Program-made: the position numbers and the translations under genes | Part shown: piece after piece, positions 1 through 60,729 of the stretch | Layout of the letters: each line of letters begins with the position of its first letter | Position numbering within the stretch: the first letter of the stretch is position 1 | Origin: Sulfuricurvum sp. | GTDB lineage: Bacteria; Campylobacterota; Campylobacteria; Campylobacterales; Sulfurimonadaceae | Assembly (NCBI GenBank): GCA_036277315.1 | Contig: DASUNE010000143.1 | Coordinates: 1 to 60,729, forward strand | Length of the DNA stretch: 60,729 nt | Direction of reading: 5' to 3' | Notes under the pieces: generated by a model | The model's database searches: none | What the model saw: the letters and a program-made list of their open reading frames with translations, nothing else | What the model was told of the DNA's origin: nothing

Positions 1-116
1 GAAGCGAGAACAACGTAGTCAGCAAAATAATCACTGCCGATAAGTTCAAATACTTCGATGTTTTCCGCTTTGTTCATGTCCAAAATGGAGCTTATTTTTT
101 CAATTCGTGGGTTCAT
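1..116 (-). CDS. rsfS: Ribosome silencing factor RsfS (5' part; runs off window edge)
   Basis: Manual translation from ATG at 116: MNPRIEKISSILDMNKAENIEVFELIGSDYFADYVVLAS, matching the RsfS/Iojap N-terminus (KAENI..., DYVVLAS); directly downstream of nadD, the usual neighbour. Confidence 0.85.
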   Translation of the reverse strand, partial: MNPRIEKISSILDMNKAENIEVFELIGSDYFADYVVLA

Positions 117-645
117 AGTGTTCCTTGTAGTATGTAATAATTTCGTTTTCGATTGTCTCCTCCAGCCCAAGAGAGCCAAAAGAGGAGCGAAAACCGGTTG
201 AGCTTGTACTCTCATCGACATCGAGTACGATCATGTTTTTGGGAATAACGATTCCATCCCGTGCGGCAACAACAAACGTGACCATAGAGTGCAACGCTTC
301 GTACTCATGCCACTGTGCCAGTGTTGCCAGATTGTCAGCTCCGATGATCAGATAGAGCGTATCGCATGTCGCGGCATAATGACGTACGGTTTCAATAGTA
401 AAGACGCTGTGACCAGCATTGATCTCATAATCACTAATCTCGATATTCGGGTAAGGGGCAAAAATTTGCTCTAACCAGTGAATTCGGTGAGCCCCATCCG
501 CACAAATAGAAGGCTTGAACGGGTTTCGATACGCCGGAACGATAATGAGTCTATCCACCTCCAGCGTCTCGAGTGCTTTGAGTGCGACATGAACATGCCC
601 GATGTGAGGAGGGTCAAAACTTCCGCCAAAAAGGGCTAACTTCAT
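100..645 (-). CDS. nadD: Nicotinate-nucleotide adenylyltransferase
   Basis: FGGSFDPPHIGH (HxGH) motif, IIGADN motif. Confidence 0.95.
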   Translation of the reverse strand: MKLALFGGSFDPPHIGHVHVALKALETLEVDRLIIVPAYRNPFKPSICADGAHRIHWLEQIFAPYPNIEISDYEINAGHSVFTIETVRHYAATCDTLYLIIGADNLATLAQWHEYEALHSMVTFVVAARDGIVIPKNMIVLDVDESTSSTGFRSSFGSLGLEETIENEIITYYKEHYEPTN

Positions 646-724
646 TTACTATAACTTCTTTTAAACGAAATTATAACCGATTTTTGGTAAAATCCCCCCA
701 TATATGGTTGTAGGACACAATAAG

Positions 725-1732
725 ATGGCGCTTCGTATCGCAATTAACGGTTTTGGAAGAATTGGTCGCTCGGTTACCCGCCTTGTCGCTGGACGTGATG
801 ATGTGGAACTTGTAGCGATCAATGATATGGCATCGATCGAGATGATGTGTTACCTTTTGCAAAACGATTCGGTTCATGGACCGTTTGATACCGTATCGGT
901 ATTGGATGCGCATCATCTGCAAATCGGGTCTCAAAAAGTGAGAGTTTTTTGTGAAAAAAATCCAGATGATCTCGATTTTGGGGTTTTGGGCGCAGAGGTT
1001 GTGTTTGAATGCAGCGGATTGTTTTTGACTACAGCATCGACCCAGCATCATCTGCGTAAAGGGGTTAAGAAAGTGATTTTGTCGGCTCCCAAGCAAGATG
1101 AGGTGACACCGACGTATGTATTGGGGGTGAATCACCATTTGTATCAGGGTGAGGATATCCTTTCGAATGCGTCGTGTACGACCAATTGTCTGGGCCCCAT
1201 AGTACGGATTCTCGATGAAAACTTTGGGATTGAAAAAGGGCTGATGACGACGATTCATGCCTATACCAACGGTCAAGCGATTATCGACTCGGCACATGGC
1301 AGCGATATGCGCCGTTCCCGTGCGGCTGCTTTGAATATGGTTCCGACTACGACGGGAGCAGCCAAGGCAATCTCTTTGGTCCTTCCCAATCTGGAGGGAA
1401 AGCTCCACGGTCAAAGCGTCCGTGTCCCGACTCCGGATGTCTCCATGGTCGATTTAAATGTCGTGGTATCGAAAAAAACGACCAAAGAGGAGCTCAGCCG
1501 TCTTTTTAAAGCGTATGCCCAAGGTGAGATGAGCGGAATTTTAGAGATCGATGAACGGTATCGTGTCTCACAAGATTTTGTGGGCTCGTGTTATAGTGCT
1601 ACAATTGCAGATGATCTGATTCAAGTCATCGATGGCGATATGATTAAAGTGATGGCGTGGTATGACAACGAGTGGGGTTATTCGAACCGACTCATAGAAA
1701 TGGCGAAATACATAATAAATTTTAAAGGGTGA
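725..1732 (+). CDS. gap: Glyceraldehyde-3-phosphate dehydrogenase (type I)
   Basis: [19 protein letters not shown] catalytic motif, WYDNEWGY; likely ATG start at 725. Confidence 0.97.
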
Positions 1733-2928
1733 AGATGAAACTATTGAGCATTAAAGAGTGTGACCTTTTTGGGAAAAAAGTATTTATTCGTTGTGATTTC
1801 AATGTGCCGACCGATGAATTTGGCAACATTACCGATGATCGTCGTATCCGTTCCGCCCTTTCAACCATCAAGTATTGTCTCGATCAAGAGTGTGCGGTTA
1901 TTTTGGCTTCCCATTTTGGCCGTCCAAAAGCCGGTATTTTTAGCCCTGAAGATTCCCTCTCCCCCGTCTCAAGACGTTTGCATCAGTTGTTAAAGATGGA
2001 GATCAAATTTGCTTCGGATGTCATCGGAGAAAGCGCTAAAACGTTAGTGAATGAGTTGAAAAAAGGGGAAGTCTTGTTGTTGGAAAATCTCCGTTATGAA
2101 GCGGGTGAGACCAAAAACAGTCCGGAATTAAGTGCCGCTTTGGCGTCATTTGCGCAAGTTTATATCAACGATGCTTTTGGGGTAAGTCACCGTGCGCACG
2201 CATCGGTAGCGGGGATCACAGACTATTTCGACACGAAACATAAAGCGGCAGGATTTTTACTTCTTAAAGAGATCGAATTTTTTGATACGTTGCTGGAGCG
2301 TCCGGTCCGCCCTTTTGCGGCGATTGTCGGAGGCAGCAAAGTTTCGGGAAAACTCGAAGCATTGGTGAATCTTTTACCCCGTGTCGACAAAGTACTCATT
2401 GGCGGAGGTATGGCATTTACGTTTCTAAAAGCATTGGGACACGATGTTGGAAACTCATTGGTTGAAGATGATTTGTTGGATGAAGCGATTAAGATCATGG
2501 CAGAGGCAACGCAATTGGGGGTTAAATTTTATCTCCCTGTGGACGTTGTCGCGGCGGAAAAATTCAGTGCTGATTCTCATAGTCGGATGGTGAGCTCTCA
2601 AGAGATCCCTTCCGGTTGGATGGGATTGGATATTGGAACGGCAACGGTTGAGCTGTACCGTGAAGTTCTCGAAGACGTCAAAACCGTTCTTTGGAACGGT
2701 CCGATGGGTGTTTTTGAGATGGAAAAATTTGCCAAAGGTTCAAACAAGATCGCGCACATTGTCGCTGAATTGGATGCGACAACGGTGGTCGGCGGTGGAG
2801 ATACGGCTGATTTGGTGCAGCGTATTGATATGGATGATGCTATGAGTTTTATCTCTACTGGCGGCGGTGCATCATTGGAACTCTTAGAGGGTAAAGTGCT
2901 TCCCGGTGTTAAACCACTTATGAAATAA
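1729..2928 (+). CDS. pgk: Phosphoglycerate kinase
   Basis: [39 protein letters not shown] motifs. Confidence 0.97.
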
Positions 2929-2938
2929 ATAGTTAAAA

Positions 2939-3020
2939 GTGCGGTTTACTGCACGTGGGCTTCCTGCCAAAGGAAACCTAGTGTTAACGTAGCCAATCGG
3001 GATTTTATTCCGATGGCGTT
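2939..3020 (+). repeat. Cluster of REP-like palindromes, including a GTAG-type REP (2989-3020)
   Basis: Three short hairpins in the pgk-tpiA gap; the last is GTAG followed by the palindrome gccaatcggga-tttta-ttccgatggc; 21/22 nt recur inverted at 44082-44103. Confidence 0.65.
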
Positions 3021-3043
3021 ATTTTCTATAAAAGGACAGTGTC

Positions 3044-4590
<1,547 letters not shown>

Positions 4591-4592
4591 CT

Positions 4593-5078
4593 CTATTTTC
4601 CTATCACCGGAAGACTTTCCAGCTTCTGAACATTTGAAACCTCCTGCGGTTTCCCCTCATTCATCTTCGCTTTATTTTCATGATACACTTTCCACTTATC
4701 CGCATATTTTTGTAACGTAAAAGGGGTCTCATCTTCAGGGGCAACAACTGCAGCCGTCGTAGTGGTCAGAACTTTACCATCGGGTGCTGTTGTGGTTGTC
4801 ACGATCTCAGTTGCATCGGTTTTGGTTTGGATCGTTGTCCCATCGGGAGCTGTTGTCGTTGTTACTTTTGGAGCCGTCATTGGCGTCCACTCTTCTTTGA
4901 GCCAACCATCGAGTGAGCGCTGCATCGCACCGCCTTCAGATGTTGCGGTACCGCTTGGAGACACTGCATTAAGAGAAGTGTTTTGGGAAGGGGCAACTCC
5001 TTCGCGATTGGCACAACCGCTTGTGAGAGCTATCACTGAAATGAGTGCGAGTGAGAGATATGTACGATTCATAAACAA
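4593..5078 (-). CDS. Hypothetical lipoprotein with Thr-rich internal repeats
   Basis: Lipobox LTSG-C after a hydrophobic signal; repeated TTTTAPDG units. Confidence 0.75.
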   Translation of the reverse strand: MFMNRTYLSLALISVIALTSGCANREGVAPSQNTSLNAVSPSGTATSEGGAMQRSLDGWLKEEWTPMTAPKVTTTTAPDGTTIQTKTDATEIVTTTTAPDGKVLTTTTAAVVAPEDETPFTLQKYADKWKVYHENKAKMNEGKPQEVSNVQKLESLPVIGK

Positions 5079-5226
5079 CCTTTAGTCTAATTTCTAATGA
5101 TAACTATACCACACTCTTATAAGCTTTGCAGAAGAATAGGAAGAAAAAAAATCTTATAATAGTTCTGTTTAAGCATGTTTCCATTGGTAAACAAAGGGTA
5201 AATACAAGATGATTTAAAAAGCTTTG

Positions 5227-5249
5227 TTTAAGAATTCCAGCGTTACAAT
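5227..5249 (+). promoter_or_regulatory. Predicted sigma70-type promoter of porin 1 (TTTAAG-N11-TACAAT), TSS about 5255-5257
   Basis: Same TTTAAG-N11-TAnAAT spacing as the promoter in front of the 6S RNA (51922-51944). Confidence 0.6.
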
Positions 5250-5310
5250 GGTTTTCGACGAAACAAAAACAGGGTAATTCCCAAAGTCAAGCTTTATTTA
5301 AGGAGAACGA

Positions 5311-6666
5311 ATGAAATTAGTTAAAATGAGCCTTGTGGCTGCAATGGTGATGGGTGCGAGCGCATTCGCGATCGATAACGTAAAAGTTAGCGGTGATGCA
5401 AAAGTATTTTACAGTACAAATGATGCAGATACAACAAATCCTATAACTGGGAATTTTGATAATGATTTGTTTTCAAAAGGTACAAGTGCCGCAGATACAG
5501 CTCTTCGTATCGGTGTAACGGGTGATTTGCTGAAAGGTGTCTCATTTGGTGCTACAGGGTATGCTATTAGTACTCTTGGTTTAGAAAACAATCTTGTTGA
5601 TGCGACTTGGAGTGGTGCTCATGCTGCAAGAACGGGAACAGGTGCAGGATACGCAGAAGTAGATGATCAAGCGTGGATGGGTGAACTTTGGATCGCAGCA
5701 ACTGCAGGCAAAACAACAGCTAAAGTAGGCCGTATGGAGCTTGATACCCCATTAGCATTCTCTGAAAAGTGGTCAATTGTTCCTAATACATTTGACGCTG
5801 CCGTTGTAATTAATCAAGATATTCCGGATACGACATTGATCGGTGCATGGGTCGGTAAAGGAAATGGAACCAATGCTGTTGGTGGTTTGGGACTTGGTAC
5901 TGATAATGAATCAACATTAGATAGCATTGGCCTTGCAGTAGATCGTGGTGTAGTTGGTGCTAATGCTAATTTCACGACATTTGCAAATGGCGGTGCGTAT
6001 GCGGTAGCTGCTATTAATAACTCATTTAAACCTCTTACAGCGCAAGCATGGTATTACAATGTTGCTAATATCGCTGATGCATATTGGTTGCAAGCGGATA
6101 TCGATTGTCAGCTAGTAAAAGGGGTTAAAATCGGTGCACAATACGCCAATATGGATACAAAAGGTGCTCTAAATACTTTTTTAGTAAATAATACAATGTC
6201 AACATCTGATTCAAGTGCATACGCATTTAAATTAGGTTATGAAGGGATTGAAAATCTAAAAGTTTCAGCGGCATATTCGGATGCGGATAATGATGGAGTT
6301 CTTCATATTGCGAACGTTGCAACCAATAACCTTGGAAATGCACAGTCTAAGCTCTATACAGAAGCAGCATGGGGTGGTAGCAATTACGGTTACGTAAGTG
6401 CTCCAGGTGCTGAATCATGGAATGCAAAAGCTAGCTACGATATGAAAGATGTTGCTAAATTTTGCGCATCATATACTTCTGTAGACAATGATATTGTTGG
6501 AAGTACTCATAATCTTGATGAAATAGCATTGTCTGTTTCTAAATCGTTTGGGCCATTGGATGCTAAATTGGCATACATTAGCACAGACGCTGATGATCAG
6601 AACAACGCTGATGGTACTGCTGCTCAATACAACACTGTTAATGCATATTTAACTCTTAACTTCTAA
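5311..6666 (+). CDS. Major outer membrane porin (Campylobacterota MOMP-like), paralogue 1
   Basis: MKLVKMSLVAA signal typical of Campylobacter MOMP, KVGRMELDTP motif, beta-strand pattern, C-terminal Phe; strong AAGGAG RBS. Confidence 0.88.
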   Translation: MKLVKMSLVAAMVMGASAFAIDNVKVSGDAKVFYSTNDADTTNPITGNFDNDLFSKGTSAADTALRIGVTGDLLKGVSFGATGYAISTLGLENNLVDATWSGAHAARTGTGAGYAEVDDQAWMGELWIAATAGKTTAKVGRMELDTPLAFSEKWSIVPNTFDAAVVINQDIPDTTLIGAWVGKGNGTNAVGGLGLGTDNESTLDSIGLAVDRGVVGANANFTTFANGGAYAVAAINNSFKPLTAQAWYYNVANIADAYWLQADIDCQLVKGVKIGAQYANMDTKGALNTFLVNNTMSTSDSSAYAFKLGYEGIENLKVSAAYSDADNDGVLHIANVATNNLGNAQSKLYTEAAWGGSNYGYVSAPGAESWNAKASYDMKDVAKFCASYTSVDNDIVGSTHNLDEIALSVSKSFGPLDAKLAYISTDADDQNNADGTAAQYNTVNAYLTLNF

Positions 6667-6682
6667 GAGTTTTTTCTTCTCT

Positions 6683-6720
6683 CGTCATTCCGTGCCATGG
6701 CGCGGTATGACATCTGTTTT
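6683..6720 (+). terminator. GC-rich hairpin after porin 1 (terminator-like; resembles a CGTC-type REP)
   Basis: gtcattccgtgc...gcgcggtatgac palindrome followed by T-rich sequence. Confidence 0.6.
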
Positions 6721-6896
6721 CTCTCCATTGTTTGTTTCTTTTGTACACTTACTCTTATATGCTTCTTCAACACTCGTTTTATTTACTTGGTTCAAAACAG
6801 TTAATTGATTAAAAAATAGGCAGTTATTTGCATTTATCATGTTCGTCCAGTGATAAACTTGTTTCGACATAAGTCAATAGAACTTAAGGAGAAACA

Positions 6897-8159
6897 ATGA
6901 GATTAGTTAAAATGAGTCTTGCAGCAGCGGTGTTGCTGGGTGCAAGTGCGTTTGCGATCGATAACGTAAAAGTAAGCGGTGATGCAAAGTTGTTTTACAG
7001 CACAGACAATTTGGATAAACCTGCAGGGACTTCAAGTGATGGTCTTTTCGGTCAGGCAAACAGTGTTGGTGATACAGCCCTTCGTATTGGTGTAACGGGA
7101 GATTTGCTCAAAGGGGTCTCGTTTGGTGCAACGGGATATGCAGTATCTACTCTTGGGTTAGAAAACAACCTTGTGTCAAATACCTGGGCTGGTTCTCGTA
7201 GCGGCGTAAAAGACAATGCCTGGATGGGTGAGCTTTGGATTGCTGCGACAGCGGGTAAAACGACAGCTAAAGTTGGTCGTATGGAGCTTGATACACCATT
7301 GGTATTTTCTGAAAAATGGTCAATTGTTCAAAATACATTTAACGCAGCGGTGTTGATGAATACGGATATCCCAGATACGACACTAGTAGGTGCTTGGATT
7401 GGTCAAGGAAATGGACTAAATACTGGAGGTGTTAACAATGATAATCCAGAAGGCTGGGATTACATGGGTAAAGAATTCGGAACTTTTGCTAAAAGTGGTG
7501 CATATGCAGTAGGGGCTATCAACAACTCTTTCAAACCATTGGTTGCACAAGGATGGTATTACAATGTTTCCAGTGTTGCGGATGCTTATTGGTTGCAAGC
7601 GGATTGGGATTGCCAGTTGATTAAAGATGTAAAAGTAGGAGTTCAATACGCAAGCATGGATCCTAAAGGCATTTTAAGTGCAGAAAAGGATTCTGAGGCA
7701 TATGCGGTTAAAGTGGCCTATGCAGGTGTTAAGGATTTAACATTATCTGCTGCTTATTCGAGCGCAGACAAAGATAATGGAGTCTTGAATATTGCTAACG
7801 TAGCAACGGCTAATAACCCTAGTTTATCTGGGTATAGTGGCAAATTTGCTGCACAATCAAAATTGTACACTGAAGCGTGGTGGAATTTTGGATATGTAGG
7901 TACTCCGGGTGCTGACGCTATTGCATTAATTGCAGCTTATGATGCAGGTTTTGCACAGTTTTTTGCACAATTTACAGATATAAATATTAAATCGGCCGGT
8001 GCTACTGATACAACAGATGTGACAGAAGTAACATTGACGGCTACTAAATCATTTGGTCCATTGGATGCAACATTGGCCTATATCTCAGCGGATGATGAGA
8101 ATGTAAATGCTGGTAAACGTTACGATACCGTTCAAGGATACTTGACTTTTAAATTCTAA
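6897..8159 (+). CDS. Major outer membrane porin (MOMP-like), paralogue 2
   Basis: Near-identical N-terminal and strand segments to porin 1, divergent loops; C-terminal FKF; own TGnTAAACT extended -10 at 6851. Confidence 0.88.
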   Translation: MRLVKMSLAAAVLLGASAFAIDNVKVSGDAKLFYSTDNLDKPAGTSSDGLFGQANSVGDTALRIGVTGDLLKGVSFGATGYAVSTLGLENNLVSNTWAGSRSGVKDNAWMGELWIAATAGKTTAKVGRMELDTPLVFSEKWSIVQNTFNAAVLMNTDIPDTTLVGAWIGQGNGLNTGGVNNDNPEGWDYMGKEFGTFAKSGAYAVGAINNSFKPLVAQGWYYNVSSVADAYWLQADWDCQLIKDVKVGVQYASMDPKGILSAEKDSEAYAVKVAYAGVKDLTLSAAYSSADKDNGVLNIANVATANNPSLSGYSGKFAAQSKLYTEAWWNFGYVGTPGADAIALIAAYDAGFAQFFAQFTDINIKSAGATDTTDVTEVTLTATKSFGPLDATLAYISADDENVNAGKRYDTVQGYLTFKF

Positions 8160-8252
8160 TCCTTTGTAGAAGCTTGCACTTGTTTTTGTTTCGTCGCACA
8201 TGCAATTGCAGGACTTAACTCTCTGTCTCTTTGAGACGGAGGATTTTCTTTC
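8160..8252 (+). ncRNA. Candidate 3'UTR-derived antisense RNA complementary to the porin 1 5' end
   Basis: 8181-8196 is the exact reverse complement of 5256-5271; it sits in a loop closed by ttgca/tgcaa and is followed by an intrinsic terminator. Confidence 0.5.
8221..8252 (+). terminator. Intrinsic terminator after porin 2
   Basis: ctctgtctc-ttt-gagacggag stem followed by T-rich tract. Confidence 0.7.
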
Positions 8253-8287
8253 TTGACTCCCCAAAATCCTTCGGTTATAATCGCTGA

Positions 8288-9241
8288 ATGAAATACTTAC
8301 TTCGCTCCTTGTCCTATACCCTTTTCATGCTTTTTTTAATTTCGATTATCTCTTTTATCGCAATGCACGCGGCACCCAACAGTTTTATGGGCGGTGAACT
8401 CAATCCCAATATGACTCCTGAAAACATTGCACAGCTCAAAGCGATCTACGGTTTGGATAAGCCATTGGTGCAACAGTACGTGAGTTGGGTAGGTAATCTG
8501 ACACAACTTAATTTCGGGATCTCTTTTGTCAGTGGAGAGCAAGTAAGCGATGTTGTACAGGATCGTCTTCCTGTGACACTGTGGATGAACATGGTGGCTC
8601 TTGTGATGACGTTTGCCGTTTCGCTGTGGATGGGGATGCGTGCTGCACTGAATTATGAAAAGTTCAGCGATCACGCGATTACGCAATTCTCACTCCTTAG
8701 TTTTGCAATGCCTTCGTATTATTTGGCATTGATACTGATGCTGGGGATGAGTGTAACGCTGGGGTGGTTTCCGATTGCGGGGCTTCATTCTCTGGAACCG
8801 CCGCAAGGGTTCGGATATTACGTGGATATGGTGTGGCATTTAACGTTGCCGGTAACGGTTATGGTACTCGTAGGTGTGGGGAGTCTGGCATTGTACATTC
8901 GTTCCCTCACCTTGGAAATACTCAAAAGTGATTACGTCTATTTTGCACGATCCCGCGGAATGGATGAGAAGATGATTATCCGATACATGATTTTACCCAA
9001 TCTGTTGCCCCCTATTGTGACGATGCTTGGGCTTTCGCTTCCGGGGCTTATCGGGGGGTCGGTGATACTGGAGTCGATTTTTGGGATAGAGGGGATGGGG
9101 CAGTTGTTTTACATGAGTGCTATGAGTCGGGATTATCCGGTGATTATGGGGATTTTGATGATGAGTGCGTTTTTGACACTGATAGGGAATCAGATCGCGG
9201 ATGCGGTACTTTTGAAGTTGAATCCGTTTGTGAAACGATAA
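8288..9241 (+). CDS. Peptide/nickel ABC transporter permease (DppB/OppB family)
   Basis: YGLDKPLVQQY, SDYVYFARSRG (EAA loop), GSVILESIF, RDYPVIMG motifs. Confidence 0.9.
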   Translation: MKYLLRSLSYTLFMLFLISIISFIAMHAAPNSFMGGELNPNMTPENIAQLKAIYGLDKPLVQQYVSWVGNLTQLNFGISFVSGEQVSDVVQDRLPVTLWMNMVALVMTFAVSLWMGMRAALNYEKFSDHAITQFSLLSFAMPSYYLALILMLGMSVTLGWFPIAGLHSLEPPQGFGYYVDMVWHLTLPVTVMVLVGVGSLALYIRSLTLEILKSDYVYFARSRGMDEKMIIRYMILPNLLPPIVTMLGLSLPGLIGGSVILESIFGIEGMGQLFYMSAMSRDYPVIMGILMMSAFLTLIGNQIADAVLLKLNPFVKR

Positions 9242-9390
9242 TTTTCTTTTCTTTAACCGCAAAGAAAAGAAACAAAAGAAGCTCGTCTCTCAACCAAACC
9301 GCTCACACATCACTTCACACGTCTGCGGTGAGTGTGGCTATTTGGATGATTGAGAGACAGATTATTTTATTATTTTCGCTCAAGCGAAAA
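9242..9390. repeat. Intergenic palindrome cluster between convergent genes (Py/Pu mirror tract, long hairpin, bidirectional terminator)
   Basis: ttttcttttcttt/aaagaaaagaaa/aaaagaa tract; gtctctcaa...ttgagagac stem at 9285-9358; ttttcgc-tcaa-gcgaaaa at 9373-9390. Confidence 0.55.
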
Positions 9391-9403
9391 GTATAGATCG
9401 GTA

Positions 9404-10525
9404 TTAATTTCCGAAAAGTGCTTCAAGAGAGCCAATACCCTCTTTTTTCTCTTCGGATGCCGCAGCACTGTCCCCTTGCTCTTTAAGCTCGATGATGTAG
9501 CCTGTAAGCATGGAGGCAAGACGGATGTTGATTCCGCTTTTACCAATGGCTTTGGATTTTTGATCGCTTGGGAGAGTGACGATCGCTTTTCTCTCTCCAT
9601 TTTCATCTTCCGTTACACTGACGGCAGTGATGATGGCAGGGCTCATCGCACGGGAGATAAAGAGTTCAGGTGAGGCACTGTACTCAACACAGTCGATGTT
9701 TTCGCCGCACAGCTCTTCGCTCACTGCGTTGATACGTACGCCGCGTACCCCAACGGTTGCACCGATCGGATCGATTTGTGGACGGTTGGTATAGAGGGCG
9801 ATTTTGGCACGCTCACCCGGGATACGGGCACATCTCTCAACGACGACGATACCGTCTTTGATCTCAGGTACTTCTAATGCAAGGAGTTCTTCGAGGAATT
9901 TTGGTGCGGTGCGTGAAAGCTCCATGGTAATTCCCATGACTTTGTCTACATTAACACGACGTACCAGAGCGCTGACCACGTCACCGACTTTGAATTTTTC
10001 ACCCTTGATACGGCTTTTCATCGCTAATACAGCACGAATCTCATCGATTTCGATGGTGGTGTTTTGGTCGTTATCAACACGCGTTACCCGTCCTGAAACG
10101 ATTTGGTTGATTTTGTTTTTGTATTTGTCGTAAAGTTCATTTTCGACGAGACGCTGGATGTGAAACTCTATCTCTCGGTGCAAGGTTGCAAACGCGCTTC
10201 GCCCGTAGGTCTCGAGTTCATGCTCCATTTGGAGCTGATCGCCGATTTCGGCTTCATCGTCAATCTCTTTTGCAGCAGAAATACTCATGTAGGCACCTGC
10301 TGATTCACCTTCCAATTCGTGAGCATCATCGGCTACTACGGTAATGACTTGACGTAATTTTACTTGTTTGGTGCGATCATCGACATCGGCTTCAAAGGCA
10401 AAAGTTGGATTAATAATACGTTTGGCGGTTTGTATAAAGGCTGTTTTGATGGCTTCGGTGACATTTTCACGGTTCAACCCTTTTTCGCTGGCGATGGAGT
10501 CGATAATATCTAGCATATTTTCCAT
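9404..10525 (-). CDS. nusA: Transcription termination/antitermination factor NusA
   Basis: N-terminal EKGL, S1 domain, LEVPEI, RIPGERAKIA, KAIGKSGINIRLA KH motifs. Confidence 0.96.
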   Translation of the reverse strand: MENMLDIIDSIASEKGLNRENVTEAIKTAFIQTAKRIINPTFAFEADVDDRTKQVKLRQVITVVADDAHELEGESAGAYMSISAAKEIDDEAEIGDQLQMEHELETYGRSAFATLHREIEFHIQRLVENELYDKYKNKINQIVSGRVTRVDNDQNTTIEIDEIRAVLAMKSRIKGEKFKVGDVVSALVRRVNVDKVMGITMELSRTAPKFLEELLALEVPEIKDGIVVVERCARIPGERAKIALYTNRPQIDPIGATVGVRGVRINAVSEELCGENIDCVEYSASPELFISRAMSPAIITAVSVTEDENGERKAIVTLPSDQKSKAIGKSGINIRLASMLTGYIIELKEQGDSAAASEEKKEGIGSLEALFGN

Positions 10526-10690
10526 AGGAATATCCTCTTATTTTGGGTGGTCATAAAAAATAATAGTGTCAATAAAGGGAGCTTTTTTATGAAGAATGGG
10601 ATTATACAAAAAAAACGCTTAATAGGATATTTATTGAAATAGAGGTAAAATGTCTGAATTATCAAGACCTCCAATTCAAAGGGAAAAATC

Positions 10691-10933
10691 ATGGAACTAA
10701 AATTTGCACGCACTGAGCTTGACACAAAACCAAAAAAAGTAGATCTTAAAAAAATTACGGAAATGGTGGAAAAAAGCAATTCATCCATCCTCTATTTCGA
10801 TCGTGAAAACTCACACAAAGATCTTCTTGCACTCCAAGACCACTTTGAAGGATTAGGAAAGAGTTTTTACATGCGCGAAGTAAAATTTGGACTTTCTGCC
10901 AGTGAATATATGTATGAGGTTCACATTTTATAA
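10691..10933 (+). CDS. HP0268-family small nuclease
   Basis: MELKFAR..., [18 protein letters not shown]...YMYEVH pattern; directly upstream of miaB as in Helicobacter. Confidence 0.85.
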
Positions 10934-12231
10934 TGTCTAAAAAGCTTTTTATCGAGACTCTCGGATGCGCGATGAACGTTCGCGATTCGGAGCATATGAT
11001 CGCAGAGCTCAATGCGCATGAGGGATATGTCCTCACTGACGATGCGCGAGATGCGGATCTTATTCTTATTAATACCTGTTCCGTTCGTGAGAAGCCGGTT
11101 CACAAACTGTTTTCTGAACTTGGAGTCTTTAACAAGCTCAAAAAAGCCGATGCAAAAATCGGTGTCTGCGGCTGTACGGCTTCCCATTTGGGTAAAGAGA
11201 TCATCAAGCGTGCTCCGTATGTGAACTTTGTCCTTGGTGCCCGTAACGTTTCGAAAATTGCGGATGTCCTTCACAAGGATAAAGCGGTCGAAATCGAAAT
11301 CGATTACGATGAGTCGCAGTTTGCCTTTAAAGATTTTCGCACCAGTACCCATAAAGCATACATCAACATCTCTATCGGATGCGATAAGCAATGCACCTTT
11401 TGCATCGTCCCTAAGACACGTGGCGATGAGATCTCTATTCCTGCCGATTTGATCGTTGCCGAAGCACGTAAAGCGGCCCTTAACGGAGCTAAAGAGATTT
11501 TTTTATTGGGACAAAACGTTAATAACTACGGCCGCCGTTTTTCGGGTGATAACGAAAAAATTAACTTTACAAAATTATTGCGCCTGGTCAGTGAGATTCC
11601 AGAGGTAGAGCGTATTCGATTTACCTCTCCTCATCCGCTTCATATGGATGACGAGTTTATTGAAGAGTTTGCGCGCAATCCTAAGATTTGCAAATCAATG
11701 CACATGCCGTTGCAAAGCGGTTCAAATGAGATTTTAAAAGCGATGAAACGCGGCTATACCAAAGAGTGGTTTTTAAATCGTGCGGCAAAACTGCGCGAGA
11801 TGGTCCCTAATGTGAGCATCAGCACCGATATCATCGTAGCCTTTCCGGGTGAGAGTGATGAAGATTTTGCGGACACGATGGATGTCCTCAATAAAGTGCG
11901 TTTTGAACAGGTCTTTAGTTTCAAATATTCTCCACGACCCCACACGGAAGCTGAAAAGATGACGGAAGTGGATTCAGAAATAGGCTCAGAACGGTTAAAT
12001 ATGCTTCAATCACGCCATGATGAGATTTTGGATGAGCTTAAGCATGAGAATTTGCACAAAGTCGTCGAGGTTTACTTTGAAGAGTTGCGTAACGATGGCT
12101 ATGTTGCCGGTCGCAGTGACAATAACCTTTCGGTAAAAGTCAAAGGGAGCGAAGAGCTGCTGGGGAAAATAGCGCCAGTGAAAATTACGGAGGCTTCTCG
12201 AACCGTACAACACGGAGAGATTGTTGCGTAA
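10933..12231 (+). CDS. miaB: tRNA-2-methylthio-N6-dimethylallyladenosine synthase
   Basis: [19 protein letters not shown], radical [12 protein letters not shown]-terminal TRAM domain. Confidence 0.96.
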
Positions 12232-12850
12232 GCAAATCCTTCGCACACTGGCTATGTGGATCCTTCCGCTGGTTGGTTCATTGCTTATCCGTCTGATTTA
12301 TCTCACCTCTATAAAACGGTTTCATCTTCCCTCTTTCATTCCCAATGAACCCGTTATTTTTGTTTTTTGGCACTCTGATCTTTTAATGCAGCCTTATTTG
12401 TATTATCAATTTCGTTCGATTCCTAAAGCCAAAGTGATTATCAGTGAGCATTTTGATGGACAGATCATTGCGGGCGTTATCAAATTTTTCGGATTGGGAA
12501 CAATTCATGGCTCATCGACGAGAGGCGGCGCTAAAGTACTCATACAGGGATTAAAAGTACTTGAGGATGGGTATGATATCGGTATCACTCCCGATGGCCC
12601 AAAAGGACCTCGTTATAGCATAGGCAATGGGGTCGTGGTCATGGCGCAAAAACGAAATACGAAAGTCATAGTATTTCACTGTCGTCCATCACGTTATTGG
12701 CAGCTCTCCAGCTGGGATAAGTTTGTTATTCCAAAACCGTTTGGAGTGCTTGATTTTTACGCATCCGAGCCGATTGATTTAGGAGGGTTGGAGCTTGAAG
12801 AGGCAAAGGCCCTATTGGGTAAAAAACTGATGGAACATGCCCTTTTATGA
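12221..12850 (+). CDS. lpxJ: DUF374-family lipid A acyltransferase (LpxJ-like)
   Basis: [36 protein letters not shown] motifs; position after miaB as for HP0270/LpxJ. Confidence 0.75.
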
Positions 12851-13689
12851 GAAAAGAGCTGCATCGCCAAAAAGAGTCATTTCTTAAACATTTGGATGGA
12901 ATGCTGGGATATTCTCCCTTAACATTGATCAGTTACGGTGAGTCGATTGATCAGATGCTGCAACTATCAGAGATATGGGAAGAGGATGGGAAAGTTCAGA
13001 TCAATTTAACCCCGCTTCGTCTTCGTATTGCTTCCCTTAAGCCTAAAACGATTTCCACAAAATTGAGCGCGATTCGCAGTTTTGTCAAATATTTAAAGAC
13101 AAAGGATTGGGGTATTGCGCTGCGCGGCGATGAAGCAATAAAAATCCCAAAAACACTTCCAAAGCCAATTTCCCATGACCATATTCTTGGCGCGCTTCAA
13201 CATGCAAATCCATCGGAGAAGCTGGTGATTTCTCTTCTTTACTCCATGGGGCTTCGTATTTCTGAACTGGCGAATCTGAAACTGTCGGATGTGCATGAAG
13301 AGTGGTGCCGTGTTTTAGGTAAAGGAAAAAAAGAGCGCGATGTTCCGATGCTTGAAGATGTGTATTCGCTGTTTCGCTCGGTACAGCTCTCAACGCCTAG
13401 TTGTGAGTATGTATTTGAGGAAAAAGGTGAAAAATTAAGCGAAAATAGTCTAAGATATATCATTACCAAGGCATTTGCAAAGGTTGGGTTGAGGGTTACT
13501 CCTCATCAGCTAAGGCATTCGTATGCGACAGAGTTGTTAAACAATGGTGCTCGAATCGCCGATGTTAGTGAATTACTTGGACACAGTAGCATGGCAACGA
13601 CACAGATTTATACCAAATTGGGAAATGCAATAAAAATGGAACACTACTTACATTCCCATCCCTTGTGCACAAAAACAGAGGAATCTTAG
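12847..13689 (+). CDS. XerC/XerD-like tyrosine recombinase
   Basis: Complete catalytic set: GLRISEL (R), GKGKKER (K), HQLRH (HxxR), LLGH, TQIY (Y); 280 aa. Confidence 0.9.
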   Translation: MRKELHRQKESFLKHLDGMLGYSPLTLISYGESIDQMLQLSEIWEEDGKVQINLTPLRLRIASLKPKTISTKLSAIRSFVKYLKTKDWGIALRGDEAIKIPKTLPKPISHDHILGALQHANPSEKLVISLLYSMGLRISELANLKLSDVHEEWCRVLGKGKKERDVPMLEDVYSLFRSVQLSTPSCEYVFEEKGEKLSENSLRYIITKAFAKVGLRVTPHQLRHSYATELLNNGARIADVSELLGHSSMATTQIYTKLGNAIKMEHYLHSHPLCTKTEES

Positions 13690-14738
13690 TGCTAAAGAAA
13701 TTGTTTCAAAAGATTTTTATCTCTATTGTCCCTGTTGAAGATGGCTATGAGGTCATGAGCGTTACGGTAAAAAATAAAAAAGTATTAGCCAAAGAGCAGA
13801 AGCATTTTGTCGGAAATGTTCCTTCGAATTCGATGAATCGATACGTTCAAAATAAAGTCGATGCCTCCCCGTTTTTTTACATCAGTACCCTTAATATGTA
13901 TGGCAATCAGGGGGCATACAAAGGGTGTATGCGTCCATCACTTCATTTTCGAAATGAAGATGTGGTGGGAATACAAACGGTCTATCGCAACAATGAGTGG
14001 ACGCAGTATGCCTCTTTGGATGAATTGCATCGGCTGAAGGTCCAGTACGCTGAAATTGGGTTGGATTTTATTTTTTCTCCTTTCTCTATGATCGAATTTT
14101 ATTTTGCGGATAAAATAAAAAATACTTTGGCTTTGTATGCTTTTGGAATGCCGGGTTTGTTTGCTATTGCAATTTTTGATGGCGGAAAATTGGAATATGC
14201 GTTTTATCATACGGCAGATTCTGCACAAAAAAAAGCCCAAGGCGAAATGTCATTGTCCTCTATGGACTTTTCATCCCCTGTAATGGAAGAAGATATGCAC
14301 GACGACCGAACCATTTCGCTTGATGATATAGAGGATTTGGAGGACTTGGATCTTTTGGATGATCTGGATTCATTTGGCGAGATTGCTGACTTGGATGATC
14401 TGGATGAAGTCAGCGAGTTTAGTGAAGATATTCTGACACCCGAAGAAATTCGGCAGGAGAAGCAAAGCAATGCGGGTGCTTCAAAAAAAGCCATTGAGGG
14501 ATCGGGGGAAGAATACGAACGCTTTGAATTTATTCAAAAAACCCTCCAACGTTTTTATTCGAGCGATCAATGTGCCAATCGTTTTGTAGAAACGGTATGC
14601 ATTGCGGATGCTGGACATGGCGGAGATGAGCTGAAGCGTTATCTTGAAGAAGAACTCTACTTGAATGTATTGATAAGACATGTCAATGCATGCGAGGGCA
14701 TTAATGCTTTAGCACTTATGGAAGAGGAGTCTTTGTGA
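13689..14738 (+). CDS. Degenerate PilM-like protein (HP0271-like, flagellar cage/T4P alignment component)
   Basis: GLDFIFSPF motif, long acidic tract; first gene of a pilM/N/O-like trio; probable GTG start at 13689; call rests mainly on synteny. Confidence 0.6.
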   Translation: MLKKLFQKIFISIVPVEDGYEVMSVTVKNKKVLAKEQKHFVGNVPSNSMNRYVQNKVDASPFFYISTLNMYGNQGAYKGCMRPSLHFRNEDVVGIQTVYRNNEWTQYASLDELHRLKVQYAEIGLDFIFSPFSMIEFYFADKIKNTLALYAFGMPGLFAIAIFDGGKLEYAFYHTADSAQKKAQGEMSLSSMDFSSPVMEEDMHDDRTISLDDIEDLEDLDLLDDLDSFGEIADLDDLDEVSEFSEDILTPEEIRQEKQSNAGASKKAIEGSGEEYERFEFIQKTLQRFYSSDQCANRFVETVCIADAGHGGDELKRYLEEELYLNVLIRHVNACEGINALALMEEESL

Positions 14739-15262
14739 TCTACAGCTTTAGTACTCCGCGGCCAAAACGCATTATTAGCGGTGAGATGCGTTTGGCCCTC
14801 TTTTTCTTTACCATCAGTATTTCGATGGTGGTATTTGCGTATGGATTTTTGGCATACAAAGCGCAGCTGTTTCATGCGCAGCACAAATCGTTTAATCAAA
14901 ACAGTGAACAGCTGGAGGATGCAAAGCGTGAGATCGAAAAAAGAATTTTTATCATTGAATCGGAAGTAAAGAAAAGCGAACAAATTTCCACGAACAATAT
15001 GGTTATGAAAGAGAGTATTCGTAATTTGTTCGATCTTGTACCGGACAGCATTACGCTGACCAAAGCTCAACTGGATGAAAAATCACTCATTTTGTATGGG
15101 GAAACACCCAACAAGGATACGTATGAATTTATGCTTCAATCGCCATTGAGGTCTATTTTTCATCGCACATACACGAGCTTTTATCCCATAGAAAATGGCT
15201 GGTATAATTTTGTTTCGACGAATTATTTGGATGAAGAGAGCGTTGTTGAGGTGCAAGAGTGA
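14735..15262 (+). CDS. PilN-like protein (HP0272-like)
   Basis: N-terminal TM, coiled coil, LFDLVPDSITL..LILYG PilN-type signature. Confidence 0.7.
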   Translation: MIYSFSTPRPKRIISGEMRLALFFFTISISMVVFAYGFLAYKAQLFHAQHKSFNQNSEQLEDAKREIEKRIFIIESEVKKSEQISTNNMVMKESIRNLFDLVPDSITLTKAQLDEKSLILYGETPNKDTYEFMLQSPLRSIFHRTYTSFYPIENGWYNFVSTNYLDEESVVEVQE

Positions 15263-15840
15263 ATTTACAGATGAACAATAGAACGTTTTACTTACTGCTT
15301 CTTTCTTTCTTTTTGATGATCAGTATATTTATTTTTTCATTTTTATTTCTCATTCCACAAGGGAAAGAGTATCGGATACTTCGCTTAGAGAACAAAAAAG
15401 AGACTCGGATATTGGATTCATCCCGAGAAGAACGCGATCGGCTTCAAGAAAAACTAGAAAAATTAGAACAGAAGCACAAGGGTACAATTCAAGCATTTAA
15501 GACAACGTTCAATCCCCAAAAATTTACAAGGCTGTACGAGAAAGATTTTCAAGATCTTTTTATAAGCGAGCTTGAAATGAGTGATCATAATGGATCGTTT
15601 AAAATTTATGAGGTCAATGCGACAGCAAAAATCAATTCGCCGGAAACGTTTTACCATTTTCTGGATAAAGTCAATCACAGCAATTGGATTATTGGGGTGA
15701 ATTTCCCGATTCATTTTGAGAGGGAGGGAGATTTGATCAAGTCTTCATTTACCATGAAAGTCCATCATGTTTCGCACGTCAAAGAGGAAATGGACGAAGA
15801 GATAAAAGAGTCTAAGCCTGAGAGTAAAAAAAGGGATTAG
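15259..15840 (+). CDS. PilO-like protein (HP0273-like)
   Basis: N-terminal TM ending LIP, coiled coil, FYHFLDKVN segment; follows the PilN-like gene. Confidence 0.62.
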   Translation: MNLQMNNRTFYLLLLSFFLMISIFIFSFLFLIPQGKEYRILRLENKKETRILDSSREERDRLQEKLEKLEQKHKGTIQAFKTTFNPQKFTRLYEKDFQDLFISELEMSDHNGSFKIYEVNATAKINSPETFYHFLDKVNHSNWIIGVNFPIHFEREGDLIKSSFTMKVHHVSHVKEEMDEEIKESKPESKKRD

Positions 15841-15846
15841 CCCTTT

Positions 15847-16611
15847 TTATTTCATCTCTTTGGCTCTAGCATGCGCAAGATGTACTGCTTCCATGAAGGC
15901 ATTTCGAACACATGCATCTTCCAATGCGCCGTATCCGGCTGCTGTTGTCCCTCCTGGACTCATAACATTGTCTTTTAACAGTGCAGGGTGTGTTGTTTGA
16001 ATAAGCTCTCCAAAGCCTTTGAAAAGGCCGCGCATCAATGTCATAGCCTGTTCACGTTTTAACCCCTCACGTACAGCTCCATCACACAGGGCTTCGGCAA
16101 TCAGCGCTAAATAAGCGGGTCCGCTTCCTGCTAATGCGGTTGCAATATCAAGCTCTTTTTCACTCTCCAGCCACAAGGCCATTCCAATGGATTGAAATAA
16201 AAGCAGCGCCTCCTCTTGTAAAGAAGGATCCCCCACAAGCGATGTCATCGATGCGCCAGTCTGAGCCGCAAGATTTGGCATGGCCCGAACATAAGAGTGT
16301 GCATCAATACAGTGCAAAGAAGCAAGAGATGTCCCTGCAAGAACGGAATAGAGCGTTTTTGCTTTTCCCTTAAGAAGAGTGGAAACGTCGGAAAGGTTAG
16401 AAGGCTTTACGCATAAAATAAGGGTTTTCCCCTCGCAATCGCTGTTTGAAAAGAGTGTTTTTTGAATCCCTTCCCCAACCTCGCGTTCAAACTCTTCCAA
16501 GCGGTGCAGATTTCGCCCAATAACCTCAAGCGAATAGGTTGCTTTGAGCCCTTTGGCGATTGCAAGAGCCATTTTCCCGTTGCCAACAAGAGTGATGGAA
16601 GGTTTAGTCAT
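15847..16611 (-). CDS. proC: Pyrroline-5-carboxylate reductase
   Basis: VGNGKMA, VRAMPN, TALAGSGPAY, VMSPGGTT; true start probably ATG 16611 (MTKPSITL). Confidence 0.94.
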   Translation of the reverse strand: MTKPSITLVGNGKMALAIAKGLKATYSLEVIGRNLHRLEEFEREVGEGIQKTLFSNSDCEGKTLILCVKPSNLSDVSTLLKGKAKTLYSVLAGTSLASLHCIDAHSYVRAMPNLAAQTGASMTSLVGDPSLQEEALLLFQSIGMALWLESEKELDIATALAGSGPAYLALIAEALCDGAVREGLKREQAMTLMRGLFKGFGELIQTTHPALLKDNVMSPGGTTAAGYGALEDACVRNAFMEAVHLAHARAKEMK

Positions 16612-16993
16612 GGCTTGCGTCTTTGAGGTAATTTTTGATCGGCTCCGCGATTGCAAAATCAGGACGATTATCGAGAATGATTTGCGCCATGGTCCCATTG
16701 GTCGCGTTAAAAACAAGAGGAGCCACAAAATTTATAGAAGACTCTTCGATCGGCGTTGTAAGAATAACGAGATTGTAAATAAGAAGATTACTCTCCTCAT
16801 TGATGTCCATAAGGGCTTGAAGAGAGGTCGGTATATCAAAACTGTATTCACGCAAGGCAAAAGGGTTAATAAGGGTAAAAGAGAGCTCTTGATCGGTGCT
16901 TTCGAGGCGCATAAAAATATCGTCGATCTTTTTGAGCTCCATTTGCGTCGTGGACTCAAATCCAAGTAGTGGGAGTTTTAACGTAAACTGCAT
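16604..16993 (-). CDS. fliW: Flagellar assembly factor FliW (CsrA antagonist)
   Basis: PLLGFE, FTLINPFALREY, INFVAPLVFN...MAQIIL. Confidence 0.92.
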   Translation of the reverse strand: MQFTLKLPLLGFESTTQMELKKIDDIFMRLESTDQELSFTLINPFALREYSFDIPTSLQALMDINEESNLLIYNLVILTTPIEESSINFVAPLVFNATNGTMAQIILDNRPDFAIAEPIKNYLKDASHD

Positions 16994-17105
16994 TGTTGCC
17001 TCTTAGGAGTATAAATTGGATTAATTTTAACACAAAAAAGGTTCAACAATGTAGTATTAATCTCTTTTTGGTAGAATTGTAGCTACTTTAATTGAAAACG
17101 GATAA

Positions 17106-17831
17106 GTGATGAAGATGATTCGAGGCGTGATAGCAGCAGTTGCAGTGATTTTTTTTATGAGTGGATGCGGCAAAGAGTTGGATGAATACAATAAACCTGC
17201 CGATTATTGGTATGAAAAAATGATTACAGCGGTATCCAATGGTAATCTCGAAAAGGCGGACAACTATTTCAGTTCGTTACAAAGCGAGCACATAGGCTCT
17301 CCGCTTTTGGGAGAGGCAACGCTTATTATGGCTCAGGCGCATATGGCGTACGAAGAATATTTGCTTGCCGAGCATTTTTTGGACGAATACAATCGTCGTT
17401 ACGCTACGCGTGAAGGACGTGAATACGCAGAATTTTTGAAAATTAAATCAAAATTTTTAGCGCTTCCAAATCCAGGACGGGATCAAGGGCTTATCGATGA
17501 AACGCTCAAGGGGATCAATGTTTTCAGGGGAACCTACCCGCGCTCTACGTACATGCCATTGATCAACACGATGGAGACTCAGCTGCAGCTTGCCAAAGGG
17601 ACACTAAACGGTCAGATCGCTCAGCTGTATGATCGATTGCAAAAGCCAAAAGGGGCACAATACTACCGCGGCATTGCACCGGTAACATGGATTGATCCCA
17701 AAGAGGTTGTCCCTGCTAATATTCCATGGTATCGTGAGATGTTTGAGGGAGATGGGACAAGCAGCTGGTATGCCTTTATGATTCCGCAGACCCGCAGCGT
17801 TGTCTCGATGGATGATAATGAGACCAAGTAA
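17106..17831 (+). CDS. bamD: Outer membrane protein assembly factor BamD
   Basis: Lipobox MSG-C, EYNKPADYWY, TPR-like helices; upstream of lon as in Campylobacterota. Confidence 0.85.
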   Translation: MMKMIRGVIAAVAVIFFMSGCGKELDEYNKPADYWYEKMITAVSNGNLEKADNYFSSLQSEHIGSPLLGEATLIMAQAHMAYEEYLLAEHFLDEYNRRYATREGREYAEFLKIKSKFLALPNPGRDQGLIDETLKGINVFRGTYPRSTYMPLINTMETQLQLAKGTLNGQIAQLYDRLQKPKGAQYYRGIAPVTWIDPKEVVPANIPWYREMFEGDGTSSWYAFMIPQTRSVVSMDDNETK

Positions 17832-17875
17832 GTAAGCGTTAAAAAAATAAATAAACTTTTGGTAAGGAAATATTT

Positions 17876-20299
17876 ATGCAATTAAGTAACTATGCCGCTT
17901 TTCCTACAACATTACCTGTTATTGCCGAGGATGAGCTTTTTTTATACCCTTTTATGATTTCACCTATTTTTTTGAGTGATGAAAAAAATATTGCAGCGGC
18001 TGCCGAAGCCATTGAAAATAACTCATTGATTATTGTGTGTCCTGTTAAACCGGATCATGAAGGATCTCGGGAGATGGATGCCGTGTATGATGCGGGAGTC
18101 ATCGGCTCAATCATGCGTAAAGTCGTTCTTCCTGACGGACGCATTAAGGTACTGTTTCAAGGCTTGGCTCGCGGGCATATTGTCGCTATGACGCATGGTG
18201 ATCCTCTTCGAGCCAATGTCGATATTATCCAGTCCTCGAGTGTGAATGCCCTTAAAATGGATGCGATTTTGGAGATTTTACGGGAAAAAGTGCGGGCTCT
18301 TTCGCAAGTGAGTAACTACTTTCCGCCCGATTTGCTTCGCACGATTGAGGAAAATCACGAATACAACCGTATTGTTGATCTCATTTCAAGTTCGATCAAG
18401 ATGAAAAAAGAGAATGCGTATAAACTTTTTGTCGAGCGTGATCCTGAAAAACGTTTTTTGATGCTGATCGATGAACTTATTGAAGAAACAGAAGCCAATA
18501 AGCTTCAAAAAGAGATCCGTTCCAAAGTGCATACCCGCATCGAAAAAGTGAACAAAGAGTATTTCCTCAAAGAGCAGCTCAAGCAGATACAAAAAGAGTT
18601 GGGAACCGATACCCATCGCGAAGAAGAGATCGAAGAGTTTCGTAAAAAGCTCGAAGTCAAAAAAGACAAGATGCATCCCGATGCGTACAAAGAGACCAAC
18701 AAACAGTTGGAACGTTTTGCACGGATGCATCCGGACAGCGGGGATGCGGGGATGCTGCAAACCTATTTGGAATACGTTCTTGAGATACCGTTTGGGGAAG
18801 AGGCCAAAAAAGCGCTCAATGTGCATGAGGTTGAAAATCAACTCAACAAAGACCACTTTTCACTCAAAAAACCAAAACAGCGTATTTTGGAATATTTTTC
18901 GGTGCGTGAACTGCTGGAGCTTCGCGGACATGCGGACAAAGAGGGGCGTGGGGCAATTTTGTGTTTTGCAGGCCCTCCGGGTGTGGGTAAAACCTCCCTC
19001 GCCAACTCTATTGCTACTGCGCTTAAACGCCCGCTTGTACGGATTGCGTTGGGTGGATTAGAGGATGTCAATGAGCTTCGAGGGCATCGTCGCACCTACG
19101 TTGGAGCGATGCCTGGACGTATTGTTCAGGGGGTGATTGAGGCCAAAAAGATGAACCCGATTATTGTGTTGGATGAAATCGATAAAATCTCAAAATCACA
19201 CCGAGGAGATCCAACGGCGGTATTGTTGGAGATCTTAGATCCTGAGCAAAACACCCATTTTAGGGATTATTACCTCAATTTCAATCTTGATTTGAGCAAG
19301 GCGATTTTTATTGCTACGGCCAATGATGTGGGACAAATTCCGGGACCGTTGCGTGATCGGATGGAGTTCATCCCTGTAAGCTCGTATACGCCACAAGAGA
19401 AGTACGAGATTGCCAGACAGTATCTGATCCCTCAAGAGCTCAAAAAACATGGACTAAAACCCTCAGAGCTCTCGATTTCAAAAACAGCACTGTTGGATGT
19501 GATCGAAAAGCATACGCGTGAAGCCGGGGTTCGAAATCTGCGCCGCCGTGTAGCCGATATTGTTCGTAAAACTGCGAAAAGGATTCTCGAAGACCCCAAT
19601 ACGCTCAAAGTCAGTGTAACGCTCAAAAATATTAAAGACTTTTTGGAAAAAACGGTCTTTGAGATCGAAAAGACCGATCATATTAACCGTGTGGGTGTTG
19701 TCAATGGTCTGGCGTGGACGGCGGTCGGCGGGGATGTTCTCAAAATCGAAGCAATACGGATTAACGGGAAAGGGACGCTCCAGCTCACAGGTAGTTTGGG
19801 TGATGTGATGAAAGAGTCGGCTCGAATCGCTCTCTCGGTGGTAAAAACGTTGATCGACAGCGGTACGATTACCATCGATCACTCGATCATCCCTCTCTCA
19901 GCCACTGAGCGTGAGAGTGCAACCGTGGTTGATGCGAGTGAAGTGTACAAGCGTTTTGATCTGCATATCCACGTTCCTGATGGGGCTACTCCTAAAGACG
20001 GTCCGAGTGCGGGAATCGCCATGTCAACGGTTATCGCCTCGATTTTAACCAATAAAAAAGTGCGTGCCGATATCGCTATGACAGGAGAAGTCTCACTCAC
20101 GGGAAATGTCCTTCCTATTGGCGGACTCAAAGAGAAGCTGATCGCAGCGCACCGTGCAGGGATGAAGCTTGCCTTAATCCCTCAAAAAAACTATGAGCGT
20201 GATTTAGTCGATATTCCTGACGAAGTGAAAAGCGTTCTTGAAATTCGGGGTGTTAGTCGCATTGAAGAGGTTTTAGAGGCTCTTTTAATCGACGTATAA
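17876..20299 (+). CDS. lon: ATP-dependent Lon protease
   Basis: GPPGVGKTS Walker [22 protein letters not shown] catalytic Ser, IGGLKEK catalytic Lys. Confidence 0.97.
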
Positions 20300-21269
20300 G
20301 AGCAAATGCTTCGTGTGCCCCATAAAGATATCCGCGTAATTTCGGATCTATTTTAAGTTTTCTGCACTCTTCTTTAAAGCCCTTATCCATCACAATTTTT
20401 GGATAATAAGGGGCAATAAATGTCCTGTTTTCTTCCATTGATACTACGTATTGGCGGGAAATAACGCAACTTTTCTCTTTTTTCAAACGCTCTTTTTCAT
20501 GTCCGCTCATTAGTATTCCAAGCGACTTTAGGTGCTGGTCGATACCGTAAATAAGTGAGCGTGTCGAACTTGGATTGGTCGCATAATAAAGCTCTTGAAC
20601 CGATTCAAAAAGAACTTTCTCAATGAGTAAATCACTGTCTTCATCAAGATAGCGAAAGCTTCGTCGTATGGCATCGGAATGCTCACGCATGATGGGCGTG
20701 CTATGACGGTGCCGAAAACGGTTACGGGTATAGCTCTCATCGCTATTGCTCTCGTCAATAAAATGACTTAGATTGTGTCGGTTCAAATATGCTTCAATCT
20801 CTTGACGATTGTGTTGGAGAAGGGGACGAAGGATGGAGAGCTTTCCCCGCGTATCCTGCGATTTAATCCCCAGTAATTCAGGCAATCCGCAACCGCGTGT
20901 TAATTGCATGAGCATCCATTCCAACCGATCGTTGAGCTGATGGGCAGTTAGGAGATAGGTGTAGCGGTATTTTTCCATAAGCGTTTCGAAAAAAGCGTAG
21001 CGCTCTTCGCGGGCACGGTGCTCGAAATTGATACTATCAAGACGGCAAGAGTGACTATGGCATTGTAGATTGTAGCTATGTGCCAGCGTTTGGGCATTGA
21101 GAGCTTCGGTCTCGCTGGCGGCTCTCGTGTGATAGTTGACATGGGCGATATCAAACGCAATATTGTTTTCAAGGAGGATGTGAAACAAAGCAGTTGAATC
21201 CACTCCGCCTGAGAAAGCTAGGAGGACTTTCCCCTCACGAAGCTGTTCGAGGTGTAAAAGTTTACGCAT
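20253..21269 (-). CDS. tilS: tRNA(Ile)-lysidine synthase
   Basis: AFSGGVDS PP-loop, TAHQLND, RPLL, DESN, RNRFRH; probable start ATG 21269. Confidence 0.93.
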   Translation of the reverse strand: MRKLLHLEQLREGKVLLAFSGGVDSTALFHILLENNIAFDIAHVNYHTRAASETEALNAQTLAHSYNLQCHSHSCRLDSINFEHRAREERYAFFETLMEKYRYTYLLTAHQLNDRLEWMLMQLTRGCGLPELLGIKSQDTRGKLSILRPLLQHNRQEIEAYLNRHNLSHFIDESNSDESYTRNRFRHRHSTPIMREHSDAIRRSFRYLDEDSDLLIEKVLFESVQELYYATNPSSTRSLIYGIDQHLKSLGILMSGHEKERLKKEKSCVISRQYVVSMEENRTFIAPYYPKIVMDKGFKEECRKLKIDPKLRGYLYGAHEAFALIRRLKEPLKPLQCD

Positions 21270-22578
21270 CGCCCGTGATAGTTGCCAGCGGGTGTGTTCC
21301 GGAAAGTTCTGTAATACGGGCTTTGTACCTTTTCCCATAGACGAGCTCTTCATCGATTTCACGATCGTTGACGTAGATTTCGCCATCAACATCGGGCGTC
21401 CAGTTGAGGGCTCTGCTGCTTAGGAGAAATTCGTGTTCATCGCTCTCTCCGTCGATGACGAGGGAGATTTCCGTGCCTATGAGTTTTTCAAGGCTTTTGA
21501 TCTCAACCTCAGAAGCAATTTTTCCCAGTTTTTTGGCACGAGCATTGATGATTTTGGCAGGAATCTTATCCTCCATAGTAAACGCACTCGTCCCCTCTTC
21601 ATCCGAATAGCTAAAGACGTTGAGACGATCAAAGCCAAAAGAAGCGGCAAATTCTGCCATCTCTTCGAACATGGCTTCGCTCTCATGCGGATGACCGACG
21701 ATAAAGCTCGTACGGACAAACGAGTTGGGGAGTGCTTTCATGGCATTGAGAAGTTCGAGTGTTTTTTCTTTTCCAAAACCGCGTTTCATAATGCGCAGCA
21801 TCTCATCGTTGATGTGCTGGATCGGCATATCAAAATAGTTATGGAAGATTTTCGAATCGCCGATGGCTTTAACGAGTTTTAGGGTTGTAGTCGAAGGGTA
21901 AAGATACAAGATACGAGCACTTTTGACGCCGTCGATAAGTTCGATCCGTTTGATAAGGTGGATAAGGCCATCGGTGATGTTTTGATCACGCAGATACGAA
22001 CTGGAGTCTTGGGAAACGAAACTAAAGTCGTAATATCCCTTGGCGACCAACCCTTCTACTTCGCGTGCGATGCTCTCCAAATCTCTCGAATTGAGTTTCC
22101 CTTTGAACGAGGGGATGGCACAAAAACTGCATTGTTGATTGCACCCTTCGGAGAGTTTGATGTAGGCATGATAGGTGGATCCCGTAACGACACGCTCGGC
22201 TCCGTCGATCAGGTACACTTCAGGAGAAAAACGGCTTTGTTTGAGCGCTAACAGCTCATCGATTTTATCGTAATCGCCGACCCCGGTGAAAATATCGACT
22301 TCGGTCAGCTCTTTGGCCAGATCTTCTTTGTAGCGCTCGCTCAAACACCCTGCCATCACCAAAACAGACTCTTTTTTTCGTCCTGCATTGAGATTGAAAA
22401 CGGTATTAAGCGACTCTTGCTTGGCGGCATCGATGAATCCACAGGTATTGACAATGATAACATCGGCATCGGTACCGTCATCGGTCATGGTGTAGTTTTG
22501 AAGCCGTCCCAGCATTACCTCGGTATCAACGAGATTTTTGGTACAACCCAATGATACGATGTGAAGTTTTTTAGACAT
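21262..22578 (-). CDS. rimO: Ribosomal protein S12 methylthiotransferase
   Basis: SLGCTKNLVDTE, NTCGFI, CNQQCSFC radical SAM motif, PDVDG. Confidence 0.95.
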   Translation of the reverse strand: MSKKLHIVSLGCTKNLVDTEVMLGRLQNYTMTDDGTDADVIIVNTCGFIDAAKQESLNTVFNLNAGRKKESVLVMAGCLSERYKEDLAKELTEVDIFTGVGDYDKIDELLALKQSRFSPEVYLIDGAERVVTGSTYHAYIKLSEGCNQQCSFCAIPSFKGKLNSRDLESIAREVEGLVAKGYYDFSFVSQDSSSYLRDQNITDGLIHLIKRIELIDGVKSARILYLYPSTTTLKLVKAIGDSKIFHNYFDMPIQHINDEMLRIMKRGFGKEKTLELLNAMKALPNSFVRTSFIVGHPHESEAMFEEMAEFAASFGFDRLNVFSYSDEEGTSAFTMEDKIPAKIINARAKKLGKIASEVEIKSLEKLIGTEISLVIDGESDEHEFLLSSRALNWTPDVDGEIYVNDREIDEELVYGKRYKARITELSGTHPLATITGDA

Positions 22579-22635
22579 TAATAACCTTGATAAAATAATA
22601 CTATTATTATAGCCAAAGAGAGTTTTAGCTACACT

Positions 22636-23211
22636 TTGGTTATGCGATATTTAATATTCTTTTTAGCTTTGATCCCCTTGCTCGCAATGGGAGTTGTGTA
22701 TGCTCATACGTTGGGTTTTGAGTGGTTTGATGCAGCCGTGGTATGGTGCGAAAATGCGTTTGGAATCCATGTTTTCCATCCTCGTCATCTTTTTTATTAC
22801 CTCAGTTTTATGGCAGGAAAGAGTGCCCTTTGGATTTTGATTTTTGCCTTTTGGATCAGTCCGCTTTATACGTTTGTTCGGTTTGATTTGCGAGAATTTA
22901 AAAAAACATTGGGCGGATTTTCGATTGGGTATGCTTTTTTGCATCTTTTATTTTTTGCTCTTGCGTATGGGTTTAGCGTCAATGCATTGAGCAAGGCGAT
23001 GATGAATCATCCCTTCTTGAGTTTTGGAGTGGGGGCGTTGCTGATTTTGGCTTTGGCCCCTTTATCCAAGGCAGGGTACAAGTTTCTTTATTTGGGTGTG
23101 GTTGCGGTGATAATCCATCTTTTATTAGGGGATAAAATACTTTCGTTGGAACACATTGTCGCCGTATCATTACTCGCAACAGCGATGGCATTGCGACTGA
23201 TTAAGCGATAG
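22636..23211 (+). CDS. MsrQ/ferric-reductase-like transmembrane protein
   Basis: Multiple TM helices; GKSALW...SP, KKTLG...YAFLH pattern resembling MsrQ (RRxLG...YxxLH). Confidence 0.6.
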   Translation: MVMRYLIFFLALIPLLAMGVVYAHTLGFEWFDAAVVWCENAFGIHVFHPRHLFYYLSFMAGKSALWILIFAFWISPLYTFVRFDLREFKKTLGGFSIGYAFLHLLFFALAYGFSVNALSKAMMNHPFLSFGVGALLILALAPLSKAGYKFLYLGVVAVIIHLLLGDKILSLEHIVAVSLLATAMALRLIKR

Positions 23212-24366
23212 ATGAGACATTTCGACGTCCTTATTCTAGGATCCGGTGCTTCGGGTTTGATGTGCGCCGCGCAGCTCGTAGAAAAAACCTCTTTGAAAAT
23301 TGCCATTATTGATGGAAACAGCCGTCCTGCCCTCAAGCTCAAAGCCAGCGGCGGCGGAAAATGCAATCTGACCAACGTTGCCGTCGATGCAACCCATTTC
23401 TTAGGAGATGAATCCCTTGTTTCTTACGCTTTGAGTGTTTTTTCCAAAGAAGCCCTTTTGGATTATTTTCATAAAGGGGGGCTTCGTCCCGTGATCCGCA
23501 AAGAGCGCTATTATTTTTGTCCGAAAAGTTCCGATGAAGTGATTTCCATTTTGATGGGACGATCTCAGGGATGCGAGATGCTTTTGGGGCACAAGATTGT
23601 GAGCGTTGAAGGAGCTGACCCTTTCGTAGTGACGACCGATAAGGGGAAATTCAGTGCTGCCAATGTTGTCGTAGCAACGGGCGGTGCCAGTTACAAAGAG
23701 CTGGGGGCAAGCGATATCGGCCTTAAAATAGCGCAGGATTATGGGCATGCTATTATCCCTTTTGCTCCGGCTTTGGTGGGGTTGACCCTGCAGCCCAAAG
23801 AATTTTGGATGAAAGAACTCAGCGGTATCAGTTTTCCTGCACGTATCCGTGTGGGTCAAAAAACACTGGAGGAGGATTTACTCTTTGCCCACAAGGGTAT
23901 CAGCGGTCCTGTCGTTTTGTCGGCATCGTTGTACTGGCACAAAGGGGAGATAGCCATTGATTTTTGTCCCGATGTTGATCTTCAAAAACTGTTGAACGAA
24001 AAAAAGCTTTTAAGCTCCGTGCTTCCTCTTCCTAAGCGGTTTATCAAAGCCTTTTTAGATGCCATTGCTTTGGAAGACAAGCCGTGTAACCGTTTGAGCA
24101 GTGATGAGCGTGAAAAACTGATTCGACTTCAAAACTACACGATGGCCCCTTCGGGAACGTTTGGATTTTCCAAAGCCGAAGTATGCAAAGGCGGTGTGGC
24201 TGCCCAAGAGATAGAAAAACTTACCATGGAAAGTCACACGATTAAAGGACTCTATTTCATCGGTGAAACGGTGGATGTTACCGGAGAACTTGGCGGCTAC
24301 AATTTTCAATGGGCATTTAGTTCAGCGGTAGTGTGTTCGAATGCAATCGCCAGTAATTATGGTTGA
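23212..24366 (+). CDS. HI0933/BaiN-family FAD-dependent oxidoreductase
   Basis: GSGASG, SGGGKCNLTN, ATGGAS, HKGISGP, GELGGYNFQWAFSS. Confidence 0.92.
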   Translation: MRHFDVLILGSGASGLMCAAQLVEKTSLKIAIIDGNSRPALKLKASGGGKCNLTNVAVDATHFLGDESLVSYALSVFSKEALLDYFHKGGLRPVIRKERYYFCPKSSDEVISILMGRSQGCEMLLGHKIVSVEGADPFVVTTDKGKFSAANVVVATGGASYKELGASDIGLKIAQDYGHAIIPFAPALVGLTLQPKEFWMKELSGISFPARIRVGQKTLEEDLLFAHKGISGPVVLSASLYWHKGEIAIDFCPDVDLQKLLNEKKLLSSVLPLPKRFIKAFLDAIALEDKPCNRLSSDEREKLIRLQNYTMAPSGTFGFSKAEVCKGGVAAQEIEKLTMESHTIKGLYFIGETVDVTGELGGYNFQWAFSSAVVCSNAIASNYG

Positions 24367-24476
24367 TAGGCAATGTTCCAAAGGGGTTAATAAAACACCT
24401 AAATCCAAAAGCCGTTGGGGAATTTAATCTTATCTCGAGTAAAATGCACTATTAAACTTAACCAATGGAGTCGTGC

Positions 24477-25271
24477 ATGATACTTCTAGCAGGTCCTTGC
24501 GTCATCGAGAGCGAAGAGTCGATCTTTAGAATCGCCAAAAGCCTAGAGCGTTATCACAACGATTCTCGATTTGATTTTTATTTTAAATCGAGTTTTGACA
24601 AAGCCAACCGTACCTCACTGGACAGCTATCGTGGACCAGGGCTCGAAGAGGGCTTGCGAATTTTGCAAAAAGTCAAAGAGGATTTTGGGTATAAGATTGT
24701 CACGGATGTGCATGAAAGCTATCAGGTTCCCATTGCCGCAGAAGTCATCGACATGATTCAAATTCCTGCTTTTTTGTGTCGCCAAACCGATTTGCTCGTG
24801 GCGGCAGCTAAGACCGATAAAATCGTGAACATCAAAAAGGGGCAGTTTATGACTCCGAGTGATATGCAGTTTTCGGTGGCAAAAGTCCTCAAAACACGCG
24901 GATGCGATGAGGTCAGCTACGAAGCGTCCAAAAAAAATGGGGTCTTGCTGTGTGAGCGCGGTTCGACGTTCGGATACGGCAATCTTGTGGTCGATATGCG
25001 TTCACTTCCTATTATGCGCCAGTTTGCTCCGGTTATCTTTGATGCGACCCATTCGGTACAGATGCCGGGTACGGGAACGGGGAAAACAGGCGGAGACAGC
25101 TCAATGGTTCCTCATTTGGCACGCGCGGCAGCAGCTGTTGGGGTGGATGGATTTTTCTTTGAAACGCACTTTGATCCTATTTGTGCTTTGAGTGATGGAC
25201 CAAATATGCTAAAATTAGAGCAATTAGAAGAGTTAAGCGAAAAACTGTTGCAGTTGGATGCGATTAAATAG
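24477..25271 (+). CDS. kdsA: KDO8P synthase
   Basis: [38 protein letters not shown]; start ATG 24477 after GGAG. Confidence 0.96.
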
Positions 25272-25303
25272 AAAAAAAAGAATAAAACCCACAAAGGAAA
25301 AAT

Positions 25304-25774
25304 ATGAACGTAATTGAAGGAAAACTGAGTGTTCGTAATGGCAAAAAAGTTGCGATCGTCAGTACGAGATGGAACCATTTTATTGTAGACAGACTGGTTG
25401 AAGGGGCCAAAGATGCGTTTGCACGCCATGGCGGGAATGATGAAGATTTGACCCATGTCTTGGCGCCGGGCGCATTCGAGCTTCCGATGGTGATCGATCA
25501 GCTCTTAAGCAGCGGAAAATTTGATGCGGTTTGTGCATTGGGCGCGGTGATTCGCGGCTCAACCCCTCATTTTGACTATGTCTCTGCGGAAGCGACCAAA
25601 GGGATTGCAAGCATGAGTCTTAAACACAACAAACCGGTATCGTTCGGACTTCTGACTACGGACACGATCGAACAGGCAATCGAGCGTGCAGGGACAAAAG
25701 CCGGTAATAAAGGGTTTGAAGCGATGACCGTTGTGATCGAAATGATTGATCTGTACGAAGCGATCGGCGCATAA
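25304..25774 (+). CDS. ribH: 6,7-dimethyl-8-ribityllumazine synthase
   Basis: [25 protein letters not shown]. Confidence 0.97.
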
Positions 25775-26172
25775 TGGCAACACGACATCAAGCCCGTATG
25801 GCCGTTGTAAGCCTTTTGTATGCATACGATTTGGGTAACCAGACCATTGCCGATTTTAGTGACGAGATTATGGAAGAGAAAAAAATCCGCAACAAACAGC
25901 GTGACTTTGCGATGGATCTGTTTCGAGGTGTGACCGAGCATTTGGAAGAAGTTGATACCGCGATCGTGAAACATCTCAAAGACTGGGATTTTGACCGTCT
26001 TGGCTCTATCGAGCGGGCAACATTACGTTTGGGCGGATATGAGATTATGTACGGTGAACTGGATTCGGCCGTGATTATCAACGAAGCCATCGAGGTGGCA
26101 AAAGCGTTTGGGAGTGAACAATCTCCAAAGTTTATTAATGGTGTCCTCGACGCGATTTCAAAAGATAAGTAG
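25774..26172 (+). CDS. nusB: Transcription antitermination factor NusB
   Basis: RHQAR, IINEAIEVAK, FINGVLD. Confidence 0.96.
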   Translation: MATRHQARMAVVSLLYAYDLGNQTIADFSDEIMEEKKIRNKQRDFAMDLFRGVTEHLEEVDTAIVKHLKDWDFDRLGSIERATLRLGGYEIMYGELDSAVIINEAIEVAKAFGSEQSPKFINGVLDAISKDK

Positions 26173-26178
26173 TCTTTA

Positions 26179-27225
26179 ATGCGTCTTACTCCAGAACAAG
26201 CGCTTGATTTAATCCAAAACGGCGATTTAAAAGAGCTGGGAAAAATGGCAACGGCTCGTAAAAAAGAGCTTCATCCTGAAGGGATTACGACCTTTGTCGT
26301 CGATCGAAACATCAACTATACAAATGTCTGTTGGGTCGATTGTAAGTTTTGCGCTTTTTACCGCAGTCCGAAATCCGATGAGGCGTATGTTCTCACGTTT
26401 GAAGAGATCGACCAAAAAATCGATGAGCTTCTCGAAATCGGGGGAACGCAGATCTTGTTCCAAGGGGGTGTCCATCCCAAGCTCAAAATCGAATGGTATG
26501 AGGATTTGGTCGAACACATTCATACCAAATATCCGATGATCACGATTCACGGATTTTCGTCGATCGAGCTGGATTACATCGCTAAAGTCTCTCACATTAC
26601 CATTCAAGAATGTCTTGCGCGCCTTCATGCCAAAGGGTTGGCTTCCATACCGGGAGCTGGGGCAGAGATCCTTAGCGATCGCGTCCGTGATATCATCGCT
26701 CCCAAAAAAATCGACAGTGAAGTCTGGCTGCACGTTCACCGTGAAGCACACAAGTTGGGGATTAAATCCACCGCTACGATGATGTACGGTACGGTTGAAA
26801 CAGACGAAGAGATTGTTGAGCATTGGAATATGATCCGAAAACTTCAAGACGAAACAGGCGGTTTTCGAGCGTTCATTATGTGGTCATTTCAGGGGATGAA
26901 TACCCAGCTTATGGAAGAGCATCCAGAGATCGAAAAACAATCTTCCAACCGATATTTACGTCTGTTGGCCGTATCACGACTGTTCTTGGATAACTTTGAA
27001 AACATTCAAAGCTCTTGGGTGACACAAGGACCGTATATCGGTCAGATGGCGTTGTTGTTTGGTGCAAACGATTTAGGTTCGACCATGATGGAAGAAAATG
27101 TCGTGCGCAGTGCAGGTGCAGGATTTCGTATGGCAAAAGACGAGATGGTCCGTCTCATCCGTGATATCGGCGAGACACCGGCTATTCGAAATACGGCGTA
27201 TGATGTATTAGAGACATTTGCTTGA
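26179..27225 (+). CDS. mqnC: Cyclic dehypoxanthine futalosine synthase
   Basis: DRNINYTNVC..CKFCAF radical SAM, PGAGAEIL, GANDLGSTMMEENVV. Confidence 0.92.
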   Translation: MRLTPEQALDLIQNGDLKELGKMATARKKELHPEGITTFVVDRNINYTNVCWVDCKFCAFYRSPKSDEAYVLTFEEIDQKIDELLEIGGTQILFQGGVHPKLKIEWYEDLVEHIHTKYPMITIHGFSSIELDYIAKVSHITIQECLARLHAKGLASIPGAGAEILSDRVRDIIAPKKIDSEVWLHVHREAHKLGIKSTATMMYGTVETDEEIVEHWNMIRKLQDETGGFRAFIMWSFQGMNTQLMEEHPEIEKQSSNRYLRLLAVSRLFLDNFENIQSSWVTQGPYIGQMALLFGANDLGSTMMEENVVRSAGAGFRMAKDEMVRLIRDIGETPAIRNTAYDVLETFA

Positions 27226-28508
27226 AATTTTTAACCGTTATTATTTTATTTTTAGGGCATACACTTATGGCGAGTACATTAGAATTTATAGAGGTAAAAG
27301 GGGTGAAAATCCCTTTTATTTACGAGCAGGACACACGTTTGCCTATCGTCTCAATGCAGGTTGTTTTTACGGGCAGCGGCAGTATCGACGAGGGTCCGAC
27401 TGGGGGTTTGGCACGTTTGAGTGCCAAAATGATGAATGAGGGGACACGCAAGCTTGGCGCAGTAGGTTTTGCCGATGCCCTCGATGCGCGTGCGATCGAG
27501 CTTAGTACCAATGCGGGATCTGAAACATTTGTCATGGAACTGGGAACACTGAAAGAGGAGTTTGACGCAGGTCTTAGGCTGATGAGCCAGCTGATCAAAT
27601 CCCCCAACCTTACCAAAGAGACACTTGAAAAGGTTAAAACCCTAACGATGAGTGATATTGCTCGAAAAGAAGCAGATTTTGATACGGTAGCTTCCGATGA
27701 ACTCAAAGCGATATTGTTTGAGGGGACACCTATAGCGACTCCCAATATCGGAACCAAAGAATCTATCGAAAAGATAAAGCTTAAAAATGTGGAAGCTTTT
27801 TTAGGGAATAAAATGGTTCTCTCGAATTCTCTTGTGGTGATCGGAGGAGATGTCAGTTTGAACGATGCAAAGCAAAAAGTCTCTCAACTGCTTTCATCGC
27901 TTCCTAAAGGGGAGGCATCTGCTGCACGTCATTATGAGATTCGAAAATCTCCCAAAGAGAGTGTATTGAATCGCCCGCAAACCCAACAAGCGTATTTGTA
28001 CTTTGGTGCACCGTTTGCGATGAAGGAGGGTGATCCAGAGTTTTACAAAGCGCGTGTGGCCATGTTTATCTTGGGCTCGAGTGGATTTGGAAGTCGTTTG
28101 ATGGAAGAGATCCGTGTGAAACGCGGGTTGGCGTATTCGGCCTATTCACGTCTGGGAGTAGCAAAAACCCATACGTATTTCAGTGGTTATCTTCAAACCA
28201 AACTCGAGTCTCAAGCCGAAGCCAAAAAAAGTGTCATTGAAGTCATCGATACATTTGTAAAAAATGGCGTGACGCAAGGAGAACTGGATCAAGCCCGAAA
28301 GTTTTTGCTAGGTTCTGAACCGTTACGCGTTGAAACTCTTTCGCAGCGTCTTGGACGAACGTTTAGCGAGTATTATCAAGGGTATGAGTTGGGTCATTCC
28401 GTAAAAGAACTGGAGATGATTCGGAACCTTAGTCTCGAAGATTTGAATGAATTTATCAAACGGCATAATGAGATTACGCAACTAAGCTATGCCATTGTTA
28501 CTAAATAA
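27222..28508 (+). CDS. M16 family peptidase-like protein (inactive-type subunit)
   Basis: GFGSRLMEEIRVKRGLAYS motif; HxxEH zinc motif absent (GLARLSAKMMNEG). Confidence 0.85.
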   Translation: MKFLTVIILFLGHTLMASTLEFIEVKGVKIPFIYEQDTRLPIVSMQVVFTGSGSIDEGPTGGLARLSAKMMNEGTRKLGAVGFADALDARAIELSTNAGSETFVMELGTLKEEFDAGLRLMSQLIKSPNLTKETLEKVKTLTMSDIARKEADFDTVASDELKAILFEGTPIATPNIGTKESIEKIKLKNVEAFLGNKMVLSNSLVVIGGDVSLNDAKQKVSQLLSSLPKGEASAARHYEIRKSPKESVLNRPQTQQAYLYFGAPFAMKEGDPEFYKARVAMFILGSSGFGSRLMEEIRVKRGLAYSAYSRLGVAKTHTYFSGYLQTKLESQAEAKKSVIEVIDTFVKNGVTQGELDQARKFLLGSEPLRVETLSQRLGRTFSEYYQGYELGHSVKELEMIRNLSLEDLNEFIKRHNEITQLSYAIVTK

Positions 28509-30276
28509 AGACGACGCCGATAAATTTCACCGCCTGGGAGTGGGGAGCGTCACAGCGCTGTCTCTCATAGCTCCCGCCTCTTTTGAAGATCGTCGTCTCA
28601 GCACTCAATTAAGGAACAATACTGCCTGTGTCATCGATGCAACGGTGGAGAGCGTTGTTCGAACTCCTAAAACCCTTAAAATCACGTTTTTTGCCCACAA
28701 TCTCGATGAACGGTTTGAAGGGATCATTTTTCATCCAAAGCCCTATATGGTTCATCAGTTTCCTTCTCATCAAAGAGCGTTTTTTAGTGGTAAAGCAGTG
28801 CTAGAGCAGGGACGATGGCAGATGATTCATCCCCTCAAAATTACAGCGGTCGGATCCCTTGTTCCCATCTATAAAACTCCGTTACGGATTGATGTGATGC
28901 GTCGCCTCATCGAAAAATACATTACGATAGAGTTTTTGATGGCGGATGGATTACCGGAGTCGGTTGCACAAACCCTGTATACAATTCATTTCCCCAATAT
29001 CCCTCAACCTCTGAATGACCAACAAATAGAGGCTCTAAAATTTGCCGAACTGTATGATTATATGCGCCGTCTTCGGTTAAAACGCCGTTTTCATCCCAGC
29101 CAATACAAAGCTCGCGGAGGAATTGAAGATTGGATTAAAACACTCCCTTTTAGCCTCACAAAGGATCAAAAGAAGGCGATTGATGAGATAAAAAAAGATT
29201 TACAAGGGGAAAGTGCCGCACGTCGGATGATTGTGGGGGATGTGGGTTGTGGGAAAACAATGGTGATTTTGGCGTCGGTGTTGCTGATGCGACCCTTTCG
29301 TTCTATCCTTATGGCCCCTACGACAATACTTGCGGCGCAGCTTTTTGAGGAGGCACAAAAGTTTCTCCCCCATCTGCGCATTGCACTGGTGACCAATGCG
29401 ACTAAAAAAGGGTCATTGGAGGAGTATGATTTTATCATCGGCACCCACGCATTGCTTCATCGTGACCTTCCCGTTGCAGGTCTTGTGATGGTGGATGAAC
29501 AGCACCGTTTTGGCACCGCACAACGCCATGCGCTCACCAAGCTGACCGAAAATGACTCCTCTCCCCATTTTTTACAATTTTCGGCGACTCCCATCCCTCG
29601 TACTCTGGCAATGATTGAATCCGCCCATATCGATGTCAGCCTTATCGTCCAAACCCCTTTCACGAAAAACATTGCAACAAAAATCATTCATAAAAACGAT
29701 TTTCCTCTATTGTTAGAACATATTCATCGTGAACTAGAGCAAGAACATCAAGTCTTGCTCGTCTATCCGCTCGTAGAACAAAGCGAGCATATTGACTACC
29801 AAAGCATTGATGAAGCACGAGGATTTTGGGAAAAAAAATTTCAAAAGGTCTACGTCACCCACGGTAAAGACAAAGACAAAGAGGCCGTATTGCGAGAATT
29901 TCGAGATGAGGGGAATATCTTGCTCGCAACCACGGTCGTCGAAGTAGGGATTTCCCTTCCGCGTCTCACTACGGTTATCATTGTCGGAGCAGAACGTTTA
30001 GGACTTTCCACCCTCCATCAGCTTCGAGGACGCGTCAGCCGTACGGGACTTCAGGGGTATTGCTATCTTTATACCAATAGCTCTGGAAAAAATGAACGGC
30101 TTGAATCGTTTGGCGGCTGTATGAGCGGTTTTGAGATTGCGGCACTGGATCTAAAATTTCGCTCTAGCGGTGATTTGCTGGAGGGGAGTATTCAAAGCGG
30201 TAAAAAGTTTCGTTGGGCGGATATGGTAGAGGATGAAGAAATAGTGAGAAAGGTCAAGGAATATCTTGACCTTTAG
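28489..30276 (+). CDS. recG: ATP-dependent DNA helicase RecG
   Basis: GDVGCGKT, DEQHRFG, SATPIPRT, QLRGRVSR. Confidence 0.95.
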   Translation: MPLLLNKDDADKFHRLGVGSVTALSLIAPASFEDRRLSTQLRNNTACVIDATVESVVRTPKTLKITFFAHNLDERFEGIIFHPKPYMVHQFPSHQRAFFSGKAVLEQGRWQMIHPLKITAVGSLVPIYKTPLRIDVMRRLIEKYITIEFLMADGLPESVAQTLYTIHFPNIPQPLNDQQIEALKFAELYDYMRRLRLKRRFHPSQYKARGGIEDWIKTLPFSLTKDQKKAIDEIKKDLQGESAARRMIVGDVGCGKTMVILASVLLMRPFRSILMAPTTILAAQLFEEAQKFLPHLRIALVTNATKKGSLEEYDFIIGTHALLHRDLPVAGLVMVDEQHRFGTAQRHALTKLTENDSSPHFLQFSATPIPRTLAMIESAHIDVSLIVQTPFTKNIATKIIHKNDFPLLLEHIHRELEQEHQVLLVYPLVEQSEHIDYQSIDEARGFWEKKFQKVYVTHGKDKDKEAVLREFRDEGNILLATTVVEVGISLPRLTTVIIVGAERLGLSTLHQLRGRVSRTGLQGYCYLYTNSSGKNERLESFGGCMSGFEIAALDLKFRSSGDLLEGSIQSGKKFRWADMVEDEEIVRKVKEYLDL

Positions 30277-30277
30277 G

Positions 30278-30814
30278 TTAATACAACCCAAATTTCCCGT
30301 CATTGCGTTTGAAAAGAACTCTCATTTTACCCTCTATGTCGTAAAAGACGTCAAACTGCTTTCCGCCGCTTTTTAGATTTTCCAGAACATCTGCTACTTC
30401 TTGGGGTTTGTAAAGCTCCAATTCCATGGGGACAATCTCATCTTCCATTGCTTCCCCGATAGCATGTAAGTCAACGGTGTGGGCAGCCGCATTTTTTGCC
30501 TCATTCAGCCCTTCGTTTTTATGATCACTCAGACGGTCATGTAGACGGCGAAGTGCTTTTTGCGCACGGTCGATGGCAATGTCGATTGCCGCGTAGAGGT
30601 CATTGTCTCGCTGGGTGATGACGATGGTGTTTTTACCGGCCACATTGATGGTAAATTCAATCATAACCCCTTTTTTACGCTCATTCATAGAAGCGATGGC
30701 ATTAACGCTGATAAGGTCGAGATTGTATTTGCCCAGAGTGTCGATAGAGTGCATTAGATGATCTTTGATCGCATCGCTAAGCTCGATGTGGCGTCCGACG
30801 AGAGAGATATTCAT
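30278..30814 (-). CDS. hpf: Ribosome hibernation promoting factor (long HPF)
   Basis: GRHIELSDA, DLYAAIDIAIDR, C-terminal KRNDGKFGL domain. Confidence 0.9.
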   Translation of the reverse strand: MNISLVGRHIELSDAIKDHLMHSIDTLGKYNLDLISVNAIASMNERKKGVMIEFTINVAGKNTIVITQRDNDLYAAIDIAIDRAQKALRRLHDRLSDHKNEGLNEAKNAAAHTVDLHAIGEAMEDEIVPMELELYKPQEVADVLENLKSGGKQFDVFYDIEGKMRVLFKRNDGKFGLY

Positions 30815-30953
30815 GGGGTACTGCCTTAGTGTAAATTTTGAAGTGAAATTGATTATAACATAGAAAAATCAATGATACAACCGATGTAATGCCAAATGCT
30901 AGAAGACAAAAATTTATAATAACACATTTTAATTACTTCTTAATAATAGGTTG

Positions 30954-31116
30954 ACTAAACTTAGGAAAATGGCGTTTTTTCCAAACACTGAAGAGAGCAT
31001 AGAAGAGTTTTAGAAATTGTCGTAAGAGTCGATTTTGTCGTATAAAACTCCCCTCGGTTTATAGTTCTTATTTGCCGAGCCCTAACAGTTTAGTGCCTTA
31101 GAAATCCCAAGGAGGA
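30954..31116 (+). promoter_or_regulatory. Candidate structured 5' leader of the adhesin/minor-pilin operon
   Basis: Enclosing stem 30954-30965/31081-31094, GUAA-tetraloop arm 31005-31050, arm 31053-31079; not matched to a known family. Confidence 0.4.
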
Positions 31117-31120
31117 TGAG

Positions 31121-34100
31121 ATGAAATCTTTTAAATTTTTGACACGCTTGATAGCTGTTTTTGGTATCGGTATGATGTTTACCGTATCGGTATGGGCCGC
31201 GGATCCATATGTTTCAATCAGCAATCCTGTGAGTGTCACAGAGGGTAATAATGTCTTTATGGATTTTAATATTACATTGACTGCGGCACCTTCGCATGGC
31301 TGTCATGCCGGGACAACCTACTCAGTCAAGTTTGAAACGACGACAGGCGGAACGTCACAGGCGGCTGATTTTACGGCGATACCCCCAACGACAATTACAA
31401 TTCCAGCGATTACTACAAATAGTGGTGTATGTGGTAGTGTAACCATAGCGGTCCCTATTATTGATGATGCTCTATCTGAAGCAGATGAAACGGTCGCAGC
31501 AAGGCTCATCCCAGGGAACTTTGTAGAGACGATACTATTAGGGACGGGCAGTGCGGCTGGAATAATCATCGATGATGATGCACAGTTGACAATCTCTGTT
31601 AATGATGCGAGTATTGCAGAGCAGGATACAACCGTAAAAGTTACGGTGTTGTTAAGCAAACCTGCCCCGATCGGGGGAATAACGATGGAGTATGAAACGC
31701 TCAGCGCAACCCCTTTGTCAGCTACATCGCCTGCTGATTATACCGGAACTTCTACCCCTCAATCAATAACGATACCGGAGGGTGCAAGCAGCTATATCAT
31801 AGAGGTTCCCATTCATAATGATACGTTGACGGAAGGGACTGAACGTTTTAAAATTAGGATAAGCAATGCTTCAGCAGGGATACTATCAAAAAATGAAGCT
31901 TTGGTGACAATTTTTGATGATGAATCCGTGACGAATATGTGTTCATCGTATGTAGGTATGATAACGATTAATGAGTATCAAAACAATCCCAATTATTTTG
32001 ATGTCACCCATAATAAAATCAAAGGGAATTACATAGAGCTAAAATATATCGATGCTCTTGTTAAACAACATACAAATGATGACTGGAATTTGACTCTTTA
32101 TTCAACACAGACTGTTGTAAAACCATGGAATAGCCGTGACCTTGCTTGTACCGATCCGGATTATGAAATTTTTCAGTTGATCGATGGTATCGAAAGCAAT
32201 GCGATGGGAGCATCTGCAATTGTTGTTCTGACAGACCAAAATGGAAATGAAGTTGATTTTTTTAACCTCAATAATGCAGCAACCTACAATCAAAACTGCC
32301 AATCTTTTATGTATGATACGACTTTCAGTACGGTAAACCCGGCGGATAAAGAATTCTTTCGTAATCCGGATGGAACGGGTGACTGGTCAAATCTAGGATT
32401 GGGGGCAAATTCGGTAGGTAGTCGTTGTTTAAACATTCCAGGAAGTGGATTAGAGCTGATCTATAAGCAGTTTGATGCAATCGATGATGATGAGACGCTC
32501 CCAAGTATAGTGACAGGTGCCGCGGATGTTCCATTAAAAACAAAAATTACCAATAATCAGTTTACCGTTAAGATTCTATCCCTTGATACGAATACAGTTG
32601 GAGAAATCGGGCAACTTCAAGATATCAATACGACAATCAAAGTTTATTTGGCTAACGGTACCGGTGGGGCATTGCTCGATCCTACAGGTCATCTTGTTAC
32701 TTTTAATAATGTAAGTTATGTTCCTTTGAGTCTTACTTATACAAAAGCCGTCAAAAATGCAAAACTTTGGTTTGAATACTGTCAAGATTCATCTGGGGTA
32801 TTGCATAATTGGGATACGTGTTTTCAGACGATCAATGTAGCTTGGCAACGACATGCTTATTCACGGAACTCATTTGCCGTCCGCCCAAATGTATTTAGCA
32901 GTGGTTTGACGGGTTCTCCCTACAAATATACAGCGGGTAAGCCTGAAGGAATTATTTTTCAAGCAAGTGCTTTCGGTGGCAGCGCTGCGACAGATTATAA
33001 TGAGACAGAACACAGTTCATTCGTAGCGGATGTCAATATCAGTGATAGTACCAAATCATGTGCGCAAGCCTCGATCAATTTTAGTCCGTCTATTAACTTT
33101 ACAGACGGGACAAACGTTGTTGCTGGTGTGACACCGATGTACTCATTACCGAATATAGGTGATTTTAATGTCACTATACATGAAATTATAGGGTTGGAAT
33201 ATGCACGGATCGATTGGGATGATACTCCGGATTTTGATCGATTGATTGGTGATTTTAATCAAACGATAAAAGTTGTTCCGGATCATTTTATCATCGATGC
33301 TAATTTGACGAACGGTTCGAATGGGTTTACGTATCTCTCCAATTTTGATGGAAATGCAACAGTGGATCAAAATATATCGGCATTGTTGGATGCTAACCTA
33401 ACAGCAAAAGCATTTGGAGGTTCTACGACCTCCAATTATACGAGCGGTTGTTACGCCAAAGATGGAAATGTATCTTTGGGAATTACGTTGCCGGCGATAA
33501 CACCATCAGGCAATTTAACTCAAGTACTTTGGTATGATGATATCAATAGCAGCGTTCAGGGTAATTTTCCATTGGCTGGTCCGTATGCACCTTTGGCTTA
33601 TCCGGCGCTTCGTTTTGTGAGCGGAGATAGTAATGGTACGGGAAATGTACGGTATCGTCTCAACTTTGACCGTAATCAGACCAAGCTTGTCGATCCTTTT
33701 ACGATGGTTGCTAATGACGTGAATAGTACAGACAGTGATTTGGTGGATGGAAATTCAACATTGACTACGAATAATAGTGCCTATTATGTTTACGGACGCA
33801 TTATCCCCCGTGACATTCGTGTTTTTGGTGCGAATACACCGTTTGCAGCAAACGCGTGGTATGAGGTCTATAATGCTTCTATAATCAATGCAACACCATT
33901 GCCTGCGAGCCGAAATGAGAGCAGCTGGTTTATAAATACACGACATACGGATACGGTCAGCAGTTATGATGGAGATGGAAATGTGACCGTTGTGATAAAC
34001 GGCGCGAATCCTACGAACAGCAATATAGTTCTAGGCAGTGGTATGGAAACCTATTGGTTTGGCAACAGTTATGCATTGGGTGGTTATAAGGCCCATATCA

Positions 34101-34327
34101 ATACCGATCCATGGTTGTGGTATGGATCGAATGCTTTGAGCTATCTCGATCCGGTAAACGCGACGAATCTTGATTGTTTGACTCATCCGTGTTTTAACAT
34201 CAATATTGTTCCACCTGTGGGAGCAACAGGGAGTGCGAAAAGTGGTGCAGAAGGAAATAAAGCGAGTAAAAAATCGGATAGCAGTGGCTGGAGAAGTACC
34301 ACCGATTATGCACCGGCGGTCCGATAA
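31121..34327 (+). CDS. Large secreted pilus-associated adhesin (MshQ-like) with Calx-beta-like domains
   Basis: Signal peptide; two Calx-beta-like repeats (VTEGN..ADF..IIDDALSEADET; SPADY..IHNDTLTEGTERF); INE...YIEL segment resembling a lamin-tail domain; C-terminal WLWY region; heads a minor-pilin cluster. Confidence 0.7.
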   Translation: MKSFKFLTRLIAVFGIGMMFTVSVWAADPYVSISNPVSVTEGNNVFMDFNITLTAAPSHGCHAGTTYSVKFETTTGGTSQAADFTAIPPTTITIPAITTNSGVCGSVTIAVPIIDDALSEADETVAARLIPGNFVETILLGTGSAAGIIIDDDAQLTISVNDASIAEQDTTVKVTVLLSKPAPIGGITMEYETLSATPLSATSPADYTGTSTPQSITIPEGASSYIIEVPIHNDTLTEGTERFKIRISNASAGILSKNEALVTIFDDESVTNMCSSYVGMITINEYQNNPNYFDVTHNKIKGNYIELKYIDALVKQHTNDDWNLTLYSTQTVVKPWNSRDLACTDPDYEIFQLIDGIESNAMGASAIVVLTDQNGNEVDFFNLNNAATYNQNCQSFMYDTTFSTVNPADKEFFRNPDGTGDWSNLGLGANSVGSRCLNIPGSGLELIYKQFDAIDDDETLPSIVTGAADVPLKTKITNNQFTVKILSLDTNTVGEIGQLQDINTTIKVYLANGTGGALLDPTGHLVTFNNVSYVPLSLTYTKAVKNAKLWFEYCQDSSGVLHNWDTCFQTINVAWQRHAYSRNSFAVRPNVFSSGLTGSPYKYTAGKPEGIIFQASAFGGSAATDYNETEHSSFVADVNISDSTKSCAQASINFSPSINFTDGTNVVAGVTPMYSLPNIGDFNVTIHEIIGLEYARIDWDDTPDFDRLIGDFNQTIKVVPDHFIIDANLTNGSNGFTYLSNFDGNATVDQNISALLDANLTAKAFGGSTTSNYTSGCYAKDGNVSLGITLPAITPSGNLTQVLWYDDINSSVQGNFPLAGPYAPLAYPALRFVSGDSNGTGNVRYRLNFDRNQTKLVDPFTMVANDVNSTDSDLVDGNSTLTTNNSAYYVYGRIIPRDIRVFGANTPFAANAWYEVYNASIINATPLPASRNESSWFINTRHTDTVSSYDGDGNVTVVINGANPTNSNIVLGSGMETYWFGNSYALGGYKAHINTDPWLWYGSNALSYLDPVNATNLDCLTHPCFNINIVPPVGATGSAKSGAEGNKASKKSDSSGWRSTTDYAPAVR

Positions 34328-34983
34328 TGAAGGTTAATACGATGCGCTGCGCAATGGCGATGATCGAGCTGATCTTTGCCATCGTGATTATCGCAATCAG
34401 TGTGATAACGATCCCTACGATGATGTCGGTAGCGGATAAGGCCTCTAAGAGTATGGCAATCGATGAGGATGTCATGGCGCGTCTCTTTGGATGGACCATC
34501 GATAAATTTCAGGCACGATGGGATGGAAATTACAGTGCATCTGGTTCGGGAGCCTTGAATATTGATACGATAGCGGATTTAAACTGCTCACGAGCTGGAG
34601 GGTATCGCATTGGTTCGGAGGAAAATATCTCCTCGATGCAATGTAATATGACAGCACCTCCGTCTGCTATACCTTCTACCGGAAGCGGTATTTTAGCGAA
34701 TGGTATTGAACAGCTAAACAACGGAGCTGAGCCGATAACAATCACCTCCGCTGATGGAACGAATTATAATATAACTGCGACATACAGCGTGGCGTATGTT
34801 GATTCTACGGTAGCAACGTCAGGTAACACACAAACGGCTATATGGGTACTTGGTTCATCGGGGAACATGAATCCCTCTCCATCAGGAACGAGCCATCTCA
34901 AGCGTATCGTAACACGGTTTAATAATGATACGTTAGGTGTCGATACGACTTTGACATTTTTCAAATCGAATAAAGGCAATTAG
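34327..34983 (+). CDS. Type IV minor pilin (MshD-like)
   Basis: Prepilin-like A|MAMIELIFAIVII with Glu5; C-terminal LKRIVTR. Confidence 0.72.
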   Translation: MKVNTMRCAMAMIELIFAIVIIAISVITIPTMMSVADKASKSMAIDEDVMARLFGWTIDKFQARWDGNYSASGSGALNIDTIADLNCSRAGGYRIGSEENISSMQCNMTAPPSAIPSTGSGILANGIEQLNNGAEPITITSADGTNYNITATYSVAYVDSTVATSGNTQTAIWVLGSSGNMNPSPSGTSHLKRIVTRFNNDTLGVDTTLTFFKSNKGN

Positions 34984-35904
34984 ATGAGATTTCAACCTAC
35001 CCGTCGCGGTTTTACCTTTATTGAACTTCTCTTTGTTATTGTTATATTGGGGATTGTTGGGGGAATTGCCCTCGAAGCGATTCGCCAATACTACGAGGGG
35101 ATATATCGAACCCAAGAGTACAGTAAGAGGGTAGCCGAAGCCGATCATATACTTGATCAGCTCACCAAATATTTCGAACAGGGTATCAGCAGTTCGATTG
35201 TCAATTTGGACATAAATCCAACGACCGTAGCATGTTATGGGCCTCCAGTAGAAAATCCTGCTGATTTTACGATAGCATTTATCGGAGTAGACAGTGACAG
35301 TTTACGAGGTGTTGGCGGTCGTCCCGGATGGAGTGAAGAAACACAGTTGTTGGCGGGTAATGAGCTCAATATTTCGGATGCTAATTTGAGCATGGCAAAT
35401 GATATCATTATTGGACTAGGGTCAACATTAGTAAATTCGGCAATTTATGATGCGGACAGTCTTGATTCCAATGCCTGTGTACGGTTTAATTTTGCGGGGG
35501 AAGGTAAAGAAGGATTTCATCGTATATCAGCGGCTACCTCTCCAACCCGACTCTCTTTAAATACAGACAACAATGCCAGTCATGGACATCGTAAATATCT
35601 GCTTCGAACCGGATACGCATTTCGGGTCCAAGATGATGGTAATTTTACGATGTACACTAATTTCCGACCATGGCTAGATGAACATTTTAGTAATGCAGCT
35701 AAAATAAATGTTTTGGGTCAAAATGTTGCCCATTTTTATGCGGATTACAATGCGAGTGATTTTGCGGGCAATGCGGGAGTGAGTGATCGAGGATTGGTGT
35801 GGAGGCTGAAAGTGTGTATGCGCGGTCTTGACAGCAATCTAAGTACAAGTGAGGCGGAAAGCCAAGCGATTTGCCGTGAAAGGAGAGTCCATGTACGCTA
35901 CTAA
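34984..35904 (+). CDS. Type IV minor pilin (MshO/PilW-like)
   Basis: Canonical RRG|FTFIELLFVIVILG prepilin cleavage/methylation motif. Confidence 0.82.
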   Translation: MRFQPTRRGFTFIELLFVIVILGIVGGIALEAIRQYYEGIYRTQEYSKRVAEADHILDQLTKYFEQGISSSIVNLDINPTTVACYGPPVENPADFTIAFIGVDSDSLRGVGGRPGWSEETQLLAGNELNISDANLSMANDIIIGLGSTLVNSAIYDADSLDSNACVRFNFAGEGKEGFHRISAATSPTRLSLNTDNNASHGHRKYLLRTGYAFRVQDDGNFTMYTNFRPWLDEHFSNAAKINVLGQNVAHFYADYNASDFAGNAGVSDRGLVWRLKVCMRGLDSNLSTSEAESQAICRERRVHVRY

Positions 35905-36355
35905 ACGATCCGGTTTTGCGATGATATTGGCGATTTTTGTCGTTGTCATGGTTGCCCTAGGGGGTGTTATGCTGCTTGGAAATGCCACCACTGGTGCTAA
36001 ATCTACGGGCGATAATTATCTCCGGGCTCAAGCAGAACTTTTGGCTATGAGCGCAACGGAATTTGCGGTGATGCGGGCGCAGGGGTTTGATATAGGTGTT
36101 AATTCGGCGAATTGTTTTTTGCAACAGCTTAATATCACCGTCAAAGATACTTCTGGAAAAGCTACGTATGATGCAAATGTTTCTCTGCAGTATTCTTTTA
36201 GAAATGATGTACCAAATACGTGCAGTAATGTTTTAGCAGAAAATACGGGTAAAGACACGATGATTCTCGTGGATGTAACCGTTACGACCAATCCTGATGC
36301 GAATATTTCCACAGAACCGATACGGGTTCATAAACGGTCGTGGCAGAAGCTGTGA
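35891..36355 (+). CDS. PilX/MshP-like minor pilin
   Basis: KRSG|FAMILA prepilin motif lacking Glu5, RAQAELLAMSA; ATG 35891 after AGGAG. Confidence 0.72.
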   Translation: MYATKRSGFAMILAIFVVVMVALGGVMLLGNATTGAKSTGDNYLRAQAELLAMSATEFAVMRAQGFDIGVNSANCFLQQLNITVKDTSGKATYDANVSLQYSFRNDVPNTCSNVLAENTGKDTMILVDVTVTTNPDANISTEPIRVHKRSWQKL

Positions 36356-36361
36356 TTAATA

Positions 36362-36384
36362 TTTCCCGCTTATGCGGGGGAAAA
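36362..36384. terminator. Hairpin between convergent operons (probable bidirectional terminator)
   Basis: tttcccgc-ttat-gcgggggaaa. Confidence 0.55.
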
Positions 36385-36406
36385 GCAGTGAAGATAAAAT
36401 AAGTGA

Positions 36407-36790
36407 TTATTGAATAGTAAGTTGAGCTATTTTAGAAAGAACATCTTTTTCGCGGACAGGCTTCATCAGAAAACCGTTTGCTCCGCAGTCTAATGCTTCC
36501 CCTTTTTTTGTTTCATCCGTTGTTAGGACAATGACAGGTACTTGGCGAAGAGAATCATCGGATCGGATGACCTTAAGCATCTCTATCCCACCCATGACAG
36601 GCATGATGATGTCAAGCAAAATAATATCGATATCATCTTGTGTCTTTAAGACACCAATCGCATCGGCACCGTTTTTTGCTTCAATAACTTGAGCAACATT
36701 AGGTGCTTTCATTAACATGGATTTTAAGAGTTTTAAGTTGATCATATCATCATCAACTGCGAGTACTTTTAGTTTTTTAACATCCATCAA
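36407..36790 (-). CDS. Single-domain response regulator (receiver only)
   Basis: VDDD, LLDIIMP (phospho-Asp), VLTT, KP motifs. Confidence 0.93.
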   Translation of the reverse strand: MMDVKKLKVLAVDDDMINLKLLKSMLMKAPNVAQVIEAKNGADAIGVLKTQDDIDIILLDIIMPVMGGIEMLKVIRSDDSLRQVPVIVLTTDETKKGEALDCGANGFLMKPVREKDVLSKIAQLTIQ

Positions 36791-36802
36791 TAGATTCCTA
36801 GT

Positions 36803-39800
36803 TTAGATAAATTTTTCAAACACGAGACGTAACAAATCTTTATTCACACTATTTTTGATTATCTCATGGACGTACATCGCATCATTTTGATCTTCATTGG
36901 CGGTTGGGTCAACGAGCATGACTAAAGACATTTCACTATTATTGCTACGAATTATATCATAGAGTTCTTTTAGATTAAGGTCTGGAAGCGATTTGTCAAA
37001 CAATGCCAATTTATAGTTTTTCATGTCAATGTGTGAATATAGCTCTTTCGCTTTGTTGACAGTAACATAGGTATATCCAAGGTCGTCAAGGATACGGCTA
37101 AAAAGTTTTAGCTCTAAAGGATTTTGTTTTGCTAATAAAATATCGGCATCAAATGATGATTTTAGAGGCTCGGTACTTTCGCGAAGCTCATTAGAGAAAG
37201 TTGCCTCTTCGTTAACCATTTCTTCCTCGAGTAGACTCTCCTCTACCGAGGTGAATTCTTCTGCTTCCGGTTCTTCCGGTAGCGAGATGGTTACTTTGGT
37301 ATCAATAGCAGCTTCTTCTTCGTTTTGCTCATTATTGCTTCCCAAAAGGTCATTGGCTGATTTAGGAATAGCATTGATCTCAATGATTTTGTGCGATAGA
37401 AAATTGTTGAGCAAAGAGATAATATCACTGCGAACCAATGGTTTTGTCGTGTATTCATCCATGCCTATCGCCATAAAGCGCTCACGGTCGCCTTTTAACG
37501 CGTTTGCTGTGAGAGCAATAATCGGTATGTGATGTTGATTGTGATCCTCTTCAAAGTCTAAGATCTCCTGAGTCGCTTCCATACCATCAAGAACAGGCAT
37601 CTGAATGTCCATAAAAATAAGGTCATATTCTCCATTTTTACGTTTTTCAAACGCTTCGAGTCCATTATTGGCAAGGGTGACCGTCAGACCTAAATCCTCC
37701 AACGTACGCTTGATGAGTTTTTGATTGATGACATTGTCTTCAGCAACAAGGACATTGGCCGCAAAACGAGAGTTTTTCTCATCGAATTTTTTACGTCGTG
37801 TCGTTTTTTGCTTGCGCGTATTGAAAGCTTCCGCTTCGTACGTTTCGAGCACTAAGCGTATTTTTGAGCTGTTGAGAGGTTCATAGAGTACCTTAAACAG
37901 ATCCAGACCCATCGAGTCTATTTTTTTCATATAGTACGATTTAGTGATCAAAATAGTTTGTTCATTGGCTGAAGCAAATTGAATCAGTTCATCATCATTT
38001 GTGTAGTCATTATCGATGAAAAGTAGATCATAGTTGACTTGTCGTTCCAAAATTTTTAACTCATCCATTTCGGTAAAGGTGGTATAGCTAACACCCAAAT
38101 AGTCAAGATACTCTTTAAGATACGTGCTTTGGAGTTTTTTCTTTGTTTTACTTTCATGAATAACGGCATTGATGTTCGAAAAAGAGCCTTTTAGGGGTTC
38201 ATTGAGGGTTTCAATCTCATCAAAAGACAAAGTGAAGAAGAACATGGTTCCCTCACCCGGATGACTTTCAAGATCAAGTTTACCGCCCATAAGCTCAACA
38301 AATCGACTGGAAATGGTTAGACCTAAGCCTGTTCCGCCATATTTACGAGTAATAGAGGTATCTGCTTGTCCAAAAGCTTCAAATATTCGTGATTTTTGCT
38401 CACTGGTGACACCAATACCGCTGTCTTTGACTTGGAAGCGTATCCGCGCACGCCCCTCTTCGTCTGAATCAATACGGCGAATATCCACATTGACGCTTCC
38501 TCCATTATTGGTAAACTTAACCGCATTGCTAAGAAGATTGATGATAACCTCTTTGATTTTGGTTGGATCCCCTTTGAGTGGACGCTCAAGGCTTGGATCA
38601 ATGAAGCATCCAAGGTCAATGTGTTTTTCAGATGCACGAACGGCATAGACATCAACCGCGCTCTCAAACTCTTCCAAGGGATTAAAGGCGATGTCTTCGA
38701 TTTCAAGTTTATTGCTTTCAATTTTGGAAAGGTCAAGGATGTTATTGATGATTTCGAGAAGATTTTCCGAACTTTTTTCGATGATCTCGATAAATTCCCG
38801 CTGTTCATCGTGCAATTCGGTATCTTTTAGCAACTCAGTAAATCCAACGATACCATTGAGTGGGGTACGAATCTCATGCGACATATTTGCTAGGAACATC
38901 GATTTGGCTTCACTCGCCTCCATAGCAAATTGTTTATCCCCCATGGTTTGTTCAATGATACGTTCTAGCAGCGCATAAGCTTGCGCTGTTCCTGCGGCAG
39001 TATCAAGATTGATCGATTTGCTGAGTGCATCGGCTTCATTGTCATGCGTATCTGCTGCAACACGCTTGAGAACGGATTCAAGATTTTTGATATTGGTAGC
39101 GATTTCGTTTGAAAGGAGTACTCCTAAAATACCAATTAAAACAGCAACAAGCCATACGGTAATAGCAATGATAAGGAGCTGAATTGCTTGGGTTTTGACA
39201 TTTGAAGCACGATGATCCATTTGATCCAGCAAGAGTTTTTCTGTCTCATTGATTGCATTGACTTTTTCAGAGAGCATCGCAAACCAAATACCGGATTGTG
39301 TATCGTATTTTCCTTCTCCGCTTTGACGTAAGATATTTCCTCGTTCGACCGATATATCTTGGAACAGTTCACTGTTGTCTTCCGTAAACAGGGATGCTGT
39401 CAGGGATGCTTTTAGTTCCTTGTCATTAATTGAATTGAAGTCAAGGTTGTCCGCTTTAGCGATGTATTCGATCCATTTACTGACCTCTTCTTCTTCAAGA
39501 GGAGCTCCTTTGGAGAGAAGATAAGTGATGTATCCGCGTTCTTGAGCGGTATATTCATTTGCGCGAACCAAGGAGAGATAGGTTCCTTGCATGGAGGTTA
39601 TTTGTTCGTCAAACTGGACAGCAAAAAGGGTTGTAAGCTCATTCAAGAGGGCTGTTTGTGATTTTCCATAAACATCGTCAAAAATCTCATTAAAATCAGC
39701 CGTTTGGTTGTCAATCGACGGGCGTGATTGAAGGCGTGATTTTTCAAGTGCCGTAATGATCGTATCCACTTGTGTCGATTTGTAGTCGGATTTAAACTCG

Positions 39801-40075
39801 TTGATCTTTTTATCAACAACGCTTCGTTGTGCATGAAGTGATTTTAGGGTTGCTGCTGAAGCATTCCCTAGGTACATGACGGTCATACCGCGTTCGCGTG
39901 CGATACTGCTGATCATATCGTTGAGGTGTTTACTTTTTTCAAGATGCACTTGAAGGGTTTGCGCAGATTGATAACTCAAATATGAGGTATAAACATAATA
40001 ACTGGCGAGTGAAAATAGAATCAGAATCGGAAGGAGACTGATAAGGCGAAGTCGATTTTTAAGTCCTAAATGCAT
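36803..40075 (-). CDS. Hybrid sensor histidine kinase with NIT-like periplasmic domain and multiple receiver domains
   Basis: Two TMs flanking ARERGMT...QERG (NIT-like); FLANMSHEIRTPLNG H-box; N/G1/F/G2 boxes; canonical REC (FMDIQMP) flanked by two degenerate RECs. Confidence 0.88.
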   Translation of the reverse strand: MHLGLKNRLRLISLLPILILFSLASYYVYTSYLSYQSAQTLQVHLEKSKHLNDMISSIARERGMTVMYLGNASAATLKSLHAQRSVVDKKINEFKSDYKSTQVDTIITALEKSRLQSRPSIDNQTADFNEIFDDVYGKSQTALLNELTTLFAVQFDEQITSMQGTYLSLVRANEYTAQERGYITYLLSKGAPLEEEEVSKWIEYIAKADNLDFNSINDKELKASLTASLFTEDNSELFQDISVERGNILRQSGEGKYDTQSGIWFAMLSEKVNAINETEKLLLDQMDHRASNVKTQAIQLLIIAITVWLVAVLIGILGVLLSNEIATNIKNLESVLKRVAADTHDNEADALSKSINLDTAAGTAQAYALLERIIEQTMGDKQFAMEASEAKSMFLANMSHEIRTPLNGIVGFTELLKDTELHDEQREFIEIIEKSSENLLEIINNILDLSKIESNKLEIEDIAFNPLEEFESAVDVYAVRASEKHIDLGCFIDPSLERPLKGDPTKIKEVIINLLSNAVKFTNNGGSVNVDIRRIDSDEEGRARIRFQVKDSGIGVTSEQKSRIFEAFGQADTSITRKYGGTGLGLTISSRFVELMGGKLDLESHPGEGTMFFFTLSFDEIETLNEPLKGSFSNINAVIHESKTKKKLQSTYLKEYLDYLGVSYTTFTEMDELKILERQVNYDLLFIDNDYTNDDELIQFASANEQTILITKSYYMKKIDSMGLDLFKVLYEPLNSSKIRLVLETYEAEAFNTRKQKTTRRKKFDEKNSRFAANVLVAEDNVINQKLIKRTLEDLGLTVTLANNGLEAFEKRKNGEYDLIFMDIQMPVLDGMEATQEILDFEEDHNQHHIPIIALTANALKGDRERFMAIGMDEYTTKPLVRSDIISLLNNFLSHKIIEINAIPKSANDLLGSNNEQNEEEAAIDTKVTISLPEEPEAEEFTSVEESLLEEEMVNEEATFSNELRESTEPLKSSFDADILLAKQNPLELKLFSRILDDLGYTYVTVNKAKELYSHIDMKNYKLALFDKSLPDLNLKELYDIIRSNNSEMSLVMLVDPTANEDQNDAMYVHEIIKNSVNKDLLRLVFEKFI

Positions 40076-40086
40076 GGGTATTCCTC

Positions 40087-41718
40087 TTAAAGTTGATCAA
40101 GATAAGCATTAAGCCGTAGAGAGGCTTTTTTGGCTTCTTGTGCGTCATGAGTTTTGCTCAGAATAGTAAGCTCTTCGGAAATTTCAGAGAGACGTAAATT
40201 GTCACTTATTCCCTTGAGTTTGGCTGCACTCTCATTCCACGTTGTGGTATCGAAAGCTTGGATAGCGCTGGTTATCTGGTTACTGATGATACGTGAATCG
40301 TTTTTGTAATCAAAGAGCAGTTCGTCCATGAATGCAGGTTCAATTCCCAATGATTTTGCTACGGTGAACGAATTGTATTCCAGTTTTGGATTAGCCGCTT
40401 GGTTGATACTTTCTGGAGTATTTGGGGTCTCTTCTAAAAAAGGTTCTTCCTCTAACGGTGTTATTATTTCTGGCGCAGGCTCATGAATATCGAGGAGTTC
40501 TTTTTTAAATACCGTTTCTTTGGGCGCGGCTGGTTCCGAAGATTCACTTAACTCTAGCTCGTCTTCGTGGACGATGAGAGGCTCATCTTCATATTGTTTG
40601 AGACCAAAAGAATAAATATCATCGCTTGCTTCGGTTTCTGCAGCGGACGGACTCTTTTGGGTCTCCGGCATCGTTGATTCAAATTCAGTTTCTAACAGCT
40701 CTCCGCCTTTAAGTTTTTGAATGATGTCAAAGAAATATTTGAGATTTGCTTCAATCTCTACCGGCTCGCTTGATGTATTGATCACACTGAGCGTTTCAAA
40801 GGCATCGTCGATACGGAGATTTGCGGCAACCCCTTTGAGTTTGTGCGATAAAATATGAAGATTATTGAAATCATTTTTAGCAGAAGAGGCAAATAGATCG
40901 TCTTTAAAATCGTACGCTTGCTGAATAAAATCACCAATAAACTCTTCGATCAAATCAACCGGTAAACCAAGCTCATTGGCAGCGACATTTGGATCATAGA
41001 TATAGCTTCTGAGGACATTGTGATGATCAAGATATTCTTGCTCATCTGCCGTGTAGCGAGTACCTTTCATTATTGGTTTTTCTTGAGGTTTGTTGGCTGC
41101 TTGGACAGGTTCCGCAACGGGGATCTCTTCTTTGAAAGGAGAGGGTTCAAACGTCTCTTCTTTAAAGGGAGATTTTTCTTCCAGATATTCTTCGTGGATT
41201 TCATCATCAAAAGCGGATAAAGAGTGTTCAGGAACATCCAAAATGTTGGGTTCATCAAGCTGCATAGGAGTTAAGTCAGCATAATCGGGTAATGCCGTAA
41301 TGATGCTTTCTTCCACTTTGGCAAGCAGAGGGGGAGTGTACTCTTGTTGCGCTGCTTTAGCGGAGATGGCATGAGGCTTGATGTCTTCTCCGCTGATGGT
41401 TTTGACGTGATTCATCTCAATACTGTAAGAATTTTGATTGGGATTTTCACATAAATAAAAGGGTGAAACAGAGAGCTGGCAACTGAAAACACGTCCGTTG
41501 GCATGAACAATAGCACTGGATGCATCTGAGTCGGCGTGAAGAAGATAATCGATCCAGCCAAAGCTTTTAAAATTATGGATGTATCCCGGTTCATTCGCGA
41601 AGAGATCGGCAACATCCGTACAAACACTTAATAGTTCATGGAGTGAAGCGTAGTTCAGAAGACGTAACCCTTCCTCATCAATCCCAATGAACTCCTGTTT
41701 ATGGTTATATAGTAACAC
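40087..41718 (-). CDS. Hpt-domain protein (N-terminal PAS-like, two Hpt-like domains)
   Basis: SHKLKGVAANL canonical Hpt; second copy AAKLKGISDNL lacks the His; acidic Pro-rich linkers. Confidence 0.78.
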   Translation of the reverse strand: MLLYNHKQEFIGIDEEGLRLLNYASLHELLSVCTDVADLFANEPGYIHNFKSFGWIDYLLHADSDASSAIVHANGRVFSCQLSVSPFYLCENPNQNSYSIEMNHVKTISGEDIKPHAISAKAAQQEYTPPLLAKVEESIITALPDYADLTPMQLDEPNILDVPEHSLSAFDDEIHEEYLEEKSPFKEETFEPSPFKEEIPVAEPVQAANKPQEKPIMKGTRYTADEQEYLDHHNVLRSYIYDPNVAANELGLPVDLIEEFIGDFIQQAYDFKDDLFASSAKNDFNNLHILSHKLKGVAANLRIDDAFETLSVINTSSEPVEIEANLKYFFDIIQKLKGGELLETEFESTMPETQKSPSAAETEASDDIYSFGLKQYEDEPLIVHEDELELSESSEPAAPKETVFKKELLDIHEPAPEIITPLEEEPFLEETPNTPESINQAANPKLEYNSFTVAKSLGIEPAFMDELLFDYKNDSRIISNQITSAIQAFDTTTWNESAAKLKGISDNLRLSEISEELTILSKTHDAQEAKKASLRLNAYLDQL

Positions 41719-41729
41719 GTTTTCTCCCT

Positions 41730-42143
41730 TTAGCTTTCTTGGGCCAGCATATTTTGATATATCAGCGCAGTTTCTTCGATATTTTTACGCGACGCCGGTC
41801 TTCGAGCCGCCATATATCCTTTGATGGCTCCCTCGTTGTTATAGAGGGGAGAAATTTCGGTATCGACCCAATAAAACTTCCCGTCTTTACGTAGATTTTT
41901 CACTAATCCGTGCCAGATGGTTCCGGATTGAATGGTTTTCCAGACTTGTGCAAAAGCTGCGCGTGGCATATCGGGGTGACGAATGATATTATGAGGCTTT
42001 CCTAAGAGTTCATCGGCGCTGTAGCCTGAGATTTCACAAAAGCGTCGATTAGCAAAAGTGATAATACCATCAAGGTCAGTTTCGCTGACAATAGCGCGCC
42101 CTTCAAAAAAATATTCTTCGTCTACGGGTACAGGTCTCTCCAT
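41730..42143 (-). CDS. Stand-alone Aer/CetB-like PAS domain protein
   Basis: SETDLDGIITFAN, GKPHNIIRHPDMP, W...VKNLRKDGKFYWV typical of FAD-binding Aer PAS domains. Confidence 0.88.
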   Translation of the reverse strand: MERPVPVDEEYFFEGRAIVSETDLDGIITFANRRFCEISGYSADELLGKPHNIIRHPDMPRAAFAQVWKTIQSGTIWHGLVKNLRKDGKFYWVDTEISPLYNNEGAIKGYMAARRPASRKNIEETALIYQNMLAQES

Positions 42144-42216
42144 TTTTATCCCTTTCCTAAAAAACTTCTGAAATTATTAGTGTAAGGAATATGGCATAAA
42201 CAAGGTAAAAGAATTC

Positions 42217-44022
42217 TTAGTTTTGTTCTAAATGTGATAAATTTTGGATAATTCTGGCATCTTTGGTTCCAATCAGCTCACAGAGGGTTTCAAAAGTTCC
42301 TTTTTCTATTTCTTCAAAGGTTCCGTAATATTCTAATAATTTATAAATCTTAGGAAGAGTGATCCCTTTTTGTGAAAGAAATTTTGATTCTTGATCCCGT
42401 TTTAATTTGGTTTTTTTGTGAAACGTAATAGCGCTTCGGTGGGCTTCATCGCGTAACAGTTGAATGAATTGAAGCCGTTTGTCGTAGGGTTCCAAGCGTA
42501 AGGTATTGTCATGAATATGAAGAATATCACGAGCAGATCCTTTGGCTCTGTGTGCTTTTGCATCGAGTTTTTCTTTGCTGATGGCAATGACATCCATCGA
42601 TATCCCGTGAGAATGGAGGAGCTCAAGCGCGAGATTTCGCAGTGTTGAACCTCCATCAAGTATCCATAGATCGGGAGGGGGATTGGTATCGAACGATTCA
42701 ATTCTACGCAGGAGCATCTCCCTCATTTGGCCGTATTCATCTCTCTCGTGCAGATGATATTGACGATACGATTTTTTTTCAAAAGAACCATTGGTATAGA
42801 CGACCATCGCCCCTACGGTGGCGACTCCTCCCATGTGAGAGTTGTCGAAGATTTCGATTCGATGGGGAAAGTTTTCAAGTTCAAGCAACTCTTTGAGTGA
42901 TTGGAGCATGGGGTGATTGCTTGGTTTATGGGTCTTTAAAAGCTCTTGAGCATTGGTGAGGGCGAGTTGCGTCAGCTGTTTTTTTATTCCTATCTTGGGC
43001 GATTCAAGGATTGCCTTTTTTTCAAAAATTTTCGTTAAATGCTCTTCAATCCACTCTTTTTCTTCGAAAGGATGGGCCGTAAGAATCGGGGCAATAATAG
43101 GGGGTTTTTGAATCCCATAAAAATTCAGGAGTGCCCTTTCGTATCCTTCGTCCAGCGAAAAATGATCGGTAATCGGAAAAAAATCGTGGGAACTCGAGGT
43201 GATTTTACCCTCTCGTATGAACATTCGAACCACACAGCCTCGGGTCTCGTGAAGTTCTATGGCAAAAATATCAAAGTCGACATTTCGGGCAAGATCGATG
43301 GCGCAGGTGACGACACTTTTTTCAATGCGTTCCAGCCGGTCACGCAACCCCATCGCCTCTTCAAATCGGAGCTCTTGGGCATAGTATTCCATTTTTTCAA
43401 TCAGTTTTGGAGCGAGGAGTTTTTTGTTTTCAATCCACGAAATGGCGGTATCGACGAGGCTGCGATAATGGGAAATGTCTACGGGAAGTTCACATGGCCC
43501 AAGGCATTGGTGCATTTGATAGTACAAGCAGACTTTTTTCCCCTTGAGGCAGCTTTTTTTCTGCACCAAAGGGAGTAGTTCGTAGAGCGAATCGAGAATA
43601 TCCCGTGCACCGGTAGAATAGGGTCCGAAATAGCGAACGTTTTTGCCGTTGATAATTTTTCGGGTGATATCGAATCGGGGATAGGATTCATTTAAATCAA
43701 TATAAATATAGGGGTAGGTTTTATCATCGCGGAGTAAAACATTGTATTTTGGGGCGAGCTGTTTGATCAGAGAGTTTTCGAGTATCAGGGCATCATGCTC
43801 TTTATCAACGACGATATACTGTAAGGATATGGTTTCCGAAAGCATTTTTTGGATTCGCAGAGAAAGGGTTGATTTTGGGGTGAGTGTCGGGGTGAGATTG
43901 AAATAGCTTTTGACCCGTTTGGAGAGATCTTTGGCTTTGCCGATGTATAGAATCTGCCCTTTTGCATTGAGATATTGGTAAATGCCTGCACTGTGCGGAA
44001 GAGAGCGTATTTTGTCAATCAT
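42217..44022 (-). CDS. uvrC: Excinuclease ABC subunit C
   Basis: [41 protein letters not shown]. Confidence 0.96.
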
Positions 44023-44081
44023 TAAGGTCGCTTAATCAAGTATTTATGGTAGCTATTATACCATCCCTCTATATGTTTTAA

Positions 44082-44112
44082 AACGCCGTCGGAATAAAAT
44101 CCCAACGACTAC
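44082..44112 (-). repeat. GTAG-type REP-like palindrome (second copy)
   Basis: Minus strand reads GTAG-tcgttggga-tttta-ttccgacggc; core 21/22 identical to 2999-3020. Confidence 0.65.
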
Positions 44113-44175
44113 ACTTGCAGCACATGGAACTAAAGCTTGCCTCGTATGAGGCAGAATTTTTTTGATTGGAAATTT

Positions 44176-44295
44176 ATGACAAAACTATACGTTATGCTTT
44201 TGATGGGAATGGTATTAGCGATCAGCGGATGTGGATACAAAGCCCCTCCTTATTACGAAAAGCCTTCCAATGAGGAAAAAAACAGTGCGCTATGA
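44176..44295 (+). CDS. Small lipoprotein, LptM/YifL-like (39 aa; not in ORF track)
   Basis: MTKLYVMLLMGMVLAISG-CGYKAPPYYEKPSNEEKNSAL; lipobox plus CGxKxPxY motif. Confidence 0.72.
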   Translation: MTKLYVMLLMGMVLAISGCGYKAPPYYEKPSNEEKNSAL

Positions 44296-45721
44296 TGTCG
44301 TCATTATCGGTGCAGGTGTTGCTGGGTTGTATGCGGCAATAGGATTGCCCAAGCATTTAAAAGTTTTGGTCATCAGCAAATCGCATCCGTGGGAATGCAA
44401 TACGTATTATGCCCAAGGGGGGATAACCACAGCGTATAACGATGCGGACATATCGCTTCATGTGTCCGACACCATTGAAGCAGGTGCCGGCATGTGCAAC
44501 CCGGATGCGGTGCAATTCATGAGCGAGCAATCGCAAGGGGTTATTCGTGATTTGATGCAGCGCGGATTTATGTTTGACGCCGATGAGGATGGAAATCTTC
44601 TCTATACGAAAGAAGCGGCTCATTCGCGTAACCGTATTTTACATGCCGGAGGAGATGCTACGGGGCGGTATCTTCATCTGTTTTTACTGCAGCAAAATCC
44701 CCATCCGATGCTTTCGAATGCGACGGTATGTGATTTACTGATGGAAAATAATAAGTGTTGCGGTGTGGAAGTGCTAAGCGAGGGAAAGAGAAAGCTTATT
44801 TATGCCAATAATGTCATTATCGCCAGCGGCGGTGTCGGATCACTGTATGAGTATCATACCAACTCCCATGCTATTAGTGCGGACATCCACGGCATTTGTC
44901 TTGAAAAAGGGATTGTCCTTGAAAGCATGGAAATGATGCAGTTTCATCCGACGGTTTTTGTATCGGGAACGGGTGCCCGAAAACTCTTGCTGACCGAAGC
45001 GCTTCGAGGCGAGGGGGCATGGATCGTCGATGAAAACGGGTATCGATTTTTGTTTGAGTATGATGAGCGCGGAGAGATGGCGCCTCGAGATATCGTAAGT
45101 CGGGCGATTTTTGATTACAAACAACGCACTTCGAGTCAAGTCTATATTTCGTGTGCCCATTTTGACAAAGAGTATTTTCAGGGACGTTTTCCCAATATTT
45201 ATAAAGCATTGCGGGATCTTGGGTATAACCTTCCATCCCAACGGGTCCCTATTTCTCCCGCTTTTCATTACGCTATTGGCGGGATAAAAAGTGATTTGGA
45301 GGGGAGAGTCCCTAGCATAGATGGGTTATATGTTGTCGGTGAAGCTGCATGTACGGGAGTGCATGGAGCTAATAGGCTGGCGAGTAATTCCCTTTTAGAA
45401 GGGTTGGTATTTGGTAAACGCGCTGCCCAGACAATATTGCACAATGTCTCGAAAACGTGCATTCAGAAATTTGAGATTTCGACAATGGCTCTTGAACAAG
45501 AGGGCGACAAAGAGAAAAAAGATGCCCTGCGTCACATCATGTGGGATAAAGTATCAATTGTTCGGACGCAAAAAGGGCTGAACGAGGCGCTGTGCTCTAT
45601 TGAAGAGATGCTCAGTTCAGAGGTCGGACGATTGCTAAAACTGCGTCTTCTCAGTGCTCGTGCGATTGTTCAATCGGCATTGAAACGGACGGAATCGATC
45701 GGGGTGCACTACATTGCTTAA
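44285..45721 (+). CDS. nadB: L-aspartate oxidase
   Basis: GAGVAG, YAQGGI, EAAHSRNRILH, QFHPT, TEALRGEG, HGANRLASNSLLEG; probable GTG start at 44285 after GAGGA. Confidence 0.93.
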   Translation: MRYDVVIIGAGVAGLYAAIGLPKHLKVLVISKSHPWECNTYYAQGGITTAYNDADISLHVSDTIEAGAGMCNPDAVQFMSEQSQGVIRDLMQRGFMFDADEDGNLLYTKEAAHSRNRILHAGGDATGRYLHLFLLQQNPHPMLSNATVCDLLMENNKCCGVEVLSEGKRKLIYANNVIIASGGVGSLYEYHTNSHAISADIHGICLEKGIVLESMEMMQFHPTVFVSGTGARKLLLTEALRGEGAWIVDENGYRFLFEYDERGEMAPRDIVSRAIFDYKQRTSSQVYISCAHFDKEYFQGRFPNIYKALRDLGYNLPSQRVPISPAFHYAIGGIKSDLEGRVPSIDGLYVVGEAACTGVHGANRLASNSLLEGLVFGKRAAQTILHNVSKTCIQKFEISTMALEQEGDKEKKDALRHIMWDKVSIVRTQKGLNEALCSIEEMLSSEVGRLLKLRLLSARAIVQSALKRTESIGVHYIA

Positions 45722-45733
45722 GGGATTAGAAAA

Positions 45734-47059
45734 ATGACAACAACCATTGGACAGCACGGTGTCGATTTGGCCGTTCATCCGTTTGGATGGCTTTTGCTGG
45801 CCATTTTCATCCTAGGATATTATTTTATCGCGACGGAAGATAAATATCATCTCGATAAGGCGAAGCCCGCTTTGTTTATCGGAACGTTTATGTTTATCCT
45901 TATCGGCGGATTTTATGCCTTTAACGGTCTAGATTTTCAGCCGTTTGAAACGGAAATTTCCCATCTGATTTTAGAGATTGCCGAGATTTTCTTTTTCTTG
46001 TTTGTCGCGATGACCTTTATCGAAGCATTGATCGAACGCGGTGTTTTTGATGCGCTCAAATCGAAGCTTATTGCCAAAGGGTACAGCTATCGAGAGATTT
46101 TTTGGATTACGGGGTTTCTGGCATTTTTCATCTCTCCCATAGCAGACAATCTGACCACCGCCCTTATCCTTTCTACGGTGTTGTTGACGATTGAAAAAAA
46201 GAACAAAGCCTTTTTGGTTCCCAGTGCTATCAATGTCGTCGTTGCCGCCAATGCGGGAGGGGCATGGAGTCCGTTTGGAGACATTACGACTCTTATGGTG
46301 TGGACCGCCGAAAAAGGGGTTTTTACCGATTTTCTCTACCTCTTTCCCGCTTCATTTATCGGATGGCTCATCACGGCGTATCTCTTAAGCCGTTATGTCC
46401 CTAATCTGGATCCGTTCAAAGACGGAGATCCTGATGCTGCCCAAAAGATAGAGATTCTCAAGGGCGGGAAAATGATCATTGCTTTGGGGACTGTGACGAT
46501 TGCTTTGGCGGTTATCTGCAAGCAGGTGATGCACTTGCCTCCGATGTGGGGGATGCTTTTCGGACTCTCTCTTTTGCAGCTTTATATGTACACGCTCAAA
46601 AAAAATCACAATCAAGATGTCGATATCTTTCAGGCTATAAGCAAGATCGAAAACAATACGCTGCTCTTTTTCTTTGGAATCTTAGCGGCGGTCGGTGCGC
46701 TTCATTTTGCAGGATTTTTAGGACATGCGGCGAAGCTGTACGAACTTTTTGATCCGACGATAGTGAATATCGGCATTGGTTTTCTCTCCGCCATTGTCGA
46801 TAACGTCCCTGTCATGTCGGCAGTTCTTAAAGCGAACCCTGCTATCGATCATGCCCAGTGGATGCTGGTGACGATGACGGCCGGTATCGGCGGATCATTG
46901 ATCAGCTTCGGAAGTGCGGCAGGTGTCGGTGTGATGGGAAAAATGCACGGGATTTATACGTTTGCTTCGCATATCAAGCTTGCATGGACGGTATTGATCG
47001 GATACGTTGTCTCTTTGTGCGTATGGTATTTTCAGTTCATCATTTTAGGATGGTACTAA
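45734..47059 (+). CDS. nhaD: Na+/H+ antiporter NhaD
   Basis: SPIADNLTTAL, ANAGGAWSPFGDITT, SAIVDNVP, GSAAGV. Confidence 0.92.
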   Translation: MTTTIGQHGVDLAVHPFGWLLLAIFILGYYFIATEDKYHLDKAKPALFIGTFMFILIGGFYAFNGLDFQPFETEISHLILEIAEIFFFLFVAMTFIEALIERGVFDALKSKLIAKGYSYREIFWITGFLAFFISPIADNLTTALILSTVLLTIEKKNKAFLVPSAINVVVAANAGGAWSPFGDITTLMVWTAEKGVFTDFLYLFPASFIGWLITAYLLSRYVPNLDPFKDGDPDAAQKIEILKGGKMIIALGTVTIALAVICKQVMHLPPMWGMLFGLSLLQLYMYTLKKNHNQDVDIFQAISKIENNTLLFFFGILAAVGALHFAGFLGHAAKLYELFDPTIVNIGIGFLSAIVDNVPVMSAVLKANPAIDHAQWMLVTMTAGIGGSLISFGSAAGVGVMGKMHGIYTFASHIKLAWTVLIGYVVSLCVWYFQFIILGWY

Positions 47060-47063
47060 AAAA

Positions 47064-49631
47064 TTACGTTTTGGTTGATGAACGTTTCAGCCAATATTCT
47101 CCCCATTTATAACTTTCCAGCAGCAAGAAAACAGTGGCGGTAGCACCGCCAATATACGCCAGCATCTCTCCATCGGGTGAAACGGCGTGGAACCAATCCG
47201 GAACCACATACAAAGCAAAGCCTTGAAGTGTAATGCCGATGCCGATACCGAGCCAAATCCACGGATTGATGGTCAGACTGGTTTTGATATGGTAAAAAAA
47301 CGGTTCTTCTTCTTTTTGGGCAAGGATACCGTTGACCCATTGCGCAGTAACGATGATACAAAAGGAGACGGTGAGGGCAACTTCGTAGCTGTGTCCGGTG
47401 CGCAGAAGATGGACAAAAACGGCCAGCGTCACCGAGGCATTGACCAGTGAAACCCAGCCGATCCTTGCTATCTGCCAACGATCGAAGAACTGTGTTTCGA
47501 GCCGTCGCGGTTTGTTTTTCATCACATCTCCCTCTTCACGGCACATTGGAAACATTTTGTCGGTAACCCCATCCGTCACAATATTGACCCATAAAATCTG
47601 TGTCGGATGGATTGGCAAAGGCAGTCCCATCATAATGGCTCCGGTAATCACAATGATTTCATCAAAACACGTGGCGACGAGATAAAAAATCACCTTTCGA
47701 AGATTTGCCGAGATGATTCTTCCCTGCCGTATCGCATCGACGATGACGCCCAAATTATTGTCCGTGATCACCATTTTAGCCGTCGATTTGGCCGCTTCGC
47801 TTCCATTTCCCATCGCAATCCCTAAATCAGCCGCTTTAAGTGCCGGAACGTCATTGACCCCATCTCCCGTAACGGCCACAATCTCGCCCGTTGCTTGAAG
47901 AAGTTTGACAATCCGGTATTTGTGTTCGGGGAGGGCCCGTGCGATTACGGTAGAGACGTTTAGAGCACGTTGAAGCTGTTTATCGTCCATTTTTATCATC
48001 TCTTCACCGTTTAGAACGCTATCTCCTTCCTTCCATATTCCGACCTCTTTGGCAATGACTTGTGCAGTTAACGGATTATCACCTGTTACCATTATTACCC
48101 TTATTCCCGCTTTTTTGGCTTGGTTAACGGCATTGTCCGCACCTTTCTTAGCCGCATCGGCAAAACCGATCAATCCGACAATTTGAATGGACCATTTTTC
48201 TGGATCTTCCCATTTTTTATCACTGATTCCAAAAGCCAAAACCCGTAATCCCTGCAATGCCATCGCATCATGAGTCAAATTGAATTTTTCCATCTCCTCG
48301 TGCGTATTGATAGAGAGTTCTTTTAGGGATTCATAGGCTCCTTTGAGATAGAGACGTTCTTCCGTGCCCGTTTGATTGACAGTTGCCATTAAGCGGCGTT
48401 GCGGATCAAAGGGGTGATAGAACACTCTCGGATGGTGTTCTCGCAGTAAAGCATAGTCGGATCCCATCCATCGTGCTAATGCGGTGTCGATGGGATCACC
48501 GCGGGCTTCATTGGCATCGTTGCACAGTGCGGCACAGAGTTTGAGAGCTTCTTCATCGAGAATCTCCATTTCCCGAACGGAGAGAAATCCTTCGGTAATC
48601 GTTCCTGTTTTATCGGTCGCAATGACGGACGTACTGCCCAATGACTCCACGCTGGGGAGATGCCGTACGAGTACTTTGTGGCGGCTAAGGCGATACGCAC
48701 CCAATGCCAGAACAAGAGTAATGACGATTGGAAGTCCCTCTGGAGCCGCTGAAACCAGCTCCGCGATCAAGATGGAGGTCATTTCGGAAGCACTTCGCCC
48801 CTGTAAGATGCCAATGATTCCTACGAGCATCAAGAGCCCGATCAAAAGCAAAATAAGACGTTTGGAGAAAAGTGCCAGAGCCCTTGTCAAGGGTGAATGG
48901 GGGGATTGTTTCTGCGCACTTTGGGCAATGGTCGCTAAATATGTTTTTTCCCCTGTTGCGGTGACAACCCCTTTTGCCGTTCCTTTGAGGATATGAGTAC
49001 CGGAAAACAGCATATTGCTTCGTTCATAGGGGAGGGCTTCTGGGGAGAGCATATCGTACGATTGTTTGGGAGAGGGGAGAGACTCACCGGTAAGAATCGC
49101 TTCATCCGCCTGCAGTCCATGGGATGTGATCAGTCGAATATCGGCAGAGACAAGATCTCCTTCGCCAAGCAAGACGATATCTCCGGGAACAAGTTCATCT
49201 GAGGGGATAAGTGCTTCTATTCCCATACGAATAACGCGGATGTGCGTTTGGGTCAGCATTTTAAGAGCACGAATCGACGTTTGGGCTCGGTATTCTTGAA
49301 AAAATCCTAAAAGACTGTTGAGTATCAGTATTCCAAAAACAATCATACTGTCCGTGTGCTTTCCCATCGCATACGAAAGCAAAGCTGCCGCAATTAAAAT
49401 AGCGACAATGGGACTTTTAAACTGCCTCAAAAAAAGGGCACTTAAGGAATATTGTTCTTCCTTGAGGGTATTAAAACCAAATTCTTTTGATCGTTTTTGG
49501 ACTTCCGTGATTTCTAACCCCTCCTCAGAGGTTTTAAGAAGAGTTAGAAGTTCATCGCCATTTTGGGACCAGGGAGATTGAGAGAGTGTCATTGAGGCCT
49601 CGTTGATGCAATCATGGTTTATTGTATCCAA
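47064..49631 (-). CDS. Cation-transporting P-type ATPase (type II-like)
   Basis: LTGES, PEGL, DKTGT, TGDN, GDGVNDVPAL motifs; exact start uncertain. Confidence 0.92.
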   Translation of the reverse strand: MDTINHDCINEASMTLSQSPWSQNGDELLTLLKTSEEGLEITEVQKRSKEFGFNTLKEEQYSLSALFLRQFKSPIVAILIAAALLSYAMGKHTDSMIVFGILILNSLLGFFQEYRAQTSIRALKMLTQTHIRVIRMGIEALIPSDELVPGDIVLLGEGDLVSADIRLITSHGLQADEAILTGESLPSPKQSYDMLSPEALPYERSNMLFSGTHILKGTAKGVVTATGEKTYLATIAQSAQKQSPHSPLTRALALFSKRLILLLIGLLMLVGIIGILQGRSASEMTSILIAELVSAAPEGLPIVITLVLALGAYRLSRHKVLVRHLPSVESLGSTSVIATDKTGTITEGFLSVREMEILDEEALKLCAALCNDANEARGDPIDTALARWMGSDYALLREHHPRVFYHPFDPQRRLMATVNQTGTEERLYLKGAYESLKELSINTHEEMEKFNLTHDAMALQGLRVLAFGISDKKWEDPEKWSIQIVGLIGFADAAKKGADNAVNQAKKAGIRVIMVTGDNPLTAQVIAKEVGIWKEGDSVLNGEEMIKMDDKQLQRALNVSTVIARALPEHKYRIVKLLQATGEIVAVTGDGVNDVPALKAADLGIAMGNGSEAAKSTAKMVITDNNLGVIVDAIRQGRIISANLRKVIFYLVATCFDEIIVITGAIMMGLPLPIHPTQILWVNIVTDGVTDKMFPMCREEGDVMKNKPRRLETQFFDRWQIARIGWVSLVNASVTLAVFVHLLRTGHSYEVALTVSFCIIVTAQWVNGILAQKEEEPFFYHIKTSLTINPWIWLGIGIGITLQGFALYVVPDWFHAVSPDGEMLAYIGGATATVFLLLESYKWGEYWLKRSSTKT

Positions 49632-49720
49632 AATTAAACTAGGATTAGATATGATTTCATTAATATAAAGGGATTATGACCCCTCTACAATCATCCCTAT
49701 TTTACACTAAAGGCTTACTC

Positions 49721-51265
49721 GTGAAAGATGTCAATATAATCGTCCTCGATTTCGGTTCCCAGTACACTCAACTCATCGCACGTCGCTTACGCGAAGACAA
49801 AGTTTATTGTGAAGTGCTCCCGTATCACACTAAAATAGACGTTATTAAAGCAAAAAATCCAAAAGGTATCATCCTCAGCGGCGGTCCTTCATCGGTCTAT
49901 AACAAAGACGCATATACGGTCGATCAAGGGGTTTATGCCCTTGGTATCCCGGTGCTTGGTATCTGTTATGGGATGCAGCGTATTGCTGTTGACTTTGGCG
50001 GTTCCGTCATCCGAAGTGACCATCATGAGTACGGCAAAGCAGAGCTTACGATCGATATGACACAGCAGTCACCATTGTTTGCCAATTGTGAAGATGAGCG
50101 TACGGTATGGATGAGCCACTCCGATAAAGTGGATGTTCTGCCGCAAGGGTTTGTCCCTATCGCGTATTCGCCGAACTCTCCGTATGCGGCGATTGCGGAT
50201 GAAGCGCGACAAGTGTATGCGATGCAGTATCACCCGGAAGTGAACCACTCCGAAGAGGGGTATTTGATGCTCCGTAACTTCGCCCGTACCATCTGCGGCA
50301 TTACTGAAAAATGGGATATGGGGCATTTCCTCAAAGAGCAGATCGTCAAAATTCGTGCCCAAGTGGGGGATGGGAAAGTCCTTTGTGCTCTCAGCGGCGG
50401 TGTTGACTCTTCGGTCGTTGCCGCATTGCTGTATGAGGCCATCGGAAATCAGTTGATTCCGGTATTCGTCGATAACGGTCTTTTGCGCAAAGGTGAGCGT
50501 GAATCGGTTGAAAATATTTTTAAAGTCCATCTTAAAGTTCCTCTTGTTGTCGCCGATGCATCGGAGAGTTTCTTAGGCAAGCTTGCGGGTGTTACGGATC
50601 CTGAAGAGAAGCGTAAGATTATTGGACACACTTTTATCGAAGTGTTTGAGCAAGAAGCCAAAAAACACGACGGGATCAAATTCTTGGCGCAGGGGACATT
50701 GTATCCCGACGTTATTGAATCGGTTTCCGTAAACGGTCCATCCGTAACGATCAAAAGTCACCACAACGTCGGCGGATTGCCGGACTGGATGGATTTCGAG
50801 TTGATCGAGCCGTTGCGTGATTTATTCAAAGACGAAGTACGTAAACTGGGTCTTGAACTGGGACTTCCGGATTATTTGGTCAATCGCCATCCGTTCCCGG
50901 GACCCGGTTTGGGGATTCGCATCATGGGTGAAGTCAACAAGGACGATTTGTACATCCTTCGCGAAGCCGATGCTATTTTACTGGAAGAGCTCAAAGCAAG
51001 CGGATATTACGCAAAAACATGGCAGGCATTTGCCGTACTTTTGAACGTTAAAAGTGTTGGCGTTATGGGGGATAACCGTACGTATGACAACACTGTGTGT
51101 GTTCGCGTCGTCGAAGCCGTCGATGGTATGACCGCAACGTTTGCGCATCTTCCTCACACCTTGTTGGAGCGTATCAGCCGCCGTATTATCAATGAGGTAG
51201 ACGGCATTAACCGTGTTGTTTATGACATCAGTTCCAAACCTCCTGCTACCATCGAGTGGGAATAA
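49721..51265 (+). CDS. guaA: GMP synthase (glutamine-hydrolysing)
   Basis: [46 protein letters not shown]; probable GTG start 49721. Confidence 0.97.
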
Positions 51266-51275
51266 GGGGTAGCTT

Positions 51276-51926
51276 TTGCGCCCCATCTATCTCGTCTCTA
51301 AAACGTCCCACCATGAAACGGCGGGCATTATTCATATCCCTATCCTCTCTATCCATTTTTTAACACCTCTCATCAATTTTGACGATTACGATGGCATTAT
51401 TGTGACTTCCAAGCAAGGAGCACTTGCTCTTAAACCCTATGCCCCCGATTGGAAAAAACTACACGTTATCTGCGTAGGGGAAGCAACAGCGGAAGCGATG
51501 AAAGGTTTGGGTGCAATGCACATTGAAATTGCTGATGGATACGGTGAAACTATTGTTAACGTGTTGCGTAAATACTGTGGAAAATGGCTCTATTGCCGTC
51601 CAAAAATGATTGCATCTTCATGGCCCCAACGTGCTCGAGAAGCGGGAATAATCATCGATGAGGTGATTATGTATGAAACACAATGCAACCAAACGATGGA
51701 AAAAATTGAGATCGCCCCTAATGCCGTGCTGATTTTTACATCACCCTCAAGTATTGAGTGCTTTTGTGCACGTTATGAGCTTTTACCGACTCACGATGTG
51801 GTGGTGATCGGAAAAACCACGCAAAATGCTTTGCCATTGGACTGTAAATCACGATTAGCTGAGAAAACGACCATTGAATCGTGTGTAGAAATAGGGCTAA
51901 AATTGGCATCACGAGATACGTTTTAA
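51276..51926 (+). CDS. hemD: Uroporphyrinogen-III synthase
   Basis: IVTSKQG, CVGEATA, YET, FTSPS, IGKTT motifs. Confidence 0.85.
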   Translation: MRPIYLVSKTSHHETAGIIHIPILSIHFLTPLINFDDYDGIIVTSKQGALALKPYAPDWKKLHVICVGEATAEAMKGLGAMHIEIADGYGETIVNVLRKYCGKWLYCRPKMIASSWPQRAREAGIIIDEVIMYETQCNQTMEKIEIAPNAVLIFTSPSSIECFCARYELLPTHDVVVIGKTTQNALPLDCKSRLAEKTTIESCVEIGLKLASRDTF

Positions 51927-51949
51927 GCTTTTTGAGGTTATAATTATTA

Positions 51950-52142
51950 ACTCTGGGCGCAGCGAGTAACCGCAATATGAGGGTTCTACATATACAACTA
52001 GTCATATCCGTAGACGTTTCGGTGTGTCGGTGGTCTTGTTTGAGCGTGTAAACGTGAGAGATTGCCGCCGGAAGAAACGCTCGATATGGCGCAATTACAG
52101 CTTTGAAGAACCAAAGCTACTGCGAAACGCCCGCCTGGGCTT
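51950..52142 (+). ncRNA. ssrS: 6S RNA
   Basis: TTTAAG-N11-TATAAT promoter; about 190 nt with pairing ends (ctctgggcg/cgcctggg) and central stem cggtggtct/agattgccg; upstream of purD, where 6S RNA lies in Helicobacter/Campylobacter. Confidence 0.75.
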
Positions 52143-52207
52143 TTACCTTATTTAAAAATCCATTGGGGTTTTTAGATGAGAGAATCAACTATTTTTTGGG
52201 GCAATAT

Positions 52208-53476
52208 ATGAATATAATGATAATCGGCAGCGGTGGACGAGAATTTTCAATCGGACGAGTATTAAAACAAGACCCTGAAGTATCAAGCCTTTATTTTGCC
52301 CCGGGTAATGGCGCAACGACGATGCTGGGTGAAAATGTTGCCATTAAAGATTACGAAGAATTGGCGCAGTTTGCTCTTGATAATGCGATTGATTTGACGA
52401 TCGTAGGTCCTGAAGGACCATTGACCGATGGCGTTGTAGATATTTTCAAAGCGCGTGGATTAGTAATATTTGGCCCTTCAAAAGCCGCAGCACAGCTTGA
52501 GGGTTCGAAAGTTTACATGAAAAACTTTTTGGCTAAATACAACATCCCGACAGCACGCTACATTGAAACCGCTCATATCGGAGATGCGTTTAAATTTATC
52601 GAGTCTCTTACTGCGCCGATCGTCGTCAAAGCCGATGGTCTGTGTGCGGGCAAAGGCGTTATCATTGCGATGAGCCACGATGAAGCCAAAGTAGCCGTTT
52701 CGGAGATGTTGAGCGGGAAATCGTTTGGTGATGCAGGAAAACGGGTCATCATCGAAGAGTTTTTGGACGGGTATGAGCTCTCCATGTTTGCCCTTTGCGA
52801 TGGAAAAGATTTTATTCTTCTCCCTGCAGCGCAAGATCATAAACGACTTTTGGATGGCGATGAAGGTCCAAATACGGGTGGAATGGGGGCGTATGCGCCG
52901 ACACCGTTAGTAGACGAAGTCCTTTATGAAAAAGTCAAAGAGCGGGTGATTCGTCCGACACTTTTAGGGATGCAAGAAGAGGGTGCACCGTTTGAGGGAG
53001 TCCTTTTTATCGGTATTATGGTCGTCAATGGCGAGCCGATCACGTTAGAGTTTAATGTCCGTTTTGGAGATCCGGAGTGCGAAATCTTGATGCCGCTTTT
53101 GAAAACGCCGGCACGTGAACTGTTTTACAAGGCAGCAACCAAGAAGCTCGATACCCTCACTGTCGAATTTTACGAACAATATGCTGTAGGTGTCGTAATG
53201 GCCAGTAAAAATTATCCTTTCGGGGATTCTACTCCTGCTGAAATCGTTGTCGATGCAATTCATCATGATGAGATCGCACAAAACACGCATATTTCGTACG
53301 CAGGCGTGAGCGAAGAAGATGGAAAACTTTACGCGAATGGCGGACGTGTACTTGTATGTGTAGGGTTGGGAAACAGCATTAAAGAAGCACGAAATCGAGC
53401 CTATATGCTGTGCGGACAAGTCCATTTTGCCGGTAAAAAACTGCGCACTGATATCGCGTATCAAGCATTGCGTTAA
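52208..53476 (+). CDS. purD: Phosphoribosylamine-glycine ligase
   Basis: [45 protein letters not shown]; true start ATG 52208. Confidence 0.97.
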
Positions 53477-53925
53477 TGAATAACGACATCGAAAACCTTC
53501 TTAGTCGAGAAAACTTGCAGCTTGCGAGTGTGCGAGCTCGCGCGGCGGCATTTGGAATCGATGAAGTATTGCTGAGCGTCATTTTATTGGCTATTTTATG
53601 GGATTCGATGTCTGCTGCTAAAAGTGTTGAAGCGATGATTTTGGTCGTGAATACCTTTATTTTGGAATACATGGCGATCAAGATTCTTTACCAAACGTTC
53701 TTTACGATGCAATACGGAGCAACCTTGGGAAAAATCGTGATGAAAATCCGAATCATTGAGATGAAAACCCTTTCTAATCCGAGTTTTTTGAGTGCTTTTA
53801 ACCGCTCGATTTTTCGGATTGTGAGTGAAACTCTTTTTTACCTTGGATTTGCATGGGCTTTTTTTGATCCCTATCGAAGGGCCTGGCACGATCTGAGTGC
53901 GCGGACTTTGGTTGTCAATGCATAA
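53476..53925 (+). CDS. RDD family membrane protein
   Basis: LASVRARAAAFGID, GATLGK, RRAWHDLSARTLVV. Confidence 0.9.
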   Translation: MNNDIENLLSRENLQLASVRARAAAFGIDEVLLSVILLAILWDSMSAAKSVEAMILVVNTFILEYMAIKILYQTFFTMQYGATLGKIVMKIRIIEMKTLSNPSFLSAFNRSIFRIVSETLFYLGFAWAFFDPYRRAWHDLSARTLVVNA

Positions 53926-56062
53926 GTTTTTAGTGATCAGTGCGATGGCGGCAAGTGTCGTATATGGCGGCGATCGTATAGAGCTTTTTGCACAGCAAGT
54001 CGATGCAAACGGTTCCCTAGCCAATACACAAGGCAATCCGGTCATGGTTTATCAGGACCAAATTATGAGTGCCAACACGCTAACTTATGATCATAATACG
54101 AGTATTGTCGAGGCCTTTGGCCGTGTCAATGCATTTAAAGCAGGGCAATATCATGCCATTAGCGAGTATTCAAAACTAAATTTGGATGCGGATACACGAT
54201 ACTCAAAGCCGTATTACTCGATTGATACGACAAGCAATGCGTGGATGAGTGCCGATGAAGCAGTAGGATGTCAAAATAAAATTGATTTGACCAGCGGAAT
54301 GGTATCGGGATGTAATTCAACCGATCCTCTGTGGAAAATTCATTTTACCAGTGCAAATTACGATACGGAAGCTATGTGGGTAAATATCTATAATGCTTTG
54401 TTGTATATTGAAGATATTCCTGTGATGTATTTGCCTTATTTCGGATACCCAACGGACAAAACACGCCGCAGCGGACTGTTGATCCCTACCTTTGGAATAT
54501 CCGGCTCAGAAGGGTTTTATTATCAACAACCCGTTTATTGGGCACCTACAAACTGGTTCGATGCCGAATTTCGTCCGCAGATTCGAACGTCACGCGGATC
54601 GGGAATGTACACGGATGTCCGTTTTGTTGACTCTCCGACGTCAACAGGCTCTATCGAGCTTGGCTATTTCAAAGAACAGAGTGCTTACGCACAAGAGTAT
54701 GATTTGGCGCACGAAAAACACTATGGGTTTGCACTGCATTATCAGCATAAAGACGTGTTAAAGAACTGGTTTGGAGCTGATTTGGAGGGAGAATCGGGAT
54801 TGTACGTCAACGGTTCTTGGATGAATGATGTGGATTATCTCAATTTGCAGCAAACGGATGAGACCAAAAACGTGACTGCCAATCAAATCTTTTCACGCAT
54901 CAACGGCTATTACAGCAGTGAAGACAATTATGCCGGAACTTATTTTAAGCATTATCAGTACTTGGATCAAACAGACAATGGACAAACCCTTCAAACTCTC
55001 CCTACGCTTCAATACCATCGTTATCTCGAAAACTTTTTGGACAATCATTTACTGATCAGTGCAGACGCACAGGCGAGCAATTTTTACCGTCCAGATGGAA
55101 AACGGGCGGTACAAGCAGATATCAATATTCCTGCAACACTGCAAACGAGCCTGTTTGATGATTATCTGGATGTAAGTTATACCGCTAATGCAGCGACGCG
55201 GGCAATCGGTTTTTATGGAAATACAAAAACAAATACCGACGATAAAGAGAGTGGTTACTCATCAGGAATGTATTCACAATTAGATCATGTATTTTCAGTG
55301 GGTACGACATTGGTGCGAGCGTACGATAATAATATGACACACGTCATGGCTCCAAGTGTCAGCTATGCTAAAGCAGGGGCACGTCTTTATAATGGATATT
55401 ATGAAGATTATCACGGCCAATGCGGTGATCCAACGAATAGATATCCCTGTGAGTTTTACACACTCAATGAACCAAGTGATGGGCTCTCTTTGGGAGTCAA
55501 TAACTATTTATTTGAAAACTCAAAACAGTGGCTGGTGGATCGATTGAGCCAAACATTTCGCTATGATGATGCCAGAAGCTACTATGGTGAGCTTCAAAAT
55601 GAGCTAGAATGGGAAATAACCAAGGCAATTTCGTATTACAATCAAACCTCTTACAATCATGATCGAAATCGAATCACGAAGGAACAAAATACCCTTCGAT
55701 ATAATGATAGCATTGTAAAAGGCGGTGTGAGTCACTATTATACGGATGAGCTAAGAAACAATCAAGCCCAATATGCATCGTATTGGACGGCAGATATTGC
55801 CTATCAGTACAATCGCTATTATAAAGTTTTTGGTTTACTGGCGTATGATTACCAAGAATCTTTGCTCAAACAAGCAGAAGTAGGCTTTTTATACACCCAG
55901 CGATGTTGGGATTTTGGTTTGAAATTTGTTCGAAATCTTCGTCCGATTTTGACCAATACGAATGGAGATGATTCGATTGCAGACTCGTATCTTTTTATTA
56001 CGTTTATCTTGAAACCCCTTGGTGGATCAGCCTTTAACTATAAACTCACCAACAATAAATGA
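53918..56062 (+). CDS. lptD: LPS assembly protein LptD
   Basis: Signal peptide, SGC..PLWKI, PVMYLPY, RRSGLLIP, RCW near the C-terminus. Confidence 0.9.
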   Translation: MHKFLVISAMAASVVYGGDRIELFAQQVDANGSLANTQGNPVMVYQDQIMSANTLTYDHNTSIVEAFGRVNAFKAGQYHAISEYSKLNLDADTRYSKPYYSIDTTSNAWMSADEAVGCQNKIDLTSGMVSGCNSTDPLWKIHFTSANYDTEAMWVNIYNALLYIEDIPVMYLPYFGYPTDKTRRSGLLIPTFGISGSEGFYYQQPVYWAPTNWFDAEFRPQIRTSRGSGMYTDVRFVDSPTSTGSIELGYFKEQSAYAQEYDLAHEKHYGFALHYQHKDVLKNWFGADLEGESGLYVNGSWMNDVDYLNLQQTDETKNVTANQIFSRINGYYSSEDNYAGTYFKHYQYLDQTDNGQTLQTLPTLQYHRYLENFLDNHLLISADAQASNFYRPDGKRAVQADINIPATLQTSLFDDYLDVSYTANAATRAIGFYGNTKTNTDDKESGYSSGMYSQLDHVFSVGTTLVRAYDNNMTHVMAPSVSYAKAGARLYNGYYEDYHGQCGDPTNRYPCEFYTLNEPSDGLSLGVNNYLFENSKQWLVDRLSQTFRYDDARSYYGELQNELEWEITKAISYYNQTSYNHDRNRITKEQNTLRYNDSIVKGGVSHYYTDELRNNQAQYASYWTADIAYQYNRYYKVFGLLAYDYQESLLKQAEVGFLYTQRCWDFGLKFVRNLRPILTNTNGDDSIADSYLFITFILKPLGGSAFNYKLTNNK

Positions 56063-56069
56063 GGATAGC

Positions 56070-57470
56070 ATGAAACTCGAAGCAAAAATTGGATTGTTTG
56101 TCGTGGCAGCATTGATTGCCCTTTTGTTTCTCTCAACACAAGTAACCTCTTTAGGGAAATGGGGACAAAAAGGGTACACGATTACTGCGTATGTGGATAA
56201 TGCTGCGGGTGTTGAACAGTACACTCACGTTTCTATGAACGGCGTACTCATTGGTGAAGTAGAGGCCATTACGATTGATGGAAAACGGGTGCGATTAACG
56301 TTGAATATTCATGAAGGGGTTGAATTTCCCGATGATTCTTCGGTCATCGTAGTACAAGAATCACTGTTGGGTTCAAAAGTCATTAATATTGTGGCGGGTA
56401 ACTCTCCTAAAAATCTTCGCGCAGGCGGAACGCTGATTCAATCCAAGCAATATGCGTCGTTTGATCAAACCAGTGATTCGATCAATGCTGCAGCCAAAGA
56501 GCTTGAGTTGATGATGCGTGATTTTCGATCAACCCTTGATGAAGAACACCGTAAAGCCATTCAAGATGCGATCATTGCATTTAGGGATGTCGGAGTTAAT
56601 CTTAATGGAGTCGTTGTTGATAATCGGGAGGATCTGCATGCCGCTATCGTTAATTTTAAAACCATGAGTGCAGGATTTGGAAAGGCATCAGATACGGTGA
56701 ATAAAGATCTTCCAAACATCATGGCGCGCATTGATTCTTTAGCAACCCGTATGGATAATATCAGCGGCTCATTGGAACATACCCTTCCTGAAGCGGTTAC
56801 TAAATTTGTTGGTATTGAAGACAATGTGAGTGAAATCTTGGTTGAAAATCGCAGCGGATTAAAAAATACTATCGATTCCGCAGGAGCCTTTTTCAAAACA
56901 GCGGATGATGCTTTTGCACGCGTTGATTCCCTTCTTTCGAATTACACAACAAGTGAGTTGCAAGTGGCGATTCATACGGATTATCTAATGAAAGATCAAT
57001 ATTCAAAAACCTATTTGGGAGTCACGTATCTCCCCAATCCAGAGACGTATTACATGCTTGATTTAGTGAGTACCGATGATTATTCACAATACAATATCAA
57101 TCCTCCGGGTAAAAACAAAAAAGGGGAATTGTATGTCTCCGCACAGTATGGAAAGCGTTTTGACAACACTCTTTTGCGTTTTGGTTCGATTGAGTCAACC
57201 GGAGGAATCGGGGTTGATTATTTTATGAAACATGATAAGCTTAAATTTTCTGCCGAAGCATTTGACTGGAATGCGGTCAATGATATTCGAGGAACCAACC
57301 CTCATCTCAAAGCACAGGCGCGCTATCAGATGTTAAAGCATATGGAGCTCTATGGAGGATGGGATAACTTTCTTAACTCCGCATCGCAAAATTTCTTTTT
57401 AGGATTGGGCTTGCGTTTTATTGACAACGATCTTAAATATCTATCGGGTGCCGTTTCACTCGCAAAATAA
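56070..57470 (+). CDS. MCE/MlaD-family protein with long helical region and C-terminal beta-rich domain
   Basis: EAKIGLFV TM, V.MNGVLIGEV MCE motif, SLLG; start ATG 56070 after GAGGA. Confidence 0.85.
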   Translation: MKLEAKIGLFVVAALIALLFLSTQVTSLGKWGQKGYTITAYVDNAAGVEQYTHVSMNGVLIGEVEAITIDGKRVRLTLNIHEGVEFPDDSSVIVVQESLLGSKVINIVAGNSPKNLRAGGTLIQSKQYASFDQTSDSINAAAKELELMMRDFRSTLDEEHRKAIQDAIIAFRDVGVNLNGVVVDNREDLHAAIVNFKTMSAGFGKASDTVNKDLPNIMARIDSLATRMDNISGSLEHTLPEAVTKFVGIEDNVSEILVENRSGLKNTIDSAGAFFKTADDAFARVDSLLSNYTTSELQVAIHTDYLMKDQYSKTYLGVTYLPNPETYYMLDLVSTDDYSQYNINPPGKNKKGELYVSAQYGKRFDNTLLRFGSIESTGGIGVDYFMKHDKLKFSAEAFDWNAVNDIRGTNPHLKAQARYQMLKHMELYGGWDNFLNSASQNFFLGLGLRFIDNDLKYLSGAVSLAK

Positions 57471-57490
57471 GAAACAAATAAGAGGAAAAA

Positions 57491-59656
57491 ATGAAATACG
57501 ATATTACCTTAGCATTAAGTAACAAAGAAGAGAGTTATGCACTCAATCAAGTAGCGGCGCAAGCCAACGGGGCAGTATGGCTCAAATCAGGAAATACGGT
57601 TATTTTAGCCACCGTAGTAGTCGATGAGACCGATTTTGTGGATGAAGATTTTTTGCCTCTTACGGTTCAGTATCTTGAGAAAAGCTACGCGGCAGGAAAG
57701 TTTCCGGGCGGATTTATCAAGCGTGAGACCAAGCCCAGTGATTTTGAAGCACTGACTTCACGTATCGTAGACCGATCCCTACGTCCGTTGTTCCCCAAAG
57801 GTTTCGCGAATCCGATTCAGATCTCGATTTTGGTTTTGAGTTGCGATCATGAGTCCGATTTACAGGTATTGGCGCTGAATGCCGCGTCTGCTGCACTGTA
57901 TGTTTCCGATATCGATATTTTTACGTCGGTGAGTGCTGTACGTATTGGTAAGATTGACGGAGAGATTGTCGTCAATCCAACACTCTCTCAGTTAAAGCAA
58001 AGTACCCTTGATTTGTATCTGGCAGGGAGTCGTGATGATATGCTGATGATCGAGATGCAAGCCAACGGAACGGATGAAGTCCATGTGATTGAGGCGGGCT
58101 TCGCCGATCCTCTCGCAGCGCAACAGCCCTATTTCCAACGTCAAAGCAATGCGATGGCGGAGGATGAGCTCATTGAGGTATTGACATTGGCTCAAGCGGA
58201 ACTTAAAACAGCAAATACCGCTTATGAATCGGCGTTTAAGCCGCGTGCAAAATTTGCATTTGAGTTAAAATACGTCGTCAGTGAAATCGATGCTCAAATG
58301 TCCGAGTATGTCCGTTCGCACCATACCGAGGATTTGAAGCGCGGTATTGCGGCGATGGCAAAAACCGAGCGCTCCAAAGCGCTACGTACGATTCGTAAAG
58401 CGATCATGCTTGAAAAACCTGAGTGGAACGAGCATGAGCTGAAAAAGGCGATTGAGCAGGTGAAACGCTCGATGGTACGCGCCCAGATTTTGGATGAAAA
58501 AGTCCGTGCCGATGGACGTGCCCTCAATGAGGTCCGTCCGATTAGCATCGAAACAAATGTTCTCCCCAGTGCCCATGCTTCGGCATTGTTTACCCGCGGA
58601 CAGACGCAGGCGTTGGTGATTTTAACGCTCGGCGGAGCAAAAGATGCCCAGATGTACGAGGCTCTAACGGATAGCGGTACGCAAAATGAAGGATTCATGG
58701 TGCACTATAACTTTCCAGGATTCAGTGTCGGAGAACCATCCAGTATCGGCGCACCTCGTCGTCGTGAATTGGGTCACGGAAATCTCGCTAAACGTGCATT
58801 GGAAGGCTCAACCGTTCGTAATGGACAAACCATTCGTCTGGTCTCCGAAATTTTGGAATCCAACGGTTCATCCTCAATGGCGACTGTATGCGGCGGCTAT
58901 ATGGCGTTGCGTGCAGGGGATATCGAAGTGTGTGAGCCGATTGCCGGCGTTGCGATGGGGATGGTTCAAGAAGGGGATCGTCATGCTATTTTGAGCGATA
59001 TTATGGGGCTGGAAGACCATGACGGCGATTTGGACTTCAAAGTCACGGGCTCCAAAGATGGGATCACTGCGATGCAAATGGATATCAAGCTGGGTGGAAT
59101 CGCCTTGGATATTCTACGCGATGCACTCTATCAAGCCAAAGAAGCGCGTTCTCATATCATCGACATTATGATCGATGCAGAAAAAAATATTGAGCTTAAT
59201 GAAGGGACATTGCCCAGCACCGATTTATTCCATATCGACCCTAGCTTTATTGCGGATGTGATCGGGCAAGCGGGTAAGACGATTCGTGAGATCATTGAGA
59301 AATTTGACGTAGCAATCGACATCGATAAGAAAAAAGGGTCCGTCAAGCTTACCGGTAAAAATCGTGATGGGATCAAAGGGGCTCGTGACCACATCGAGGG
59401 GATTGTCGGAGGTGCCGCTGCTGTCCCAAAAGTAGAGTATAAAGTAGGCGATGTGGTCAACGGTAAAGTGAAAAAAATCGTTGATTTTGGGGCTTTTATC
59501 GAACTTCCGGGTGGAATCGACGGTCTTATCCATATCTCAAAACTTTCCGATGGACACATTAGCCGTGTGAGCGATGTGATTAGCGAGGGAGACGAATTGA
59601 TGGTAGAGATTGTCGAATTCAAAGGAAACAAAATCGGATTGGCACGAGCTAAGTAA
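57491..59656 (+). CDS. pnp: Polyribonucleotide nucleotidyltransferase
   Basis: DFLPLTV, DRSLRPLFP, FTRGQTQ, ESNGSSSMA, EDHDGDLDFKV, KH and S1 domains. Confidence 0.97.
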   Translation: MKYDITLALSNKEESYALNQVAAQANGAVWLKSGNTVILATVVVDETDFVDEDFLPLTVQYLEKSYAAGKFPGGFIKRETKPSDFEALTSRIVDRSLRPLFPKGFANPIQISILVLSCDHESDLQVLALNAASAALYVSDIDIFTSVSAVRIGKIDGEIVVNPTLSQLKQSTLDLYLAGSRDDMLMIEMQANGTDEVHVIEAGFADPLAAQQPYFQRQSNAMAEDELIEVLTLAQAELKTANTAYESAFKPRAKFAFELKYVVSEIDAQMSEYVRSHHTEDLKRGIAAMAKTERSKALRTIRKAIMLEKPEWNEHELKKAIEQVKRSMVRAQILDEKVRADGRALNEVRPISIETNVLPSAHASALFTRGQTQALVILTLGGAKDAQMYEALTDSGTQNEGFMVHYNFPGFSVGEPSSIGAPRRRELGHGNLAKRALEGSTVRNGQTIRLVSEILESNGSSSMATVCGGYMALRAGDIEVCEPIAGVAMGMVQEGDRHAILSDIMGLEDHDGDLDFKVTGSKDGITAMQMDIKLGGIALDILRDALYQAKEARSHIIDIMIDAEKNIELNEGTLPSTDLFHIDPSFIADVIGQAGKTIREIIEKFDVAIDIDKKKGSVKLTGKNRDGIKGARDHIEGIVGGAAAVPKVEYKVGDVVNGKVKKIVDFGAFIELPGGIDGLIHISKLSDGHISRVSDVISEGDELMVEIVEFKGNKIGLARAK

Positions 59657-59748
59657 CTTTTTAGCTCGCAGGTTTTATAATGCCGTCCACAAAGTGATAA
59701 GTAGGGACACTATCCGAACAGACTTTGATTTAAATACGGAGATTACTC

Positions 59749-60126
59749 ATGAAAAAAGTTCTTTTTCTTATGCTCGCTCTTGTTGCTTCAGTATTCGGTG
59801 CTGATGAAGCGGTAGCGGTTGTTGAAGCTGCTGTTGAAGCGGCACCTGCTGCTGCGGCTGCATCTGCAGACGTTGCTAACCAAACATTGAAAGCGTATTC
59901 TATGATCGCTGCGGGTGTTGGTCTTGGTTTGGCTGCTCTTGGTGGAGCAATCGGTATGGGTAGCACTGCTGCTGCAACGATCGCAGGTACTGCACGTAAC
60001 CCAGGTCTTGGCGGAAAATTGATGACAACTATGTTCATCGCTCTTGCTATGATCGAAGCACAAGTTATCTATACGCTTGTTATTGCTCTTATCGCTCTTT
60101 ACGCTAACCCATATTTGGTAGCGTAA
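59749..60126 (+). CDS. atpE: F0F1 ATP synthase subunit c with N-terminal signal-like extension
   Basis: GxGxGxG helix, ARNP loop, conserved Glu in MIEAQVIY. Confidence 0.95.
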   Translation: MKKVLFLMLALVASVFGADEAVAVVEAAVEAAPAAAAASADVANQTLKAYSMIAAGVGLGLAALGGAIGMGSTAAATIAGTARNPGLGGKLMTTMFIALAMIEAQVIYTLVIALIALYANPYLVA

Positions 60127-60143
60127 GTTTCAACTTTTCTTCC

Positions 60144-60171
60144 GATCAGCTTTGGCTGATCACCTTTTTTT
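60144..60171 (+). terminator. Intrinsic terminator after atpE
   Basis: gatcagc-tttg-gctgatc followed by a T run. Confidence 0.7.
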
Positions 60172-60173
60172 AT

Positions 60174-60257
60174 GCGGACGTGGTGGAATGGTAGACACGC
60201 TACCTTGAGGTGGTAGTGCCAACAGGTGTGGGGGTTCAAATCCCCCCGTCCGCACCA
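60174..60257 (+). tRNA. tRNA-Leu (anticodon GAG)
   Basis: Acceptor stem gcggacg/cgtccgc with ACCA end, anticodon arm ctacc-ttGAGgt-ggtag, variable arm, GGTTCAAATCC T-loop. Confidence 0.95.
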
Positions 60258-60471
60258 ATACTCTTTTAACGCCTATTTTCAGGCACTTCTTCAAGCAACT
60301 TTTTCCATTGTGACCAAAACTCTTTTCTAAGAATTCAGCCCTTTTCTTCTCTTTACACTTTATATAGCTAGCATAACGTTCTAGTGTCATCTTTGCAGTT
60401 GTATGACCTAACCTATTAGAGACCCACAAAATATCTTCATCGTTCTCTATCCTTATTTTCGTAAATGTCAT
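60258..60471 (-). pseudogene. C-terminal remnant of a tyrosine integrase next to tRNA-Leu
   Basis: EDILWVSNRLGHTTAKMTLERYA = LGH...Y integrase C-terminus; upstream R and HxxR boxes missing; points at the tRNA 3' end. Confidence 0.72.
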
Positions 60472-60555
60472 ACGCCCTCCATAAATAACTATAATATATA
60501 ATAACTGTTATTTTACGGTACAATAACCCCACTATAAACAGATGGAGATACTATC

Positions 60556-60729
60556 ATGATTGATTATAAAGGCTATGAGATTAATATTACTACTGAGGAT
60601 GTAGATGAAAAAGCTATTCAAGTTGGTAATGTTGATAAGGTTATTAACCTAATTAAAGATGGTATGGACGAAGAGGAAGCTTGTTTAACAATAAGCAAGA
60701 CTTTCAGAAAAGACTTTAGGGAGTGGACA
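60556..60729 (+). CDS. Hypothetical protein (partial, AT-rich, probable island cargo)
   Basis: GGAG RBS, ATG 60556, open to the window end: MIDYKGYEINITTEDVDEKAIQVGNVDKV... Confidence 0.55.
   Translation, partial: MIDYKGYEINITTEDVDEKAIQVGNVDKVINLIKDGMDEEEACLTISKTFRKDFREWT

Follow-up and report, generated by a model that had tools for sequence, protein, structure and literature searches.

Two tandem porin genes and their control regions

We analysed a stretch of 60,729 nucleotides from Sulfuricurvum sp. (the window; genome G000) in which two porin genes lie in tandem. Porin 1 is the orthologue of the lone porin found at the same locus in most relatives, and porin 2 follows it with upstream signals of its own. 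The genes and their control regions are as follows:

5227..5249, plus strand: predicted porin 1 promoter TTTAAG-N11-TACAAT (sequence; relatives)
5256..5310, plus strand: porin 1 leader, the target, predicted start G5257 (cofold, leader alignment)
5256/5257-5270, plus strand: leader seed site
5272-5282, plus strand: small leader hairpin, looped out of the duplex
5284-5295, plus strand: second leader pairing site
5300-5305, plus strand: porin 1 Shine-Dalgarno (SD)
5311..6666, plus strand: porin 1, 451 aa, Porin_4/OprD-like
6684..6711, plus strand: hairpin 3' of porin 1, likely terminator
6806..6822, no strand assigned: predicted dyad operator TGATT-N7-AGGCA (9/9 porin 2 upstream regions)
6851-6859, plus strand: predicted extended -10 of porin 2, TGnTAAACT (sequence)
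6851..6896, plus strand: extended -10 and short porin 2 leader, predicted start G6866, without the GAAACAAAAAC target block
6897..8159, plus strand: porin 2, 420 aa, 58% identical to porin 1 (tblastn)

The -10 of porin 1 is TACAAT at 5244-5249, with TTTAAG 11 nt ahead of it; a -10 sits 6-7 nt ahead of GACGAAACA in 56/61 genomes. A preliminary description of this DNA had likened the spacing to that of the 6S promoter; the same TTTAAG-N11-TACAAT indeed occurs once more in the window, at 51922, where it precedes a match to the Rfam 'purD RNA motif' (52010-52140), an RNA that we take to be 6S. The description also placed the 5' end of the porin 1 mRNA at C5256. A start at this point is predicted, but since the base ahead of GAC varies among 56 leaders (C in 43, T in 13), G5257 is the likelier first nucleotide. 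Relatives carry strong terminator-like hairpins at the equivalent spot past porin 1, and the U tail of the G000 hairpin is imperfect.

The two porin leaders have blocks in common and the target block is missing from the porin 2 leader, as had been noticed before; the dyad operator and its link to nitrogen had not. The dyad also stands ahead of glnA, amt, narK and cobA. Derived from the porin 2 sites alone, the operator retrieves these four genes together with an ABC gene of urea type, and the controls give 0 matches. The informative operator evidence is limited to the strict pattern and the top matches, as the 20 operator-matrix matches in G000 fall within the range given by column-shuffled matrices (3, 26 and 7). 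Because porin 2 shares its dyad with the glnA, amt and narK promoters, nitrogen is the likely signal for porin 2. One literature search returned no description of a nitrogen-regulon operator for this group.

The porin 2 3'UTR is complementary to the porin 1 leader

An inverted-repeat search recovered the pair of exact 16-nt reverse complements reported earlier, 5256-5271 and 8181-8196. In a predicted duplex, the match extends to 18 bp with one G-U pair, as had been claimed (G5272-U8180, G5273-C8179). Again as described, the second copy falls past the porin 2 stop (8159) and ahead of a terminator-like hairpin (8220-8242). G000 has only these 2 copies of the 16-mer, allowing up to one mismatch; they lie 2909 nt apart and are encoded on the same strand, not on opposite strands as in a cis-antisense pair of the RNA-OUT type. 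Since the 1.82-Mb genome holds 7 perfect inverted repeats of at least 16 nt spaced 100-5000 nt apart, the 16-nt match taken alone is near chance, and the case for the element is built on relatives rather than on this match. The 3' region of porin 2 contains:

8160..8196, plus strand: antisense region (cofold, 32 bp)
8160-8164, plus strand: UCCUU, pairs with the porin 1 SD (cofold)
8169-8181, plus strand: pairs with leader 5284-5295 (cofold)
8182-8196, plus strand: pairs with leader 5256-5270 (cofold)
8170..8216, plus strand: bulged stem-loop presenting the seed (predicted fold)
8190-8195, plus strand: apical loop UUCGUC, YUNR-type, the complement of nucleotides 1-6 of the predicted porin 1 mRNA
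8220..8252, plus strand: intrinsic terminator-like hairpin and U-rich tail, predicted end of the porin 2 transcript

The complementarity spans the porin 1 leader from its predicted +1 to the SD, with 28-35 predicted pairs at 8/8 loci, an extent that had gone unnoticed in the preliminary description. Duplex energies are -27 to -44 kcal/mol (7/7 loci), and net binding after unfolding is stronger for porin 1 leaders (-12 to -27) than for porin 2 leaders (-2 to -10) at 8/8. At least three of the five AGGAG bases are paired at P>0.8 in 8/8 loci, the SD pairing being short in G000 and G019 (5 bp past an internal loop) and weak in G081. When 3393 start regions are ranked as targets of the element, porin 1 comes first and porin 2 comes 2990th. 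With the 16-mer removed, the remainder still beats shuffles at most loci (1, 23, 0, 50, 313, 35 and 4 of 1000), the second segment in G075 being not significant (313/1000). G-U pairs exceed A-C mismatches in 24/24 symmetric alignment settings (7-23 vs 0-14). If the compared segments are widened so that promoter bases come in, values of -27 to -29 are reached by porin 2 self-pairs and by one control pair.

The preliminary description had proposed looking for compensatory changes at tandem porin loci. The element is conserved there, but covariation between leader and element is weak: cognate pairing has a slight edge over non-cognate pairing (-35.4 vs -34.0), the cognate partner is best in 2/7 rows, and the cognate arrangement ranks 190/5040 for the full element and 66/5040 for the second segment among permutations in which kin are not independent. 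A list of compensatory changes drawn up by eye was only weakly borne out. The 16-mer is invariant in 10/10 elements and the cognate leaders differ at +11 to +15 in 4/7 tandem genomes, indicating that the seed has not compensated.

The element stem is 81% paired, compared with 31-50% in slid controls, and its fold has z = -3.6; double-sided stem changes are not above shuffles (258/500). The loop had been described as closed by ttgca/tgcaa, but in the predicted stem the partner of CUUGCA (8173-8178) is UGCAGG (8207-8212) rather than ugcaa. Promoter calling gave no sigma-70-type site at the 3' end of porin 2, and Rfam gave no match at the gathering score, nor, over 8160-8252, any at E up to 5.

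Distribution among relatives

Using a covariance model, we found the element in 8/66 genomes of the genus, which are exactly the 8 with two porins at the locus; the other 58 gave 0. It is always adjacent and downstream, following porin 2 in all 8, and two further loci were recovered from metagenomes (L129 and L130). Porin 1 and porin 2 are separated by ~1 kb in G063 and L129. None of 45 single-porin loci that extend 300 nt or more downstream has the element, and neither the 16-mer (up to one mismatch) nor the covariance model under strict filters located a trans-encoded copy in single-porin genomes; extra 16-mer matches lay away from porins and outside a stem context. The leader is conserved without the element in 56/61, so leader conservation says nothing for an antisense model. 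In G070 and G076, a coding sequence resembling porin 2 follows a porin 1 leader and the element is lacking, which we counted as self-avoidance; the nitrogen-type porins found at other places in G029 and G035 carry the operator or riboswitch, without the element. Of the matches from collection scans, 7/14 in genomes and 10/12 examined in metagenomes (from 15 records) had no porin and were taken as chance; the G068 contig begins inside porin 1, so its leader is missing, and L173 is unrelated.

Tandem genomes do not form one clade (rejected, p-AU 2e-7), porin 2 proteins are non-monophyletic, and the G019 porin 2 is ~40% identical to the G000 porins. The bases of the element loop are invariant across porin 2 genes of different clades, whereas the terminators differ freely. 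Elsewhere in the family, 20 porin loci from other genera, 9 of them tandem (one with its 3' end cut off), gave a best cross duplex of -21.2 and a best value for any pair of -22.6; the element model matched 114 genomes of these genera once, weakly and inside an ORF. The family of G059 was represented by 2 genomes, with one porin each. The only RNA trace, a joint with 21-nt sides from a relative, appears in two contig sets of one study and is weak.

A likely antisense repressor of porin 1

We conclude that the hairpin in the porin 2 3'UTR is conserved and complements the porin 1 leader and that, judging from sequence comparison, it is likely to act as an antisense repressor of porin 1 under the nitrogen limitation expected to induce porin 2. 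Conservation, target rank and the G-U excess all support the earlier proposal that a porin 2 3'UTR RNA may act on the porin 1 mRNA. In the predicted fold, a ~90-nt tail (8160-8250), either within the mRNA or released from it, would show UUCGUC in a loop. The porin 1 mRNA, with its unstructured 5' end, is predicted to pair with this loop and displace the bulged stem, and the resulting ~30 bp would leave out the small leader hairpin and reach over the SD. Translation initiation would thereby be blocked and the duplex probably cut, RNase III being a candidate. Porin 2 would be spared because its own leader, as seen in its sequence, has no seed site. The net outcome would be replacement of the main porin by the second without Hfq or ProQ. 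Model species of the lineage had been said to lack Hfq, which we found in 0/5 genomes, four of them 99-100% complete; ProQ was likewise found in 0/5, RNase III and RNase Y in 5/5, and RNase J in 4/5, with no RNase J found in the 84%-complete G000.

The earlier account left open whether pairing at the 5' end shields the mRNA or promotes its cleavage. A blocked 5' end could stall RNase J and so protect or activate porin 1, both porins then rising together; the seed covers the extreme predicted 5' end, most genomes searched encode RNase J, the Listeria hly 3'UTR offers a precedent for stabilisation (PMC8722363), and SD pairing is short or weak at the three loci named above. We nonetheless regard shielding as quite unlikely: SD bases are predicted to be paired at 8/8 loci despite differing element sequences, single-porin genomes retain the same leader with no protector, and the lack of the site in the porin 2 leader fits escape from repression. 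A duplex reaching the SD thus favours repression over RNase J shielding. The invariance of the seed while its targets drift and the weak cognate advantage would also suit a relic of an inverted leader duplication, retained as a hairpin that stabilises the 3' end or as a site for protein binding, without pairing in trans, and the element model does match the leader reverse strand, weakly, in 3 genomes, as such a duplication would give. Yet a relic has no need for G-U to be favoured over A-C in the leader-element alignment, nor for loop bases to stay fixed across clades next to terminators free to differ, so we consider this reading improbable.

Pairing might also be confined to rare porin 1-porin 2 read-through transcripts, silencing porin 1 on those molecules only. 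The constant downstream position of the element, its absence from the nitrogen-type porins of G029 and G035 and the imperfect U tail in G000 point this way, but porin 2 is preceded by a conserved operator and -10 of its own, strong terminator-like hairpins end most porin 1 genes, and the two genes can be ~1 kb apart, which makes restriction to cis very unlikely. Least plausible is the inversion raised as an alternative in the preliminary description, in which the 16-mers would serve as recombination sites of a 2.9-kb segment and cut porin 1 from its promoter. Perfect inverted 16-mers are present in G000, G021 and G028, and a gene for an XerC-like tyrosine recombinase lies 4.6 kb downstream; however, this recombinase occupies the same place in 4/4 single-porin genomes and is not dedicated to the locus. 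The arms are imperfect, with 11-13 matching nt, in four of the seven genomes (G019, G063, G075 and G081), every readable tandem locus has one orientation, and 4 DNA runs, two of them with a depth of 25-60, gave no contig with a strand-changing joint, although contigs drop rare forms; run X1 may come from the source sample. The right arm moreover falls within a conserved RNA stem with G-U bias. An inversion is therefore unsupported.

Comparison with known systems and a possible portable cassette

MicF and MicC are porin-exchange RNAs; MalH is freed by RNase E, and RNAs of this class typically use short seeds with the help of Hfq. RNA-OUT of IS10 is encoded on the strand opposite its target. The analogy with MicF and MicC drawn in the preliminary description holds for porin exchange, but the closest precedent appears to be s-SodF/sodN of Streptomyces coelicolor (PMC3919588), a nickel-controlled pair in which sodF codes for an Fe-dependent enzyme and sodN for a Ni-dependent one. 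Both systems have a ~90-nt 3'UTR, conserved here with its donor gene, whose antisense stretch begins ~20 nt past the stop. In both, a bulged, weak 5' hairpin is followed by a terminator and its loop pairs with the first bases of another mRNA, the pairing extending to the RBS (for porin 1, from a predicted start and predicted folds). One functional alternative is exchanged for another under a nutrient regulator in s-SodF/sodN (PMC3919588, PMC9438474), and the same would hold for the porins. Unlike s-SodF, the porin element is aimed at an adjacent homologous paralogue, so the donor must have its own leader edited to escape, and its duplex comprises ~30 bp in three blocks, compared with 19 contiguous bp in s-SodF. 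Phylum and signal also differ, and the sequences were compared through Rfam only, with no match.

MalH, which arises from the malEFG 3' end and represses ompC and ompA (PMC9438474), resembles the porin element in its 3'-end origin and, like MicF and MicC, in the kind of porin exchange proposed here, post-transcriptional and tied to nutrients; pairing with the initiation region of a porin mRNA, a further trait of such Hfq-dependent RNAs, is predicted for the element too. These enterobacterial RNAs differ from the porin system, in which neither Hfq nor ProQ was found, the predicted pairing is long and directed at a single target, and the element forms the end of the very gene whose porin would take over. 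In IS10 RNA-OUT, too, a YUNR-type loop makes the first contact with an unstructured 5' tail, and the duplex then grows over the RBS and blocks it (PMC4737173), but the porin element lies 2.9 kb away in the 3'UTR of another gene and its complementarity is imperfect. In Listeria, an RNase J organism, the hly 3'UTR pairs with the 5' end of prsA2 as part of the full mRNA and stabilises it (PMC8722363), whereas the SD of porin 1 is predicted to be covered. The targets that PMC13376802 names in abstract and headings for OueS of Vibrio cholerae are RyhB, glyA/CBASS and others, and do not include the leader of a paralogous porin, the predicted target here. The literature covered, with few subscription papers, reports neither this element nor any porin 3'UTR directed at the leader of a porin paralogue.

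More tentatively, and as a possibility that we hold with less than even confidence, the locus may be a portable paralogue-replacement cassette made of a nitrogen operator, a leader stripped of its target block, a porin coding sequence that can be exchanged and an antisense tail that began as an inverted copy of the paralogue's leader. It would move between Sulfuricurvum lineages and, because the leader at which it is aimed is conserved genus-wide, would silence whichever major porin is resident there, with no need of a chaperone. The scattered distribution, non-monophyletic porin 2, invariant seed and near-equal non-cognate pairing fit such a cassette, which would be a regulatory RNA born from its own target and a natural device enforcing expression of one paralogue at a time. 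If the antisense reading is right, a single transcript would hold a complete, readable circuit, with the nitrogen operator as signal, the new porin as output and an off-switch for the old one, in a lineage where neither chaperone was found. It would carry the s-SodF design over to duplicated genes in direct competition, show a duplicate's way round its own antisense, and offer a simple setting for testing pairing without chaperones in Campylobacterota and the origins of sRNAs. The locus would also expose a nitrogen-regulon operator in this group.

The probable antisense element and its distribution

The window holds a tandem porin pair, flanked on one side by the fabI-side region and on the other by the gene for an ABC permease, with a hairpin element in the 3′UTR of the second gene:

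5311-6666 (+), porin 1 gene, the resident tandem porin
6897-8159 (+), porin 2 gene, the second tandem porin

Judging from genome comparison and modelled pairing, we consider it probable that the porin 2 3′UTR is an antisense RNA that would repress porin 1 when nitrogen limitation induces porin 2. The 16-mers at 5256-5271 and 8181-8196 are, as first described, exact reverse complements, and no third copy occurs in the genome with up to one mismatch. However, this match is weak by itself, because seven perfect inverted repeats that are 16 nt or longer, with 100-5000 nt between the copies, occur in the genome.

The antisense element goes with porin 2. A pattern search, followed by a covariance model trained on 10 elements, located it in 8/66 genomes of the genus (that of the window, G000, and the relatives G019, G021, G028, G063, G068, G075 and G081), exactly those with two porins at the locus; all eight are in the model's training set, and the informative part is the absence of matches in the other 58. 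In a census of 61 genomes, 53 of which reach the end of the porin gene and continue for 300 nt or more, the element is present at 8/8 tandem loci versus 0/45 single-porin loci (in G028 the two genes lie on two contigs). Two more element loci, L129 and L130, come from metagenomes. Outside the genus, nine tandem porin pairs show no comparable pairing, and 114 genomes give a single weak covariance-model match, inside an ORF.

The two porin genes are about 1 kb apart at L129 and at another tandem locus, L075, versus 150-260 nt elsewhere, and the single porin of G018 (L044) is broken into several frames, as a pseudogene or by sequencing errors. Contigs of two DNA sequencing runs (X1 and X2) are near-identical to the window at the flanks despite differences in porin 1 (for example at 5926 and 6256-6279, spanning 5385-6576), which reflect either allelic variation between strains or a porin 1 in the window that was assembled from mixed sequences.

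Predicted pairing with the porin 1 leader

The porin 1 leader is old and conserved. Its core, GACGAAACA, lies 6-7 nt downstream of the -10 box in 56 of the 61 genomes examined; two of the others are cut by contig ends (G020, G068) and three have other leaders (G003, G032, G066). A similar leader is present in another genus (locus L154). Since single-porin genomes keep the leader, its conservation does not come from the element and has another cause, probably translation or stability. The base preceding GAC varies (C in 43 leaders, T in 13), and we therefore place the putative transcript start at G5257; the transcript would still begin within the first 16-mer, more likely at this base than at 5256 as initially proposed.

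The predicted complementarity is much longer than 16 nt. Cofolding of the G000 sequences gives 32 bp between element and leader in total:

8182-8196 with 5256-5270, seed pairing
5272-5282, leader hairpin skipped by the duplex
8169-8181 with 5284-5295, second pairing block
8160-8164 with 5300-5304, UCCUU anti-SD block with SD bases

At all eight loci with both parts, 28-35 intermolecular pairs are predicted, and at least three of the five SD bases are predicted to be paired. The remainder without the 16-mer failed to beat 1 of 1000 shuffles in G000, 23 in G019, 0 in G021, 50 in G063, 313 in G075, 35 in G081 and 4 in G028; the advantage over shuffles beyond the 16-mer is clear in three loci, marginal in three and absent in one. 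Porin 1 leaders are predicted to bind with a net -12 to -27 kcal/mol, porin 2 leaders with -2 to -10. Among 3393 G000 start regions scored as targets (mean -16.6, sd 3.9), porin 1 comes first (-38.2; runner-up -32.7) and porin 2 only 2990th, in agreement with the earlier view that porin 2 is not its own target. Together with the census, this ranking supports and extends the preliminary description, in which a porin 2 3′UTR RNA acts on the porin 1 mRNA.

In another genus, porin 3′UTRs (L150, L155, L156, L157) start with a TAATCCTTTAGAAG-like sequence that resembles the start of the G000 element and looks, by eye, able to pair with the SD region of the same porins. Their duplex energies are unremarkable; the anti-SD block may have originated from such starts.

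Probable constraint on the RNA

The evidence points to the RNA level. When leaders are aligned symmetrically, as DNA, with reverse-complemented elements (three of the eight alignments are poor with the first setting), G-U-producing changes are more numerous than A-C-producing ones in 24/24 settings (7-23 versus 0-14). The element is predicted to fold into a bulged stem with the loop UUCGUC, followed by a terminator (z = -3.6). In an alignment of nine distinct sequences, of which G021 and G063 seem shifted by one column, pairing is possible in 81% of stem cells (2/500 shuffles; slid controls 31-50%), and double-sided stem changes are no more frequent than in shuffles (258/500).

The compensatory change between leader and element that the preliminary description looked to is weak, with a cognate mean of -35.4 versus -34.0 for non-cognate pairs and permutation ranks of 190 and 66 of 5040 among kin that are not independent. 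The main result against tight co-evolution is the contrast between an invariant seed and leaders that vary from +11 to +15. A cassette directed at the genus consensus would fit this, as would a second constraint acting on the loop.

At three loci (L109, L110, L111), a conserved non-coding stretch with GAAGTTTCGTCGACGTCAATAAGG lies downstream of a porin terminator, in the interval that separates a porin paralogue from an OprD-like gene. Of its nucleotides, 9 are shared with the antisense seed; Rfam gives no match, and the stretch may represent a leader RNA of unknown type or a second, weak antisense.

A nitrogen-type operator and proposed exchange of the coding sequence

A 17-bp dyad lies 88-93 nt upstream of the porin 2 start codon in 9/9 loci, in G000 at:

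6806-6822, dyad of the TGATT-N7-AATCA type, upstream of porin 2

Its TGN-N11-NCA geometry resembles that of NtrC boxes. The top seven hits in G000 of a matrix built only from porin 2 upstream sites include porin 2, glnA, cobA and narK, although 20 hits in all is no more than shuffled matrices can give (3, 26, 7). A strict dyad pattern matches 5-9 times per strand in each of five genomes (reversed control, 0). Among 17 neighbouring proteins scanned out of 31 listed, eight are glnA (2), amt (2), narK (2), cobA and a urea-type ABC binding protein, four are signalling proteins or SOD, and five are without family. The dyad likely marks a nitrogen regulon in Sulfuricurvum that comprises glnA, amt genes, narK, cobA, urea-type ABC and some sensor genes. 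Genes of the glnA, amt and narK type are induced by nitrogen limitation, and we infer the same for porin 2.

Similar dyads are seen by eye before second porins of other genera (L150, L155, L157, L161). Guanidine-I riboswitches precede a separate porin in G029 and G035 and also the urea-type ABC gene (loci L105, 2827-2919; L106, 3089-3181; L183; L186); in G035 and G019, about 225 nt separate the nitrogen dyad from the start codon.

Porin 2 proteins are not one clade. Those of G019 and G068 group with the riboswitch-led porins sited elsewhere in G029 and G035, with no riboswitch match at the G019 porin 2 locus, and those of G021 and G081 are placed outside the G000 group. From this polyphyly we infer that recombination replaces the coding sequence and leaves the operator, the short leader and the antisense tail in place. 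In G070 and G076, a porin 2-like coding sequence stands behind a porin 1 leader with no element, as expected if self-silencing is not tolerated.

On a FabI+OppB species tree (44 genomes; 22 left out for missing markers), seven tandem genomes need five state changes, and a single tandem clade is rejected (p-AU 1.9e-7). This scatter may come from repeated loss or from horizontal transfer.

Proposed mechanism and alternatives

The element loop would pair with the free 5′ end of the porin 1 mRNA, the stem would be displaced as pairing extends, and the porin 1 SD would become covered, giving repression; mRNA decay would probably come next. RNase III and RNase Y are present in 5/5 genomes and RNase J in 4/5, while Hfq and ProQ were found in none of the five searched. 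Two RNA runs from a single study contain a joint in which the porin end of a relative continues, after 12 intervening letters, into the element at 8172 (depths 5.8 and 9.6; the short side spans 21 nt), only a hint of expression.

The element may work like s-SodF, the closest system; this 90-nt 3′UTR RNA pairs through its loop with the sodN 5′ end up to the RBS and shortens sodN half-life (PMC3919588). The element's predicted pairing path resembles that of IS10 RNA-OUT (PMC4737173), and its expected outcome that of MalH (PMC9438474). What is new relative to known systems is that the element would target the tandem paralogue of its own gene, that porin 2 would escape through a deletion in its leader, that the coding sequence appears exchangeable, and that all this occurs in this lineage. 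The element belongs to no Rfam family, and a literature search covering main texts found no description of it.

Protection of the porin 1 mRNA by the element, modelled on hly-prsA2 (PMC8722363), is an improbable alternative to repression. Still less credible is the other suggestion of the preliminary description, that the 16-mers are arms of a 2.9-kb inversion cutting porin 1 from its promoter. The arms are imperfect in 4/7 genomes, all readable tandem loci have one orientation, and no strand-changing joint occurs in contigs of four DNA runs from three studies, which would miss rare inversions. The recombinase gene in the window also argues against inversion, being syntenic in 4/4 single-porin genomes:

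12847-13689, XerC-like tyrosine recombinase gene, scoring under the curated cut-offs, with conserved synteny in genomes with one porin or a tandem pair

Elsewhere in the window, at 51922-52140, a TTTAAG-N11-TATAAT promoter is followed by an Rfam 'purD RNA motif' match, which is probably the 6S RNA of the group.
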